Below are positions 1 to 64,000 of a DNA stretch of 64,000 bases, piece by piece. The notes beneath the pieces are model-generated. The model made no database searches and was not told the DNA's origin. It was given only the letters and a program-made list of their open reading frames with translations. Numbering within the stretch: position 1 is the first letter of the stretch; the number at the start of each line of letters is the position of its first letter. Origin of the DNA: an uncultured Trueperaceae bacterium (GTDB taxonomy: Bacteria > Deinococcota > Deinococci > Deinococcales > Trueperaceae). The stretch is from positions 736,001-800,000 of the forward strand of contig CAVSGP010000004.1 of the NCBI GenBank assembly GCA_963727505.1, in the 5' to 3' direction. The position numbers and the translations under genes are program-made.

Positions 1-85
1 CCGGCGCCGCGAGCACCAACGCGGTCACCAGCGCCGTGACGAGCCGGACGACTCGACGGCCCCACGACCGCCGGGTTCCGGCCAT
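1..85 (-). CDS. 5' end of a secreted protein (partial, runs off window)
   Basis: ATG at 85 preceded by GGAG; reads MAGTRRSWGRRVVRLVTALVTALVLAAP, a basic N-region plus hydrophobic stretch typical of a signal peptide. Confidence 0.5.
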   Translation of the reverse strand, partial: MAGTRRSWGRRVVRLVTALVTALVLAAP

Positions 86-239
86 CACCGCTCCACCATC
101 AGCCCCACCGAACCATGTGCCAGCGTAGGCGAGCGGCGCCGGCGGGTTGGTGAGCGGTTGCACGCTCTCGCACCGTCGCGCCGCGATAGCGGGCGCCGTC
201 CGTGCCCGGCGCCTGCGCCCCGCCGCGCCCCGAACGCCT

Positions 240-767
240 TCACCACACGGGCAGATCGGGGTGGTCGGCGCGGCGCCACGGGCTGGGGATCTCGATCCCT
301 TCGCCCGCGAACACCGTCACCCGCCGACCTTCGATCTCGAGCACGACACCCTTCACCTGCTCGGGCCGGGTGAGGGTGTAGAAGAGCTGGTTGAGGCGTC
401 CGACCATCATGGCGCTGCCGCCTCCACGCTCGAAGGAGGCGGTCAGGTCGATGGTGAGCGTGCCGCCGGAGAGCTTCGCGTCCAGCACCTGCGTGTCGGC
501 GGGCACGGCGCTGCTGAGCCCCCGGGCCGCCTCGTCCGGGCTCGGGCCCGCCGCCAGTGCGGCGACGGCGCTCGCGGCCCGGGACGTGGCGTCGCCGCGG
601 CCCGCCCGCCGGTAGGCCGGCGCCAGCTGGAAGCTCGTGCCGTCGGAGGTGATGAAGTAGACGACCGTGTCGGGCAGGCGTTGCAGCGTGCGTACGGTGA
701 TGACGGCGACCAGCGCCAACAGGAGCAGCAGCGCCAACGCCACGACGCGCAGCACCACCGTACGCAC
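240..767 (-). CDS. GerMN domain membrane-anchored protein
   Basis: N-terminal TM helix, then VVYF...ALAAGP...SAVP...TIDLT..F..GGGS...QLFYTLT...V.LEIEG pattern of GerMN; GTG start just after the malic enzyme stop. Confidence 0.8.
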   Translation of the reverse strand: MRTVVLRVVALALLLLLALVAVITVRTLQRLPDTVVYFITSDGTSFQLAPAYRRAGRGDATSRAASAVAALAAGPSPDEAARGLSSAVPADTQVLDAKLSGGTLTIDLTASFERGGGSAMMVGRLNQLFYTLTRPEQVKGVVLEIEGRRVTVFAGEGIEIPSPWRRADHPDLPVW

Positions 768-771
768 GCGA

Positions 772-2478
<1,707 letters not shown>

Positions 2479-2509
2479 GCCCTGCTCCTGCCTTCTGCGC
2501 CGAACGGGG

Positions 2510-3934
2510 TCACTGCCCCGCCAGGCGCCTGGATTCCCGTTCGAAGTACGCGTAGTTCTGGTCGTCGGGCTTCAGCTTCAGAGCATGGGCGAAGGCGTCG
2601 GCCGCATCGGCATAGCGCCGCTGCTGGAAGTAGAGGCGACCGAGCGTGCCCCAGGCCGCCGGGAAGTCCGGGTTGGCCTTGGTGGCGGCCACGAGATCCT
2701 TCTCGGCGGCGTCGAACTGCCCCGACTGGTACTCCTGCACGCCCGCGACGAACGCCTTGCCGGCGTCGGCCCCGTAGTTGAGCTGCTGCTTGGCCTGGTC
2801 GAGGAAGTACTTGGCACGGCTGTCATCAGGGGAGCGCTGCAGCACCGCTTGCCAGTAGAGGACGGCGTCGCCGTAATTCCCGAGCTCCTGGCTGGTACGC
2901 GCGGCCCACACCCAGGCCTCGAGGTAGGCGTCGTTGGCCCGCAACGCCTTGACGAAAGCGTCGTTGGCGGCCTGGACCTGCCCCTTCTGGTAGAGCGACT
3001 GCCCGTCGTAGAAGGCCTTGCCTGCGTCCACGCCCCAGGTCGCCTCGGCCTGCGCGAGCTGGAGGAAGTAGGCGGCTCCCTGGTCGTTGGGGCGCGCCCC
3101 GGTGACCTGCTTCCAGTAGCCCACCGCGGTCTCCGGTCGCCCCAGGTCGAGGGCGGTCCGGCCGGCCCACACCGCAGCCTCGGTGAAGTCGGGGTTGGTG
3201 GAGAGCGCCTGCTCGAAGGCGCTCAGGGCCTGCTGTTTGTTGCCCTTGTCGTACAGGTCGAGGCCGCGCTGGTAGGCGTCGCTGGCGTTCACGCCCATGC
3301 TCACCTGCTGCTGCGTGCGTTGCAGATAGTAGCGGGCGGCCTGGTCATCGGGCTTCACGTCCACCAGTGCCTGCCAGAAGGGCAGGGCCTGGTTGGGATC
3401 GCCCTGTTCGTAGTAGATCCTTCCCAACCAGCGCAGCGCCAGCGGGTCGTCGGGAAGAACCTCGTGCACCTTTTGGTAGTACTGCAGCGCGGCCTGCTTG
3501 TCGCCGGCTTGATAGCGCAGGAAGCCGAGTTGCGTGCCCGCCTCCTCGAACATCGCGGTGTTGCTCGGGGCACCGGCCGCCAGCCCGCTCATGTCGCCCA
3601 GCGAACCGCCGTCGTTCAGGAAGGCGAGCCACATGTTGTACGCGCGCACGTACCAGTTGAGCGTGCTGTAGGTGCGGGCCAGGAACCGCTCGATGCCGGT
3701 GTCGTGGGGCGAGGCTTGCAGCGCCTGCTCCCCCAGCCGCCAGGCCTGGCTCCAGCGCGACTGGTCGGGGTGTGGCGGCTCGTTCTGGGCGACCGCCTGC
3801 TGCTGCGCCTGCTGGGCCTGCGTGAAGAGCTGTTCGGCATTGGGCGGCCGCTGGGCGAACGCGGCCGCCAGCAGACCGAGCGCAAGGACGGCGGTGAGCA
3901 GCGCGTCGACGCGCGTACGCTTGCCCTGCGTCAT
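2510..3934 (-). CDS. Exported tetratricopeptide repeat protein
   Basis: Signal peptide (…AAAFAQ), many TPR-like helical repeats (A..Y.KAL..NPD..EA); ATG at 3934 overlaps the upstream stop (ATGA). Confidence 0.85.
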   Translation of the reverse strand: MTQGKRTRVDALLTAVLALGLLAAAFAQRPPNAEQLFTQAQQAQQQAVAQNEPPHPDQSRWSQAWRLGEQALQASPHDTGIERFLARTYSTLNWYVRAYNMWLAFLNDGGSLGDMSGLAAGAPSNTAMFEEAGTQLGFLRYQAGDKQAALQYYQKVHEVLPDDPLALRWLGRIYYEQGDPNQALPFWQALVDVKPDDQAARYYLQRTQQQVSMGVNASDAYQRGLDLYDKGNKQQALSAFEQALSTNPDFTEAAVWAGRTALDLGRPETAVGYWKQVTGARPNDQGAAYFLQLAQAEATWGVDAGKAFYDGQSLYQKGQVQAANDAFVKALRANDAYLEAWVWAARTSQELGNYGDAVLYWQAVLQRSPDDSRAKYFLDQAKQQLNYGADAGKAFVAGVQEYQSGQFDAAEKDLVAATKANPDFPAAWGTLGRLYFQQRRYADAADAFAHALKLKPDDQNYAYFERESRRLAGQ

Positions 3935-4413
3935 TTCGATCGTGCGGTGAGCCATACGACCTCCTGTGACGTTCGAATCACGTACAGCAGGCGTTCTCCG
4001 TCGTTCCCCTGGAAGACGATGTGGGTGCGGCTCTCGGGACCGACCGTAGTCTCGGTGCGTCCCGACTGGAAGTAGCCATCGACAGCGAACGCCGTCTCGA
4101 TGTTGTGGACGTAACCGGCCTGCAATGTCTTGAGGAGACCGGTGGCCTCATAGACTTCCCAGTCCGTCCATTGGTCCCGGTCGGGCACGCGTGCGATGAC
4201 CGCTTCCGTGCCCTTCCCGACGGCCCGCAAGGTGCCACGGGGCAGGTGCAGCGACGGGTCGAACTGCGCGGAGATCGCGGTGCTCACCATGACATCGGCC
4301 AGCAGCTGGGCGTGCGCCAGCGGCGTCAGCGCGCCGGCCGCACACAGCACCACGAGGGCGAGCGTGCGCCCGAGAACACCGTGCGGGGGACGTACATGCC
4401 GGAGGACCATCAC
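3931..4413 (-). CDS. Hypothetical secreted protein
   Basis: Signal peptide ending AHA-Q; TAGACT -10 box 6 nt before the start; translationally coupled to the TPR gene. Confidence 0.7.
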   Translation of the reverse strand: MMVLRHVRPPHGVLGRTLALVVLCAAGALTPLAHAQLLADVMVSTAISAQFDPSLHLPRGTLRAVGKGTEAVIARVPDRDQWTDWEVYEATGLLKTLQAGYVHNIETAFAVDGYFQSGRTETTVGPESRTHIVFQGNDGERLLYVIRTSQEVVWLTARSK

Positions 4414-4544
4414 GTGCCGAGTCTACCACCGGTGCTTGAAGGCGCCATGAAGCCGTTGGCAGCCCGGGAAACCGCACGAGCGCTCGCCGCCGGGTAGCGC
4501 TGCCGCCCCGGGCGCCTGCAGAAGGCACGGTAGAATGCGGGTCC

Positions 4545-5858
4545 ATGTTCCAGAGTCTCGGCGATCGACTGCAAAGCGTGTTCGACGGCCTGCGCGGCAG
4601 AGGCCGCCTGAGCGAGGCCGACGTCAAGGCGGCGCTGCGCGAGGTGCGCATCGCCCTGCTCGAGGCCGACGTCAACCTCGAGGTCGCCCGCGACTTCACC
4701 AGGCGGGTGCAGGAGAAGGCCATCGGCTCCGAAACGCTGATGTCCCTCAACCCCGATCAACGCGTGATCGCCATCGTCCAGGAGGAGCTGGTGGAGGTGC
4801 TCGGCGGCAAGGCCGTGCAGCCCACCCTCGCCAACGATCGCAACGTCTGGATGCTCATGGGGCTGCAGGGGGCCGGCAAGACCACCACCGCCGGCAAGCT
4901 CGCTTACAAGTACAAAGGGCAGGGTCGACGGCCCTTGCTGGTGGCCGCCGACACCCAGCGCCCCGCCGCGCGCGAGCAGCTCAAGGTGCTCGGCAAACAG
5001 ATCGGTGTGCCGGTCTTCGAGGTACAGGACGACGAGTCGCCGGAGAGCATCGCGCGGCGTCTGGACGCCCACCTACGGCAGGACTACCGCGATCTGGTCA
5101 TCGTCGACACGGCCGGCCGCCTGCAGATCGACGAGGCCCTGATGGAGCAGCTCGCGCAGCTCCGCGAGCACATCGGTCCGAGCGAGCGCATCCTGGTCGT
5201 CGACGCCATGACCGGGCAGCAGTCGCTGCCGGTCGCCAACACCTTCGACGAGCGTGTCGGCGTCACCGGCCTGGTGATGACCAAGCTCGACGGCGACGCC
5301 CGCGGCGGTGCCGCGCTGTCGGCGCGGCACGTGACCGGCAAGCCCATCTACTTCGCCGGCATGAGCGAGAAGATCGACGGCCTGGAGCCCTTCCACCCCG
5401 ACCGCATCGCCGGCCGCATCCTGGGGATGGGGGACGTGCTCACCCTCATCGAGAAGGCCAGGTCGCTGGAGGGCGACGACGAGGAGCTGGAGTCGAAGAA
5501 ACTCTCCGACTTCAGCCTGCAGGACATGCTCACGCAGATGCGTCGGATCAAGCAGATGGGGTCGATCAGCGACGTGCTGAAGATGATCCCGGGGGCGTCG
5601 AAGATGCTGCCGGCGGAGGGGGTCGACGAGCGCGAGATCCTGCGGGTCGAAGCGATCATCTCCAGCATGACCGAGGAGGAGCGCCGCAAGCCCCGCCTGC
5701 TCAACGCCAGCCGCCGCAAGCGCATCGCCCGTGGCTCGGGAACGACGGTGCAGGACGTGAACCGCCTGATGCGCAACTACGAGGAGATGCGCAAGATGAT
5801 GAAGCGCATGGGCCGCCGGCCGCCGGGCAAGCGCATGCCCCCGGGCTTCCGCGGCTGA
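4545..5858 (+). CDS. ffh: Signal recognition particle protein Ffh
   Basis: [31 protein letters not shown] and the Met-rich M domain with [11 protein letters not shown]. Confidence 0.98.
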
Positions 5859-5967
5859 CAGCGTGCGGCTCGAGCCGCACGCTTTGCGTCGACGCCGGGG
5901 AACCGTGTAGACTGGAACACTGCGACGGCTGCGGCGAAGGGCCGCCGGCCCGACCGACGGAGGAAGC

Positions 5968-6270
5968 ATGGTCAAGATCCGCCTGACGCGCATGGGCTCC
6001 AAGCGCAATCCCCACTACCGGATGGTGGTGGTGGACGCGCGCAAGAAGCGCAGCGCCGACTACATCGAACAGATCGGCTACTACGATCCTCGCGAGACGA
6101 CCGACAACGCCTTGCGGGTCGAAGCCGAACGGGCCGCCCACTGGCTCGAGCAGGGCGCCCAGCCCACCGACACGGTGGTCCGGCTGCTGGAGAAGGCCGG
6201 CGTGAGCGTGCCGGGCGTGCAGGCCAAGAAGCGGGCCGACTACGTCCGCCGCACGGAAGCCCGGGCCTAG
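5968..6270 (+). CDS. rpsP: 30S ribosomal protein S16
   Basis: [18 protein letters not shown]…IEQIGYYDP…[20 protein letters not shown]. Confidence 0.98.
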
Positions 6271-6294
6271 GCCGGGCCTAGGCGAGGCGCGCGT

Positions 6295-6525
6295 ATGCCG
6301 CTCGAGCTCGTCACCTTCATCGTCCAGAACCTCGTCGCCGATACCGAGCAGCTCGGCATCACGGCGCAGCGCAGCGACAAGGGTCTGCGCATCGAGATCC
6401 GTTGCGCGCCCGACGATGCCGGGCGGGTGATCGGTCGTGGTGGCCGCATCATCAACGCCATCCGCACGCTGGCGCGAGCCGCCGCCGACGGCCGCCAGCG
6501 CGTCGAGGTCCAGCTGATCGACTAG
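6295..6525 (+). CDS. khpA: KH domain RNA-binding protein
   Basis: GRVIGRGGRIINAIRTL KH motif; conserved position after rpsP. Confidence 0.9.
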   Translation: MPLELVTFIVQNLVADTEQLGITAQRSDKGLRIEIRCAPDDAGRVIGRGGRIINAIRTLARAAADGRQRVEVQLID

Positions 6526-6560
6526 GGCGCGAGGCTCATTGCCTGCCCGGGAGAGGGCGC

Positions 6561-7085
6561 GTGCCCGGAGATCCCACTGCCACCATCCCACCCGAAGGCC
6601 ACGTGAAGATCGGCCTTCTCGGGCGGGTATTCCAGCTCGAAGGCGGGATCCGCCTCCACTCGACGGCCTCGGTAGGGCCGCTCGCGCTCGACCAGGTCGA
6701 GCGCGTGTTCGTGGTCGGCTTCGGGCCGGCGTCGCTCCGCAAGGTCCGGCACGTAGGCGGCGGCCTGGTGCTCTACCTGCAAGGGGTACGCGACCGTGAG
6801 GCGGCCCAGCGGCTCACGGGCGCGGAGGTGTTCGTGCTGTCTTCCGCCCTGCCCGAAGACACTGCCGAGGACCCGGCCATGGCGCTGGAGGGCGCCGACG
6901 TCCATTGCGAAGGGCGCGTCGTAGGTCGCGTCCGCGAGGTCCGCTCCGACAGCAGCAACCCCCTGCTGGTGATCGCCACCCCGGCCGGCGAGGTGCTGGT
7001 ACCGCTCGCCGCTCCCTACGTGGTGGCGCGCTCGGAGGGCATCGAGCTGGTGGATCCTCCCGAGGGACTGCTGGACCCCGCGTGA
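6561..7085 (+). CDS. rimM: 16S rRNA processing protein RimM
   Basis: IG.LGRVF.LEG, GVRDREAAQRLTG, EVLVP and DPPEGLL motifs; synteny between khpA and trmD; start uncertain (6561 or 6603). Confidence 0.9.
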   Translation: MPGDPTATIPPEGHVKIGLLGRVFQLEGGIRLHSTASVGPLALDQVERVFVVGFGPASLRKVRHVGGGLVLYLQGVRDREAAQRLTGAEVFVLSSALPEDTAEDPAMALEGADVHCEGRVVGRVREVRSDSSNPLLVIATPAGEVLVPLAAPYVVARSEGIELVDPPEGLLDPA

Positions 7086-7095
7086 AGGTCGCCGC

Positions 7096-7833
7096 ATGAA
7101 GGTCACCGTCTACACCCTGTTCCCAAAGCTCGTCACCCCCTACCTGGACGAAGCGCTCCTTCATCGCGCCATCGAGCGGGGCTTGCTCGAGGTCGAGACC
7201 CGCGACCTGCGGCGCTTCGCCGGCAACCGCACCGGTCGCGTCGACGACGCCCCCTACGGCGGAGGCGCCGGCATGGTCATCCGCGTCGACGTGGCGGCCG
7301 CCGCGGTGCGCGAGGCGCAGCGGGACGATCCGCCTCCCGACGAGACGGTGCTGCTCTCCCCCGCTGGCCAGCCGCTCGATCAGGCCCTCGTCGAGCATTT
7401 CGCCGGCCTGCAGCATCTGGTGCTGCTGAGCGGTCGCTACGAGGGCTTCGACGCGCGCGCCGAGGGTCTCGTGACGCGAGAGGTGTCCGTCGGCGACTTC
7501 GTCCTGATGGGCGGCGAGCTCCCCGCGCTGTGCATCCTGGAGGCCGTGGCGCGGCTGCAACCCGGCGCTCTGGGCGACGCCGACAGCCATCTCCAGGACT
7601 CCTTCACCACCGGCCTTCTCGACTACCCGGAGTACACCCGCCCGCTGGCCTTCGAGGGTGCCGACGTGCCCGAGGTGCTGCGCTCGGGCCATCACGCACG
7701 CATCGACGCCTGGCGGCGGCGCGAGGCGCTGAAGCGCACCCTGAAACGGCGCCCTGACCTGTTGGAGCGCGCACCTCTGGACGACGAGGACCGCACCGTG
7801 CTCGCCGACCTCCGCACCGAACACGACGCCTGA
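7096..7833 (+). CDS. trmD: tRNA (guanine37-N1)-methyltransferase
   Basis: VDDAPYGGGAGMV, LLSPAG, GRYEGFD, GDFVLMGGE and LLDYPEYTRP motifs. Confidence 0.97.
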   Translation: MKVTVYTLFPKLVTPYLDEALLHRAIERGLLEVETRDLRRFAGNRTGRVDDAPYGGGAGMVIRVDVAAAAVREAQRDDPPPDETVLLSPAGQPLDQALVEHFAGLQHLVLLSGRYEGFDARAEGLVTREVSVGDFVLMGGELPALCILEAVARLQPGALGDADSHLQDSFTTGLLDYPEYTRPLAFEGADVPEVLRSGHHARIDAWRRREALKRTLKRRPDLLERAPLDDEDRTVLADLRTEHDA

Positions 7834-7874
7834 AGACACCAGCAGGGCGGCACGCGAAGCCGGAACCGACAGCG

Positions 7875-7912
7875 ATCGGCCCCGCTGCGAAGTGCTTCGC
7901 GGCGGGGCCGAT
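7875..7912. terminator. Long hairpin between convergent trmD and skp (likely bidirectional terminator)
   Basis: ATCGGCCCCGCTGCGAAG / CTTCGCGGCGGGGCCGAT inverted repeat with one wobble. Confidence 0.75.
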
Positions 7913-7938
7913 GGAGTCGGACTTGCGGGCGGGCGCGC

Positions 7939-8493
7939 CTACTGACCGGACGAGCCTCCGGACCCCGAGGAGCCCGAGGCCGGGATGGCGCCGTCCTTCT
8001 TCATCTGGTCGATGACCTGCGGCGTGATGTCGAGGTTCTGGTCGGCGTAGACGACCAGCCCGCTGCCGCCGCTGCCCGCGGCCCGGGAGTCCAGCACGAT
8101 CGTGTACCCATCTTGCTGAGCGACCTCCTTGATCGCCGTGTTGACGGCGACCACCGCCGGCTGCGCGGCGCTCTGGATGTCGTTCTGGTACCGCTTCTGG
8201 ACAGCGTTGAGGGTCGTGACCAGGGTCTGGTAGCGCTCGCTCTCCTGCGGCGTGAGCTGCTGCCCCTGCTGCTGCTTCTGGGCCAGCGTGTTGATCTTGC
8301 TACGGATGCCGTCGATCTCGGTCTGGGCCTGCTGCTTGAGCTGGTCAGCCTTCTTGCCGGCGGGGTGGGCGTTGATCGCGGCCTGCGAGTCGACGAAGGC
8401 GACGTGGGCGGGCTGGTTCGGTACGCTCGGGCTGGCCGCCACCAAGGCGACGAGCAGCACGGCGGCGAGTGCGACGAGGGTGAGTCTCTTCAT
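7939..8493 (-). CDS. skp: OmpH/Skp family outer membrane chaperone
   Basis: Signal peptide, VAFVD, Gln-rich coiled coil, AIKEVAQQDGYTIVLD…VVYAD..LDITPQV. Confidence 0.88.
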   Translation of the reverse strand: MKRLTLVALAAVLLVALVAASPSVPNQPAHVAFVDSQAAINAHPAGKKADQLKQQAQTEIDGIRSKINTLAQKQQQGQQLTPQESERYQTLVTTLNAVQKRYQNDIQSAAQPAVVAVNTAIKEVAQQDGYTIVLDSRAAGSGGSGLVVYADQNLDITPQVIDQMKKDGAIPASGSSGSGGSSGQ

Positions 8494-8627
8494 AGCGGGA
8501 GTAGTCTACCACCAGCATGATGAGAAGCTAGGTTGCAAGAGGTTACGTCTGTGTGCCGATCTCTCCCCTCTCCCCGCCCCGGGCCCCGCTCCCTCACCGG
8601 CTTCCGGCCCGTTCCGGCGGAACGTCG

Positions 8628-9776
8628 GTGAGCGCGGCAGTCGCGGTGCTGGCCGGCGTCCTCGGGGCGCTGGTCGGGAGCTTCGGCAATGTCGTCATCT
8701 ACCGCTTGCCGCGGCGCGAGTCGATCGTCTTCCCGGGCAGCCACTGCCCCACGTGCAACCACCGCCTGGGGCCGCTCGAACTCGTCCCGGTCCTATCGTT
8801 CCTGGCGCTGCGCGGCCGTTGCCGCGCCTGCGGGACAGCCATCAGCTGGCGCTACCCGGTGGTGGAGGCCGCCGTGGCAGCGTTGTTCGTGGCCCTGGTG
8901 CTGTACTGGCCCCCGCTCGACGTCGGGCTCAGCGCGCTGCCCTTGATGGTGGTGCTCGCCATGCTGCTGATGGCCGCGGTCATCGACCTCGACCACTTCA
9001 TCCTGCCCGACGCGCTCACGCTGCCGGCCCTGGCGCTGGCCGTGGCCGGCAGCATGCTCTATGCGCCAGGCTCCGGCCTGCCCGGCCCGGATGCCGCCCT
9101 CGCGGGAGCCGCCGCGGGCGCCGGCGTCCTGCTGCTGATCAACCGTCTGGGCGCCCTGGTGCTGCGGCGCTTCGGGGACACGCGCGAGCGCCTGTGGCCC
9201 ATCAGCCTGGACCAGGCCAACATCGCGGCGCTGGGTGGCGCGCTCGGAGGCTGGCAGATCGGGCTGGCGCTGGGCGCGGCCAGCCTGCTCGTCAACCTCG
9301 TCGCACGCCGCCCCGTACGCCTCCCGGAAGGACCGCTCTACGGTCTCTGGGCGGTCGCGCTGGTGCTGTCGACGACGAGCTTCACGATCCCACCAGCCGC
9401 TGCGCTCGGAGGCAGCGTGATGGCGGCCGGAACCTGGGCCATCGTCGGCGCCTTCTACTGGTGGCTACGGGACACGCTGGCCGGCGAGGACGGCGAGGCG
9501 GAAGCCGAGGACGACGCCGACGGCGAGCCGGTCGCGATGGGCTTCGGGGACGTCAAGCTGGCCGCGGTGCTTGGAGCCCTCCTCGGCTGGGAGGCGTTCC
9601 TGGTCGGGCTGCTGCTCTCCGTAACGCTGGGCGCGGTCGGGGGGATCATCGCCCGGATGTTCGGTGGCGACCGCGTCATCCCCTTCGGTCCGGCGCTCCT
9701 GGTCGGCGGCGTGCTGGCGTTGTTCTTCGGCCACGACATCGTCAACTGGTACCTGGGCCTGCTCGGCGTGGCCTGA
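8628..9776 (+). CDS. pilD: Prepilin peptidase / N-methyltransferase (A24A)
   Basis: GSFGNVVIYRLP, SHCPTC…RGRCRAC Zn motif, IDLDHFILPD, MGFGDVKL and IPFGP motifs. Confidence 0.93.
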   Translation: MSAAVAVLAGVLGALVGSFGNVVIYRLPRRESIVFPGSHCPTCNHRLGPLELVPVLSFLALRGRCRACGTAISWRYPVVEAAVAALFVALVLYWPPLDVGLSALPLMVVLAMLLMAAVIDLDHFILPDALTLPALALAVAGSMLYAPGSGLPGPDAALAGAAAGAGVLLLINRLGALVLRRFGDTRERLWPISLDQANIAALGGALGGWQIGLALGAASLLVNLVARRPVRLPEGPLYGLWAVALVLSTTSFTIPPAAALGGSVMAAGTWAIVGAFYWWLRDTLAGEDGEAEAEDDADGEPVAMGFGDVKLAAVLGALLGWEAFLVGLLLSVTLGAVGGIIARMFGGDRVIPFGPALLVGGVLALFFGHDIVNWYLGLLGVA

Positions 9777-9923
9777 GAAGACGCGCCGGACGCCGGCAGG
9801 ACGACGCGGGAGGCCGCTCACCGCGCGAAGCGACGCAAGCACACCGTGGTAGAGTCGGAACCATTCGCCCGGGCCGTCAGGGCCGCGCACGAGGCGCGAG
9901 TCGGGTCCCGGAGAGGGGTGCGC

Positions 9924-10871
9924 ATGGACGTCTTGCGAGTGCCGAGCCTGTCGGGGCGCGACCTGCTGTCGCTAGCCGAATTGAGCTCCGAGGAGTTCCA
10001 CGGCCTGGTCGACAGCGGGGTGCAGCTCAAGCGCGCCTGGAAGCAGGGCGATCGGCCCGAGCTCCTCAAGCACAAGACCATCGCCATGATCTTCGAGAAG
10101 CAGTCGCTGCGCACACGCTCCACCTTCGACATCGCCATGGCCCAGCTCGGCGGGCACTCCGTGCTGCTGAGCCAGAACTACATCGGATGGGGCGTTCGCG
10201 AGACCATCCGGGACGTCGCCCACAACCTCGAGCGCTGGGTGGAGGGCATCATGGCCCGCACCTACGGGCACGACACGCTCACCGCGCTGGCCCGGCATGC
10301 CGACGTTCCGGTCATCAACGCGCTGTCCGACCTGGCCCATCCGTGCCAGTTGCTGGCCGACTACATGACCCTGCGGGAGACCTTCGGCGAGCTGCGCGGA
10401 CTCAAACTCACCTTCGTGGGCGACGGCAACAACGTATGCAACTCGCACATCGAGGCGGCCACCCATGCCGGTGTAGAGCTGACCATCGCGTGCCCGGAAG
10501 GCTTCGACCCCGACGCCGGCGTCCTCGAACGCGCGCGGCAGCGCGGTGGCCACATCCGCATCGCGCGTGACCCACGTGAGGCCGCCGAAGGAGCCGACGC
10601 CCTGTACACCGACGTCTGGATCTCCATGGGCATGGAGGAGGCGGCCGAGGCCCGGCGCCGGGCCTTCGCCGGCTACACCATCACGCCGTCCTGGTTCGAG
10701 CTCCTCTCGCCGCACGGCGTGTTCATGCACGACCTGCCCGCCCACTACGGCGAGGAGTGCACCGAAGAGGCCGTCTATCACGAACGCAGCGTCGTCTTCG
10801 ACCAGGCCGAGAACCGCCTCCACGCCCACAAGGCCGCGCTGGTCCAGCTCCTGGCGGATCCGGAGGCATAG
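9924..10871 (+). CDS. argF: Ornithine carbamoyltransferase
   Basis: FEKQSLRTR, INALSDLAHPCQ, GDGNNV, TDVWISMG and FDQAENR motifs; HDLP replaces HCLP; clustered with argC/argJ. Confidence 0.92.
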   Translation: MDVLRVPSLSGRDLLSLAELSSEEFHGLVDSGVQLKRAWKQGDRPELLKHKTIAMIFEKQSLRTRSTFDIAMAQLGGHSVLLSQNYIGWGVRETIRDVAHNLERWVEGIMARTYGHDTLTALARHADVPVINALSDLAHPCQLLADYMTLRETFGELRGLKLTFVGDGNNVCNSHIEAATHAGVELTIACPEGFDPDAGVLERARQRGGHIRIARDPREAAEGADALYTDVWISMGMEEAAEARRRAFAGYTITPSWFELLSPHGVFMHDLPAHYGEECTEEAVYHERSVVFDQAENRLHAHKAALVQLLADPEA

Positions 10872-11948
10872 GTGAGCGGGAAGCTGCGCGTCGGCGTCCT
10901 GGGCGCGAGCGGCTACGGCGGCGCCGGCCTGCTCGAGCGGCTGGCGCGGCACGGCGGCGTCGAGCTGGTCGCCGTCGGCTCGCGTCAGTACCAGGGCGAG
11001 CCGATCGAAGCCTGCTGGCCCCAGTTCGCCGGGCTCTACCAGGGCATGCGTTTCGAGAGCAACGAGGCCGTGCTGGGAGCCTGCGAGGTGGTGTTCTGCG
11101 CCACCCCGCACGGCGCTACCGCGCCCCTGGTCGCGCAGGCGCTGGAGGCGGGCGTGTCCGTCGTCGACCTGTCAGCCGACTTCCGCCTCGACCCGGACAC
11201 CTACGCGCGCTGGTACGGCCTCGAGCATCCGCACCCTGCTCTCTACCCGCAGGCGCGTTACGGCCTGGTGGAGCTGCACCGCAACGAGCTGCCCGGCGCG
11301 CGCCTCATCGCCAGCCCCGGCTGCAATGCCACCGCCGCCAGCCTGGCGCTGGCCCCACTGGCCGCCACCGGCCACCTCGGTAGGAGCGCCGTGTGCGACG
11401 TCATGACCGGAGTGTCCGGCGCCGGACGGGCGCCGAGTCAGGCCATGCACTACACCGAGGTCAACGAGAGCGTCCGTCCCTACAAGGTGGCCGGAACGCA
11501 CCGCCACACCGCTGAGATCGAGGCCACCGTGGGCCGGGCACGTGCCGGCGGCAAACGCTTGTCGACCCATGAGCCCTTCACCCCCTACACCGTGAGCTTC
11601 AACCCGCACCTGGTACCCATGTCGCGGGGCATCCTGGCGACCTGCACCACGCAGCCCGTCGACGGCGACGAGCTGTCCGACAAGCGCCTTCTCGAGGTGT
11701 TCCGCGACTACTATGCAGACGACCCGATGATCGTGGTGCAAGAAGACCTACCGCAGACCAAGGCGGCCGCCGGTAGCGACCGCGCAGTGCTCAGCGTGCG
11801 CTACGACGCCCGCGCGCGCACCGTGGCGGCGTTCTGCGCCATCGACAACCTCGGCAAGGGAGCGGCCGGCCAGGCGGTGCAGGCGTTCAACGTGGCCTAC
11901 GGATTCGACGAGGCGGAAGGCCTCACGCAAGGGGGGATGTGGCCATGA
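10872..11948 (+). CDS. argC: N-acetyl-gamma-glutamyl-phosphate reductase
   Basis: GASGYGG, CATPHG, DLSADFRL, SPGC, GVSGAG and IDNLGKGAAGQAVQ motifs. Confidence 0.95.
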   Translation: MSGKLRVGVLGASGYGGAGLLERLARHGGVELVAVGSRQYQGEPIEACWPQFAGLYQGMRFESNEAVLGACEVVFCATPHGATAPLVAQALEAGVSVVDLSADFRLDPDTYARWYGLEHPHPALYPQARYGLVELHRNELPGARLIASPGCNATAASLALAPLAATGHLGRSAVCDVMTGVSGAGRAPSQAMHYTEVNESVRPYKVAGTHRHTAEIEATVGRARAGGKRLSTHEPFTPYTVSFNPHLVPMSRGILATCTTQPVDGDELSDKRLLEVFRDYYADDPMIVVQEDLPQTKAAAGSDRAVLSVRYDARARTVAAFCAIDNLGKGAAGQAVQAFNVAYGFDEAEGLTQGGMWP

Positions 11949-13093
11949 GAGTACCGATGGGATTCGAGATCGCCGGGGTGACGGCCGGATTGAAGGCGTC
12001 GGGCAGGCCGGACCTGGGCCTGGTGTACTCCCCCTACCCGCTGGCGTGGGCGCTGATGAGCACCGACAACGTGGTCAAGGCGCCGTGCGTGTCGCGCAAC
12101 CGCTCCCGCTTCACCAGCGGTGCGGCCGTCCGGGGCATCGTCGTGAACAGCGGCAACGCCAACTGCGCCACCGGCGAACGTGGCATCTGGGACAACGAGG
12201 ACGTGGCCGGCGCGGCGGCCTCTGCTCTCGCTCTGGCGCGCGTGCAGGACATGCTCACGGCCAGCACTGGCGTCATCGGGCAACCCCTGCCCGTCGACAA
12301 GGTTCGCGACGCCATCCCGGCGCTGACCTCGGCCCTGGGCCAGGACTCGGGCCCCTTCGCCGACGCCATCCTCACCACCGACACCGCCCCCAAGCAGGCG
12401 GGCGTCACGCTGCGCGGCGGGAGCCGCATCGTGGGCATCGCCAAGGGCTCGGGGATGATCCACCCCTCCATGGCCACCTTGCTGGCGTTCGTCCTCACCG
12501 ACGCCGACGTCAGCCAGGATGATCTCCGCGCCCTGTGGCCCGGCATCGTCGAACGCACCTTCAACCAGGTCACGGTCGACGGCGACACCTCCACCAACGA
12601 CATGGCAGTGGTGCTCTCCTCCCGGCAGATCGGCGCCGACCGGCAAGAGCTCGCCACGGCACTCGAGGAGGTGGCGAAGAAGCTGGCGCGAAAGATCGCG
12701 CGCGACGGCGAAGGGGCCACGAAGCTCGTGACGGTGAGCGTCTCTGGCGCGCGCTCCGGCGCGGAGGCCCGAGCCGCTGCCCGCACCGTCGCGGGCAGCA
12801 CGCTCGTCAAGGCGGCCGTCCACGGCGCCGACCCCAACTGGGGTCGCATCCTGGCGGCCGTCGGCCGGTCCGGGGCCGTGTCGGACCTGGCCAACCTCCG
12901 CATCGGCTTGCAGGGGGAATCCGTCTACCGCGGCACGGTGTTGCCCTTCGAGGCCGCTGCCCTGTCCGACCAGATGCGGGCCGAGGAGGTCCTGATCGAG
13001 ATCGATCTGGCCGCAGGCGAAGCGGTCGGCGAGGCCTGGGGCTGCGACCTGACCGCCGAGTACGTGCATATCAACGCCGACTACACCACCTGA
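11945..13093 (+). CDS. argJ: Glutamate N-acetyltransferase / amino-acid acetyltransferase
   Basis: NSGNANCATG, STGVIG, ILTTDT, KGSGMIHPSMATLL, VDGDTSTND, DGEGATK and INADYTT motifs; ATGA overlap with argC. Confidence 0.97.
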   Translation: MRVPMGFEIAGVTAGLKASGRPDLGLVYSPYPLAWALMSTDNVVKAPCVSRNRSRFTSGAAVRGIVVNSGNANCATGERGIWDNEDVAGAAASALALARVQDMLTASTGVIGQPLPVDKVRDAIPALTSALGQDSGPFADAILTTDTAPKQAGVTLRGGSRIVGIAKGSGMIHPSMATLLAFVLTDADVSQDDLRALWPGIVERTFNQVTVDGDTSTNDMAVVLSSRQIGADRQELATALEEVAKKLARKIARDGEGATKLVTVSVSGARSGAEARAAARTVAGSTLVKAAVHGADPNWGRILAAVGRSGAVSDLANLRIGLQGESVYRGTVLPFEAAALSDQMRAEEVLIEIDLAAGEAVGEAWGCDLTAEYVHINADYTT

Positions 13094-13101
13094 GCACGAA
13101 G

Positions 13102-13132
13102 CGGGGGGCGCCGGACGTACCGGCGCCCCCCG
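13102..13132. terminator. Perfect 13-bp hairpin between convergent argJ and lpdA
   Basis: CGGGGGGCGCCGG-acgta-CCGGCGCCCCCCG. Confidence 0.75.
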
Positions 13133-13162
13133 GGCGTTCCTCCTGAGCCCTGGCTGGCCCGT

Positions 13163-14554
13163 TCAGCGCCGCCGGTTGGCGATGTGGATGGCCTGGCCGT
13201 GCGCGTGCTCGGCGGCCTCCATGACGGCCTCGGCGAGGGTCGGGTGGGCATGCTGGGTCAGAGCGATATCCTCCAGCGTGGCGCCCATCTCGATGGCGAG
13301 GGTAGCCTCGGAGACGATGTCTCCCGCCCCCGGCCCGACCATGTGGAAGCCCAGCAGCAGGTCGGTCTTCTCGTCCCCCACCAGCTTGACCATGCCCCCC
13401 TCCACGCCCAGCGTGGTGGCGCGGCCGGAGGCGGACAGCGGGAACTTACCGATACGCACGGTGTAGCCGGCGTCCCGCGCCTCCTGTTCGGTCATGCCGA
13501 CGCTGGCGTGCTCGGGGCTGGTGTAGATCACCGCGGGCACGATGGTGTCGTAGCCGCTCGGCTTGCCTGCGGCGTGCTCGGCTGCTGCCAGTCCCTCCTT
13601 CATCGCCTTGTGGGCAAGCAGGGGCGCGCGCGCCACGTCGCCGATGGCGTAGATGTGGTCGACGGCGGTCTGCATGTGGTCGTTGACGACCTTGACGAAG
13701 CCGCGGTCGTCGACTTGGACGCCGAGCGCCTCGAGCCCCAGTCCCTTGCCGTTGGGGCTGCGCCCGACAGCGACCAGGATCTTGTCGACCACGATGGTGT
13801 CGCGCTTGCCGTCGGCATCCTCCAGCACTACCTCGGTGCCCTTGGACGTCTTGTTCTGACTCACCGCCTTGGTCGACGTGCGGATCGCGATGCCCTTCTT
13901 CTCCAGCGCCTTGTGGAGCTCCTTGGAGGCGTCGACGTCGCCCAACGGAACGATGCGGTCCATCATCTCCACCACCGTCACCTCGGAGCCGAGCGCGCTG
14001 TAGACGTCACTGAACTCCAGCCCGATGGCGCTGCCTCCGATGGCGAGGAAGCGCTTCGGGATGGTGGTGACGCTGAGCGCGCCGGTCGAGTCGATGACAC
14101 GCTCGCCATCGAACTCGAAGCCGGGGATCTGGATCGGACGCGAGCCGGTTGCCACGATGAAGCGGTCGGCGGTGACCTTCTTGTCGCCCACGTTCAGGGT
14201 GTGCGCATCGACGAACGAGCCCTCGCCCTCGAGCAGCGTGACCTTGTTGCCCTTGAACAGCATCTGCACGCCGCCCGTCATCTTCTTGACGACGCTGTCC
14301 TTCCAGCCGTTCATCTGCTCGAGGTCGAGCTCGGGCTCGCCGAAGCTCACGCCGAAGGCCCCGGCGTGCTGCGCCCCTCGCAACTCGGCCGCCACGTGCA
14401 GGAGGGCCTTGGTGGGGATGCAACCGGTGTTGAGGCAGACACCGCCGACGGCCGCCTTCTCCACGCACGCCGTCTTCAGGCCGAGCTGCGCGGCGCGCAG
14501 AGCGGCGTGATAGCCCCCCGGGCCGGAGCCGATCACGATCAGGTCAAAATCCAT
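13163..14554 (-). CDS. lpdA: Dihydrolipoamide dehydrogenase
   Basis: GSGPGGY, GGVCLNTGCIPTK redox disulfide and HAHPTLAE motifs; GGAGG before the ATG at 14554. Confidence 0.96.
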   Translation of the reverse strand: MDFDLIVIGSGPGGYHAALRAAQLGLKTACVEKAAVGGVCLNTGCIPTKALLHVAAELRGAQHAGAFGVSFGEPELDLEQMNGWKDSVVKKMTGGVQMLFKGNKVTLLEGEGSFVDAHTLNVGDKKVTADRFIVATGSRPIQIPGFEFDGERVIDSTGALSVTTIPKRFLAIGGSAIGLEFSDVYSALGSEVTVVEMMDRIVPLGDVDASKELHKALEKKGIAIRTSTKAVSQNKTSKGTEVVLEDADGKRDTIVVDKILVAVGRSPNGKGLGLEALGVQVDDRGFVKVVNDHMQTAVDHIYAIGDVARAPLLAHKAMKEGLAAAEHAAGKPSGYDTIVPAVIYTSPEHASVGMTEQEARDAGYTVRIGKFPLSASGRATTLGVEGGMVKLVGDEKTDLLLGFHMVGPGAGDIVSEATLAIEMGATLEDIALTQHAHPTLAEAVMEAAEHAHGQAIHIANRRR

Positions 14555-14840
14555 GGAAGCCTCCAAGGGTCGAGAGCTACGGTGTACCCCGGGCGAACGC
14601 CCGCCGGAACGACCGCGCGGCCGCCGCGGGTCCGCACCCGTCCGTGCGGGGCACGGTCCACGGGCGCGCGGCTCGGTTGCCCACCCAGTCTACCCTCCCG
14701 ACGGCCGCGGCCAGGATGCCGGAGCGTCGGCGGTTCGCCTGCTCCGGAGGGGCGTGGTGCCCCACTCGCGGCTTCGAACCCGGTCGACTCTGGCAGTGGC
14801 ATCTGGCGTGCGCGACGTCTCCGAGCGGCGGCCGGGAGCG

Positions 14841-14869
14841 TTGACAGCCTCGAGGCGACGGACTATCCT
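14841..14869 (+). promoter_or_regulatory. Sigma70-type promoter
   Basis: TTGACA - 17 nt - TATCCT, with an ATG 6 nt downstream. Confidence 0.8.
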
Positions 14870-14875
14870 GCCTGC

Positions 14876-14944
14876 ATGGCGTTCCGCCGAATCACCTTCG
14901 TGCACTCACAGACGCGGCTAGCCCGCGCAAGGCCGGCAGGTTGA
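14876..14944 (+). CDS. Putative leaderless 22-aa peptide (possible leuS leader): MAFRRITFVHSQTRLARARPAG
   Basis: ATG at the expected +1 of a consensus promoter, followed by a terminator. Confidence 0.45.
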   Translation: MAFRRITFVHSQTRLARARPAG

Positions 14945-14970
14945 GCCCCCGGAAAGGGTGTGTTCACCGT

Positions 14971-15005
14971 CGGCCCCGATGCCAAGGCTCGGGGCCGTTT
15001 CCTTT
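14971..15005 (+). terminator. Intrinsic terminator upstream of leuS
   Basis: CGGCCCCGA…TCGGGGCCG stem followed by TTTCCTTT. Confidence 0.7.
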
Positions 15006-15065
15006 GGCGCGACGCGCGAAGCACGTTCCTGAGCGCCTGGGTGCGCTCCGTATACTGGAGAGGTT

Positions 15066-17579
15066 ATGACCGAGACCACGCAGGCCGACGCGGCCAGCTA
15101 CCGCACCGACCGCTACAACCCGCAGGAGATCGAGTCCAAGTGGCAGGCGCGCTGGCGCGAGCAGGGATTGTACGACGTCGACCTCGCGGACGACAGCCGT
15201 CCCAAGTACTACTTCCTGACCATGTACCCCTACCCCTCGGGCGACCTGCACGCGGGTCACTGGTACGCCGAGGCGCCGGCGGACGCCGCCGCCCGCTACC
15301 GCAGAATGCGCGGCTACAACGTGCTGTTCCCGATGGGATTCGACGCCTTCGGCCTGCCGGCCGAGAACGCGGCGATCAAGGCGGCCCGGGAGGGGCGCGA
15401 GGGCGTACACCCGGCACGGCTGACCTACGAGCGCATCGCCCGCATGGAGGAGCAGTTCTCCCAGATGGGCGCGATGTTCGACTGGTCGAAGAAGGTCGTC
15501 ACCTGCGATCCGGAGTACTACCGCTGGAACCAGTGGTTCTTCCTGCGCATGGTCGAGCGCGGGCTTGCCTACCGCAAGGAGTCGTTCGTCAACTGGGACC
15601 CGGTCGACCAGACGGTGCTCGCCAACGAGCAGGTGGTGAACGGTCGCGGCGACCGCTCGGGCGCCCTGGTCGAGCGTCGGCTCATGCCGCAGTGGCACTT
15701 CAAGATCACCGCCTACGCCGACGAGCTGCTGGACTTCTCGGGCCTCGACTGGCCGGAGCGGGTCAAGCTCATGCAGACCAACTGGATCGGGCGCTCCGAG
15801 GGCGCCGAGGTGAGATTCCAAAGCGAGCAGGGCGACCCCATCGAGGTCTTCACGACCCGTCCGGATACGCTCTGGGGGGCCACCTTCATGGTGCTGGCGC
15901 CCGAGCATCCGCTGGTGGCGAAGCTCACCAGCGATGAGCGGCGCGCCGAGGTCGAGGCCTACGTCGAGCGAGCCTCGCGCATGTCGGAGCTCGACCGCCA
16001 GGCCGAGGGCAAGGACAAGACCGGCGCCTTCATCGGCGCCTACGCCGTGAATCCCGTCAACGACATCCGCATCCCGATCTGGATCGCCGACTACGTGCTC
16101 ATGGGTTACGGCACCGGCGCCATCATGGGCGTGCCCGCCCACGACGAACGCGACTTCGACTTCGCTCGCCGCTTCGACCTGGACGTGACGCCCGTCATCC
16201 AGCCCGAGGACGCTCCGCTCGACGGCGCCACCATGACCGAGGCCTACACGGGGGACGGCGTCATGGCCAACTCCGGCCCGTTCGACGGCACGCCCAGCGG
16301 CAAGGAGGGGAACGCCGAAGGCATCCGGGCGGTCATCGCCTGGCTGGAGGAGCGGGGCATCGGCTCCGGCAAGGTCACCTACCGGCTTCGTGACTGGCTC
16401 ATCTCGCGCCAGCGCTACTGGGGGACGCCGATCCCGATGCTCTACTGCGAGCGCTGCGGCATCCAGCCCGAGAAGGACGCGAACCTGCCGGTGGTCCTGC
16501 CCGACGACGTGGCGTTCATGCCGACCGGCGAGTCGCCGTTGAAGACGCATCCGAGCTTCCTGGAAGCCACCTGCCCGTCGTGCGGCGGCCCGGCCACCCG
16601 CGAGACCGACACCATGGACACGTTCATGGACTCGTCCTGGTACTGGTTCCGCTACCTGAGCCCGCACCGCGACGACGTTCCCTTCGACCGTGCGTTGGTG
16701 GAGCGCTGGACGCCGGTCGACACCTATACCGGCGGCATCGAGCACGCCATCTTGCACCTGCTCTACGCTCGGTTCTTCACCAAGGTCCTGCGCGACCTGG
16801 GTCTGCACGGTATCGATGAGCCCTTCCAGCGGCTGCGCAACCAGGGGATGATCCTGGGCGAGGACAACGAGAAGATGTCGAAGTCGCGGGGCAACGTGGT
16901 CAACCCCGACGCGCTGGTGGCGGAGTACGGCGCCGACGCGGTGCGCACCTACCTGATGTTCATCGGGCCCTGGGACCAGGGCGCGCCCTGGAGCTACCAG
17001 GGCATCGAGGGCGTGACCCGCTTCCTGGCGCGCGTCTGGAGCCTCGTGCTCGACCCCGCCGAGGACGGTGGGAGCGCCGACGACGCCAGCCTGCGCGAGT
17101 TGAGACGCGCCGTGCACGCCGCCACCCAGGCGGTCACCGATGACTTCGAGTCCTTCCAGTTCAATACCGCGGTGGCCGAGCTGATGACCCTGCAGAACGC
17201 CATGGGCAAGGCCAAGAACGGCGCCATGACGCGGTCCGATGTCTGGCACGAGGCCTGTCGCACGCTGCTGTTGCTGCTCGCCCCCATCGCCCCCCACGTG
17301 AGCGAAGAGCTGTGGCAGCGACTGGGGTCGGAAGACTCGGTGCACCTGCAGGCGTGGCCCGCATTCGATCCCGATGCGCTGGTGCAGGACACCGTCACCA
17401 TGGCGGTGCAGGTCAACGGCAAGGTCCGGGGGCAGATCGAGGTGCCGCCCGACGCGGATCAGAACGTGGTGCTGGAGGCCGCGCGCAACGAGTCCAACGT
17501 GGCCCGCTACCTCGCATCCGGCACCGTGCAGCGAGAGATCGTCGTGCCCGGAAAACTCGTCAGCTTCGTGGTGCGCTGA
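15066..17579 (+). CDS. leuS: Leucyl-tRNA synthetase
   Basis: YPYPSGDLHAGH (HIGH-like), FTTRPDTL editing domain, RDWLISRQRYWG and KMSKS motifs. Confidence 0.98.
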   Translation: MTETTQADAASYRTDRYNPQEIESKWQARWREQGLYDVDLADDSRPKYYFLTMYPYPSGDLHAGHWYAEAPADAAARYRRMRGYNVLFPMGFDAFGLPAENAAIKAAREGREGVHPARLTYERIARMEEQFSQMGAMFDWSKKVVTCDPEYYRWNQWFFLRMVERGLAYRKESFVNWDPVDQTVLANEQVVNGRGDRSGALVERRLMPQWHFKITAYADELLDFSGLDWPERVKLMQTNWIGRSEGAEVRFQSEQGDPIEVFTTRPDTLWGATFMVLAPEHPLVAKLTSDERRAEVEAYVERASRMSELDRQAEGKDKTGAFIGAYAVNPVNDIRIPIWIADYVLMGYGTGAIMGVPAHDERDFDFARRFDLDVTPVIQPEDAPLDGATMTEAYTGDGVMANSGPFDGTPSGKEGNAEGIRAVIAWLEERGIGSGKVTYRLRDWLISRQRYWGTPIPMLYCERCGIQPEKDANLPVVLPDDVAFMPTGESPLKTHPSFLEATCPSCGGPATRETDTMDTFMDSSWYWFRYLSPHRDDVPFDRALVERWTPVDTYTGGIEHAILHLLYARFFTKVLRDLGLHGIDEPFQRLRNQGMILGEDNEKMSKSRGNVVNPDALVAEYGADAVRTYLMFIGPWDQGAPWSYQGIEGVTRFLARVWSLVLDPAEDGGSADDASLRELRRAVHAATQAVTDDFESFQFNTAVAELMTLQNAMGKAKNGAMTRSDVWHEACRTLLLLLAPIAPHVSEELWQRLGSEDSVHLQAWPAFDPDALVQDTVTMAVQVNGKVRGQIEVPPDADQNVVLEAARNESNVARYLASGTVQREIVVPGKLVSFVVR

Positions 17580-17600
17580 GGCGGCGGCCGCTCTTCAGCG

Positions 17601-18383
17601 CTACTGGGGCGCCAGCAGGACGACTTCGCTGAGCGTGGACAGGTCGACGGCCGGCTGCACGATGAAGCTGCGCCGCAGCTCGTTGGGGTTGGGGGGAAGC
17701 ACCTGCTCGACGGTCCCGACCAGCACGCCGTTCGGGAAGAGCCCGCCGTAGCTGGACGTCTCGACCCTGTCGCCCACCTCCACCGGCTTGTCGGCGATGA
17801 AGTCGGTGACGCGGATGCGTCCACCCACCTCGCCCACGGCGATGCCCTGCCCGCCGCGGCCGCGAACGGTGACGCCGACGCGCGATTGCGGGTCGAGCAG
17901 CGTGCGCACCACCGCGTTGTGCGTCGAGACGTCGGTCACGATCCCCACCAGGCCCTCCGGCACCGACACCGGCATGTTCGGGAGCACGCCGTCCTGCGTT
18001 CCCTTGCTGAGGTTGAGGCGGGCGAAGGCCGGGCCGCTGCTGCCGCCGATGACCGACGCGGTGGTCACGACGCCGGGCGACTGTTCCTGGCGGACGGCGA
18101 GCACCTCGCGCAGCCGCTGCAGCTCGAGCTCGAGGTCGCGGTTGGTCTGCTGGAGCCCCGCCACCCGCTGCTGCAAGGCGGACACCTCGTGGCGCAGGTC
18201 GCTGCGGTCGGCCAGGCTGCGCGCCGTGGCGCGGACGTTCATGCCGGAGCGGTAGAGCAGGTTGTGCGGGAGCGCCACGGAAGCCGAGACGTCGGCCGGC
18301 ACCCGGCCGACGAAGGCCGTGATGACGAAGGTCAGCAGCCCCAGCGCCAGGAGCACGTACCAGGCGCGGAGCAGGCTAGACAA
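17601..18383 (-). CDS. mreC: Rod shape-determining protein MreC
   Basis: N-terminal TM, coiled coil, then KG..DGV..NMPV…GLVG, GDRVETS…GGLFPNGVLVG motifs. Confidence 0.88.
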   Translation of the reverse strand: MSSLLRAWYVLLALGLLTFVITAFVGRVPADVSASVALPHNLLYRSGMNVRATARSLADRSDLRHEVSALQQRVAGLQQTNRDLELELQRLREVLAVRQEQSPGVVTTASVIGGSSGPAFARLNLSKGTQDGVLPNMPVSVPEGLVGIVTDVSTHNAVVRTLLDPQSRVGVTVRGRGGQGIAVGEVGGRIRVTDFIADKPVEVGDRVETSSYGGLFPNGVLVGTVEQVLPPNPNELRRSFIVQPAVDLSTLSEVVLLAPQ

Positions 18384-18951
18384 GGCGGACCCCCAGGCGC
18401 GAGGCGGCCTCGACCACCGTCGGCACGCTCAGGCCGACCACGTTGAAGTAGCACCCTACGAGGCTGCCGACGAGCGCAGAGCCGCGGCCCTGGATGGCGT
18501 AGCCACCTGCCTTGTCGAGCCCCTCGCCGCTGGCCACGTAGCGTTCGATCTCGCCCTCGTCGAACGCGCGCATCCGCACCTCGGTGTCGACGACGACGGT
18601 CTCGCGACGCCCGCCCCTGAGCAGCGTGTGGCCGGTGAACACGTGATGGGCCCGGCCGGCGAGACGGCGCAGGAACGCCCGGTTCTCCTCGGGTCCGTCG
18701 GGCTTGCCGAGAACCGCGCCGTCGACCACCACCACGGTGTCGGCTGCCACCACCAGGGCCCCTTCGTCGTCGCGCAGGGCGACCGCGGCAGCCGCCTTGT
18801 GCTGGCTGAGACGGCGCACCAGTGGCTCTGCGGCCTCACCTTCGAGGGGCGTCTCGTCGATGTCGACGGGAAGCACCTCGAAGCGCAGCCCCAGGGCACA
18901 CAGCAGGTCCTTGCGGCGCGGGGAGCCGCTGGCGAGCACGATCGTCGTCAC
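18376..18951 (-). CDS. maf: Maf family nucleoside triphosphate pyrophosphatase
   Basis: LASGSPRR, AADTVV, LGKP and DKAGGYAIQG motifs; TACACT 6 nt before the GTG. Confidence 0.95.
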   Translation of the reverse strand: MTTIVLASGSPRRKDLLCALGLRFEVLPVDIDETPLEGEAAEPLVRRLSQHKAAAAVALRDDEGALVVAADTVVVVDGAVLGKPDGPEENRAFLRRLAGRAHHVFTGHTLLRGGRRETVVVDTEVRMRAFDEGEIERYVASGEGLDKAGGYAIQGRGSALVGSLVGCYFNVVGLSVPTVVEAASRLGVRLV

Positions 18952-19055
18952 CCCACCAGTGTACCTGGACACGGCCGCCCGTCCGCACCCCGGAGGTCGC
19001 CACGCCATCGCGACCGTCCTCGTCGGGGACGGTAGACTACCGCGGGAGGCCGGAC

Positions 19056-19748
19056 ATGGAACCCTTGGAACGGTGGAAGCGCGATGCCGCGGAGCGCGCG
19101 CTCGCCCTGGTGGAACGCGGCATGCTCCTGGGGCTGGGATCGGGAAGCACCGTCCGGCACTTCATCGCCGGTCTCGGTGAGCGGCTGGCTTCTGGTGCAT
19201 TGGAGCGCGTGCTGGCCGTGCCGTCTTCCCGCGAGAGCGGCGCGCAGGCGACCGCACTCGGGATCCCGCTCACCGAGCTGCCGGCAACGGGCCTCGACCT
19301 CGCCGTTGACGGGATGGACGAGGTCACTCCCGCTCTCGACGTCATCAAGGGGTTGGGCGGCGCGCTCACGCGCGAGAAAATCGTCGCCTCGAGCGCCCGA
19401 CGGTTCGTGCTCATCGGCGACGATCGCAAGCGCGTGACGCGGCTGGGCGAGCGCTCCCCCGTTCCGGTCGAGGTGGTCGCGTTCGGCCTGCGCCGCACCC
19501 GAGCACTGCTCGAGGGGTTGGGCGCGCGCCCGACCCAGCGCGGCGGCGACGCGGACCCCTTCGTGACCGACAACGGCAACCGGATCTTCGACCTGGCGTT
19601 CCCCGCCGGCTTCGCGCCCGAGGAGTTGGCGGCGGCGCTGGCGGACCTGCCGGGCGTCGTCGAGCACGGGCTGTTCCTGGGGATGGCCGAGCGGGCGTTC
19701 CTCGCCGGCGCGAGCGGCGTCACGGAGATGACGCCGGAACGTCCGTGA
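19056..19748 (+). CDS. rpiA: Ribose-5-phosphate isomerase A
   Basis: GLGSGST, DGMDEV, IKGLGGALTREK, TDNGN and GVVEHGLF motifs. Confidence 0.96.
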   Translation: MEPLERWKRDAAERALALVERGMLLGLGSGSTVRHFIAGLGERLASGALERVLAVPSSRESGAQATALGIPLTELPATGLDLAVDGMDEVTPALDVIKGLGGALTREKIVASSARRFVLIGDDRKRVTRLGERSPVPVEVVAFGLRRTRALLEGLGARPTQRGGDADPFVTDNGNRIFDLAFPAGFAPEELAAALADLPGVVEHGLFLGMAERAFLAGASGVTEMTPERP

Positions 19749-19755
19749 GGGCGGC

Positions 19756-20136
19756 GTGATCGTCGCCGTCGGCATCGACATGATCGAGCTCGAGCGCGTC
19801 CGGGCCGTGCTCGAACGGCACCCCGACCGCTTCCTGGAGCGCCACTTCCATCCGGGCGAGCGCGCCGAGCTGCGCAGTCGCGCCGATCCGGTGCCGGGGC
19901 TGGCCGCCCGCTTCGCGGCCAAGGAGGCCTTCCAGAAGTGCTGGCCCGAGACGTTCGGCTGGCGCGACGTATGGGTCGTCAAGGAGGGGCGGCGGCCGCG
20001 ACTGGCGTTCTCGCCTGCCCTGACCGCCGCCCTGCTCGAGCAGCACCTCGAGGCCCATCTGTCGCTGACGCACACCCGCGAGCACGCCGCGGCGGTGGTG
20101 GTGTTGGAGCGGCGCGAGGCGCCGCCCCCCGGTTAG
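19756..20136 (+). CDS. acpS: Holo-ACP synthase (4'-phosphopantetheinyl transferase)
   Basis: GIDMI, LAARFAAKEAFQK and HLSLTH motifs. Confidence 0.93.
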   Translation: MIVAVGIDMIELERVRAVLERHPDRFLERHFHPGERAELRSRADPVPGLAARFAAKEAFQKCWPETFGWRDVWVVKEGRRPRLAFSPALTAALLEQHLEAHLSLTHTREHAAAVVVLERREAPPPG

Positions 20137-20146
20137 AAACCCTCGC

Positions 20147-20785
20147 CTAGAATCCCTCGGCCGCCTCGGCCAGGCCCTCATCGTCGAGCAGCACGATGCT
20201 GCGGTAGCCGGAACGGATGAGGCCTTCGCTGCGGAGCTCGGTGATGATCTTGGACACGCTCTCGCGGGTGCTGGCGGTGCCCTCCGCAACGAGCTCGTGG
20301 GTGGCGGCCACCACCACACGCCCCTCCTCGTCGGACCGGGCCAGCGGCGTCTGCGACAACACCAGGAGGTAGCGGGCAACGCGGGCGCGCAGGTCGCCCG
20401 TCTGCAGGTGGTACTCGTAGTCCATCAGGCGACGCATCTGGTCGGACAGGGAGCGCGTGATGTGCATCAGGTGCCCCGCCTCGATGCGGTCCGGATCGAT
20501 GGCATCGATGCTCGCCAGGGTGAGCGCTTCGGCGATCTCGCCGCGCTCGCCGGCCATCAGGGCGTCCTCGCCGAAGAAGTCGCCGGGCATGACGTGACGG
20601 ACGGTCAGGGTGCGGCCCTCCGGCGTCATCCGGGTGATGCGGATGAGGCCGTCGCGGACCCGGTAGACCGAGCGGGCCGGGTCGCCGCTGAGGTAGAGCG
20701 TCTGGCGACGCTGGTAGTTGAGGGTCTGGCTGGGGGCGTCGAACGCCGTCTGCTCAGGGGTAGAGGAGTTCCGTCGAACGTGCAT
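20147..20785 (-). CDS. ldrP: CRP/FNR family activator, LdrP-like
   Basis: RHVMPGDFFGEDAL, QMRR..YEYHLQTGDLRARVARYLL and TASTRESVSK closely resemble Thermus LdrP as I recall it; lies downstream of carH/litR. Confidence 0.85.
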   Translation of the reverse strand: MHVRRNSSTPEQTAFDAPSQTLNYQRRQTLYLSGDPARSVYRVRDGLIRITRMTPEGRTLTVRHVMPGDFFGEDALMAGERGEIAEALTLASIDAIDPDRIEAGHLMHITRSLSDQMRRLMDYEYHLQTGDLRARVARYLLVLSQTPLARSDEEGRVVVAATHELVAEGTASTRESVSKIITELRSEGLIRSGYRSIVLLDDEGLAEAAEGF

Positions 20786-20931
20786 GTGCACCTCCGTGCG
20801 CTCTCCCAACCGTCGGGAGGCTAGATGCGGGTGGTGGCGCCGCCCCTAGGGGGTCGGCGGGGGACCGAGCACGAGGGTCTCGGGGTCGCGCTGGCAGGCG
20901 CGGCGCACGTCGGGGCCCGGCCGAGGCCCGT

Positions 20932-21840
20932 TCATGCGCCGGCCGCTCCGTTACGGCCCAAGATCTCGTCGAAACGCTTCACGGCTTCGCCGACATCGTC
21001 GGCGAGGTACACGCCTCCCAGGCGCTCGGCCCGGGAGGGGTCGTGATCGAAGGCGGCGCCACCGTAGACCACCAGCGGCGCGAGCTGCCTCAACAGCTCG
21101 ACGTGCTGCTCGAGCGCGTCCAGCGCTTCGGCCGCTGAGGCCGACAGCATCACGGCGGAGGCACCGAGGTGCCGCGCCATGGCGTTCAAGTCCGACACCG
21201 GCGTGTCGGCGCCGACGTAGTAGACGGCATGCCCGGCGCGCCTCAGCAATACGGCGAGCATGAGGGCGCCGAGTTCGTGATGGTCGCCGGGCGCGCACGC
21301 CACGATGACCGCGGGACCGTGCACGTGGCTGGCAGCCAGGCTCATCAGGTGCCGCAGCCAACCCTGCACGAAGCTCGAGCTGAAGTGCTCGGTGGTGGTG
21401 TCGATGCGGCCGTCATGCCACAGATCGCCGATGTCGACCATGGCCCCCGCGATGACGTCGGGCACCACCGTCTCGACCGGGTGGAGGGCGTGCGCTTCGC
21501 CGAGCACGTGTTCGGCACGGTCCTCGTCGAGGGCCAGGAAGGCTTCGACGAGGCGGCGGCGCAGGACGTCGGTGGGCAGGGGGCTCGCGTCGGCGGGACC
21601 CGTGCGTGCCACCAACTCGGCAGCGCGGGAAGCCGGCACGCCGTCGGCGATGTGATGCTTCATCGCCTCGATGGCGCGGAGGTCTTCGTCGGAGTACAGG
21701 CGATAGCCCGCCTCGGAGCGCTCCGGATGCGGCACGCCGTAGCGCCGCTCCCACTGCCGAAGCGTTCCCGCGGCGACGGCCGTGCGCTCAACGACTTCGT
21801 TGACGGTGTACTTTCCGATGTTGGTCGCGATGTTGGTCAT
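20932..21840 (-). CDS. carH: Adenosylcobalamin-dependent photoreceptor repressor CarH/LitR (MerR family)
   Basis: MerR HTH with RQWERRYG; W-x9-EH (WHDGRIDTTTEH); B12-binding DxH (GDHHELG) Rossmann domain. Confidence 0.93.
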   Translation of the reverse strand: MTNIATNIGKYTVNEVVERTAVAAGTLRQWERRYGVPHPERSEAGYRLYSDEDLRAIEAMKHHIADGVPASRAAELVARTGPADASPLPTDVLRRRLVEAFLALDEDRAEHVLGEAHALHPVETVVPDVIAGAMVDIGDLWHDGRIDTTTEHFSSSFVQGWLRHLMSLAASHVHGPAVIVACAPGDHHELGALMLAVLLRRAGHAVYYVGADTPVSDLNAMARHLGASAVMLSASAAEALDALEQHVELLRQLAPLVVYGGAAFDHDPSRAERLGGVYLADDVGEAVKRFDEILGRNGAAGA

Positions 21841-21857
21841 GTGGGCTCCGAGGCGAG

Positions 21858-21914
21858 TGTACAACCCCTGTCTAACGTTAGACGAATGGTAGTACATACC
21901 TTGAACGCTGTCAA
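21858..21914 (-). promoter_or_regulatory. carH promoter with overlapping CarH-type operator
   Basis: Minus strand TTGACA(21914-21909)-17 nt-TACCAT(21891-21886); TnnACA-like hexamers at 11-bp phase (TGTACT, TCGTCT, TAGACA, TGTACA). Confidence 0.75.
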
Positions 21915-22067
21915 GCCTCTCCGTGATCGCACCTCCTGAAGAGACACGCTTCCAGGGCTCCCATGGGGCCCTTCTTGATGTTGAAGGTCTGTACATCCAT
22001 TCGCCCGGCCCGGCTCCGCCCGGCGCCCTGCCGGGCCGCCGGGCGCTCGTGCGGTAGCATGCCTGCC

Positions 22068-22526
22068 ATGCCCGAACCGCACAAGCAGGTCACCGCCTAC
22101 ACCGACGGGTCGTGCGAGACGCGCAGTGGTGACGGGGGATGGGCCTACCTTCTGCTCTACAACGGCGCCCGGAAGCGCGCCAGCGGCTTCGAGGCCGCCA
22201 CCACCAACAACCGCATGGAGCTCACCGCGGCGGTGCGCGCCCTCGAAGCGCTGCGCGAACCCTGCGACGTCACCGTGGTCACCGACAGCCAGTACCTCAA
22301 GAAGGCGTTCACCGACGGCTGGCTCGAGGCCTGGCAGCGCAACGGCTGGCGCACCGCCGGCCGCACGGCGGTCAAGAACCAGGATCTCTGGCAGGAGCTG
22401 CTTCGCCTGACCGAGCGGCACACCGTTGCGTGGTCGTGGACACGCGGCCACGCGGGCCACAACGAGAACGAGGAAGTCGACGGGCTGGCGCTGGCGGCGC
22501 GCAAGCAGCGCCGCGCAGAGCCCTAG
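22068..22526 (+). CDS. rnhA: Ribonuclease HI
   Basis: YTDGSC, TTNNRMELTA, TDSQY, VKNQDLW and GHAGH..NE.VD motifs. Confidence 0.97.
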   Translation: MPEPHKQVTAYTDGSCETRSGDGGWAYLLLYNGARKRASGFEAATTNNRMELTAAVRALEALREPCDVTVVTDSQYLKKAFTDGWLEAWQRNGWRTAGRTAVKNQDLWQELLRLTERHTVAWSWTRGHAGHNENEEVDGLALAARKQRRAEP

Positions 22527-23647
22527 CCGCCGGGCGCTTCGGCCAGACAGGCCAGCAAGCGCTCGAAGGCGCGGTAGCCCTCGACGAGCGAGGCGGGCTC
22601 GAGCCATTCGGACGAGCGGTGGGCGTCGCCGCCCCGGTAGACGCCGAACGCGATCGCGGGCAGGCCGTGCGCCAGGGCCGCGTTGGCATCGGTGCTGCTC
22701 GCCACCACCGCGGCGTGGCGCTCGCCGTCTTGCAGCGCTCGCAGCGCGCACGTCACGAGCCGGGCGTTGTCGACCCGGGCGACCGGCCGATCGCCGATCT
22801 GGGTGATCTCCACCGCGCAGCCCGTGCGTCGCGCCGCGCTCTCGATCGCGGCCCGGGCGCGCCCTTCGAGGTCCTCGAGCACGCCCGGATCGAGGCTCCG
22901 CAGGTCGAGGTTGAAGCCCGCTTCCTGCGCGATGGCGTTGATCGAGGTGCCGCCCCACATCTGGCCGACGTTGAGCGACGAGCGCGGCTCTGCCGGCACG
23001 CGCAGGGCGTTCAGGGCGTGGATGGCCTCGCCCGCGGCGTGCACCGCACTGGGCGTGGGGTAGTCACCCCAGGAGTGCCCGCCGGCACCCCGGAAGCCGG
23101 TACGCAAGCGCCGCGAGCCCACCGCCTGCGCCACGATCGTGCCCAAGTGGCCGTCGAGCGCCACGAACAGGTCGTGCGACGCCCCCCGATCGGCCACGAG
23201 CTGTCGTGCGCCGCGGAGGTCGCCTTCGCCCTCCTCCCCCACGGTCGCCGCGACCGTCAGGTGCGGCCGCAGATCCTCCGAACCGGTCCCGCTACGCTGG
23301 ACGAAAGCGCTCAGCACCGCCAGGCTGGCGCTGTTGTCGCCGATGCCGGGCGCGCACAGGCGCTCGCCGTCGCGCTGCACCCGAACGTCGGTGCCGGCAC
23401 CGAACACGGTGTCCAGGTGCGCGGCCACCAGCACCCGTGGACCCCGTCCACCCGGCAACGTCGCCACCACGTTCCCCGCGGCGTCGCGTTCCACCGGCAA
23501 GCCTGCACGGCTCCACAGCCCCGCGATCAGGTCTGCGCGCGCGGCCTCCCCGAAGGGAGGCGCCGGCGTCTCGGTGATGGTCTTCAGATGCTGTTCGAGC
23601 GCGCGGCTCAGCGCGAGTCCTACCTCGGAGCGCGCCTCCGGGGGCAC
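22523..23647 (-). CDS. M20/M25/M40 family metallopeptidase
   Basis: AAHLDTV, APGIGDN, VGEEGEG, GGHSW, STDAN and AH..EW motifs. Confidence 0.88.
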   Translation of the reverse strand: MPPEARSEVGLALSRALEQHLKTITETPAPPFGEAARADLIAGLWSRAGLPVERDAAGNVVATLPGGRGPRVLVAAHLDTVFGAGTDVRVQRDGERLCAPGIGDNSASLAVLSAFVQRSGTGSEDLRPHLTVAATVGEEGEGDLRGARQLVADRGASHDLFVALDGHLGTIVAQAVGSRRLRTGFRGAGGHSWGDYPTPSAVHAAGEAIHALNALRVPAEPRSSLNVGQMWGGTSINAIAQEAGFNLDLRSLDPGVLEDLEGRARAAIESAARRTGCAVEITQIGDRPVARVDNARLVTCALRALQDGERHAAVVASSTDANAALAHGLPAIAFGVYRGGDAHRSSEWLEPASLVEGYRAFERLLACLAEAPGG

Positions 23648-23648
23648 C

Positions 23649-24311
23649 TCAGCTGTTGTCCTGGAGCGTCGCGATGCCCTCGCGCAACGCGTACAACGCC
23701 GCCTGCGTGCGGTTGTTCAGACGCAACTTGGAGAAGATCTCCGACAGGCGGTTGCGTACCGTCTTCTCGCTCACGCCGAGCGAATGGGCGATCTCCTGGT
23801 TGGACGCGCCCTGAGCCAGCAGCCTCAGGATGTCCTCCTCGCGCTCGGTGAGCTCGCTGATCTTGTGGTCGGGATGCTCGGGGAGCTCCCCCACCTTCCG
23901 GAACTCGTCGAGGATGGACGCCGCCATCTCCGCGTTCAGCAGCGTCTCGCCGGCAGCGACCCGCCGGATGGCGTCGATCAGATCGTTGGCGTCGGCGTCC
24001 TTCAGCAGGTAGCCGCGGGCGCCCACCTTGATCGCTTCGAAGACGTACTTGTCCTGCCGATACATGGTCAGGATGATGACCTTGGCGTCGGGCTGCTCGG
24101 CCAGCACCGCCTTGGTTGCAGCGACGCCGTCGAGCTCGGGCATCTGGATGTCCATCAGGACGACGTCCGGCCTGGTCTCGAGGGCATAGCGGACCGCCTC
24201 GCGCCCCGTCGACGCTTCTCCGATGATGCGAAAGTCGTCCTCGGTCTCGAGGATGCTCCTCAGACCTTGGCGGAACATGGCGTGGTCATCGCACAGGAGC
24301 AACCGAATCAT
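23649..24311 (-). CDS. NarL/LuxR family response regulator
   Basis: CDDH, LMDIQMP, GYLLKD receiver motifs and LTERE…GASNQEIA…KTVRN HTH. Confidence 0.95.
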
Positions 24312-24491
24312 GATGGGGCCACTTTACCGCAGTCGGCGTCGTGATAACGTTGTGTTGCAGCTGCCGGGCTCGTGCCAGGCCGGATCGGTCGCACCCTCAT
24401 GGCCCCACCAGGCTCGAGTGCGGTCGGCGACCTGGCGGGAGCCCGGCAGCTGCACGAAGGAATGCGCAACAAGCCTTCACGAGGAGGACGC

Positions 24492-24977
24492 ATGGCACAT
24501 CCCAAGGGCGTCCTGATCGAACGGCTGCAGAAGTCGGGGCAGAACCGGCCCGAGTTCCGCAGTGAACGTACCGGTCCGGACCATCAACCCACCTTCCTCA
24601 GCGACGTCCTGGTCGACGGGCACGTGCTCGGCACCGGACAGGGTGGCAGCAAGCGTGAGGCGGAACGACATGCCGCGGAAGAGGCGCTCGCCGCCCTCGA
24701 CCGAGGCGGCGTCGTGCTGAACGGGAACGCCTCGGCTTCCGAGGCAGCGAACGAGGACTACCTCGACGACACGGCTCCGTTCGAAGGACCCTGGCCGGTG
24801 TTCGAGGCGGTCCTGGCGTCCAGCCTGCAGGTCGCCGATCGCCGGATCCCCGACCATCTGCGGGGCGACGAGGCCCGCACCGCGGTGCGCGACTTCGCGC
24901 TCTCGCTCTACAAGGACGTGCTGCAGGACCTGGGCGACGTCGTCGAGGAGGACGCCCTCGAGGACGAGGACGCCTGA
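24492..24977 (+). CDS. Stand-alone double-stranded RNA-binding domain protein
   Basis: HPKGVLIE..Q…GPDHQPTF…G.G.GGSKREAE..AA..AL dsRBD motif, acidic C-terminus; AGGAGG RBS. Confidence 0.85.
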   Translation: MAHPKGVLIERLQKSGQNRPEFRSERTGPDHQPTFLSDVLVDGHVLGTGQGGSKREAERHAAEEALAALDRGGVVLNGNASASEAANEDYLDDTAPFEGPWPVFEAVLASSLQVADRRIPDHLRGDEARTAVRDFALSLYKDVLQDLGDVVEEDALEDEDA

Positions 24978-25073
24978 TTCATCGGGAACGAGGCGCGGGG
25001 GCGGGGTGGCGTCGCGGGGGAAGGATCGGGAGCTCGCAGCGAACCGGCAGGGGCGCCGCCTAACGCGTGGCGC

Positions 25074-25385
25074 TCACCCGTTGCCGTGCTCGCGGGCGTA
25101 GCGTTCGATGCGGCGCAAGTCGGCAGTGGCCTTCTCGCGCACCAGGATCTCGCGCATGCGTGCGCCGCCGGCGAACGCACCCATGCCTTGCGCCTCGATG
25201 AGATCCACCATCTTGGCGGCGAACGCGCGCAGCGGCGTCGCCATCGGCAGCTCCCTGGCGGTCATCTCATCGGCCATCGCCAGCGACAGCAGGCCCGCAT
25301 CGAGACCATCGGCGTCGTCGTTGACGGTGACGACGACGTCGCCGTCGTCGGTGGTGACGAGAAAGCGCCGGGGCTGTTCAGGCAT
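25074..25385 (-). CDS. Hypothetical protein
   Basis: Plausible composition; TAGGCT -10 box 8 nt upstream of the ATG. Confidence 0.65.
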   Translation of the reverse strand: MPEQPRRFLVTTDDGDVVVTVNDDADGLDAGLLSLAMADEMTARELPMATPLRAFAAKMVDLIEAQGMGAFAGGARMREILVREKATADLRRIERYAREHGNG

Positions 25386-25572
25386 CGCGGCACAGCCTAT
25401 CACGCGCTGCAGTGGCGCCGCGGCGCCGACGCGCGGGCCGGGATGCTAGCATGGATGCCCACCCCCACGCATCCCTCGCGCCCCAGGCGCTACCCCTCGA
25501 CCAGGAGGACCCCTTGCTCGTTCCGCCCCTGAACGGAGCGCCTCGGAGCGCCACACCCCCGATGGGGCCGGC

Positions 25573-27786
25573 ATGAGCCACCGCAGCCTCGAGCGCGACC
25601 TCGGCCTCTACGCCGTCATCACCATCAGTGTCGGCGCCATGATCGGGAGCGGCATCTTCGTGCTGCCGGGCCTGGCCTCCAAGATCGCGGGGCCCAGCGT
25701 CATCCTGGCATTCCTCCTGGCGGGGCTGATCGTGCTGCCCGCGGCGCTGAGCCAGTCGGAGATGGCCACCGCCATGCCGGAGGCGGGCGGCACCTACCTC
25801 TACGTCGACCGGGCGCTCGGCCCCATGCTGGGCACCATCGCGGGCATCGGTGTGTGGTTCTCGCTGGTGCTCAAGAGCGCCTTCGCGCTGGTGGGGCTGG
25901 GCGCCTACCTGCTGCTGTTCGTCGATCTCCCCACCAAGCCGGTCGCGGTCGCGCTGGCGCTGCTGGTGCTCGCCGTGAACGCCCTCGGGGTGAAGCAGAC
26001 CGGCCGCCTGCAGGCGGTGATCGTCACCGGCGTGCTCGGCGTGCTCCTGCTGTTCGTCCTGCGGGGCGCCGCCGTGGTCGACCCCGCCCGTTACCAGCCC
26101 TTCCTCGCGCACGGGGTGGGCGGCCTGCTGGCCGCGACCGGCTTCGTGTTCGTCAGTTACGCCGGGGTCACCAAGATCGCCAGCGTGGCCGAGGAGGTGC
26201 GCGCTCCGGGCCGGAACATCCCGGCCGGCATCCTGCTCAGCATCGGCCTGATGATGATCGTGTACACGGGCCTCATCTACGTCATCGTGGGCACCAGCGC
26301 GGCCGCACCGCTGCACGCCACCCTCACCCCGATGGCGCTCGCCGCTCGCGACATCCTGGGGGTGGGCGGGGAGATCATCGTCGCCATCACCGCGGTGCTG
26401 GCCCTCACCAGCATGGCGAACGCCGGGGTGCTCTCCAGCTCGCGCTACCCCTTCGCGATGAGCCGCGGTGAGCTAGCGCCGCCGCTGTTCCAGCGCGTGC
26501 ACCCCCGCTACGGCACGCCGGTGGCGTCCATCGCCCTGACCGGCGTGGCGCTGCTCACCCTCATCGCCTTCGTCCCGGTGGTGGATCTCGCCAAGCTCGC
26601 CAGCGCCTTCCAGATCCTGGTGCTGTGCCTCGTGAACCTGGCCCTCATCGCCTTCCGCGAGGGCGAGGTCCCCAGCTACCGCCCCACCTTCCGCTCGCCC
26701 GGCTACCCGTGGGTGCAGCTCGGCGGAATCGCTGCCGGCCTGCTGCTGATCACCCAGATGGGTTGGCTGTCGGTCCTGGGCGCGGCCGGCATCGTGGCCG
26801 TGGGGCTGGTGTGGTTCCGCGCCTACGGGCGCCCCCGCACCGAGCGCGAGGGCGTCGCGCTGGCCGCCCTGCGCCGCAACACCGACAGCGCCGCGGTCGG
26901 TCACACCCGCCGCGCGCTGCATGCGCCCGGCCCCCTCAACCTGCTGGTGCCTGTCCACCCGCACCTGGACGCGGCGCGCGAGCGCGACCTGCTGCGGCTG
27001 GCCGCCATGCTCGCCGACCCGCGCGACCGCCTGCGCGTCATCCGCTTCGACCAGGTACCCGAACAGGTCGAACTGATCGCCGTGGCGCGTCAGTCCAGCG
27101 AGGAGGATATCGCCTTCGAGGCGCGCGTGAAGACAACCCTCGGCGAGATCGGCACCCGCCTCTACCTGGGCAGCGTCGTCGGGCACGACTGGAAGGAGGC
27201 GATCGTCCTCCACGTGCGCGAGCACCGGGTCGACCTGGTTCTCACCGACGAGATCCGCGCCCCTAACCCGCTGCGCCCGTTCAGCCGCGACGCCGGCTGG
27301 CTGATGGACCGCAGCGGCGTCGACGTGGCGGTGCTGGGCCCTCGGCCCCTGGAGGCGATCTCCGAGGTGCTGGTCATGGGCACCGGTGGGCCCTTCGACG
27401 CGCTCAAGATCGACCTGGCGAGCCGCGTCGCTCGCAGTCAGGGCGCCCGCATCCGCTTCATGCACGTCGTGCCCGAGAATGCGCTCCCGGCACAGCTCGA
27501 CACCCTGCGCACCTACCACGACCAGCTCGCCTCGCTGTGTGGCGTGCCCACGGTGAGCGACATCCGCCGCGCCGCGAGCCCCCGCGCGGCACTGGTCGAA
27601 GCCTCCAGCGGCGCCGACCTCGCCATCCTGGGCGCGACGGTCCACCGCTACGTGGGGACCCGTAGCGCCCGCGACCTGGCCCACCAGCTCGCCGCCGGCC
27701 TGGAGTGCCCGGCGCTCATCGTGCATGCGCAGCTCTCGCACCGGCGCACCCTGCTCGGCGCATTGCTCGAGCGCGTCGCGTACTAG
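25573..27786 (+). CDS. APC family amino acid permease with C-terminal universal-stress-like domains
   Basis: GAMIGSGIFVLPG, EMATAMPEAGG and SYAG..KIASVAEEV motifs; about 12 TMs plus a soluble USP-like tail. Confidence 0.88.
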   Translation: MSHRSLERDLGLYAVITISVGAMIGSGIFVLPGLASKIAGPSVILAFLLAGLIVLPAALSQSEMATAMPEAGGTYLYVDRALGPMLGTIAGIGVWFSLVLKSAFALVGLGAYLLLFVDLPTKPVAVALALLVLAVNALGVKQTGRLQAVIVTGVLGVLLLFVLRGAAVVDPARYQPFLAHGVGGLLAATGFVFVSYAGVTKIASVAEEVRAPGRNIPAGILLSIGLMMIVYTGLIYVIVGTSAAAPLHATLTPMALAARDILGVGGEIIVAITAVLALTSMANAGVLSSSRYPFAMSRGELAPPLFQRVHPRYGTPVASIALTGVALLTLIAFVPVVDLAKLASAFQILVLCLVNLALIAFREGEVPSYRPTFRSPGYPWVQLGGIAAGLLLITQMGWLSVLGAAGIVAVGLVWFRAYGRPRTEREGVALAALRRNTDSAAVGHTRRALHAPGPLNLLVPVHPHLDAARERDLLRLAAMLADPRDRLRVIRFDQVPEQVELIAVARQSSEEDIAFEARVKTTLGEIGTRLYLGSVVGHDWKEAIVLHVREHRVDLVLTDEIRAPNPLRPFSRDAGWLMDRSGVDVAVLGPRPLEAISEVLVMGTGGPFDALKIDLASRVARSQGARIRFMHVVPENALPAQLDTLRTYHDQLASLCGVPTVSDIRRAASPRAALVEASSGADLAILGATVHRYVGTRSARDLAHQLAAGLECPALIVHAQLSHRRTLLGALLERVAY

Positions 27787-27801
27787 GCTCGACGTTCCGA
27801 G

Positions 27802-29649
27802 ATGCCCCAGCTCCTCGCCACCTACCCCGCCCTCGCCATCGCGGCCGTCATCGCCCTCGGTGCCGGGGCGCAGTGGCTGGCGTGGCGGCTCCACCTGCCC
27901 GCGATCCTCCCGCTGCTGACCATCGGCTTCGTGGTGGGGCCGGTGCTCGGCTGGTTGCGGCCGTCCCAGGTGTTCGGCGACGCTCTGCTCTACCCCGCCG
28001 TGTCACTGGCGGTCGGCCTGGTGCTGTTCGAGGGGGGGCTGACGCTGCGCCTGTCCGAGCTCCACGAGACCCGCCGTGTGATCTTCTACCTGGTCACGGT
28101 GGGGGCGCTGGTCACCTGGCTCGGCAGCGCCGCGGCCGCCCACTGGCTGGGCGCCCTCCCCGGATCGCTGGCCCTGCTGTTCGGCGCCCTCGTCATCGTC
28201 ACCGGTCCCACCGTCATCGGGCCGCTGCTGCGCATCGTGCGGCCGACCGCCCGCGTGGCGAACGTCCTCAAGTGGGAGGGCATCATCATCGACGTGGTGG
28301 GGGCGATGGTGGCGGTGCTGGTCTTCGAGGCCCTGCTGCTGGGCACCGCACAGCCGGCGCCCGAGCGCATCGTGCTGCAACTGGCCCGCTTCCTGCTGGT
28401 GGGCGCAGCAGCCGGGGCGGTGGCCGGCTACGCGCTGGCCTGGCTCCTGAAGCGGCGCGCCATGCCCGACTACCTGATCAACGTGATCTCACTGGCCGCC
28501 CTGTTCGCCGCGTTCTCGCTCGCCAACGTCGTCGCCGACGAGTCCGGGCTGCTGGCAGCGGTGGTGATGGGGGTGGTGCTGGCGAACCTCCGGGTACCCA
28601 ACATCGGCGCGCTGTTGAGCTTCAAGGAGGACCTCAGTGTGCTGTTCGTCAGCATGCTGTTCGTGGTGCTGGCGGCCAACCTTCAGCTCGCCAACCTCGC
28701 CGCGGAGCTCACCTGGCGGGGGCTGGTGCTGCTGCTGGTGCTGGTGCTCGTCACCCGGCCGGCAGGCGTGCTGCTCAGCAGCCTGCGCTCGCCGCTCACG
28801 TGGCGCGAGAAGCTGTTCCTGTCCGGGATCGCGCCGCGTGGCATCGTCGCGGCGGCCGTCAGCTCGCTGTTCGCCTCCAAGCTGACAGCGGCCGGCTTCG
28901 AACAGGCGGGCTCACTGCCGCCGCTGGTCTTCCTGATGATCGTAGGGACGGTGCTTCTGGCGAGCCTGTTCGCCCGCCCGCTGGGGGTGCGGCTGGGCGT
29001 GGCCGATCCCGACCCGCAGGGCTTCCTGATCCTGGGTGCGGACCCCGTTGCCCGCACGGTGGCCCGCGCCCTGCACTCCCAGCGCATCGAGGTGCTGCTC
29101 GCCGACACCAACTGGTCGCACGTCGCGGCCGCCCGCGTCGAGGGGTTGCAGGCCTATTACGGGAGCCTGCTGTCCGACCACAGCGACGACGAGCTCCGCC
29201 TCTCCGGCATCGGCCGGCTGCTGGCCCTGACCTCCAACGACGAGGCCAACGCCCTGACGGCCCTCAAGTACGCGCGCGAGTTCGGCTCGTCCAACGTGTT
29301 CCAGCTCGCCCCGGGGCGCAGCGGGAGCGATCGCGGCCGGCTCGGCGGCGATCGGCGCGGACGCTCGCTCTTCGGCGACGACGTCACGTTCCCGCGCATC
29401 CAGACGCTGGTGCGCGCCGGCGCCAGCGTCAAGCGAACGGAACTGACCGAGCGTTTCGGCCTGGAGGCGTACCTCGAACGCTACGGCAGCGCCTGCATCC
29501 CGCTGTTCGTGCAGGATGGCAAGCGCATCGACGTGGTGGCGGCCGACGACCCGCCGCCCGAGGCCGGGTCGGCGCTGTTCGCGCTGGTGCTCGAGCCCGA
29601 GGAGGAGGCGGGCGCCAGCGACGTGGTGGCACAGCCCGCACGGAGCTGA
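27802..29649 (+). CDS. CPA1 (NhaP-type) cation:proton antiporter with TrkA-N-like domain
   Basis: [22 protein letters not shown] and APRGIVAA motifs; C-terminal Rossmann-like domain. Confidence 0.9.
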
Positions 29650-29667
29650 ACCGCGGCCGGCGGCCGC

Positions 29668-30369
29668 CTACTCGCTGGCTTCGTCCAGGAACTGCTGCAG
29701 ACGCCCCACGTGGACCGTGATGGGCGCGCGCCGGCGGCGCACCGCCCCGTACTCGAGCAACCGCGCCAGGCAGTGGCTGACGGTCTCGCGCGTGGCCCCG
29801 ATCATCTTGGCGAGGTCCTGCTGGGTCAGGTTGAGGTCGATCACGGTGCCGCGGTCGCCGGTCACGCCGAAGTCGTTGGCGAGCCGCAGCAGCAGGTTGG
29901 CGAGGCGACCGGGGGCGTCGAAGGCGCCGACCTCGGCCTGCCATTGCTGCGCCTGCCACAGGCGCGTGCTCATGACCTGGATGAACTTCATGGCGATCTT
30001 CGGGTACTGCGCCAGCAGACGCTGGAAGTCCTCTTCGGGCATGACGATGAGGGTGGTGTCGACCACGGCCTCGGCCTGGTTGGGCCGCCGCTCGCTCTCG
30101 AGCAGCAGCAGCTCCCCGAAGATGTCGTACTGCCCCAGCAGACCAAGGATCATCTCCTTGCCGTTGGGGAAGTACATGGAGATCTTCACCATGCCGTCGC
30201 GGATGAAGTACAGCGCGTCGGCCGGATCCTCCATGTGGTAGACGATCTCGCCTGCCGCGAACCGCTTGTAGGGCGTGATACGCGACAGCTGCTCGAGCTC
30301 GTCCGGCGACAGATCCTCGAACAGCTGGGTGTTCTTCAGATGCCACACCAGGCTCGGATATTCATGCAT
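29668..30369 (-). CDS. CRP/FNR family transcriptional regulator
   Basis: LYFIRDGMVKI, FGEL and LTQQDLAKMIGATRETVS HTH motifs. Confidence 0.93.
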   Translation of the reverse strand: MHEYPSLVWHLKNTQLFEDLSPDELEQLSRITPYKRFAAGEIVYHMEDPADALYFIRDGMVKISMYFPNGKEMILGLLGQYDIFGELLLLESERRPNQAEAVVDTTLIVMPEEDFQRLLAQYPKIAMKFIQVMSTRLWQAQQWQAEVGAFDAPGRLANLLLRLANDFGVTGDRGTVIDLNLTQQDLAKMIGATRETVSHCLARLLEYGAVRRRRAPITVHVGRLQQFLDEASE

Positions 30370-30488
30370 CTACGGCAGTGTACACGACGCGCTGCACGCG
30401 GTAAAGCAGGTCGGAACTCGACCGGCGTCGTGTGGGGCGGGTCTCTTGGCTGCGACGCCGCCCCGAGCGCGCACCCGGGCAACTCCCG

Positions 30489-31553
30489 TCACGAGCCGAC
30501 CGGCGCCAGCAGGTAGGCCTCCAGCAGCGCTGCGGTGCGTTCCAGCGCGCGCCGGTGTGTGCGCTCGTAGCTGTGCGAGGCGTCCACCCCGGGCCCGATC
30601 AGGGCGGCGCGGTGGCTGCCGCCGGCGCGCCAGGCGGCGGTCGCGTCCGAGGCGTAGTAGGGGTAGATGTCGACCTTGAGCGGGATGTCGTGCTCGCGCG
30701 CCAGCCTGCGCAGGCGGCGGTTCATGGCGTAGTCGTAGGGTCCGCCGGAGTCCTTGACGCAAAGCGTCACGTCGTACTCGGTGCTGGTCTGCCCTTCGCC
30801 CACCGCCGCCATATCGATGCACAGCAGCTCCTCGACACCCTCAGGGATGCCGGTGGCCGCGCCGTGCCCCACCTCCTCGTAGTTGGAGACGAAGAAGTGC
30901 GTGTCGCCATCGGGCTGCAGCCGGCCCGCCACGAACGAGCGCGTGACCGCCAGCGCCACCGCCACCGCCGCCTTGTTGTCGAGGTGCCGCCCCTTCACGA
31001 AACCCGATTCGGTGGCGCGCGGTGCACTGTCGAACGACACCACGTCCCCGACCTCGATGCCGAGCGCGCGCGTCTCGGCGGCGGTGCCCGCCTCGACGTC
31101 GAGCCGGATCTCCATGGTGGCGACGTCGCGCTTGATGTCGCGCAGTTCCTGCCCGTGAACGTGCGACGACTGCTTGGTGTTGACCACCGTGCCGGAGACG
31201 GCGCTGCCGTCCTCGGTATGCACCTGGCACTCGGCGCCCTCGATGGTCGCCCAGTCGTAGCCGCCGACGGGGCTGAGCTTGAGGCGCCCGTTGGCCTTGA
31301 TCTCCTTGACCATCGCGCCGAGCGTGTCGATATGGCTGGCCACGGCGCGCGGAGCACCGCCCGTTCCCTCCAGCGTCCACAGCAGCGCGCCCTTCGGCGT
31401 GCGCCGGGCGCGGACCCCCAGCATGTCGAGCTCGGCCTCCACCACCGCCAGGGCGCGATCGGTGAAGCCGGTAGGCGACGGGGTCGCCAGGAGCTCGAGC
31501 AAGACGCGCAAGCCGTCGTCGATGTCCACCCCAGGAAGACTCATGTGCTCCAT
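30489..31553 (-). CDS. M42 family metallopeptidase
   Basis: PSPTG, SHIDTLG, RHLDNKA, YEEVGHG, IDM and ASHSYER motifs. Confidence 0.92.
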   Translation of the reverse strand: MEHMSLPGVDIDDGLRVLLELLATPSPTGFTDRALAVVEAELDMLGVRARRTPKGALLWTLEGTGGAPRAVASHIDTLGAMVKEIKANGRLKLSPVGGYDWATIEGAECQVHTEDGSAVSGTVVNTKQSSHVHGQELRDIKRDVATMEIRLDVEAGTAAETRALGIEVGDVVSFDSAPRATESGFVKGRHLDNKAAVAVALAVTRSFVAGRLQPDGDTHFFVSNYEEVGHGAATGIPEGVEELLCIDMAAVGEGQTSTEYDVTLCVKDSGGPYDYAMNRRLRRLAREHDIPLKVDIYPYYASDATAAWRAGGSHRAALIGPGVDASHSYERTHRRALERTAALLEAYLLAPVGS

Positions 31554-31591
31554 CGTAATCCGGCGCCGGCGAACGGTGCAGCCGCCGGGCC

Positions 31592-32047
31592 TCAGCGCTC
31601 CTGGGCAGAGACCTGTGCTTCGCTGCCCAGCGCACCCCAATCGTCCACGCTGCCCTCCTCCTGGAACCACGGCAGGCCGCGCAGGTAGGCCGAGCGCGCG
31701 ATCATGTATCCCGACAGCGGGGCCGTGAGTAAGAAGAAGCCGGCGATGAGCAGCACCCGCGGAGTACCGTCGACCGGATAGAAGGCGATGGCGGCGCCGG
31801 CGAAGATCCCCAGGCCGCCCAGCGTCACCAGCTTGGTCGCGGCGTGCAGGCGGGTGTAGACGTCGGGGAAGCGCACCAGGCCCACCGCCGCGGCCAGCAA
31901 GAAGACGCAGCCGAGCAGGACCAGCACCTGGGCCACCGGATGGCCGTCGAGCGTCGAGGTGGCGCGTGCCGGAGCCGCGGCGTGCGCGGCCGAGCCCGCC
32001 GCCACCAGGGCGGGCAGCGTGAGGCGCGTCCTCCACGAGCCGGACAT
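31592..32047 (-). CDS. mrpG: Mrp Na+/H+ antiporter subunit G
   Basis: GLVRFPDVYTRLHAATK and LTAPLS motifs. Confidence 0.92.
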   Translation of the reverse strand: MSGSWRTRLTLPALVAAGSAAHAAAPARATSTLDGHPVAQVLVLLGCVFLLAAAVGLVRFPDVYTRLHAATKLVTLGGLGIFAGAAIAFYPVDGTPRVLLIAGFFLLTAPLSGYMIARSAYLRGLPWFQEEGSVDDWGALGSEAQVSAQER

Positions 32048-32316
32048 CAGCGCATCACCCGTCCACGGAGCAGGTAGCGCGCCAGCGCGACGGTGCTCAG
32101 GAAGCCCAGGATCGAGATGATCAGCGCGGCGTCGAGCAGCGACGTGAAGCCGGTGCGCAGCGCCGCTACCACCACCATCACGGCGAGGTTGACGGTGAGG
32201 TAGTCGAAGGCGGTCACGCGGTCGCCCCAGGTAGGCCCGCGCACCACGCGGTAGGTGGCCAGCACACCGGAGATGGCGAGGCTGAAGATGGCGACGTCGA
32301 TCACCACGGCAAGCAT
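32047..32316 (-). CDS. mrpF: Mrp antiporter subunit F
   Basis: RVVRGPT..DRV.AFD and LGFLSTVALARY motifs. Confidence 0.92.
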   Translation of the reverse strand: MLAVVIDVAIFSLAISGVLATYRVVRGPTWGDRVTAFDYLTVNLAVMVVVAALRTGFTSLLDAALIISILGFLSTVALARYLLRGRVMR

Positions 32317-32356
32317 CCTCCCAAGCGGGTTCGGCGCTCGAGCGCGCGGGCGGCGC

Positions 32357-32824
32357 TCACGCCATGAACCCCAGGATCAGGCCTTCGATGCGCTCCACGC
32401 TGGCGCGCGAGCGTTCCGGGTCGGCCTGCAAGATGGCGTGGGCGTAGAGCAGCCCGCGGTCGTCGGACACCCCCATGGCGACGGTGCCCGGCAGCAGCGT
32501 GATGGCGGCGGACAGGAGTGAGATCGCGGCGTCGCTCCGCAGACGCAGCGGCACCGCGATGACATGCGGGTAGTAGCGCGGGCGCGGCCGGAACGCCAGC
32601 AGCGCGACCATCACGTTGGCGGTGACCAGCTCGAGGCTGAAGCGCACGGCGAAGCGCACGAACGCCGCCAGGCGCCGCGGGAACGAGCGCTCGCGTTCGC
32701 GCTCGACCACCGAGAGCAGCAAGATCCCCAGCAGCGCGCCGACAACCAGGTTCAACGCGCTGAGCTGCCCCATCAGGAAGCTCCACATCAGGGCCATTCC
32801 CAGCACCGCCAGCAGCGATCCCAT
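32357..32824 (-). CDS. mrpE: Mrp antiporter subunit E
   Basis: ELVTANV and ITLLPGT…LYAHA motifs. Confidence 0.9.
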   Translation of the reverse strand: MGSLLAVLGMALMWSFLMGQLSALNLVVGALLGILLLSVVERERERSFPRRLAAFVRFAVRFSLELVTANVMVALLAFRPRPRYYPHVIAVPLRLRSDAAISLLSAAITLLPGTVAMGVSDDRGLLYAHAILQADPERSRASVERIEGLILGFMA

Positions 32825-32827
32825 GGG

Positions 32828-34363
32828 TTAGTGTGCCCCCTCTCGCGGCGGCGCTCCCGGGACCAGCACGGCGGCGCGGTAGGCGGCGTTGCCGTCGAGC
32901 TGGGCGGCCGCCCTCCCGCACAGGCCGTACAGCGGCCCCGCGAAGGCCGCCAGCGACAGCAGCAGCGCGACCGCCACCACCGTCACGCCGCTCATCGCCC
33001 GCGGGATGGCGACCCGGTGGACGGCGTCGGACTCGCCCCAGAAGAACTCACGCCAGATGCGCGTGGCGGCGTAGAGCAGCAACAGGCCGGTCAGCACGGC
33101 AGCCGTCGCCACCGCCACGTGCAGCAAGCCGCCCGCCGCCAGCATCGAGCGCACCAGCGCGAACTTGCCGATGAAGCCGCTGGTGGGCGGCAACCCGATC
33201 AGGGCCAGCACTCCCGTGAAGTAGCCCGCGCCGAGCCAGGGGTAGTGCCCCAGGTGACCGTGCCTGCGGTAGTTCGGCCCGGCCACGCGCTCGGCCAGCG
33301 CCGCCACCAGGAACAACACGAACATGACCGCGATGGAGTTCATCAGGTAGTACAGCGCCGCGGTCATGCCGGCACGCGAGCCGATGAACGCCCCCGCCAC
33401 CAGGTAGCCCACGCTGGCGACGTTGGCGAAGGCCATGGCATGACGCCAGCGCCGCCGCGCCACCATCCCCAGCGCACCCACCAGCATGGTCAGTCCTGCC
33501 AGGGTCAACAGCGTCCCCTCGATGGCATGCTGTCCCGGGAGCATCAGTGTGAAGGTGCGCACCAATGCGTACACCCCCACCTTGGTGAGCACCGCCGCGA
33601 AGAAGGCGCTGACGGCGGCGGGCGGGACCGGGTAGCTGTTGGGCAACCAGAAACCTAGCGGGAAAACGGCGGCCTTGGTGGCGAACACCAGCGCCAGCAG
33701 CGCCGCCAGCAGGGTGATGCGCACGTCGCCGGCGCCGTGCGCACCGATGCGCTGGGCGATGTCGGCCATGTTGAGGCTGCCCACCAGCCCGTAGACCATG
33801 CCGGCGGTGATGACGAACACCGAGGAGGCGATCAGGTTGATCACGACGTACTTGAAGCCCTCGCGCAGCTGCGGCAGCTCGCCACCGAGCAACAGCAGGC
33901 CGTAGGAGGCCAGCAGCATCACCTCGAAGGCCACGAACAGGTTGAAGAGGTCGCCGGTCAGGAAGCTCATGTTCACGCCCATGAACAGGAACTGCAGCAG
34001 CGCCTGCGCGCCGAAGGCCTCGCGGGCCCGGTTGAGCAGGGCGCTGGCACCCCGCACCGGAGCGTGCTGCAGGCTCGAGCCGGCGAACACCACCGTCAAC
34101 AGCGCCAGCACGTTACTGGCCAGCAGCAGCAGCCCCGCCAGAGCGTCGGCCACCAGCGCGATGCCGAAGGGCGCCGCCCACGACGCCATCTGCACCACCA
34201 GGATCTCGCCGTGGAAGGTGCGCACGGCGACGATGACCGACACCGCCAGGGTCGCGGCCGAGACGGCGGTCGCCAGCCAGCGGCGCAGCACGCTGCGACG
34301 CACCAGCAGCAGCACCGAGCCCCCGAACAGCGGGAGCAGCACCGGCAACGCCAGCACGTTCAC
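32828..34363 (-). CDS. mrpD: Mrp antiporter subunit D
   Basis: FLTGDLFNLFVAFEVML, KAAVFPL.FWLP.SY, LTKVGVY and PPTSGFIGK motifs; GTGA overlap. Confidence 0.93.
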   Translation of the reverse strand: MNVLALPVLLPLFGGSVLLLVRRSVLRRWLATAVSAATLAVSVIVAVRTFHGEILVVQMASWAAPFGIALVADALAGLLLLASNVLALLTVVFAGSSLQHAPVRGASALLNRAREAFGAQALLQFLFMGVNMSFLTGDLFNLFVAFEVMLLASYGLLLLGGELPQLREGFKYVVINLIASSVFVITAGMVYGLVGSLNMADIAQRIGAHGAGDVRITLLAALLALVFATKAAVFPLGFWLPNSYPVPPAAVSAFFAAVLTKVGVYALVRTFTLMLPGQHAIEGTLLTLAGLTMLVGALGMVARRRWRHAMAFANVASVGYLVAGAFIGSRAGMTAALYYLMNSIAVMFVLFLVAALAERVAGPNYRRHGHLGHYPWLGAGYFTGVLALIGLPPTSGFIGKFALVRSMLAAGGLLHVAVATAAVLTGLLLLYAATRIWREFFWGESDAVHRVAIPRAMSGVTVVAVALLLSLAAFAGPLYGLCGRAAAQLDGNAAYRAAVLVPGAPPREGAH

Positions 34364-34791
34364 GGGTGGCCGTCCTCGTCGACGTCGGCGGCGGTGCCGA
34401 TCTCCGGCGACACCGAGGGGTACTCGGGGTCCGCGTAGACGACCGGGCTGCGCACCGGGTCGGGCCGGTCGGCCAGGTCCTGCACGTGATCGGTGCCGGT
34501 AACCTGGTAGGCGCGCAGTGCCAGCACCAGCAGCAGCGCGGTGGTCGCGAAACTGATGACGATGGCGGTGAGGATCAACGCCTGCGGCAGCGGGTCGTTG
34601 TAGGGCCCTGCGAGCTGCAGCAGCGGCGGCGCGTCGCGCCGCTCGCCCTCGCCCGCCAGCAGGATCGCGATGTTCACGCCGTAAGAGATGAACGACACAC
34701 CCAGGATCAGCCGGATCAGCGCCCGCGACAGCACCAGGAACACCCCGGCACCGATCAGGAGCGCGGCCAGCAGCGGCAGCAACAGCTCCAT
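34360..34791 (-). CDS. mrpC: Mrp antiporter subunit C
   Basis: DPLPQALILTAIVISFA motif; TGATG overlap. Confidence 0.93.
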   Translation of the reverse strand: MELLLPLLAALLIGAGVFLVLSRALIRLILGVSFISYGVNIAILLAGEGERRDAPPLLQLAGPYNDPLPQALILTAIVISFATTALLLVLALRAYQVTGTDHVQDLADRPDPVRSPVVYADPEYPSVSPEIGTAADVDEDGHP

Positions 34792-35291
34792 CAGCCCTCG
34801 CCCCCGTCCGGGCGGTCGCCGGCCTCGGCCTCGCCCGGCGGGCCCGATCGCCCACCGCGCTCCAGCAGCTCCGCAAGGCCCCCCTCCTCGGCCAACAGGT
34901 CGATGATGGTGACGGTGGCGCCGACCACGACCAGGAACACACCCAGATCGAACAGCGTCGCGCTGGTCCAATCGAACGTTCCGATGCCCGGCAGCCGCAG
35001 GGTCCCGTGGTCGCTCGTCAGGAAGGCGCGGCCGGCCAGCATGGGGGCGACACCGGTGCCCAGTGCCACCAGCAGGCCCACCGGCATGAGCACGTCGCTG
35101 CGTATCCGCAGCAGCCCGCGCCGGCGCGCCATGCGCGCCAGCAGGCCGGCGGCCGCCACGATCAGCCCCGCGATGAAACCGCCCCCTGGGGCGTTGTGGC
35201 CGCGCAGGAAGAAGTGGAAGCCGAGCGCCAGCAACGCGAACACGATCGGCGTCACCAGCGTACGGAAGAAGACGTCGGGGCCCTTGCTCAC
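34791..35291 (-). CDS. mrpB: Mrp antiporter subunit B
   Basis: RGHNAPGGGFIAG and LFDLGVFLVV motifs; GTGA overlap. Confidence 0.92.
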   Translation of the reverse strand: MSKGPDVFFRTLVTPIVFALLALGFHFFLRGHNAPGGGFIAGLIVAAAGLLARMARRRGLLRIRSDVLMPVGLLVALGTGVAPMLAGRAFLTSDHGTLRLPGIGTFDWTSATLFDLGVFLVVVGATVTIIDLLAEEGGLAELLERGGRSGPPGEAEAGDRPDGGEG

Positions 35292-37618
35292 GGCTGCGCC
35301 TCCCCCGGGCCGTCGGCGCCGGACGCGTCCGCAGGCTCGGACGTCGCCTCGGGGTCGACCGGCTGCTGCGACTGCAACCGGAGCAGGGCCAGCACGCTCA
35401 GTGCCGCGATCGCCAGCACCGTGATCTCGCCCAGGGTGTCGTAGCCGCGGAAATCGACCAGGATGGTGTTGACGACGTTGGCGCCGCCGGCCAGGGTCTT
35501 GCTGAAGCGCAGGAAGAACTCCGTGATTCGCGGCGCGATGGGTTGCTGGACCGACAGCAGCAGCGTGAACACGGTCGCCGCCACACCGGTGGCGATGACG
35601 CCGTCGAGCATGCCCAGCGACGGCGGGCGGGTGTAACGCCGCATCGCCGGCAGGAAGCGGAACACGGACAGGAACAAGATGACCGTGACGGTGTCGATCA
35701 GCAGTTGCGTGAGCGCCAGGTCGGGCGCGTGCAGCAGCACGAAGATGAGGGTCGATGCCACCCCCGCGAGGCCCAGGTAGATGAGCGCGGAGAGCCGCGA
35801 GCGGGTCAGCAGCGTGCCGCCGATGCCGGCGATCACCAGGCCGGTGGCCAGCGCCATGTCGATGGGCACGGGCGACAGCGTCGGGAAGACCAGCCGGTAG
35901 CCCCGCAGCGCGCCGACCGCGGCCACCCCCACGAACAGCACGCGTAGGTGGGTGGCGAAGGAGGCACCCTGGGTGGCGCGCGTGAAGGCGCCCGCGAAGC
36001 GCTCCAGCCCGGCGAGCACAGCGTAGTAGACGGTGTTGGCGTTCCACCTGGGGGTGATCGCCTCCTGCAGGCGCGCGAAGCGGTCGCGCAACAGGTGCAG
36101 CGCCACCCCCAGGAACCAGGTCAGCACCGACAGCGCCAGCGTCACCGAGAGCCCGTGCCACAGCGCCAGCGGCTCGGCGTGGAAGCCGAGGCCGGGCGCC
36201 GCCAGGTCGGTGAGCGCGCTCGCCAGCGTGCCTTGCGGCGGCACCAGCCCGAACGCCACCACCGCGGCCGTGAGCGGCAGCACCGGCAGCCAGAAGGCGG
36301 CGTGGGGCCGGTGCACGTGCGGCGCTTCCGCCCGGTAGGGGCCGAAGAACACCGACAGGAAGCGCAGGCTGTAGGCGAACGTCATGACGCTCCCCGTCAC
36401 CGCGAGAGTTGCGGGGATCCAGCCCTCGTGCTGCATCGCTTCGTAGAACAACTCCTTGGACAGGAAGCCACCGAACGGGGGCACTCCGGCCATCGACAGC
36501 GCGGCCGGCACCGCCAGCAGCGCCGTGACCGGCAACCGCCGTCCCAGGCCGGACAGCGAGCGGATGTCGCGGCTGCCGGTGACGTGGTCGATGATGCCCA
36601 CCACCAGGAACAACGCCGCCTTGAACGCGGCATGGTTGACCAGGTGTGCGGTGGCGCCGAAGGGATGGTGCGAGGCGTACATGGCCGTGAGGATGCCGAG
36701 CTGCGACACCGTGGAATAGGCCAGCAACGCCTTGAGGTCGTTCTGCCGCAGCGCCAGGTAGGAGCCCCAGAACATGGTCAGGAGCCCGGCGAACATCGCC
36801 ACCTGCGCGAAGGTAGTGCCGTCGAGCAGGAACCCGAACTTCGCCAGCAGGAACACGCCCGCCTTGACCATGGTGGCGGAGTGGAGGAACGCCGACACCG
36901 GCGTCGGCGCCTCCATCGCGGTGGGCAACCACAGGTGGAACGGGAGCTGCGCGGACTTCGTGAAGGCGGCCACCAGGACGAGCGCCAGCGCCGGCGGGAA
37001 CAGTGGGCTGGCCTTCAGGGCCGCGACATCGAGCCCCGAGAGCGTGGCGCTGTGACCGGCGATGCCGAGCAGAGCTACGGCCACCAGCAGCGCCAGTCCG
37101 CCGATGGCGGTGACGAGCAGCGCCTTCACCGCCCCGTCGCGGGCGGCCGCCCGGCTGTCCCAGAAGCCGACGAGCAGGAACGAGGCGATCGAGGTCAGCT
37201 CCCAGAAGGCGAAGAGCGCGATCAGGTTGTCCGACAGCACCAGGCCGAGCATGGCGCCACCGAACGCCAGCAGGTACCCGTAGAAGCGCCCGTGGCGCTC
37301 GCCGGGGGCCAGGTAGGAGGCGGCGTAGAGGGTGACCAGCACCCCGATGACCGCCACCATCAGTGCGAAGAGCAGCGAGAACCCGTCGGCGCGCAGGGTG
37401 AAGCCGAGCCCCAGGTCCGGGACCCACGCCAGGTCCGAGGTGGCCGGCCGGCCGTGCAGCGCGGGCCGCACGAAGGCGAGCAGGGCCAACGCAGGCGCGA
37501 ACGCCAGCCACAGCACGTAGCCGCTGCGCGCCCGCAAGCGCGGGCCGAGCAGCGGCGCGAGGCCGGCGCCCAGGAACGGCGCGAACACCGCCAGGGGGAG
37601 CAGGAGCGCCGCGCTCAC
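35288..37618 (-). CDS. mrpA: Mrp antiporter subunit A
   Basis: FWELTS, TKSAQLPFHLWLP.AMEAPTPVSA.LHSATMVKAG and NTILVDFRGYDTLGE motifs; start uncertain (37618-37651). Confidence 0.94.
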   Translation of the reverse strand: MSAALLLPLAVFAPFLGAGLAPLLGPRLRARSGYVLWLAFAPALALLAFVRPALHGRPATSDLAWVPDLGLGFTLRADGFSLLFALMVAVIGVLVTLYAASYLAPGERHGRFYGYLLAFGGAMLGLVLSDNLIALFAFWELTSIASFLLVGFWDSRAAARDGAVKALLVTAIGGLALLVAVALLGIAGHSATLSGLDVAALKASPLFPPALALVLVAAFTKSAQLPFHLWLPTAMEAPTPVSAFLHSATMVKAGVFLLAKFGFLLDGTTFAQVAMFAGLLTMFWGSYLALRQNDLKALLAYSTVSQLGILTAMYASHHPFGATAHLVNHAAFKAALFLVVGIIDHVTGSRDIRSLSGLGRRLPVTALLAVPAALSMAGVPPFGGFLSKELFYEAMQHEGWIPATLAVTGSVMTFAYSLRFLSVFFGPYRAEAPHVHRPHAAFWLPVLPLTAAVVAFGLVPPQGTLASALTDLAAPGLGFHAEPLALWHGLSVTLALSVLTWFLGVALHLLRDRFARLQEAITPRWNANTVYYAVLAGLERFAGAFTRATQGASFATHLRVLFVGVAAVGALRGYRLVFPTLSPVPIDMALATGLVIAGIGGTLLTRSRLSALIYLGLAGVASTLIFVLLHAPDLALTQLLIDTVTVILFLSVFRFLPAMRRYTRPPSLGMLDGVIATGVAATVFTLLLSVQQPIAPRITEFFLRFSKTLAGGANVVNTILVDFRGYDTLGEITVLAIAALSVLALLRLQSQQPVDPEATSEPADASGADGPGEAQP

Positions 37619-37734
37619 GGGGCCGCCGACCATCGCCCGAGGCGCCCCCACCGCTCACGGCCTACGCCGCGGGCCGCTCCGGGGACCGGGTCACGGGAGG
37701 CGCGCCCCCGGCGCGCGTCTCTCGTCATGGTCCA

Positions 37735-38820
37735 CTACTGTCCCGTGCCGCCGCCCGAAGGCGCCGCGGTCGCCGGAGCGTCGCTCGCCTTGGAAGCGCC
37801 GGCCGCGCTGGCGCGCATCGCGTCCGACAGGGTGATGAGCCGCTGGTAGCTCGAGAGCTTGGTGTAGTCGCCGACCTTGAGACCGTCCACGAAGAGGGTG
37901 GGCGTGCCGGTGAGATGGAGCTGCCCTCCCGCCTCCTGGTAGGCCTTATCGATCTCGGCTTTGTAGGTGCCGTCCTTGACGCACTTCTGGACGCCATCCG
38001 TCTTCAGCCCGGCGTCCGCCGCGATCGTCACCAACGCCGACAACGGGTCGGACAGGCCGCTCCACTGCTTCTGGCTGGCGAAGAGGGCGTCATGGTAGGT
38101 CCAGAACGACGCCGGATCGTTCGCGGCGGTCACACACTCGGCGGTCTCCGCCGCGATCATGGCGTTGGGATGGATGGACTTGAGCGGGAAGTAGTGGAAC
38201 TCGAAGCGCACGTTGCCGCCGGCCAGCAGCGCGGCCTTGAGCTGCGGGAACTCGTCGTTGGCGAAGCGCGCGCAGAACGGGCACTGGAAGTCGGAGAACT
38301 CCCGGATCACGTGCTTGGCGTCCGCCGGCCCGATGCTGTGCGCTGCGGGCGGGAACGTAGAGGGATCCACCGTCTGTGGCTTGAGGGTGAAGTCGAGGTG
38401 GTAGGGAGCGTCGCCGGTGACCGTCAGGTGGAGCTCGTACTCCTCCACCCCGATGGCGGTCGGGCCCTTGCCCGCGAGGTCACCGAGGCGGGTCTGGAAG
38501 AACTGCGCGACGGGCCCAGCGATGCCCTGGCCGTAGCCGGTCGCGGCGCCGATCAGGTCCGAGGCAAAGCGCACGTTGGCGTCGTTCATGCTGCCGCTTC
38601 CACTGACGGCCAGCGCGGTGTTCGAGGCGCTGTCGATCTGGAAGGTGAAGTCCGACGCAACCGTGAAGCCGCCGTTCGAGGCGGCAGGCTGGTAGCTCTT
38701 GAGGGCGTCGACGATGCTGGAGGGCGCCTCGCCGATGGACGCCGCAGCGGTGGGCAGCAGCGCCACGAGCGCAACGAGGATCAGGGGCAGCAGGCGAGAA
38801 CGGCGGAGTCGAGCGGTCAT
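37735..38820 (-). CDS. Exported DsbA-family thioredoxin-fold protein with N-terminal extra domain
   Basis: Signal peptide; EFSDFQCPFC, FPL..HPNA and TGTPT cis-Pro loop. Confidence 0.88.
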   Translation of the reverse strand: MTARLRRSRLLPLILVALVALLPTAAASIGEAPSSIVDALKSYQPAASNGGFTVASDFTFQIDSASNTALAVSGSGSMNDANVRFASDLIGAATGYGQGIAGPVAQFFQTRLGDLAGKGPTAIGVEEYELHLTVTGDAPYHLDFTLKPQTVDPSTFPPAAHSIGPADAKHVIREFSDFQCPFCARFANDEFPQLKAALLAGGNVRFEFHYFPLKSIHPNAMIAAETAECVTAANDPASFWTYHDALFASQKQWSGLSDPLSALVTIAADAGLKTDGVQKCVKDGTYKAEIDKAYQEAGGQLHLTGTPTLFVDGLKVGDYTKLSSYQRLITLSDAMRASAAGASKASDAPATAAPSGGGTGQ

Positions 38821-39365
38821 GGGGTCATCTCCTTCATGCCCTCGCCCCGGCCAGGTAGAGGGTCGTCGGTGAGGGGTAAGCGGCGGGCCAGGGTCACGCT
38901 CAACAGCGCGTCCACCGGCACCCGGAGCAGCACATCGTGCCCGCCTCCGCCGCCGTAGACCACGCCGTCCTCGGGCACGCTGACGCTGTCCACGAGGGTG
39001 GGCAGCGACGTGCGGTGCCCGAACGGCGGCATCGAGCCGACGGCGAAACCAGTCAGGGACAGCGTCTGCTCCGGTGAGGCGAGCCGCACCTTGCGGCGGT
39101 CGACGCCGAGGGCGCGCGCCAGCGCACGCATGCGCACGCGCGCCTCACCGGCGGCGATGACGAGCACGGGCTGCATGCCGGCGGGGGGCAGGTCGGCCTC
39201 GAACACCAGGCTCTTGACGATCGCCTCCGGCGCCACCCCCAGCGCGCGGGCCGCAGCGGGCACGGTCGGGGTCGGCGCGCCGGGACGCACCAGCTCGGCA
39301 GCCACGTGGTGCTCGCGCAGGTAGTCCGCCAGGTCGCGTTCGCTCATGGGCGTCGCCGTGGGCAT
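38817..39365 (-). CDS. YbaK/EbsC family aminoacyl-tRNA deacylase-like protein
   Basis: AARALGV…IVKSLVF, TGFAVGSMPPFG and VYGGGG motifs. Confidence 0.9.
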   Translation of the reverse strand: MPTATPMSERDLADYLREHHVAAELVRPGAPTPTVPAAARALGVAPEAIVKSLVFEADLPPAGMQPVLVIAAGEARVRMRALARALGVDRRKVRLASPEQTLSLTGFAVGSMPPFGHRTSLPTLVDSVSVPEDGVVYGGGGGHDVLLRVPVDALLSVTLARRLPLTDDPLPGRGEGMKEMTP

Positions 39366-39530
39366 GACGCCCAGTGTAGCCCCCCGCCGTGGGGCGCTCA
39401 AGGAAGGGCGTCCCGCCCGGACGGCACCCGCAGGGGGGGCCGCGGCACGCCCGCCGAGGCCCGAGGCGGTCGGGCGGCTGCACCGTACGCCGCGGGCCCG
39501 TGCGCCGCGGGCCCGCGGCGGAGGCGGCGG

Positions 39531-41042
39531 CTAACCCAGGCCGTAGAGGGCGCCGTACTTGCGCCGCAGGTAGCCGAGGTAGGGCGCGGCGTCGAGCTCG
39601 GAGCCCGTGGCGCGCTTCAGGAGCTCGTCGGGCAGATAGCGCGATCCGTGCCGGTGCACGTTCTCGCGCAGCCAGCCCAGGAGGGTCGCGAAGCGACCGG
39701 CGCGGACCTCGCGCGGCAGCTCCGGGTGGGCGGCGGTGGCGGCCTCGAAGAGCTGCACGCTCATCAGGTTGCCGAGCGCGTAGGTCGGGAAATAGCCGAA
39801 CAGACCGATCGACCAGTGGACGTCCTGCAACACACCGAGCGCGTCGTTGGGAGGCGTGAGGCCCAGCATGTCGTTCATGGCGTCGTTCCAGGCCGCCGGT
39901 AGGTCGCGCACGGCCAGGTCGCCACCGATGAGGCCGAGCTCCAGCTCGAAGCGCAGCATCACATGGAGGTTGTAGGTGACCTCGTCGGCCTCGACCCGGA
40001 TGAAGCTGGGCTCCACCCGGTTGATGGCAGCGTAGAAGTCGTCCAGAGACACGCTCCGGAGCTGCCCGGGGAAGGTGCGCTGCAAGCGGGGGAAGGCGCC
40101 CTCCCAGAAGGGGTGGCTGCGTCCCACCAGGTTCTCCCACATGCGCGACTGCGACTCGTGCACGCCGAGGCTGACGGTGCCCTCCAGCGGCGTGCGGTAG
40201 TACTCGCCGGCGATCCCCTGCTCGTAGAGGGCGTGGCCGGCCTCATGCATGGTGCCGAACAGGGCGGCGTTCAGGAAGTGCCCCTGGTAGCGAGTGGTGA
40301 TCCGGACGTCGTGCATGCCGAGCGCCGTGGCGAAGGGGTGCACGGTGCGGTCGAGCCGGCCGTGCTCCAGGTCGTAGCCGAAGGCGGTGACAATGTCGAG
40401 CGCGAAGCGCTCCTGGTCGGCCTCGTCGTAGGCCTGTCGGAGCACGGCGTCGTCGATCTCACGGCCGGCGTCACGGATGGCGCGCACCAGCTCGACCGTC
40501 TCCCGGCGGAGCGGCTCGAACACGGCGCGCAGACGCGCAGCCGTGGATCCCGGCTCATACAGGTCGTGCAGCGCGTCGTAGGGGTGCTCGTCGTAACCCA
40601 GGGCCTCGGCTTCCTGACGCTTGAGCTCGACCATGCGTTCGAGCTCCGGCGCGAAAGTGGTGAAATCCTGCTCCTGACGGGCGCGCGCCCACACGGCGCG
40701 GGAGCGCGAAACGTGCTTGCCGAGCGCCTCGACCAGCTCGACCGGCAGCTTGGTGGCGCGGTCGACGTCGCGGCGGGCCTGCCGAACCATGGCGGCCTCC
40801 ACCGAGCCCTCGGGCAGCTCCGCGGCCTCCAGCGCCTCGACCAGCTCTCCCAGCGCGGGGTCGGTGAGGCGCTCGTGGATGACGGTCTCGAGCGTGGCCA
40901 TCTGCTGCCCGCGCGCCTCGGCGGCGCCCGGCGGCATGTAGGTGTTCTCGTCCCAGGAGAGTACGGCGTGGGCCTGGGACAGGTCGCTGATGACGGCCGC
41001 TCTCCCGAGGAGGTCCTGGAGCAGCGTGTCGGTGTCGGTCAT
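39531..41042 (-). CDS. Carboxypeptidase Taq (M32)
   Basis: HPF, DVRITTR, HEAGH, HESQS, IRVEADE, QDVHW and GYFPTY motifs. Confidence 0.96.
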   Translation of the reverse strand: MTDTDTLLQDLLGRAAVISDLSQAHAVLSWDENTYMPPGAAEARGQQMATLETVIHERLTDPALGELVEALEAAELPEGSVEAAMVRQARRDVDRATKLPVELVEALGKHVSRSRAVWARARQEQDFTTFAPELERMVELKRQEAEALGYDEHPYDALHDLYEPGSTAARLRAVFEPLRRETVELVRAIRDAGREIDDAVLRQAYDEADQERFALDIVTAFGYDLEHGRLDRTVHPFATALGMHDVRITTRYQGHFLNAALFGTMHEAGHALYEQGIAGEYYRTPLEGTVSLGVHESQSRMWENLVGRSHPFWEGAFPRLQRTFPGQLRSVSLDDFYAAINRVEPSFIRVEADEVTYNLHVMLRFELELGLIGGDLAVRDLPAAWNDAMNDMLGLTPPNDALGVLQDVHWSIGLFGYFPTYALGNLMSVQLFEAATAAHPELPREVRAGRFATLLGWLRENVHRHGSRYLPDELLKRATGSELDAAPYLGYLRRKYGALYGLG

Positions 41043-41171
41043 GCCTTCTCCCTTCGCCGCGCCAGTCTACCCTCAGGCGAAGGTCGCGCTCGCGTCGGGC
41101 GCGCGCGCCAGCGGGCCATGGCGGTGGCGACCGGCCCCGGCCGAACGCAGGGCCCGTGCTATCGTGAAGGC

Positions 41172-42902
41172 ATGGATATCGCCGTCTCCGACGCCGCTCG
41201 TGACATCGTAGGGCGCGAGCGGACGCTGCTCGCCGACCTCCAGGCGTTGCTGGCCAGGCTGGAGGCCAAGGACGAGCATCTCGACGACCTGCGCAACGCC
41301 ATGCGCGACCTCGACGGCATCTTCATGCTGGTGGTGTGCGGCGAGTTCAACGCCGGCAAGTCGTCGCTCCTGAACGCGCTCGTGGGCGAGCGCGTCATGC
41401 CGGAGGGCGTCACCCCCACCACCGACCGCATCACCGTGGTGACCTACGCGGACAGCCCGAGCGAGAGCGAGGAGGCGCCGGCGCTGGTGCGCCGCAGCTA
41501 CCCGGCTCCGCTGCTGCGCGACCTGGCGCTCGTCGATACGCCCGGCACCAACGCCATCATCCAGCGCCACCAGGAACTCACCGAGCGCTTCGTGCCGCGC
41601 GCCGACCTGGTGCTGTTCGTCACCAGCGCCGACCGGCCCTTCACCGAGAGCGAGCGCACCTTCCTCGAGCTGATCGCCTCCTGGGGCAAGAAGGTGCTGA
41701 TGGTGGTGAACAAGCTCGACATCCTGGAGGGCGACGCGGAGCGCGAGAAGGTGATCGCCTACGTGCGCGATCACGCCAGCGAGACGCTGGGCACGACGCC
41801 GGAGGTCTTCGGGGTGTCGGCCAAGGCTGCCTTCAAGGCGCGCAAGGCCGACGATCTGGCAGGGGTGCAGGCGAGCGGGCTGGGCGCGCTCGAGCGCGCC
41901 ATCGCCTCACGGCTGGGCGAAGATCGGCTCAAGCTCAAGCTGTTGTCGCCGCTGGGGGTGGCGCGGCGCACCGCCGAGCACTACCGCTCGGTGCTGGACA
42001 ACCGCCTCGAGTTGCTCTCGACCGACCGCCGCACGCTGGAGGAGATCGAGCGCCAGCGCGAGCAGTTCGAGAAGGACATGCGGCGCGAGTACGAGGGCTA
42101 CCTGTCGCGCATCGAGAACGTGCTGCTGGAGGTCGAGAAGCGCGGCAACGAGTTCTTCGACGACACCGTGCAGCTGCGCAAGGTCTTCATGCTCATGAAC
42201 ACCGAGCGGGTGCGGGAGGCCTTCCAGAACCGGGTGCTCAAGAACGTCGACAGCGATATCGACCGGGCCGTCAGCGACATGGTCGACTGGTTCATCCAGC
42301 GCAACCTGCAGCTCTGGGAGGACGTCATGACCTTCGTCAACGAGCGCCGCGCCGCCGAGCGCGAGCGCGTCATCGGCGAGGTGGGCGGTCGCTTCCAGTA
42401 CGACCGGCAGGTGCTGGTGCGCTCCCTGCACGAGCGCTCCGAGACGGTGCTGGAGGGCTACGACCAGAAGGCCGAGTCGGCCCGGCTGGCGGACTCGCTG
42501 CAGAGCTCGGTGGTGCAGTCGGGCCTGCTCGAGGTCGGCGGCCTGGGGCTGGGCGCAGCCGTGCTGGCCATCCTGACGACGACGGCGGTCGACGTCACCG
42601 GTATCGCGCTGGGGTTGGCGCTGATGGGCGTGGGCCTGCTGGTGATGCCGCGGCAGCGCCGCAAGGCCAAGCGCGAGCTGGCGCGCAAGATGGAGGAGCT
42701 GCGCGCCGGCCTGAGCGAGAGCCTGGCGTCGCAGGTCGACACCGAGCTGGCGCGCTCGCAGGAGAAGCTGTCGGGCGCCATCAACCCCTACACCCGCTTC
42801 GTGCGCGCCGAGCTGGACCGGCTGGGCGAGCTGCACGGGGAACTCGACGGCTTCGACGAGCGCATGTCGGCGGTCAAGCGCGAGGTCGAGGCGCTGGGGT
42901 AG
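41172..42902 (+). CDS. Bacterial dynamin-like GTPase
   Basis: GEFNAGKS, GVTPTT, DTPG and NKLD motifs; helical stalk plus two C-terminal hydrophobic helices. Confidence 0.9.
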   Translation: MDIAVSDAARDIVGRERTLLADLQALLARLEAKDEHLDDLRNAMRDLDGIFMLVVCGEFNAGKSSLLNALVGERVMPEGVTPTTDRITVVTYADSPSESEEAPALVRRSYPAPLLRDLALVDTPGTNAIIQRHQELTERFVPRADLVLFVTSADRPFTESERTFLELIASWGKKVLMVVNKLDILEGDAEREKVIAYVRDHASETLGTTPEVFGVSAKAAFKARKADDLAGVQASGLGALERAIASRLGEDRLKLKLLSPLGVARRTAEHYRSVLDNRLELLSTDRRTLEEIERQREQFEKDMRREYEGYLSRIENVLLEVEKRGNEFFDDTVQLRKVFMLMNTERVREAFQNRVLKNVDSDIDRAVSDMVDWFIQRNLQLWEDVMTFVNERRAAERERVIGEVGGRFQYDRQVLVRSLHERSETVLEGYDQKAESARLADSLQSSVVQSGLLEVGGLGLGAAVLAILTTTAVDVTGIALGLALMGVGLLVMPRQRRKAKRELARKMEELRAGLSESLASQVDTELARSQEKLSGAINPYTRFVRAELDRLGELHGELDGFDERMSAVKREVEALG

Positions 42903-42950
42903 GGAAACGGGCTCGCCCAGGGCGAGGCGCGGGGTGCTAGACTCTCCGCC

Positions 42951-43799
42951 ATGGCTCGAACCGACCGTCCACGCATCGCCTACCAGGGCGTGGCCGGGGC
43001 GTTCAGCGAGGAGGCGGCGCTCAAGTTCGCACCCGATGCCGAGGCCGTGGGCTTCACCAACTTCGGGGACGCGTTCGCCGCCGCGGTCAGCGGCGACTGC
43101 CAGTTCGCCTGCCTGCCGGTCGAGAACAGCCTGGCCGGCTCCATCAACCAGACCTACGACCTGCTCACGGACTCCGTGCTGCACGTGGTCGGCGAACAGA
43201 TCGTGCGCGTGCACCACAACCTCATGGTGAAACCCGGCGTGAAGCTCGAGGACGTGAAGCGCGTCTACAGCCACACCCAGGCCCTGCAGCAGTGCCAGAG
43301 CTACATCCGCAAGCACGGCTTCGAGGCGGTCACCGACTTCGACACCGCCGGCGCCGCCAAGCTGCTGGCGGAGAACGGCGGCCAGGGCAAGGCGGCCATC
43401 GCCAGCAAGCGCGCGGCCGAGGCCTACGGGCTCGAGGTGCTCGCCGAGGACATCGAGGACCTGGACTTCAACTTCACGCGCTTCTTCGTGCTCGGCACCG
43501 ACGAGCGCCAGAAGGAGAGCGACGCGAGCAAGACCAGCCTGGTGCTCGCCACCCGCCACAAGCCGGGCTCGCTGGTCGACTGCCTGCAGGAGTTCCCTCG
43601 CAACGGCATCAACATGACCAAGCTCGAGTCGCGCCCGCGCCGCGACAAGCCCTGGAGCTACCTCTTCTACGTCGACATCGAGGGCCACATCGAGGACGAG
43701 AACGTGGCCACGGCCATCACCGCGCTGATGCGCAAGGCGGCGTTCGTGAAGTTCCTGGGGAGCTATCCGGCGGCGCCGAGCGTGGTGGAGATCGAGTAG
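42951..43799 (+). CDS. pheA: Prephenate dehydratase
   Basis: YQGVAGAFSE, PVENS, TRF and ESRP ACT-domain motifs. Confidence 0.96.
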   Translation: MARTDRPRIAYQGVAGAFSEEAALKFAPDAEAVGFTNFGDAFAAAVSGDCQFACLPVENSLAGSINQTYDLLTDSVLHVVGEQIVRVHHNLMVKPGVKLEDVKRVYSHTQALQQCQSYIRKHGFEAVTDFDTAGAAKLLAENGGQGKAAIASKRAAEAYGLEVLAEDIEDLDFNFTRFFVLGTDERQKESDASKTSLVLATRHKPGSLVDCLQEFPRNGINMTKLESRPRRDKPWSYLFYVDIEGHIEDENVATAITALMRKAAFVKFLGSYPAAPSVVEIE

Positions 43800-43902
43800 G
43801 GCTCGCAACGTCTGGGGGCCGCGCAGAGCGGCGGAACACGCTCACCGACACCCGTTCCGCTGGGTACGATAGCGACAGTCTCGTCCCGGAGCCACTTTGC
43901 CG

Positions 43903-46866
43903 ATGAAGTTCGTCGCGACCCTCGCCTGCCTGCTCGCCGCGCTCCTCAGCGCGACCGCCTTCGCTCAGACCGCGACGATCGACGTCAACGCACCGCCGGA
44001 CCGGCTGGCGCTGCCGGGGGCGTTCGTGACGCTGGTCTACGTGGTGAAGAGTCCCGTCAGCGGCCAGGCGCAGGTCGAGGTCGCGTCGCAGCACGGGTAC
44101 ACCCTCCTGGCGCCACCGCCCACGGCGAACCTCATGGCCGGCGTCGCGACGCCCTTCGCGGTCACCGTGGAGATCCCGAACGACGCGCCGGCACTGTCGG
44201 TGGACGCCGTGACCCTGACCGTGACGCTAGGCAGGCGTCCAAGCGCAGGGGACGGTGCACGTCACCATCGGGGAGAAGCGCGGCCTGACGATCCAGGCGC
44301 CAGCGGAGGTAGCGGTGTCGGCCGGAACGATCACCTTCACGGTGGTCAACCAGGGGAACGTCGAGGAGAAGGGATCGTTCCTGGTCACGCAGAACGGGAC
44401 GACAGTCCTCGAGCGTGCGCTCGCGCTAGCCGGGGGTGACCGCCAGGCCGTGACGGTCCCTGCAACCAAGCCCGGGTCGGTCCAGGCGACCTTCTCGGTC
44501 GGTGGCAAGGAGCTGGCGCGCGGCTTCACCCGGGTGGTCCAGCAGGGCGTCCCGTCACCGCCGCCGATCCGGCTCCATGCGGACGTAACGGGCTCGATCG
44601 ACACGACCGCGGCGTGGGGCTTCTCCGTGAAGGTGCAGGGGTCGCTCTCGGACTACCTGACGACCTCCGGGGCGCTCTACGTCGATCGACCGCCGCTCGA
44701 GCTCGCTGTCGCTCGATGCGCCCGGTTGGCAGGCGTCGATCGGCGCACTCGGCGGAGCCCCGCTCGGACTGTCGCTGCCGTCCGAGCTGGGGATCCGTGG
44801 GGCCTACAAGGACGGACCCTGGACCGCCGGGGGCGGCGCCACCTGGATCGGCGCCGACCGCTTCGCCGGGTACGCCTTCGGCGGCCGCAAGGACGAGCAC
44901 ACGGTGTACGCCGGCGCCGTCGGCATGCACGCCGGAACGCCCATGGCCGTGCTCTCGGCCGGACAGACCCACAAGGCGAGCACCTGGACGATCGCCGCAA
45001 CGTTGCTCGACGGCTCGCTCTCGGGTTCGGCGGCCGCCAGACAGCGGGACCCCGAGACGAAGGGAACGGCCAACGTCTCGGTCGGCGTCTCTCGGGCTGC
45101 TCACGGACAGCGGGACGCTCCAGGTCAGCGCGGGATACAGCGACGGCCTCGCCAGCCTCTACGGCAGCGCGACCGCGCCGATCGGCTCGCAGGCGGTCGG
45201 GGAGCGCCAGGGGCGGGGCGGTCCTACGGCTCCCGGTGCCGATCGCCGGCAGCCTCTACCTCCATCTGCAGGGGGCACCGACGAGAGCTTCGCCTCCCTC
45301 GGCTACGCTGCGGCCTTGGGCAGCGGGATCCAGACGAGCGACAGCCTCGGGATCACCAACGCCGGCGGGTCACCGGGCGTGCACGCGTCGACGTCGTGGG
45401 CCTACGTCGCTGGCCCCGGGAACACGTTGGGGGCCGATGCCGACCTCATCTACACGACCGGCCGACGGCAGCGTGACGGGGCGCGTCGCGGCGCGCTACG
45501 CCGCGGGCTTCGGCCCTGCCGCCTTCAGCGTCAGCGGGGGCTGGGACCTGGGCCAGGGGACGGTCGGGATGGGCAGCGCCTTCTCATGGGACGGAGGGCC
45601 CTGGAGCCTGCAGGTCAACGGCGACGCCGGGCTGGACACCGTCACGGACGCTTTCAACTTCGGCCTGGGCCTGACCGGGCACGTGGCCGTCGACTTCGAC
45701 GTTCCGGAGTCGGTCGTGCGCGCCACCGGCGGCCGCCGGCTCGGGCACCCTCGAGGGGCTCGTCCACGCCGGGTCGGCAGGGCGTCCCGGGCGTGACCGT
45801 CAGGGTCGGGCCCGTACCGGGTCGCACCGGCAAGGACGGTCGCTTCGACGTCCAGCTTCCGCCCGGCGAAGTCCGGCTGGCCCTCGACCTCATGACCCTG
45901 CCCATCCAGTACCAGGTCGAGGGCCCGCTTGAGCGCACGGTCACCCTCGCCGCCCGGCATACCGCGCACGCCGACTTCCCGGTCGTCGCTTCGGCGGCCT
46001 CACGGGCAGCGTGCTCCTGGACAGCGATGGCAACGGCACGCCGGACACGCCGCCCAAGTCCGGCGGAGGCACCGTCCTCCTCACGACGGGGGCCGAGCAG
46101 CCCGCGCGCCCTCCAGGTCGACGCGAACGGGAACTTCTCGGCTCGCGGGCTGCTTCCCGGCACGGCAACGCTGAAGCTGTCGAATCTCCCGCTGGGCTCG
46201 CAGGTCGAAGGCGCGGACACGCAGACGGTCGACGCTGCGGGCCGGGAGCGTCAGCCACGCCACCTTCCTCGTCGAGCCCGCCGTCGTGAGCGCGCCGGTA
46301 TTCGGCGCCAGCAGCTTCCGGATCCGGTCGGTCGCGACGGAGGTCGCCAAGGTGCCCCCCGGCGCCGCGCCGCTCGTCACCGTGAAGGTGCAGGGGCATG
46401 CCGACGCGCGTGGACGTCGTCGTGAACGGCGCCGAGCCACGCCCTGAAGGGCAAAGCGGCGACACCTGGACGGGCCGCGTGCCGGTGCCACCGGACGCCA
46501 AGAACGGGGTGTTGAGTACCAGGTCGTGGCGACGAGCGGGGCGGCCACTGTCGAAGCGCGACGGTCAGCTCCTGGTCGACCCGTCGGCCGCGGCCGTAAC
46601 TCGGCGAAGGCGAACGGTGCCGGCCAAGGCTGGGCGGCGTCCAGAAGGTGAACGTGACGGTCTACCTGCAGGCGACGAGCGTGAGCTGACATCGCCGTTC
46701 GGTGGTCGGGTGAAGGCTCGGAGAGCGCAACCCGGCCGCTGGACGGCCGACCTCCCGGTCCCCGACGGCACGAAACCGGACATCTACAGCGCGAGCTACA
46801 CCGTCACGACCGAAGACGGTCGCACGCTGACCGGGGACGTGCGGTTCCGGGTCGTCGCCCCCTTGA
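43903..46866 (+). pseudogene. Large exported/outer-membrane usher-like protein, multiply frameshifted
   Basis: Signal peptide MKFVATLACLLAALLSATAFAQ; Ig-like N-terminal domains; Gly/Ser/aromatic alternating beta-strands; C-terminal GVPGVTV…TGKDGRF and VLLDSDGNG beta-sandwich repeats; protein-like sequence hops between frames at least about 10 times. Confidence 0.6.
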
Positions 46867-46890
46867 GTGCTTGGTCGGCTTCGGCTTGCC

Positions 46891-47853
46891 TCAGGGGTTG
46901 GGTTGCGCCGCGTAGGTCGCGGTGAAGCTGTAGGCTCCCGCCGCTTCGCCGCCGTCCACATGCAGCCCGAAGTCGGACGGCGTCAGGAAGGTCACGTAGC
47001 CGCGGTGGCCCGACGTGCTGCTGAAGACGTAGCCATCGGCCTGCGGTCCGCCGAAGATCCGGATGTCGGGCACGCCCAGAGACGAGTTCGGTCGGCCCCG
47101 AGTTCTCCACCACCGTCACGTCGACGCGGTAGCCGGTGGGGTTGTTCGTGGCGACTGCCAGATCGACTGAAGTCGCCGACGTCATCGGCAGAAGATGCAC
47201 CGGTTCGCACGGCCTGGAGGTAGGTGACGAAGTTCGAGAGGGTGTAGTCGAAGTCAACGCTCGCCGTCTGCCCCGCCGGCACAGCCGTCGAGGAGGAGGG
47301 ACACGTACGATGGGATCGTCACCGTGATGGTCGTCGTGACGGAGTCTCGCACCTTGTTCCCGTGGCTCGGTGGGCCGTTCGCATCCCACGCGTGGAAGGT
47401 CACGGTCGTGGTGTAGGTACCTGGCGGCTCGCTGCCGTCGATGCGCAGCCGGTACTCGACCGAGACGTCGGTCTTGTTGACGTCGTGCGTGAAGAGCGTG
47501 ACCGGGATCGTCGAGATGGGCGCCCAGTCCAGTACGATCGGCTCGATGTGCGGCCCCGACAGGGTGATCCGCGCCTCCAACGTCATCGGTGTCGGCGGGG
47601 ACCAAGGGGACCGCGAGACCTCGAGGCTGTAGGCGTTCTTCTTGTCCTGCAGTACCTGGAAGGCGATCGGCGACGTCGGGCTGGTCGGGCTCAGCGCGCC
47701 ACCGACCGCGGCCGCGTACTCGGCCTGGGTGGGCAGGAACTGCACGCCGTTGCTGCAGTCCTTCGGGGGGACGCAGTGGATGGTCTGGGAACCGCAGCTC
47801 CCCCGCCAGGCCGATCGCCACAGCGAGACAATGGGCGCAGAGAGCCAACGCAC
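46891..47853 (-). pseudogene. Two-domain pilin/adhesin-like secreted protein, frameshifted
   Basis: GTG start overlapping the upstream TAG; two domains ending IDGSEPPGTYTTTVTF and VDGGEAAGAYSFTATY; spread over ORFs 47254..48183, 46992..47282, 46796..47848 and 46891..47073. Confidence 0.55.
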
Positions 47854-48622
47854 TACTGCACCTCGTACGGTAGTTGTCCCGGTCAGAAGGCCCCCGCGGG
47901 AGTCTTTGAGGAGAAGCAGAAGGACATAGTAGCCCTTCGGTAGGTCCGGCATCTTGACCGAGATGTCCCGTTCGCTCTCCCTGAGGATGGCGCTACTACC
48001 GACCGAAAGGCTCTGGACAGTATTTCCGGTGGTGTCCCGCACCTCGATCGAGCCCGAATACCGCATCACCGTGTTGCCCTCGTTGGCGACGATGGCGTGG
48101 ACGCTAGAAGCCATCGCGGTACATGTCGGTGAGCTTCGATCCGTTCTTCTCGGTGCCGGCGACGGTGACATAAACGACCACACCGACCCGCTGCCGCATC
48201 GAGACCTGCGTACCCGAAGCCGTTCCCGGCGCCGCGGGCGTCTCTACGAACATCACGGCGTTGTAGGTCCCGGCCAGCATCGGGTCGTTGGGCACCTGGA
48301 TGTTGAGCCGGACTGACTGCTGCCCCGCCCCCGTCATTTCCACCGAATCGCTCGGGAGCTGGATCCAGGACGCGGCGCTTAGGCGACCTCTCCCGGCGCC
48401 AGGTACGTGAGCTGACCGTCTTGCGCCATCGCCCAATCATTCGTCGCCAGGCCGAGCCGTACAGCGTCGGTGCCCGTCCAGATCGCATCGAACGTCGTGG
48501 TAACCGACCCCCCCACGGGGACTGTTGACATCGATTCGCGGTGGCGAGACGCCGATGTCCGCCGCATGCGCGGCGGACATCCAGGGAAACAAGAGTATGA
48601 GGAGTGAGGGGGATCGGCGCAT
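47853..48622 (-). pseudogene. Fimbrial chaperone-like (PapD-like/Ig-fold) protein, frameshifted
   Basis: Signal peptide …AAHA, IGVSPPRI, SWI…V.L.IQVP…GTY.AVMFVE, RVGVVVYV, ANEGN..R..G motifs; ends EVQ-TAG. Confidence 0.6.
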
Positions 48623-48633
48623 TGCTCATCACA

Positions 48634-49190
48634 TCATGGCACGGAGGCCGAGTAGGTTACCGTGTAGGTGTAATCGCCGGGGGTCTCGGTGCCGGTCAGG
48701 CCGAAGCTGAAGTCGGAGCTGTCCGTGATGAGTGTCTGCCAGCTCGGAGCCGTAGTGTTGTTCGTGCCGTTGATCGTCATGGTCGGATTGGTCGTGAGCG
48801 CTGATGTTGAGCATGATCTCGCCCATCACCGTCCCGTCCATGCCCGTACCACTGCCCGCGGAGGTGATAGGCCGTCACTGTGACGTTGCCGGAGGCGTTC
48901 GTGAACCCCTCGAGCGAACCGAAGGCCGTGCTGCTATCCGGCGCCAGCGACACGGTGCCGCTCGTGGCCGCATTGCGGATCTCGGCAACGGTGGGCGTGA
49001 AGCTGACGTCGTAGGTGCGGTACCGTTCAGACGAAGCATGACGACGTACGGGATGTGGACGAGGACGTGTGCTGGACCGGCCATCGATTCGCGCCATTCG
49101 TGGTCGCGATGAAGTCGTCGACTGCGCAAACGACGCGCCGACCGTTCCCAGGAGGAGTGCAGCTGCTGCGATGAGGATGGTCTTCTTCAT
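48634..49190 (-). pseudogene. Major pilin-like secreted subunit, frameshifted
   Basis: MKKTILIAAAALLLGTVGASFAQ signal; Thr/Ser/Gly-rich; C-terminus LTGTETPGDYTYTVTYSASVP-TGA; GGAGGG RBS. Confidence 0.62.
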
Positions 49191-49215
49191 AACGTTCCCT
49201 CCGGATCAAACAGAA

Positions 49216-49290
49216 TCGGCCGGTCGCGCTACTAGCTCCACCTGTCCCAAGCGCCCGAATACAGGATCAGGTTTCATCGCTTCCGAAGGG
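49216..49290 (-). ncRNA. c-di-GMP-II riboswitch
   Basis: Minus strand TCGGAAGCGATGAAACCTGATCCTGTATTCGGGCGCTTGGGACAGGTGGAGCTAGTAGCGCGACCGGCC matches the class II pattern GGAA…AUGA…GGGC(A/G)CUUG…GAG(C/U)UAGUAG(U/C)GC.ACCG; ACCTG/CAGGT stem; GCGCT/AGCGC pseudoknot. Confidence 0.88.
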
Positions 49291-49560
49291 ATCCCCGCCA
49301 GCTCGATTTGGTGGGGAGTTCGTAAGACTGACCGGAGCCTAGCCAGGGCAGACTTACAGAACTCTTAATCGGCGTGCTGTTTGTGGAGTCCTTTACGCGT
49401 CCTGGACGGGTTTGTTGGAAATCCCACAGAATGCGGCTCGCCGCGGCCTCTTCCGATGCGCTGCAGAGATGCCGTCCTGGACGAAGGTTCGGCGTGCGGG
49501 TGCTCCAGCGACGAGAGCAGGCCGTCCGACGGGCACGTGGGTCCCCGAGGACACGGCGCC

Positions 49561-49600
49561 GCACAGCCAGAGCACAGCCAGAGCACAGCCCGAATACAGC
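49561..49600. repeat. 11-bp tandem repeat GCACAGCCAGA (about 3.6 copies)
   Basis: GCACAGCCAGA GCACAGCCAGA GCACAGCCCGA ATACAGC. Confidence 0.8.
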
Positions 49601-49684
49601 GCCGTCGATCCCGCACCCGCCGTGCGCCCGCCCCCTAGCCACACGTTGGCCACCCCGCGCCCACCCCGCGCCTACACTGGAGGC

Positions 49685-50065
49685 ATGAACGACGGGCCCG
49701 AAGCCACACCCCGCGGCGACCGCCCCGGCGACCGCCCTTCCATCCGCCTGGACAACGTCCTCAAGCTCGCCGGCATCGCCGAGACCGGCGGTCAGGCGAA
49801 GCGCATGATCCAGGGCGGGGAGGTGCGGGTGAACGGCACGGTCGAGACGCGCCGCAAGCACATGCTCCACGACGGGGACGAGGTCGAGGTGCAGGGCGAG
49901 ACCTTCGTCGTCGAGTTGACGAGCGAGGACGAGCTCGAGGACGACATGGACGATGTCCTGGACGACGGCCCGCACCCTGCAACGGACACCCCACCCAGTG
50001 GCGCAGCGGAGGAGAACGGGCCCGACGGCGCGCCGGACCCCGACGCTCGCCCACCCCGCACCTGA
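49685..50065 (+). CDS. RNA-binding S4 domain protein (YaaA/YbcJ-like) with acidic tail
   Basis: IRLDNVLKLAGIAETGGQAK..IQGGEVRVNG.VETRR motif. Confidence 0.9.
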   Translation: MNDGPEATPRGDRPGDRPSIRLDNVLKLAGIAETGGQAKRMIQGGEVRVNGTVETRRKHMLHDGDEVEVQGETFVVELTSEDELEDDMDDVLDDGPHPATDTPPSGAAEENGPDGAPDPDARPPRT

Positions 50066-50098
50066 CCCAGCCGAGCCCCCGAAACCCGCCAGGCTCCG

Positions 50099-50854
50099 TC
50101 ACACCGAAGCCAGCGCCTCCACGGTCACGCCCTCCAGCGCCACCGGGCCCACCTTCTCGCCCGGGTACCAGAGCGTGCGCGACCGGAACCTACCCGCCGC
50201 CGGCGCGCGAAACACCTCGACCCAGCCGTTCTCCAGGTCGAGGAGCCAGACCTCCCCCACCTGTCCACGGGCGTACAGCGGAAGGCGCACGTCCTTGGAG
50301 GCCGGCGCGCGCACCACGTCGACCGCCAGGAGGGCTTCGCCCCCCGGGCGTGAAGCTGCACGGCCGAAGCGTGCCGACACGTCGAGCAACGCCAGGTCAG
50401 GGCGCAGCAGGTCCTGACGCGAGAGCCGCAGGGCGGGCAGGAACTCCAGCACCGCCCGCCCCAGCAGCAGCGGCTCGAGCCGCGAAGCCAGCCCCACCAC
50501 CGCCGCCACCTCGACCGCGCGCGGCAGCGGCGGCACCGCTACCCTCCCGTCGATCAGCTCGGCGCGCGGCCCCGCCGGCAACGACCCGGCCCTTTGCCGG
50601 GCCAGGAACTCCGCCACGCTGGTGCTCCCGCGCGTCGGAGGAGCCGAATCGGGATCCCCCGTGCCGACCGAACCCTGGGCCCCACCGGACCCAGGCACCT
50701 TGCCCGAGCGCCGCGCCGCACCGTCACCGGAAGCCTGTTCCGACCCGCCGCGCGGGTCGCCTCCCGCTTCGGTCCCCGCGCCCTCGCCCACACCCTGCCC
50801 TGCACCCTCCCCCGCGCCCCGTCCCTCGTGCTCTCCCGACCGCCTGGTTGCCAT
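50099..50854 (-). CDS. Uma2 family endonuclease-like protein (degenerate)
   Basis: RAELIDG, RPDLALL, LPLYARG.V.EVWLLDL..GWVEVFR motifs; Gly-rich N-terminal extension; start uncertain. Confidence 0.75.
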   Translation of the reverse strand: MATRRSGEHEGRGAGEGAGQGVGEGAGTEAGGDPRGGSEQASGDGAARRSGKVPGSGGAQGSVGTGDPDSAPPTRGSTSVAEFLARQRAGSLPAGPRAELIDGRVAVPPLPRAVEVAAVVGLASRLEPLLLGRAVLEFLPALRLSRQDLLRPDLALLDVSARFGRAASRPGGEALLAVDVVRAPASKDVRLPLYARGQVGEVWLLDLENGWVEVFRAPAAGRFRSRTLWYPGEKVGPVALEGVTVEALASV

Positions 50855-51001
50855 GCCCCGAGCATGCGCACCCCCGGAAGTTCTTGCACGCGCCGCCGGG
50901 AGCCGCGCCGACCGCTCCTGGGCCCGCGTCGCGCCCGAGCCGGGCGCTCCCAGCACCCGTGATACACTCCCGAGCGGGCGTCCGGAGGCCCTTCATTACC
51001 T

Positions 51002-54082
<3,081 letters not shown>

Positions 54083-54118
54083 CCGTCGGCCGGAGCCATC
54101 GCCTCGGAGGTTGGTGGT

Positions 54119-55951
54119 CTAGGGTTCCCGCTCGTCGACGCCGCCGTCGGCCGGAGCCTCGTCGACCGGCGCCTCGTCGGCGTCCCCTTCGGACGCGTCG
54201 GCACTGTCCGGTGCGGCCTGCAGCCATTCGGGTTCCCCCAGGCCGGTGAGGCGCTCCCGGCTACGGTTCGGGAACCGCCCACGCAGCGACGAGGCGTAAT
54301 CGGCCAGGTTGGCCAGGCCGTCGCCGACCGGCAGACGCAGGCAGAACTCGCCCTGCCCGACGCGAGCCACCAGGTGGAAGGGGGCCTCCGTGAGGCGCTC
54401 CAGCACCTTCAGCACCACGTCGCGGCTGAGCGTGCCCCCGCCCGCCAGGTCCTCCAGCAGGAACACCGTGGGAGCGCGCAGGCCCGCCAGGTGCGTGAGC
54501 ACTTCGGAGAAGGCGCCACGCTCCGCCACGAGCGTCGCCACGTTCTTCTCGAAGCGTTCCAGGCCGTGTCCGAAGAGCCCCTCGCGCTCGAAGTGCAGCT
54601 CCAGATCGAAGGGGCTGACGGGCACGCTCTGGCTCAGGGTGCGCGCCCGGTGGAGCCCTTCCCACGACCACAGCGTGGCGCGGGCGAGCTCGGCCGGCGC
54701 CTGCAGGCGCTGCAGGTCTCGGCGGTCGCCGAACACCGACAGGTAACGCGCGCCGGCCTCGCGCCGCCGCGCCAGCAGCGCGGCCCAGTCGAGGCGCTGC
54801 CCGTAGCCAAGTGCGAACACCAGCGCGGTGTAGCCGCGCCTGCCGAGCTCGGCGTGCACCATGAGCTGGCCCTGGCCGAGCGCCTCCACCCGGAACCCGA
54901 ACGCCTGGAGCAGCTCGCGCGCGCGGCCGACGTGCTGCAGGTCGATCTCGTCGTCGTCGTCTGCGTCGTGGGTCAGGGCGGCATCACCCGGGAACACCGT
55001 CGCCGCGCGCGGCGGCGCGCGCCGCTCCCGGACGGACGGCGAAGCGGCGTGCGACGCCACGTTCTCCTCCGCTTCGGTCGCCGGCGGAGGCGTCGGCGGC
55101 GGTGGAGTCCGCCCGAGCTCCGGAACGTCGCCTACAGGCAACGCGCCGGCTCCCTGGCTACCTTCCTCCACGGCATCGGGCGCACCTCCCCCGGAGTCAC
55201 GCCACGGCGTCGGCTCCCCGGTCTGCCAGGGATCCTGCCACGTCGACTGCCAGAGCGCCTCCTGGCGGGCCTCGCCGGGGCCCTCCGGCGCCGCTCGGGC
55301 AGCCGTTTCGGCGCCGCCGTCGTCCGCGACCGGGCGCTCATGCGCCTCCCGGGCGGGCGGTTGCGGCGCCGTGACCGGCACGCCGACCGGCGCGGCGGCG
55401 ACGTGCCCTTGCGCCTTGCTGCCAGCTCTCTGCCGCGAGGCGCGACGCTGCGCCTCCTCCTCGTCGATCCTTCGCTCCAGCGCTGCGCGGGCATGCCAAC
55501 GCCCCTCGAAGAAGACGAAACGATCGTCGACCTCCAAGAGGCCGCGCAGGTCGAAGTCCTCCGGGAGGTCGGGGTACAGCGCCCGCACCTCGGTCTCGTT
55601 GGCCGCCAGCTCCGCCTCCGCCAATTCGTCGAGTAGCGCAGCCACGGCGCCGGGGCGCGCGTAGTCGGGCTTGCGGGCGCGCGGAAGCGGCGTGAACGCG
55701 AAGCGCCCGTCCTCCAGGGGACGGATCAAGAGCTCGTCATTGACGTCGAGGTCGTGAACGGCGAAGAACTCGTCGAGACCGGTAACGGTGCGGGGCCCGG
55801 TGGCCAGCAGCTCCAGTGCGACGTCCCGTCGCGTGTCGACGGCGGCGATGGCTCCGTCCTCGGGGAACAGACCGAGCATCGTTCGCGGCAGCGTGAGCGC
55901 TCCGTTGCGCAGGCAATGGCGCGTCAACGGATAGCGATACTCCTGGTCCAT
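54119..55951 (-). CDS. Multi-domain hypothetical protein
   Basis: Long ORF with GAGGGG RBS; globular N- and C-terminal regions separated by a Pro/Ala/Glu-rich linker. Confidence 0.75.
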   Translation of the reverse strand: MDQEYRYPLTRHCLRNGALTLPRTMLGLFPEDGAIAAVDTRRDVALELLATGPRTVTGLDEFFAVHDLDVNDELLIRPLEDGRFAFTPLPRARKPDYARPGAVAALLDELAEAELAANETEVRALYPDLPEDFDLRGLLEVDDRFVFFEGRWHARAALERRIDEEEAQRRASRQRAGSKAQGHVAAAPVGVPVTAPQPPAREAHERPVADDGGAETAARAAPEGPGEARQEALWQSTWQDPWQTGEPTPWRDSGGGAPDAVEEGSQGAGALPVGDVPELGRTPPPPTPPPATEAEENVASHAASPSVRERRAPPRAATVFPGDAALTHDADDDDEIDLQHVGRARELLQAFGFRVEALGQGQLMVHAELGRRGYTALVFALGYGQRLDWAALLARRREAGARYLSVFGDRRDLQRLQAPAELARATLWSWEGLHRARTLSQSVPVSPFDLELHFEREGLFGHGLERFEKNVATLVAERGAFSEVLTHLAGLRAPTVFLLEDLAGGGTLSRDVVLKVLERLTEAPFHLVARVGQGEFCLRLPVGDGLANLADYASSLRGRFPNRSRERLTGLGEPEWLQAAPDSADASEGDADEAPVDEAPADGGVDEREP

Positions 55952-56080
55952 GCGTCCCCTCACACGTTCGGTCATGCAACCGGCAGAGGCTGGCCTGCCC
56001 CGCGAGCGTTTCGCGCTCGCCCGTGGGACCATGTCCGGGCAGGCATTGTCATCATTTCGGCAAGTGTAACAGAAGGTCCG

Positions 56081-56281
56081 TCAGTCGTCGTGACGCTCGC
56101 CCCGCAGCTTCTCGACGTTGCGTCGGAACACTTCCAGGCTCGGGAAGCCCGTGGGGCGCATCACGCCGCCTGGTACTCCGCGATGCCCGCAAGCGGGGCA
56201 GGTGACGTCGTCGTCCATGGTGGCATCGGACGGGAACACCTGCCCGCACTCGGCGCACCGCACGTGAGGCGTCATGGCCAT
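56081..56281 (-). CDS. Small zinc-ribbon protein
   Basis: AGGAGG RBS; CAEC…CPAC motif; 66 aa. Confidence 0.7.
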   Translation of the reverse strand: MAMTPHVRCAECGQVFPSDATMDDDVTCPACGHRGVPGGVMRPTGFPSLEVFRRNVEKLRGERHDD

Positions 56282-56367
56282 GGGGGTCCTCCTTGCAGTA
56301 ACAGCGCGTGCGCGCCCGGAGGCCGAGCCGCCTTGCGGCGTCTCCGGGCGCGCACGCGACACGCGCG

Positions 56368-59244
56368 TCAGTCCTTGCCGCTGCCGCCGAACACCAGGCG
56401 GCGGCGCTTCCGGCGCGGCTGCTCGCCCTGGGCCGGCGTGCCGGGTTGCGCAGCCGGCGCCTTGGGGGCGGACTTGTCAGCGCCCGCGTCGCCCCGGGCC
56501 GAGCCGCGACGTCCGCTCTTGCCCGAGCCGCCCGCTGCAGCACCGCTCTCCGCTTCGCCGGAGGCCGGGGTGCCGGCCGCACCGGCGCCCTTTCCCGAGC
56601 GCCGACGCCGGCTGCGCCTGGCCGCGGACTTGGTCGCGGGCTTGGCGTCCCCGTCGTCGGACGGAGCCGGCGCCGCGGGCGTTTCGGCCTTCGCAGCCGC
56701 CGCCTTGGCGCCCGACTTGGCACCGCCGCGTCGGGAGCGCCGCGAAGACGTCGTCTTCTCGCCGGCGTCCTTCGCCTCCGCACTCTTCGTACCAGCGCCC
56801 TTCGTACCAGCACCCTTCGTACCAGCACCCTTGGCTTCGCCGGCCTGTTCGACGGGGCCCTTCGCGTCAGCGCCCTTCGTACCAGCGCCCTTCGTACCAG
56901 CGCCCTTGGCGCCGCTCTTCGAGCGGCCGCGCGAGCTCGACGCCGCAGCCTTCGCCTTCGTCGTCGTCTTCGACCCGGACGCGGTCGCCGCCTTGCCGCC
57001 ACGCTTGGCACGGCCGTTGCCGCTCGCCTGCGCGCCCTCTTCGGCCGTGAACGCCGAAGGCGCCTTGAGCGTCTTGGGTGGCTTCTGCCGGACGGGCTTG
57101 TCTTCGACCTCCACCTCCGGCATCTCCATGCTGGCCGGGATGAGGTCGATCTGCCGCTGCGTGGGGTTCGCCTGGAACACCTTCACTTCGACCCGGTCGC
57201 CCATGCGGTAGCGCTTGCGGGTGTGCTTGCCCATCAGCATGAGGGCGTCCTCGAGGTAGATGTAGTAGTCGTCGTCCAGGTGGGAGACGTGCATCAACCC
57301 CTCGACGCCGTTGGGGAGGCTGACGAAGACGCCGAAGTTGGTCACGCCGCTCACCACGCCGTGGAAGGCTTCGCCGATGTGGTCCTTCGCCCAGCGCGCG
57401 TGGTAGTACCGACTCAGATCGCGCTCGGCGCTCTCGGCGCGGCGTTCCCGGTCACTCGACTGCTCCGCCAGCTTGGGGAAGTCGGTCTTGAGCCGCTCCT
57501 TGAGCGTCGGCGACAGGCGGTGCTGCAGAAGCGCGCGCATCACGCGGTGCACCACCAGGTCGGGGTAGCGCCGGATCGGGCTGGTGAAATGCAGGTAGTT
57601 GTCGAACGCCAGTCCGAAGTGGCCCAGATTCTCCGAGCTGTAGCGCGCCTGCTTGAGGCTGCGCAGCAGCAGGGTGTTGACGATCTGCGCCTCGGGCTTG
57701 CCGGCCGCCTCCCGCAGGATGCGCTGCAGGTCCTGCGGACGGGCCTTCTCGAGGTCGAGCGTGTAGCCGAGGCGCGCCAGCGCCTTCTGCAGGGCCTGCA
57801 CCTTCTCCACGCTGGGGTCCTCGTGCACCCGGAACAGCGCCGGTACGTCTCGCTTGTCGAGCTCCTCGGCCACCAGCCGGTTCGCCAGCAGCATCATCTC
57901 CTCGATGAGCTGGCGCGCGGTGTTGCTGCGCACGGGGGTGAGGTGCAACGCGCCCTGCTCGTCGACATCCACCTTGGCCTCGGTGAAGTCGAAGTCGAGC
58001 GCGCCCGCCCCGATGCGCTGCTTGCGGAGCTCCTGGCTCAGGTTGATGAGCACCTTGATGTCGCGCTCCAGCTTGCGCTTGCCGTGGGGCAGGCGCCCGC
58101 CGTCGCTGTAGTCCTGCACCTGTTCGTAGGTGAGGCGCGCATCGGATTCGATGACGGTCTCGCGGAAGCGCACGCCCTTGACCTCACCCGCCCGGGTGAT
58201 GTCGACGAACACCGACAGGGCCAGCCGCGGCTCTCCCTCCACCAGCGAGCAGATGCCGTTGGAGAGCGTCTCGGGCAGCATGGGCAGGGTGCGGCCGGGC
58301 AGGTAGACGCTGGTGGCACGCTCCTGCGCCTCGTCGTCGAGGCTGGTGCCCTCCGCCACGTAGTACGAGACGTCGGCGATGTGCACGCCGACGCGCAGCA
58401 TGCCGTCCTTGCCGCTGCCCTTGAGCCGTTCCAGCGAGAGGGCGTCGTCGAAGTCCTTGGCGTCCTCGCCGTCGATGGTGAAGGTGGGGTTGTGGCGGTA
58501 GTCGGTGCGGCCCGCCATCATCTCACCGTCCACCGTGGGAGGCACCGCCTTCGACTCGGCTTCGGTGTCCGCGTCGAACTCCGCCTTGAGGCCGTACTTC
58601 ACGATCACGGCCTTGGTCTCCACCTCGGGATCGTCGCCGGCGCCGAGGAACTCCTCGACCTCGCCGAAGGGTTCCTTCTCCCCCGAAGTCTCGGGCCACG
58701 CCATGCGGGCCACGATCCTCGAGCCGCCCTCGAGCTTGCCCACCGACTCGGGCGTCAGCAGGATGCGCTCGCGCAGGCGCGGCGAGTCGGGCCGCAGGAT
58801 GGCGTAGCCACGCGCGTACTCCAGCGTCCCTACCACCTGAGCGTAGCCGCGCTCCAGGATGCGCACGATCTCGCCGCTCTGACGGTCGTCCTCGCTAGAC
58901 GTGGTGTTGGGGCGGGCAACCACGCGGTCGCCGTCCCAGGCGCCGGCCAGCTTGTTCGCCGGGATGAAGAGGTCCTTGCCCTCACCGCTGTCGGAGATGA
59001 CGAAACCGTAACCGCCCGAGGCGACCTGTAGCTTGCCGATGAAGAGGTTCATCTCCTGCGGCAAGCCGAAGCTGCGCCTGCGGGTACGGATCAATCGGCC
59101 CTCGTCGGCGAGCTCTCCCAGAAGCTTCCTCAGGGCGTTGCGGTCGTCGATATTCAGGTGCTTCTGCACGTCCTGGACATGCCAAGGGTGCTCCGGATTG
59201 CTCCGGAAGAAGGTGAACACCTGTTCCTTGTCGAGTTCTGCCAT
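56368..59244 (-). CDS. rnr: Ribonuclease R
   Basis: N-terminal HTH, cold-shock domains, TIDGEDAKDFDDA, HFTSPIRRYPD, S1 domain and basic tail. Confidence 0.97.
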   Translation of the reverse strand: MAELDKEQVFTFFRSNPEHPWHVQDVQKHLNIDDRNALRKLLGELADEGRLIRTRRRSFGLPQEMNLFIGKLQVASGGYGFVISDSGEGKDLFIPANKLAGAWDGDRVVARPNTTSSEDDRQSGEIVRILERGYAQVVGTLEYARGYAILRPDSPRLRERILLTPESVGKLEGGSRIVARMAWPETSGEKEPFGEVEEFLGAGDDPEVETKAVIVKYGLKAEFDADTEAESKAVPPTVDGEMMAGRTDYRHNPTFTIDGEDAKDFDDALSLERLKGSGKDGMLRVGVHIADVSYYVAEGTSLDDEAQERATSVYLPGRTLPMLPETLSNGICSLVEGEPRLALSVFVDITRAGEVKGVRFRETVIESDARLTYEQVQDYSDGGRLPHGKRKLERDIKVLINLSQELRKQRIGAGALDFDFTEAKVDVDEQGALHLTPVRSNTARQLIEEMMLLANRLVAEELDKRDVPALFRVHEDPSVEKVQALQKALARLGYTLDLEKARPQDLQRILREAAGKPEAQIVNTLLLRSLKQARYSSENLGHFGLAFDNYLHFTSPIRRYPDLVVHRVMRALLQHRLSPTLKERLKTDFPKLAEQSSDRERRAESAERDLSRYYHARWAKDHIGEAFHGVVSGVTNFGVFVSLPNGVEGLMHVSHLDDDYYIYLEDALMLMGKHTRKRYRMGDRVEVKVFQANPTQRQIDLIPASMEMPEVEVEDKPVRQKPPKTLKAPSAFTAEEGAQASGNGRAKRGGKAATASGSKTTTKAKAAASSSRGRSKSGAKGAGTKGAGTKGADAKGPVEQAGEAKGAGTKGAGTKGAGTKSAEAKDAGEKTTSSRRSRRGGAKSGAKAAAAKAETPAAPAPSDDGDAKPATKSAARRSRRRRSGKGAGAAGTPASGEAESGAAAGGSGKSGRRGSARGDAGADKSAPKAPAAQPGTPAQGEQPRRKRRRLVFGGSGKD
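56785..56908. repeat. 15-bp coding tandem repeats (KGAGT) in the RNase R tail
   Basis: CCCTTCGTACCAGC(G/A) units in two blocks of about three. Confidence 0.85.
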
Positions 59245-59333
59245 TGCTGCAAGTGTAGCCCGTGAGCGACCAACACCCCGTCGGCAACGCCGCCCCGGTG
59301 TCGGCTACCTGGGCCGCGGGCCGATTCGGGACG

Positions 59334-59349
59334 TTCAGCTCTGACTGAA
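59334..59349. promoter_or_regulatory. Palindromic candidate operator TTCAG-N6-CTGAA
   Basis: TTCAGctctgaCTGAA just upstream of the MarR/GbsR gene. Confidence 0.5.
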
Positions 59350-59393
59350 ACCTGCAAAATGGGCATAGGCTGGACCGCCAGGGAGGGGTCATC

Positions 59394-59909
59394 ATCGAAC
59401 GACGTGCCCCCGACGAACGCCGGGGCCTGCTCACCCTCATCGAGGAGCTCGGGCTCACCTTCGAAGCACAAGGCATGCCGCGCATGGCCGGACGCATCGT
59501 CGGCGCGCTGCTGGTGGCCGACCCCCCCGAGCAATCCGCCGACAAGCTCGCCGATACCCTGCATGCCAGCCGCAGCTCGATCAGCACGATGACCCGGCTG
59601 CTGGAGCGCACCGGCCTGATCGATCGGGTCAGCATGCCCGGGGACCGCAGGCTCTACTACCGCAACCGCCCGGACGCCTGGCACCAGCGCACGCTCGACG
59701 GCATGGACCCTATCCGCCACATGCGCTCGCTTGCCGAGAAGGGCCTGCACCTCATGGACGGCGCCTCCGCGGAGGTCCTGCAGGGGCTGGTGGACATGTA
59801 CCAGTTCTACGCCTACTGGGAGCGCGAGATGCCTCGCATGATCGATGCCTGGAGGGAGGCGAAGGACCGCGGGGAGCTGCCCGAGCCGCCCACGGATCGC
59901 GCGCCATGA
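59394..59909 (+). CDS. GbsR/MarR family transcriptional regulator (apparent ATC start)
   Basis: LIEELGLTFEAQGMPRMAGRIVGALL…LHASRSSIST..R.L…PGDRR.YY; conserved-looking N-terminus lies upstream of the first ATG (59475). Confidence 0.85.
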   Translation: MERRAPDERRGLLTLIEELGLTFEAQGMPRMAGRIVGALLVADPPEQSADKLADTLHASRSSISTMTRLLERTGLIDRVSMPGDRRLYYRNRPDAWHQRTLDGMDPIRHMRSLAEKGLHLMDGASAEVLQGLVDMYQFYAYWEREMPRMIDAWREAKDRGELPEPPTDRAP

Positions 59910-61156
59910 CTCCGACCTCACGGCGAGCCCACGGCCTCGCCAGCCTGGCGCGCCTAGCCTGGCGCAACCTCTTTCGCCATCGACGTCGCACGTTGCTGCT
60001 GGTCGTGGTGGTGGCCTACGCCACCCTCGCCATCATCTTCTTCTGGGGCTTCACCGACGGTTTCCTCGACTCGATCATGAACGCCCAGGGTCGCCTCGTG
60101 GCGGCGCCCGTGCTCGTCACGACCGAGGCCTATCACGGCGACCCGGATCCCTCCAACGCGCTCGCCGACCCCGCCTCGCTGGAGACCCTCGCCCTGCAGG
60201 ACCCGCGCGTGCACGCCGCCGCCCCGCGCATCGACTTCGGCGCGCTGCTGCGCTCGCCCTACACCATGGAGGGGGTCATGGCCCGGGGCGTCGACCCCAC
60301 GCGTGAAGGACGGGTCTCCGACCTGCCGCGCAGCGTCGCCGCGGGCCGCATGCTTCAGGGACCCGGCGAGATCGTGTTGGGGCAGGGCCTGGCAGAGCGC
60401 CTCGACGTGCGCCTGGGGGAGCGCGTCGCCGTCGACGCCTCCGCACTGGCCGGGCCTCAGGCGCTGGGGCTGCGCCTGGTGGGGCTCATCGACGCGGGCA
60501 CTGCGGCCGTCGATGACCACGTTGCGCTGGTGGACCTTGCCGACGCCCGCATGCTGACCGGCGTGAGCGGCGCTACCGGCGTCGCCCTCGACGTGCCACT
60601 AGGGCAGGAGACCGCGGCCGCGGCCGCCGTCAACGAACGTCTGAGCGGCAGCGCGCACGCCTTCGCGGTAGGCGAGCTGCTCGGCGCGCTTCAGCGGGGG
60701 CTCGCCGCCGAGCGCATCCAGATGATCCCCATGGGTCTGCTGTTCTCGCTCTTCGCCGCCGTCGCCGTCACCACCACCGTTGTCGTGAGCGTGCTCGAGC
60801 GCATCCGCGAGTTCGGCGTCATCGTGGCGCTGGGCCTCGATCAGGCCAGCCTCGCCTGGCTGGTCACCTTCGAGTCGGTCTTCTCCACCGCACTGGGCTG
60901 GCTGGCGGGACTGGTGCTCGGCTACGGCCTGCTCTGGGTCATGAGCGTGACCAACGCTCTGGGCAGCTTCATCAACAGCTTCTACGGCGACCTGCTGCAG
61001 GGGCTTGCCCTCACCGACCAGGTACGCGCCGGCATCCGGCCCGAATACGCCCTCTTCGCCTCCATCACCATCGCGCTGGCAGCGCTGTTCTCCGCGCTGG
61101 CGCCGGCACGGCGGGTGCGCCGGCTCAACCCCGCCGACGCCATGCGCACGGAGTGA
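59906..61156 (+). CDS. ABC transporter permease (FtsX/LolE-like)
   Basis: LAWRNL.R..RR, GVDP, LGQGLA..L…G and SVLERIREFG motifs. Confidence 0.92.
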   Translation: MTPTSRRAHGLASLARLAWRNLFRHRRRTLLLVVVVAYATLAIIFFWGFTDGFLDSIMNAQGRLVAAPVLVTTEAYHGDPDPSNALADPASLETLALQDPRVHAAAPRIDFGALLRSPYTMEGVMARGVDPTREGRVSDLPRSVAAGRMLQGPGEIVLGQGLAERLDVRLGERVAVDASALAGPQALGLRLVGLIDAGTAAVDDHVALVDLADARMLTGVSGATGVALDVPLGQETAAAAAVNERLSGSAHAFAVGELLGALQRGLAAERIQMIPMGLLFSLFAAVAVTTTVVVSVLERIREFGVIVALGLDQASLAWLVTFESVFSTALGWLAGLVLGYGLLWVMSVTNALGSFINSFYGDLLQGLALTDQVRAGIRPEYALFASITIALAALFSALAPARRVRRLNPADAMRTE

Positions 61157-61169
61157 AAGGACGGCCACC

Positions 61170-61943
61170 ATGGCCCGCTCGATGATCAGGACGCTCCTGT
61201 TTGCCGCTCTGCTCGCCGTCGCCAGCTTCGGCCTGACCCAGGGCGAGGGCACGACAACCACCGACGCCCTCACCGCCCAGGGCGTCCTGGACGGCGTGGT
61301 CGAGAACCTGCGCGGCGTCAGCCAGTGGGCGACGCTGCAGCTCACGGTCGAGCGCCCTCAGCGCACCACCGATTACGTCATGGAGATCGTCACCGACGGC
61401 GACAAGCGCTCGCTGGCGCGGGTCACCGCGCCGCCACGGGAGGCCGGCCAGGCCTTCCTCTCGATCGACACCAACCTCCTGATCTACAACCCGCGTCTCG
61501 GGCGCAGCCTGCGCCTGCCGCCGTCGGGCCGCAGCAACGCCTTCCTCGGCTCCGACCTCTCCTACGATGACCTCGCCGGCGAGGAGTACCGCGACCAGTA
61601 CGACGCCACCATCGCAGGACGCGACGCCGACGCCATCACCCTCGACCTGACGCCCCACCCCGAAGCGCCCACCCCCTACGGCAAGTTGGAGTTCCGGGTG
61701 CAACCCGCCACCTACGCCCCGCTCACCCTTACCTACTTCGACCAGCGCGGCAACGCCGTGAAGCGCATGAGCTTCTCGGACTTCAAGGCGGTCGACGGCA
61801 GGACGGTGCCCGAGCGCTTCGAGGTCGTCGACCTGCTCAAGGACGGCTACCGCACCATCGCCGCCTGGACCCGGGTCGATTATTCAACGCCGGTACCGGA
61901 CGCCTGCTTCACCGAGGCCGCGCTGGAACGGGGCTGCCGCTAG
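61170..61943 (+). CDS. Outer membrane lipoprotein-sorting (LolA-like) protein
   Basis: Signal peptide; P.REAGQAFL, YNP, FLGSDLSYDDL and FT..AL motifs. Confidence 0.85.
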   Translation: MARSMIRTLLFAALLAVASFGLTQGEGTTTTDALTAQGVLDGVVENLRGVSQWATLQLTVERPQRTTDYVMEIVTDGDKRSLARVTAPPREAGQAFLSIDTNLLIYNPRLGRSLRLPPSGRSNAFLGSDLSYDDLAGEEYRDQYDATIAGRDADAITLDLTPHPEAPTPYGKLEFRVQPATYAPLTLTYFDQRGNAVKRMSFSDFKAVDGRTVPERFEVVDLLKDGYRTIAAWTRVDYSTPVPDACFTEAALERGCR

Positions 61944-61945
61944 CC

Positions 61946-63169
61946 ATGCTGGCGCTCGCCTGGCGCAACCTGTGGCGCCAACGCCGCCGCAGCCTCACCA
62001 GCGTCGGCGCGGTGGCGCTGGTGGTGTGCCTCTCGCTGCTGTACTACGGCATCGGCGGCGCCGCGGTGAACAGCATGTACCGCAACCTCACCCAGGCGGC
62101 GGGCCAGGTACAGGTCCACGTCGAGGGCTACCGCAACCTCCGTGACTTCTCGGCCGGGCTCGTCACCGGCGCCTCCCAGGTCGAAGCCGCGGCCCGTTCT
62201 GCGGCGGGCTCCGGCGTGGTCATCGGCGTGCTCGACGTCCCCGGACTCCTCATCCACGGTGACCGCTCGCGCGCCGTTGCCCTGTCGGGTCGACAGTGGC
62301 CCGCGGCCCTGCAGGCCTCCTACTTGCGTCAGAACCCGCTGCAGGGCAGTTTCGTGCGCGCCGGCGACGAGACCGGCATCGTGCTCGGCCGCAGCCTCGC
62401 CACCGCCCTGGCCGTCGGGATCGGCGACGAGGTCGTCATGTACGCGCCCGGCACCGAAGGCTATGGCGCCGCCTCCTACACCGTCACCGGCCTTGTAGAC
62501 GTGCTCGACCCCAACACCGCCGCGCGCACGGCGCTGGTGTCGCTGACGGCGGCACAGGCCCTGGCGGCACCCGACGCGCTGTCGCGGCTCGAGGTCCACT
62601 TCCCCGAGGTCCGGCGCGTGCAGGAGGACGCCATCAGCGCCGAAACGGCTCGTCAGGTCCGCCAGGCGCTGCCCGACCTGACGGTCGAGACGTGGCGGCA
62701 GCTCTCCCCCGCGCTCGGCCGCATCCTCGACTCCATCCGGCCCTTGATGGCGATAACGACGATCATCTTCTACATCCTGGCTGGGCTGCTGGTGGTCAAC
62801 AGCGTCTACCTGGGCATGATCGAGCGCATCCGCGAGTTCGGCGTGCTGATGTCGCTGGGGGCGAGCGGCCGGCGCGTCATGGGGCTGATCACGCTGGAGA
62901 GCGTGGTGTTGTGCTCCGCCGGCGCCGTCCTCGGTTCTGCCGTCGGGCTACCGCTGGTGGGCCTGATGGCGCGCGGCTTCACCGTCCCCGGGCTCGAGCA
63001 GTACTACGCCAGCTTCGGCCTCGACCCGGTCTTCTACGCCAGCATCCACCCCAGCGAGGTGGTGTTCGCCATCCTCTTCGCGCTAGGCACCGGCGTCCTG
63101 GCGGCGCTGTGGCCCGCCTCGCTGGCTTCGCGCCTCGAGCCCGTCGAGGCATTGCGCTTCACGGCGTGA
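61946..63169 (+). CDS. ABC transporter permease (FtsX/LolE-like)
   Basis: LAWRNLWRQRRR, ERIREFGVL and WPA..ASRLEPVEALR motifs. Confidence 0.92.
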   Translation: MLALAWRNLWRQRRRSLTSVGAVALVVCLSLLYYGIGGAAVNSMYRNLTQAAGQVQVHVEGYRNLRDFSAGLVTGASQVEAAARSAAGSGVVIGVLDVPGLLIHGDRSRAVALSGRQWPAALQASYLRQNPLQGSFVRAGDETGIVLGRSLATALAVGIGDEVVMYAPGTEGYGAASYTVTGLVDVLDPNTAARTALVSLTAAQALAAPDALSRLEVHFPEVRRVQEDAISAETARQVRQALPDLTVETWRQLSPALGRILDSIRPLMAITTIIFYILAGLLVVNSVYLGMIERIREFGVLMSLGASGRRVMGLITLESVVLCSAGAVLGSAVGLPLVGLMARGFTVPGLEQYYASFGLDPVFYASIHPSEVVFAILFALGTGVLAALWPASLASRLEPVEALRFTA

Positions 63170-63194
63170 GCGCACCGCAACCCGGAGGGACGGA

Positions 63195-63902
63195 ATGAGC
63201 CTGTACCGCATCGAGAACCTGCAGAAGCGTTACCGGACCGGCGAGGTGGAGACGCTGGCGCTGCGCGGCGTCGACCTCACCATCGACGAGGGCGAGTTCA
63301 CAGCCGTGGCCGGGCCGTCCGGCAGCGGCAAGAGCACGCTTCTCCACCTCATGGGGGCGCTCGACACCCCCTCGGCCGGCGAGGTCTACCTGGCCGGCAC
63401 CCGCATCGACCGGCTCGGCAAGCGCGACGCCGCCCGCATGCGGCTGGCGAACCTCGGCTTCGTGTTCCAGGCGTACAACCTCATCCCCGTGCTGACCGCC
63501 CTCGAGAACGCGGCCTTCGTGCTGGAGCTGCAAGGCGTCGGCCGGCGCGAGCGAGAGAAGCGGGCCCACCAGGCCCTCGACGACCTCGGCATGGCGGAGT
63601 TCGCCAGCCGTCGCCCCAACCAGCTCTCCGGCGGGCAGCAGCAGCGCGTGGCCGTCGCCCGCGCGCTGGCAGCCGAGCCGAAGATCATCCTGGCCGACGA
63701 GCCTACCGCCAACCTGGACAGCGAGACCGGGCACGCCCTCATCGAGCTGATGCGTCACCTCAACCGAGAGCACGGCGTGACCTTCGTGTTCAGCACGCAC
63801 GATCCGAGGCTGCTCGACAGTGTGGACCGCATCGTCCGGCTCGAGGACGGACGCGTCGCCGGCGAGGAGAAGCGGGGCGGGAACACGCGCGTCGAGGCAT
63901 GA
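63195..63902 (+). CDS. ABC transporter ATP-binding protein (LolD-like)
   Basis: [26 protein letters not shown] and STHD motifs. Confidence 0.96.
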
Positions 63903-64000
63903 GCATGCCGCTGCGCCCCATGCGGGGGGGCCGTCGGCATCCTCCGCCAGCGCGCCGCCACCTGGTCCTGGCGCGTGCGCTGCGGTGGTCCACGGCGCTG

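Follow-up and report, generated by a model that had tools for sequence, protein, structure and literature searches.

Class II c-di-GMP riboswitches are described as typical of clostridia and deinococcus in the available part of PMC9495176, and their action has been worked out in Clostridioides difficile. Namely, the accessible sections of PMC6366702 describe the four C. difficile class II riboswitches as ON switches, and those validated in this species operate on transcription. In the same sections, Cdi-2-4, located upstream of pilA1, switches on a surface-appendage operon at high c-di-GMP; its platform is a transcription terminator/antiterminator, and the gene that it controls encodes a true type IV pilin. 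The available text of PMC9481103 adds one class II riboswitch that controls a self-splicing ribozyme, together with tandem c-di-GMP-II riboswitches (59 doublets and 9 triplets, mostly in Paraclostridium). For Deinococcota, our literature search, which covered sources other than the original class II paper, found no paper on class II riboswitch function beyond those noting occurrence. Control without a terminator is familiar from translational ON purine riboswitches such as the add adenine riboswitch of Vibrio vulnificus, where P1, stabilised by the ligand, competes against a helix masking the Shine-Dalgarno (SD) sequence and the start region.

Here we analyse a leader within a 64,000-nucleotide stretch of DNA from an uncultured Trueperaceae bacterium (hereafter the window; about 70% G+C). 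A preliminary description of this DNA had proposed a class II c-di-GMP riboswitch that turns on translation of a 'pilin', and had placed it in the context of adhesion and pilus control in Clostridia. The clostridial setting does not carry over, as the host belongs to the Deinococcota and the relatives of the locus are Trueperaceae; those found via the neighbouring gene come from Trueperaceae and one Thermaceae, as metagenome bins. The switch itself fares better: sequence and conservation point to a class II c-di-GMP riboswitch with a translational ON platform, a reading that we consider likely and in which we infer ligand binding, ON direction and kinetics (Table 1).

Table 1. Features of the leader and the operon, in window coordinates.
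Feature	Coordinates	Strand	Basis or remark
Conserved blocks AAGAGTTC (49366-49359) and TAGGCT (49341-49336)	49336..49366	-	Six-way alignment; possible promoter, inferred
Hairpin P0, adjoining the switching strand on its 5' side	49292..49318	-	MFE fold; RNAalifold on 7 orthologous leaders
c-di-GMP-II aptamer (RF01786)	49209..49293	-	cmscan; P1, P2 and P3 covary in 35 related leaders
Switching strand UCCCUUCGGA	49282..49291	-	UCGG (49286-49283) is the P1 5' strand; all ten nucleotides make up the anti-SD
Pseudoknot 5' strand GCGCU, in the P3 loop	49250..49254	-	Pairs with AGCGC 49230-49226
Pseudoknot 3' strand AGCGC	49226..49230	-	Partner of GCGCU 49254-49250
P1 3' strand CCGA	49216..49219	-	Rfam alignment; of 35 leaders, 31 have UA and 4 have CG at columns 12 and 85
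Variable linker between P1 3' strand and SD strand	49206..49215	-	Sequence and length vary among 6 orthologues
SD strand UCCGGAGGGA	49196..49205	-	Shine-Dalgarno GGAGGG 49202-49197; covariation with the anti-SD
ATG start codon of gene 1	49188..49190	-	Position conserved in orthologues
Gene 1, Sec-secreted Ig-like protein resembling a fibre subunit	48637..49190	-	tblastn pieces in frames -3, -1 and -2; at least 3 frames
Gene 2, periplasmic protein of two domains, likened to a chaperone by automatic names only	47853..48622	-	tblastn, two frames
Gene 3, secreted protein of 318 aa in which the gene-1 domain occurs twice	46891..47853	-	Three 1-nt insertions here
Gene 4, convergent, secreted, about 990 aa, CarboxypepD_reg domain	43897..46865	+	8 frame pieces here

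Identification of the aptamer is straightforward. Searching Rfam with cmscan matched the leader to RF01786 (c-di-GMP-II) with 62.1 bits, where the gathering score is 53.5 (E 2e-11), over the full model (positions 1-84 of 84), and the match was recovered in a search of the whole genome. Against variant families of clan CL00127 such as RF03169, RF01786 was the top scorer among the overlapping matches, and 2 lower ones were dropped. By family membership the leader is a genuine class II c-di-GMP riboswitch aptamer, presumably binding c-di-GMP, and this covariance-model check supports the class assigned in the preliminary description. In addition, all five pairs of the GCGCU:AGCGC pseudoknot form in the window's copy, joining the P3 loop to the 3' region, which we take to be the place of the pseudoknot in the c-di-GMP-II family; 5 of 5 pairs are kept in 68 of 69 related leaders, the pairing being retained across four covarying sequence types. 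The 3.26-Mb genome that contains the window (15 contigs) carries 10 matches to RF01786, and 8 of these exceed the gathering score.

Two details of the aptamer needed revision. P1 had been drawn between UCGG (49286-49283) and CCGG; the Rfam alignment and covariation give CCGA (49219-49216) as the actual partner, and the CCGG directly upstream of CCGA is part of the conserved ACCGG junction. The distance from the aptamer end to the ATG, put at about 27 nt, is 18 nt by the Rfam boundaries and 25 nt from the last canonical P1 pair, the latter close to the earlier figure. We judged the outer three 'P1' pairs drawn by Rfam (GAU:GUU, past four mismatches) spurious, since the majority of related leaders are gapped or unpaired at these positions. 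On the 5' side of the switching strand, the pairs of hairpin P0 are preserved despite changes on both sides in RNAalifold on 7 orthologous leaders. The conserved blocks further upstream remain a guess at a promoter, as a consensus sigma-70 scan of 46700-49700 found none.

The 5' strand of P1 is at the same time the strand that can mask the ribosome site. Reading both strands, we find that TCCCTTCGGA (49291-49282) and TCCGGAGGGA (49205-49196) form 10 antiparallel pairs with a single G-U (U49286-G49201), exactly the complementarity first described. Likewise, GGAGGG lies inside the SD strand, ending 6 nt before the ATG at 49190, UCGG belongs both to P1 and to the anti-SD 10-mer, and a scan of the minus strand over 46700-49700 detected no terminator-like site, in agreement with the earlier statement that none separates aptamer and ATG. 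The complementarity between the 5' strand and the SD strand is above chance: the native duplex of a 22-nt 5' block with the SD block reaches -19.9 kcal/mol. Among 2000 shuffles of the 5' block, 7 attain this value, as do 14 of the 5817 22-mers taken from the minus strand of the window. The fold z-score of the whole leader is only -0.56.

We propose the following scheme. Without ligand, the switching strand would pair with the SD strand as a 10-bp helix and bury the SD upstream of the ATG; this helix would close round the rest of the aptamer, in which P2 and P3 could remain folded. With c-di-GMP bound, the short P1 (UCGG:CCGA) would be locked beside the pseudoknotted binding core, the switching strand would then be unable to hold the SD, and ribosomes could initiate on the first gene of what appears to be an operon for a secreted fibre-like system, encoding a subunit, a chaperone-like protein and a two-domain subunit. 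Since P1 belongs to the ligand-bound consensus fold, ligand should favour P1 and free the SD.

Folding calculations place the leader on the sequestered side of this scheme. The SD helix is present in the ligand-free MFE fold, and 49204-49197 have an unpaired probability of at most 0.002 in the ligand-free ensemble. Taken as a duplex, the SD helix amounts to -16.9 kcal/mol and the P1 core to -4.3 kcal/mol, a gap of about 12.6 kcal/mol. For the leader from 49328 to 49170, the MFE is -51.2 kcal/mol with the SD helix, against -29.5 kcal/mol with the Rfam aptamer pairs enforced, the latter figure excluding pseudoknot, tertiary and ligand terms; on nearest-neighbour energies with those terms excluded, the sequestered form is favoured by about 22 kcal/mol. 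The predicted OFF (SD-sequestered) state is thus the ground state in these models, and a gap of this size means that switching at equilibrium is not guaranteed. Turning the switch ON must draw on ligand binding energy and probably also on the order of transcription, which should matter because the P1 3' strand emerges before the SD strand. With an SD helix so much stronger than P1, the decision is probably co-transcriptional or reliant on a large ligand binding energy.

Comparison with relatives was carried out at two depths. A DNA search of 41 related genomes gave five usable orthologous leaders (G004, G003, G007, G006 and G019); a sixth, from G008, was cut by a contig end and left out. Neither 10-nt strand differs among 6 of 6 leaders, the window included, and the linker from CCGA to the SD strand varies in sequence and length. 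On seven leaders (these six and that of G267), RNAalifold predicted an SD helix that encloses P2 and P3.

Going wider, we searched for the conserved 3' part of the aptamer with GGAG and a start codon coming 6-32 nt after it. This pattern is present in 63 of 363 genomes of the order; with the window genome set aside, it occurs in 42 of 127 genomes of family f1, 7 of 23 of f3 and 13 of 68 of f4, and in 0 of 125 of f2 and 0 of 19 of f5. A reversed-pattern control gave 0 among the matches listed. From the loci retrieved among the listed hits we extracted 71 distinct leaders, 69 of them with at least 100 nt upstream, and 38 of these 69 combine a 5' strand ending in CGGA or CGGC with an SD strand of the form [CA]CGG(G)AGG. 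Removing L033 (poor pairing in that register, a run of 0) and duplicates left 35 distinct Trueperaceae leaders (alignment A2). A further related leader, L101, has no GGAGG and fits the scheme poorly.

In A2 the SD helix covaries as strongly as the aptamer's own helices. The 35 leaders form about three paralogous groups, upstream of the fibre subunit and of two kinds of lipoprotein, so the shuffle statistics overstate independence; read with this in mind, the SD helix (columns 4-16 with 98-110) has 84.1% of cells paired against 75.2% in shuffles, 43 cells changed on both sides against 18.2, and a covariation score of 0.272 against 0.141, each value being reached by 0 of 500 shuffles. Sliding the 3' partner by 1-3 columns lowers the score to 0.07-0.11. 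For P1-P3, the corresponding figures are 86.5% of cells paired, 74 cells changed on both sides and a score of 0.263 (0.112 shuffled; reached by 0 of 500), with 11 pairs changing on both sides. The inner seven SD-helix pairs are nearly invariant and partly fixed by the selection filter, so the covariation rests on the outer pairs (columns 4-8), which the filter leaves untouched. Pair 8-106, for example, is CG in 15 leaders, GC in 9, UA in 6, UG in 1 and other in 4; pair 6-108 is CG in 8, GC in 7, UA in 4, AU in 3, GU in 1 and other in 12. Within the fibre-gene group, the tenth pair is U-A in the window, A-U in L053 and G-U in L067 and L075.

Column 12, the shared 5' base, shows the competition at a single position: it pairs with its P1 partner as UA in 31 leaders and CG in 4, and with its SD partner as UG in the same proportion to CG (31 and 4). 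On the evidence of the alignment, this nucleotide is kept compatible with two partners, as a switching strand requires. The two pairings are mutually exclusive and, judging from the covariation, both under selection, since the SD helix covaries and the same 5' base covaries with its P1 partner. Because the SD helix covaries in 35 related leaders, the ON model is the best reading of the locus.

These alignments also bear on a reading of opposite or neutral sign, in which the 10-bp helix is a long surrogate P1 with CCGA and the linker bulged out (a 15-nt bulge), and c-di-GMP either stabilises the SD-sequestered form or binds without changing access to the SD. The CCG of the P1 3' strand recurs in the SD strand, which could thereby supply the same top three junction pairs, RNAalifold keeps P2 and P3 inside the SD helix, and the SD helix is the stronger duplex by the margin given above. 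Against these points, CCGA is conserved in 6 of 6 orthologues beside a linker that varies, and its covariation with the shared 5' base (UA 31, CG 4) marks it as a true P1 under selection. The Rfam model further puts the conserved ACCGG junction directly before P1, and the validated class II switches are ON switches in the portion of PMC6366702 available to us. We therefore regard an OFF or neutral switch as improbable.

Another reading would uncouple the two elements, with the SD helix as a damper that is constitutive or responds to some other trigger (for example, temperature or a protein), and the aptamer acting through Rho-dependent termination or mRNA stability. The lack of an intrinsic terminator in the minus-strand interval scanned leaves room for Rho or RNA decay, the conserved hairpin P0 adjoins the switch, and the energy gap between the states is large. 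However, in 35 of 35 leaders the nucleotides of the P1 5' strand also serve as anti-SD, a hallmark of a coupled switch, and the linker (10 nt in the window and as short as 2 nt in L094 and L100) is too short for a separate platform. We consider this arrangement very improbable and retain the coupled translational ON switch.

The leaders of Thermaceae extend the comparison beyond the family. There, 11 of 11 leaders fetched that have an SD close by are followed by homologues from this subunit family, and in 6 of 10 leaders folded, the C-rich 3' strand of P1 is predicted to pair with GGAGG (fold prediction on the 3' part). The Thermaceae wiring would differ from that in the window, yet it predicts the same ON sign and so adds to the case for an ON switch.

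The association of the switch with its operon can be approached from the protein side. We retrieved 12 loci via gene 2, hence independently of the RNA. An aptamer of clan CL00127 lies upstream, on the same strand as the gene, in 10 of them (RF01786 in 9, RF03169 in 1) and is missing at L096, with only 662 nt of upstream sequence present, and at L098. The link between operon and riboswitch is robust.

In the window, genes 1-3 and the convergent gene 4 are each split across several frames, a feature that the preliminary description had missed and which raises the question of whether the leader is a relic that has stayed intact ahead of a dead operon, with genes 1-4 as pseudogenes. The operon is 75.5% identical to that of G004 over 2325 aligned columns; relative to this intact operon, 9 insertions and 2 deletions, each of a single base, fall within 2.3 kb of the window, and the G003 orthologue of gene 1 likewise looks frameshifted. 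Intact orthologues of gene 1, 185-201 aa long, nevertheless exist in G004, G007 and G019; genes 1-3 are intact at 201, 255 and 318 aa in G004 and have intact versions in G007 and G019, where gene 4 is also intact (989 and 996 aa). We compared the indels with contigs from relatives 90-99% alike, each covering part of the stretch: the extra base at 47086, 47161, 47196 and 47284 is absent from contigs of 3 runs in 2 studies among the matches listed, these contigs being 95-99% alike. The relic reading is further opposed by indels that are nearly all +1 insertions, by a GC3 of about 0.9 throughout the frame pieces and by a leader that is 97% identical to that of G004 without any indel. The relatives are metagenome bins, which makes assembly indels plausible. 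In aggregate, assembly error is probably the cause of the frameshifts, well ahead of decay, and we hold a relic to be unlikely, if a good deal short of negligible. The number of frame switches per 2 kb was tried as a measure of assembly quality and rejected as too noisy, a flagged region holding intact ORFs of 637 and 958 aa.

The first gene is not a type IV pilin. Type IV pilins have a prepilin leader with an N-terminal methylation motif, followed by a hydrophobic alpha-helix. The gene 1 ORF begins MKKTILIAAAALLLGTVGASFAQ, a Sec-type signal ending AFA-Q, and no pilin or N-methyl family matched the ORFs of the window, the orthologues or 99 members of the gene-1 family. A structure model built from a 99-sequence alignment is all-beta after the signal peptide (pLDDT 87.5); an earlier model from 6 sequences (pLDDT 55.4) was discarded as too poor. 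Together, the Sec signal, the absence of a pilin family match and the all-beta model rule out a type IV pilin. What remains of the 'pilin' label is a fold weakly like that of chaperone-usher pilins (Z at most 6.3), and it is at best a loose functional guess for gene 1.

Sequence and structure searches leave the operon proteins largely outside curated families. The gene-1 family comprises 164 representatives at E <= 0.001, two-stretch matches of about 300 aa among them; no Pfam family was found in the 99 members scanned, and no curated match for the orthologues. The nearest structural neighbours of the gene-1 model are CupE (Z 6.3), Csu (6.0), the pilin domain of PapG (6.0) and CfaE (5.5), in a range, 5.5-6.3, where the likeness may go no further than a common beta-sandwich. 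A Foldseek search of the PDB with this model returned nothing at E <= 0.001. The nearest ESM Atlas clusters of gene 2 are automatically named PapD-type chaperone (score 0.96, a lead only); gene 2 has no Pfam or NCBIfam match over the cut-off and no sequence relative in the PDB. Gene 3 gives a weak match to NF058581 (25 bits against a cut-off of 55). In the proteins of about 990 aa encoded by gene 4 in G007 and G019, Pfam PF13620 (CarboxypepD_reg) is the only match, and no usher family was found at E <= 0.1. Similarly, the SCPU, PapD and usher Pfam families had no match among the operon proteins. Taken at face value, these models suggest a secreted fibre-like system outside known families.

More tentatively, with chances that we place somewhat below even, the locus may represent an undescribed surface-fibre system of Deinococcota outside known families. 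It would be built from an Ig-like subunit, a two-domain protein resembling a chaperone, a subunit with a doubled domain and a large envelope protein encoded convergently. The HxVxVxIP N-terminal segment of the subunit could act as a donor strand, and the system would be wired to c-di-GMP in Trueperaceae and Thermaceae by class II aptamers that act on translation through two anti-SD wirings. If true, this would be the first translational class II platform together with a new lineage of chaperone-assisted fibres.

Freeing a sequestered SD by forming P1 is a textbook translational ON design, so the gain here is one of detail and not of principle. What is new is modest: a covariation-backed translational platform for class II, its use in three paralogous Trueperaceae regulons, and an operon that had gone unannotated. 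The design is compact, with one strand in about 105 nt that would choose between P1 and the ribosome site, and the choice is backed by covariation; it could make a convenient model for translational control by a class II aptamer and possibly a c-di-GMP reporter part. The conserved, unannotated secreted-fibre operon is suggested as a main c-di-GMP output in Trueperaceae and Thermaceae.

Set against the described systems, the window riboswitch shares its aptamer family with Cdi-2-4 of C. difficile and differs in its platform and its output: no terminator was found, control would run through SD sequestration, the first gene encodes a Sec-secreted protein without a known family, and the host is a member of the Deinococcota. 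The window riboswitch is a single aptamer, unlike the tandem arrangements known elsewhere, and its genome contains three close pairs of RF01786 matches. In structure, the gene-1 model comes nearest to archaic chaperone-usher pili, namely Csu of Acinetobacter baumannii (7zl4) and CupE of Pseudomonas aeruginosa (8cio), with Z 6.0-6.3; like theirs, the gene-1 subunit is secreted and Ig-like with a disordered N-terminal segment, and a neighbouring protein is automatically named a PapD-type chaperone. In contrast, the Z scores fall below the level that tells kin from a shared beta-sandwich, and the large partner gene is convergent here and carries only CarboxypepD_reg. The closest parallel in mechanism is the add riboswitch, in which, as proposed for the window leader, P1 competes with an SD-masking helix and there is no terminator; aptamer and ligand are unrelated, and in the window the masking strand is the 5' strand of P1 itself and the masking helix encloses the whole aptamer.

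The arrangement in the window riboswitch, in which the 5' strand of P1 can pair alternatively with the Shine-Dalgarno (SD) strand (anti-SD design), is also found upstream of two lipoprotein families in several Trueperaceae genomes (leaders L056-L081). One family carries LLAACSQ followed by Ig-like repeats; the other is acidic and carries LLAACG. The recurrence of this design in lipoprotein leaders points to a small regulon in which c-di-GMP would control the translation of envelope proteins.

Directly adjoining the switching strand on its 5' side is hairpin P0, perhaps a 5' stabiliser or fold guide. P0-like hairpins also lie upstream of many related leaders. Further upstream, two sequence blocks are common to two different riboswitch loci of the window's own genome (G000). 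They gave no fit in a sigma-70 consensus scan and may be a promoter type that both loci share and that a different sigma factor recognises.

Coordinates of leader elements and additional c-di-GMP-II matches
Feature	Location	Strand	Remarks
Hairpin P0	49292-49318	(-)	Conserved; compensatory changes among orthologues
Blocks AAGAGTTC and TAGGCT/TATGCT	49336-49366; also G000:C9 upstream of 145503	(-) in window	
Tandem RF01786 matches	G000:C4:708550-710156; C9:145230-145503; C2:272031-272277		L001-L010; outside window
RF03169 (c-di-GMP-II-GAG)	L102:635-722	(+)	Thermaceae bin
RF01786 copy	L102:417-502	(-)	Thermaceae bin

Behind the riboswitch, single-base indels break all four cluster genes (43897-49190, both strands). 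Relative to intact orthologues, nearly all are +1 insertions, and the extra base at 47086, 47161, 47196 and 47284 is absent from near-identical metagenome contigs; local assembly error is the likely source. G000 and a related genome with an intact operon (G004) share 97% identity in the leader, but their gene 1 coding sequences diverge sharply directly past the signal peptide (49122-48700 against L012/L023). Such a pattern would fit a protein exposed at the cell surface that is under diversifying selection or undergoes allele exchange.

Elsewhere in G000, RF01786 matches occur in tandem at three places, spaced ~100-190 nt apart, with a third, weaker match at the C4 place. In several cases a GGUUGCAUC segment follows on the 3' side and is complementary to GAUGCAACC within the aptamer itself, a predicted pairing that constitutes an expression platform differing from that of the window riboswitch. 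Upstream of the homologous operon in the Thermaceae bin lies a match to the variant family RF03169 (63.9 bits), and the other strand there carries a divergent RF01786 copy.
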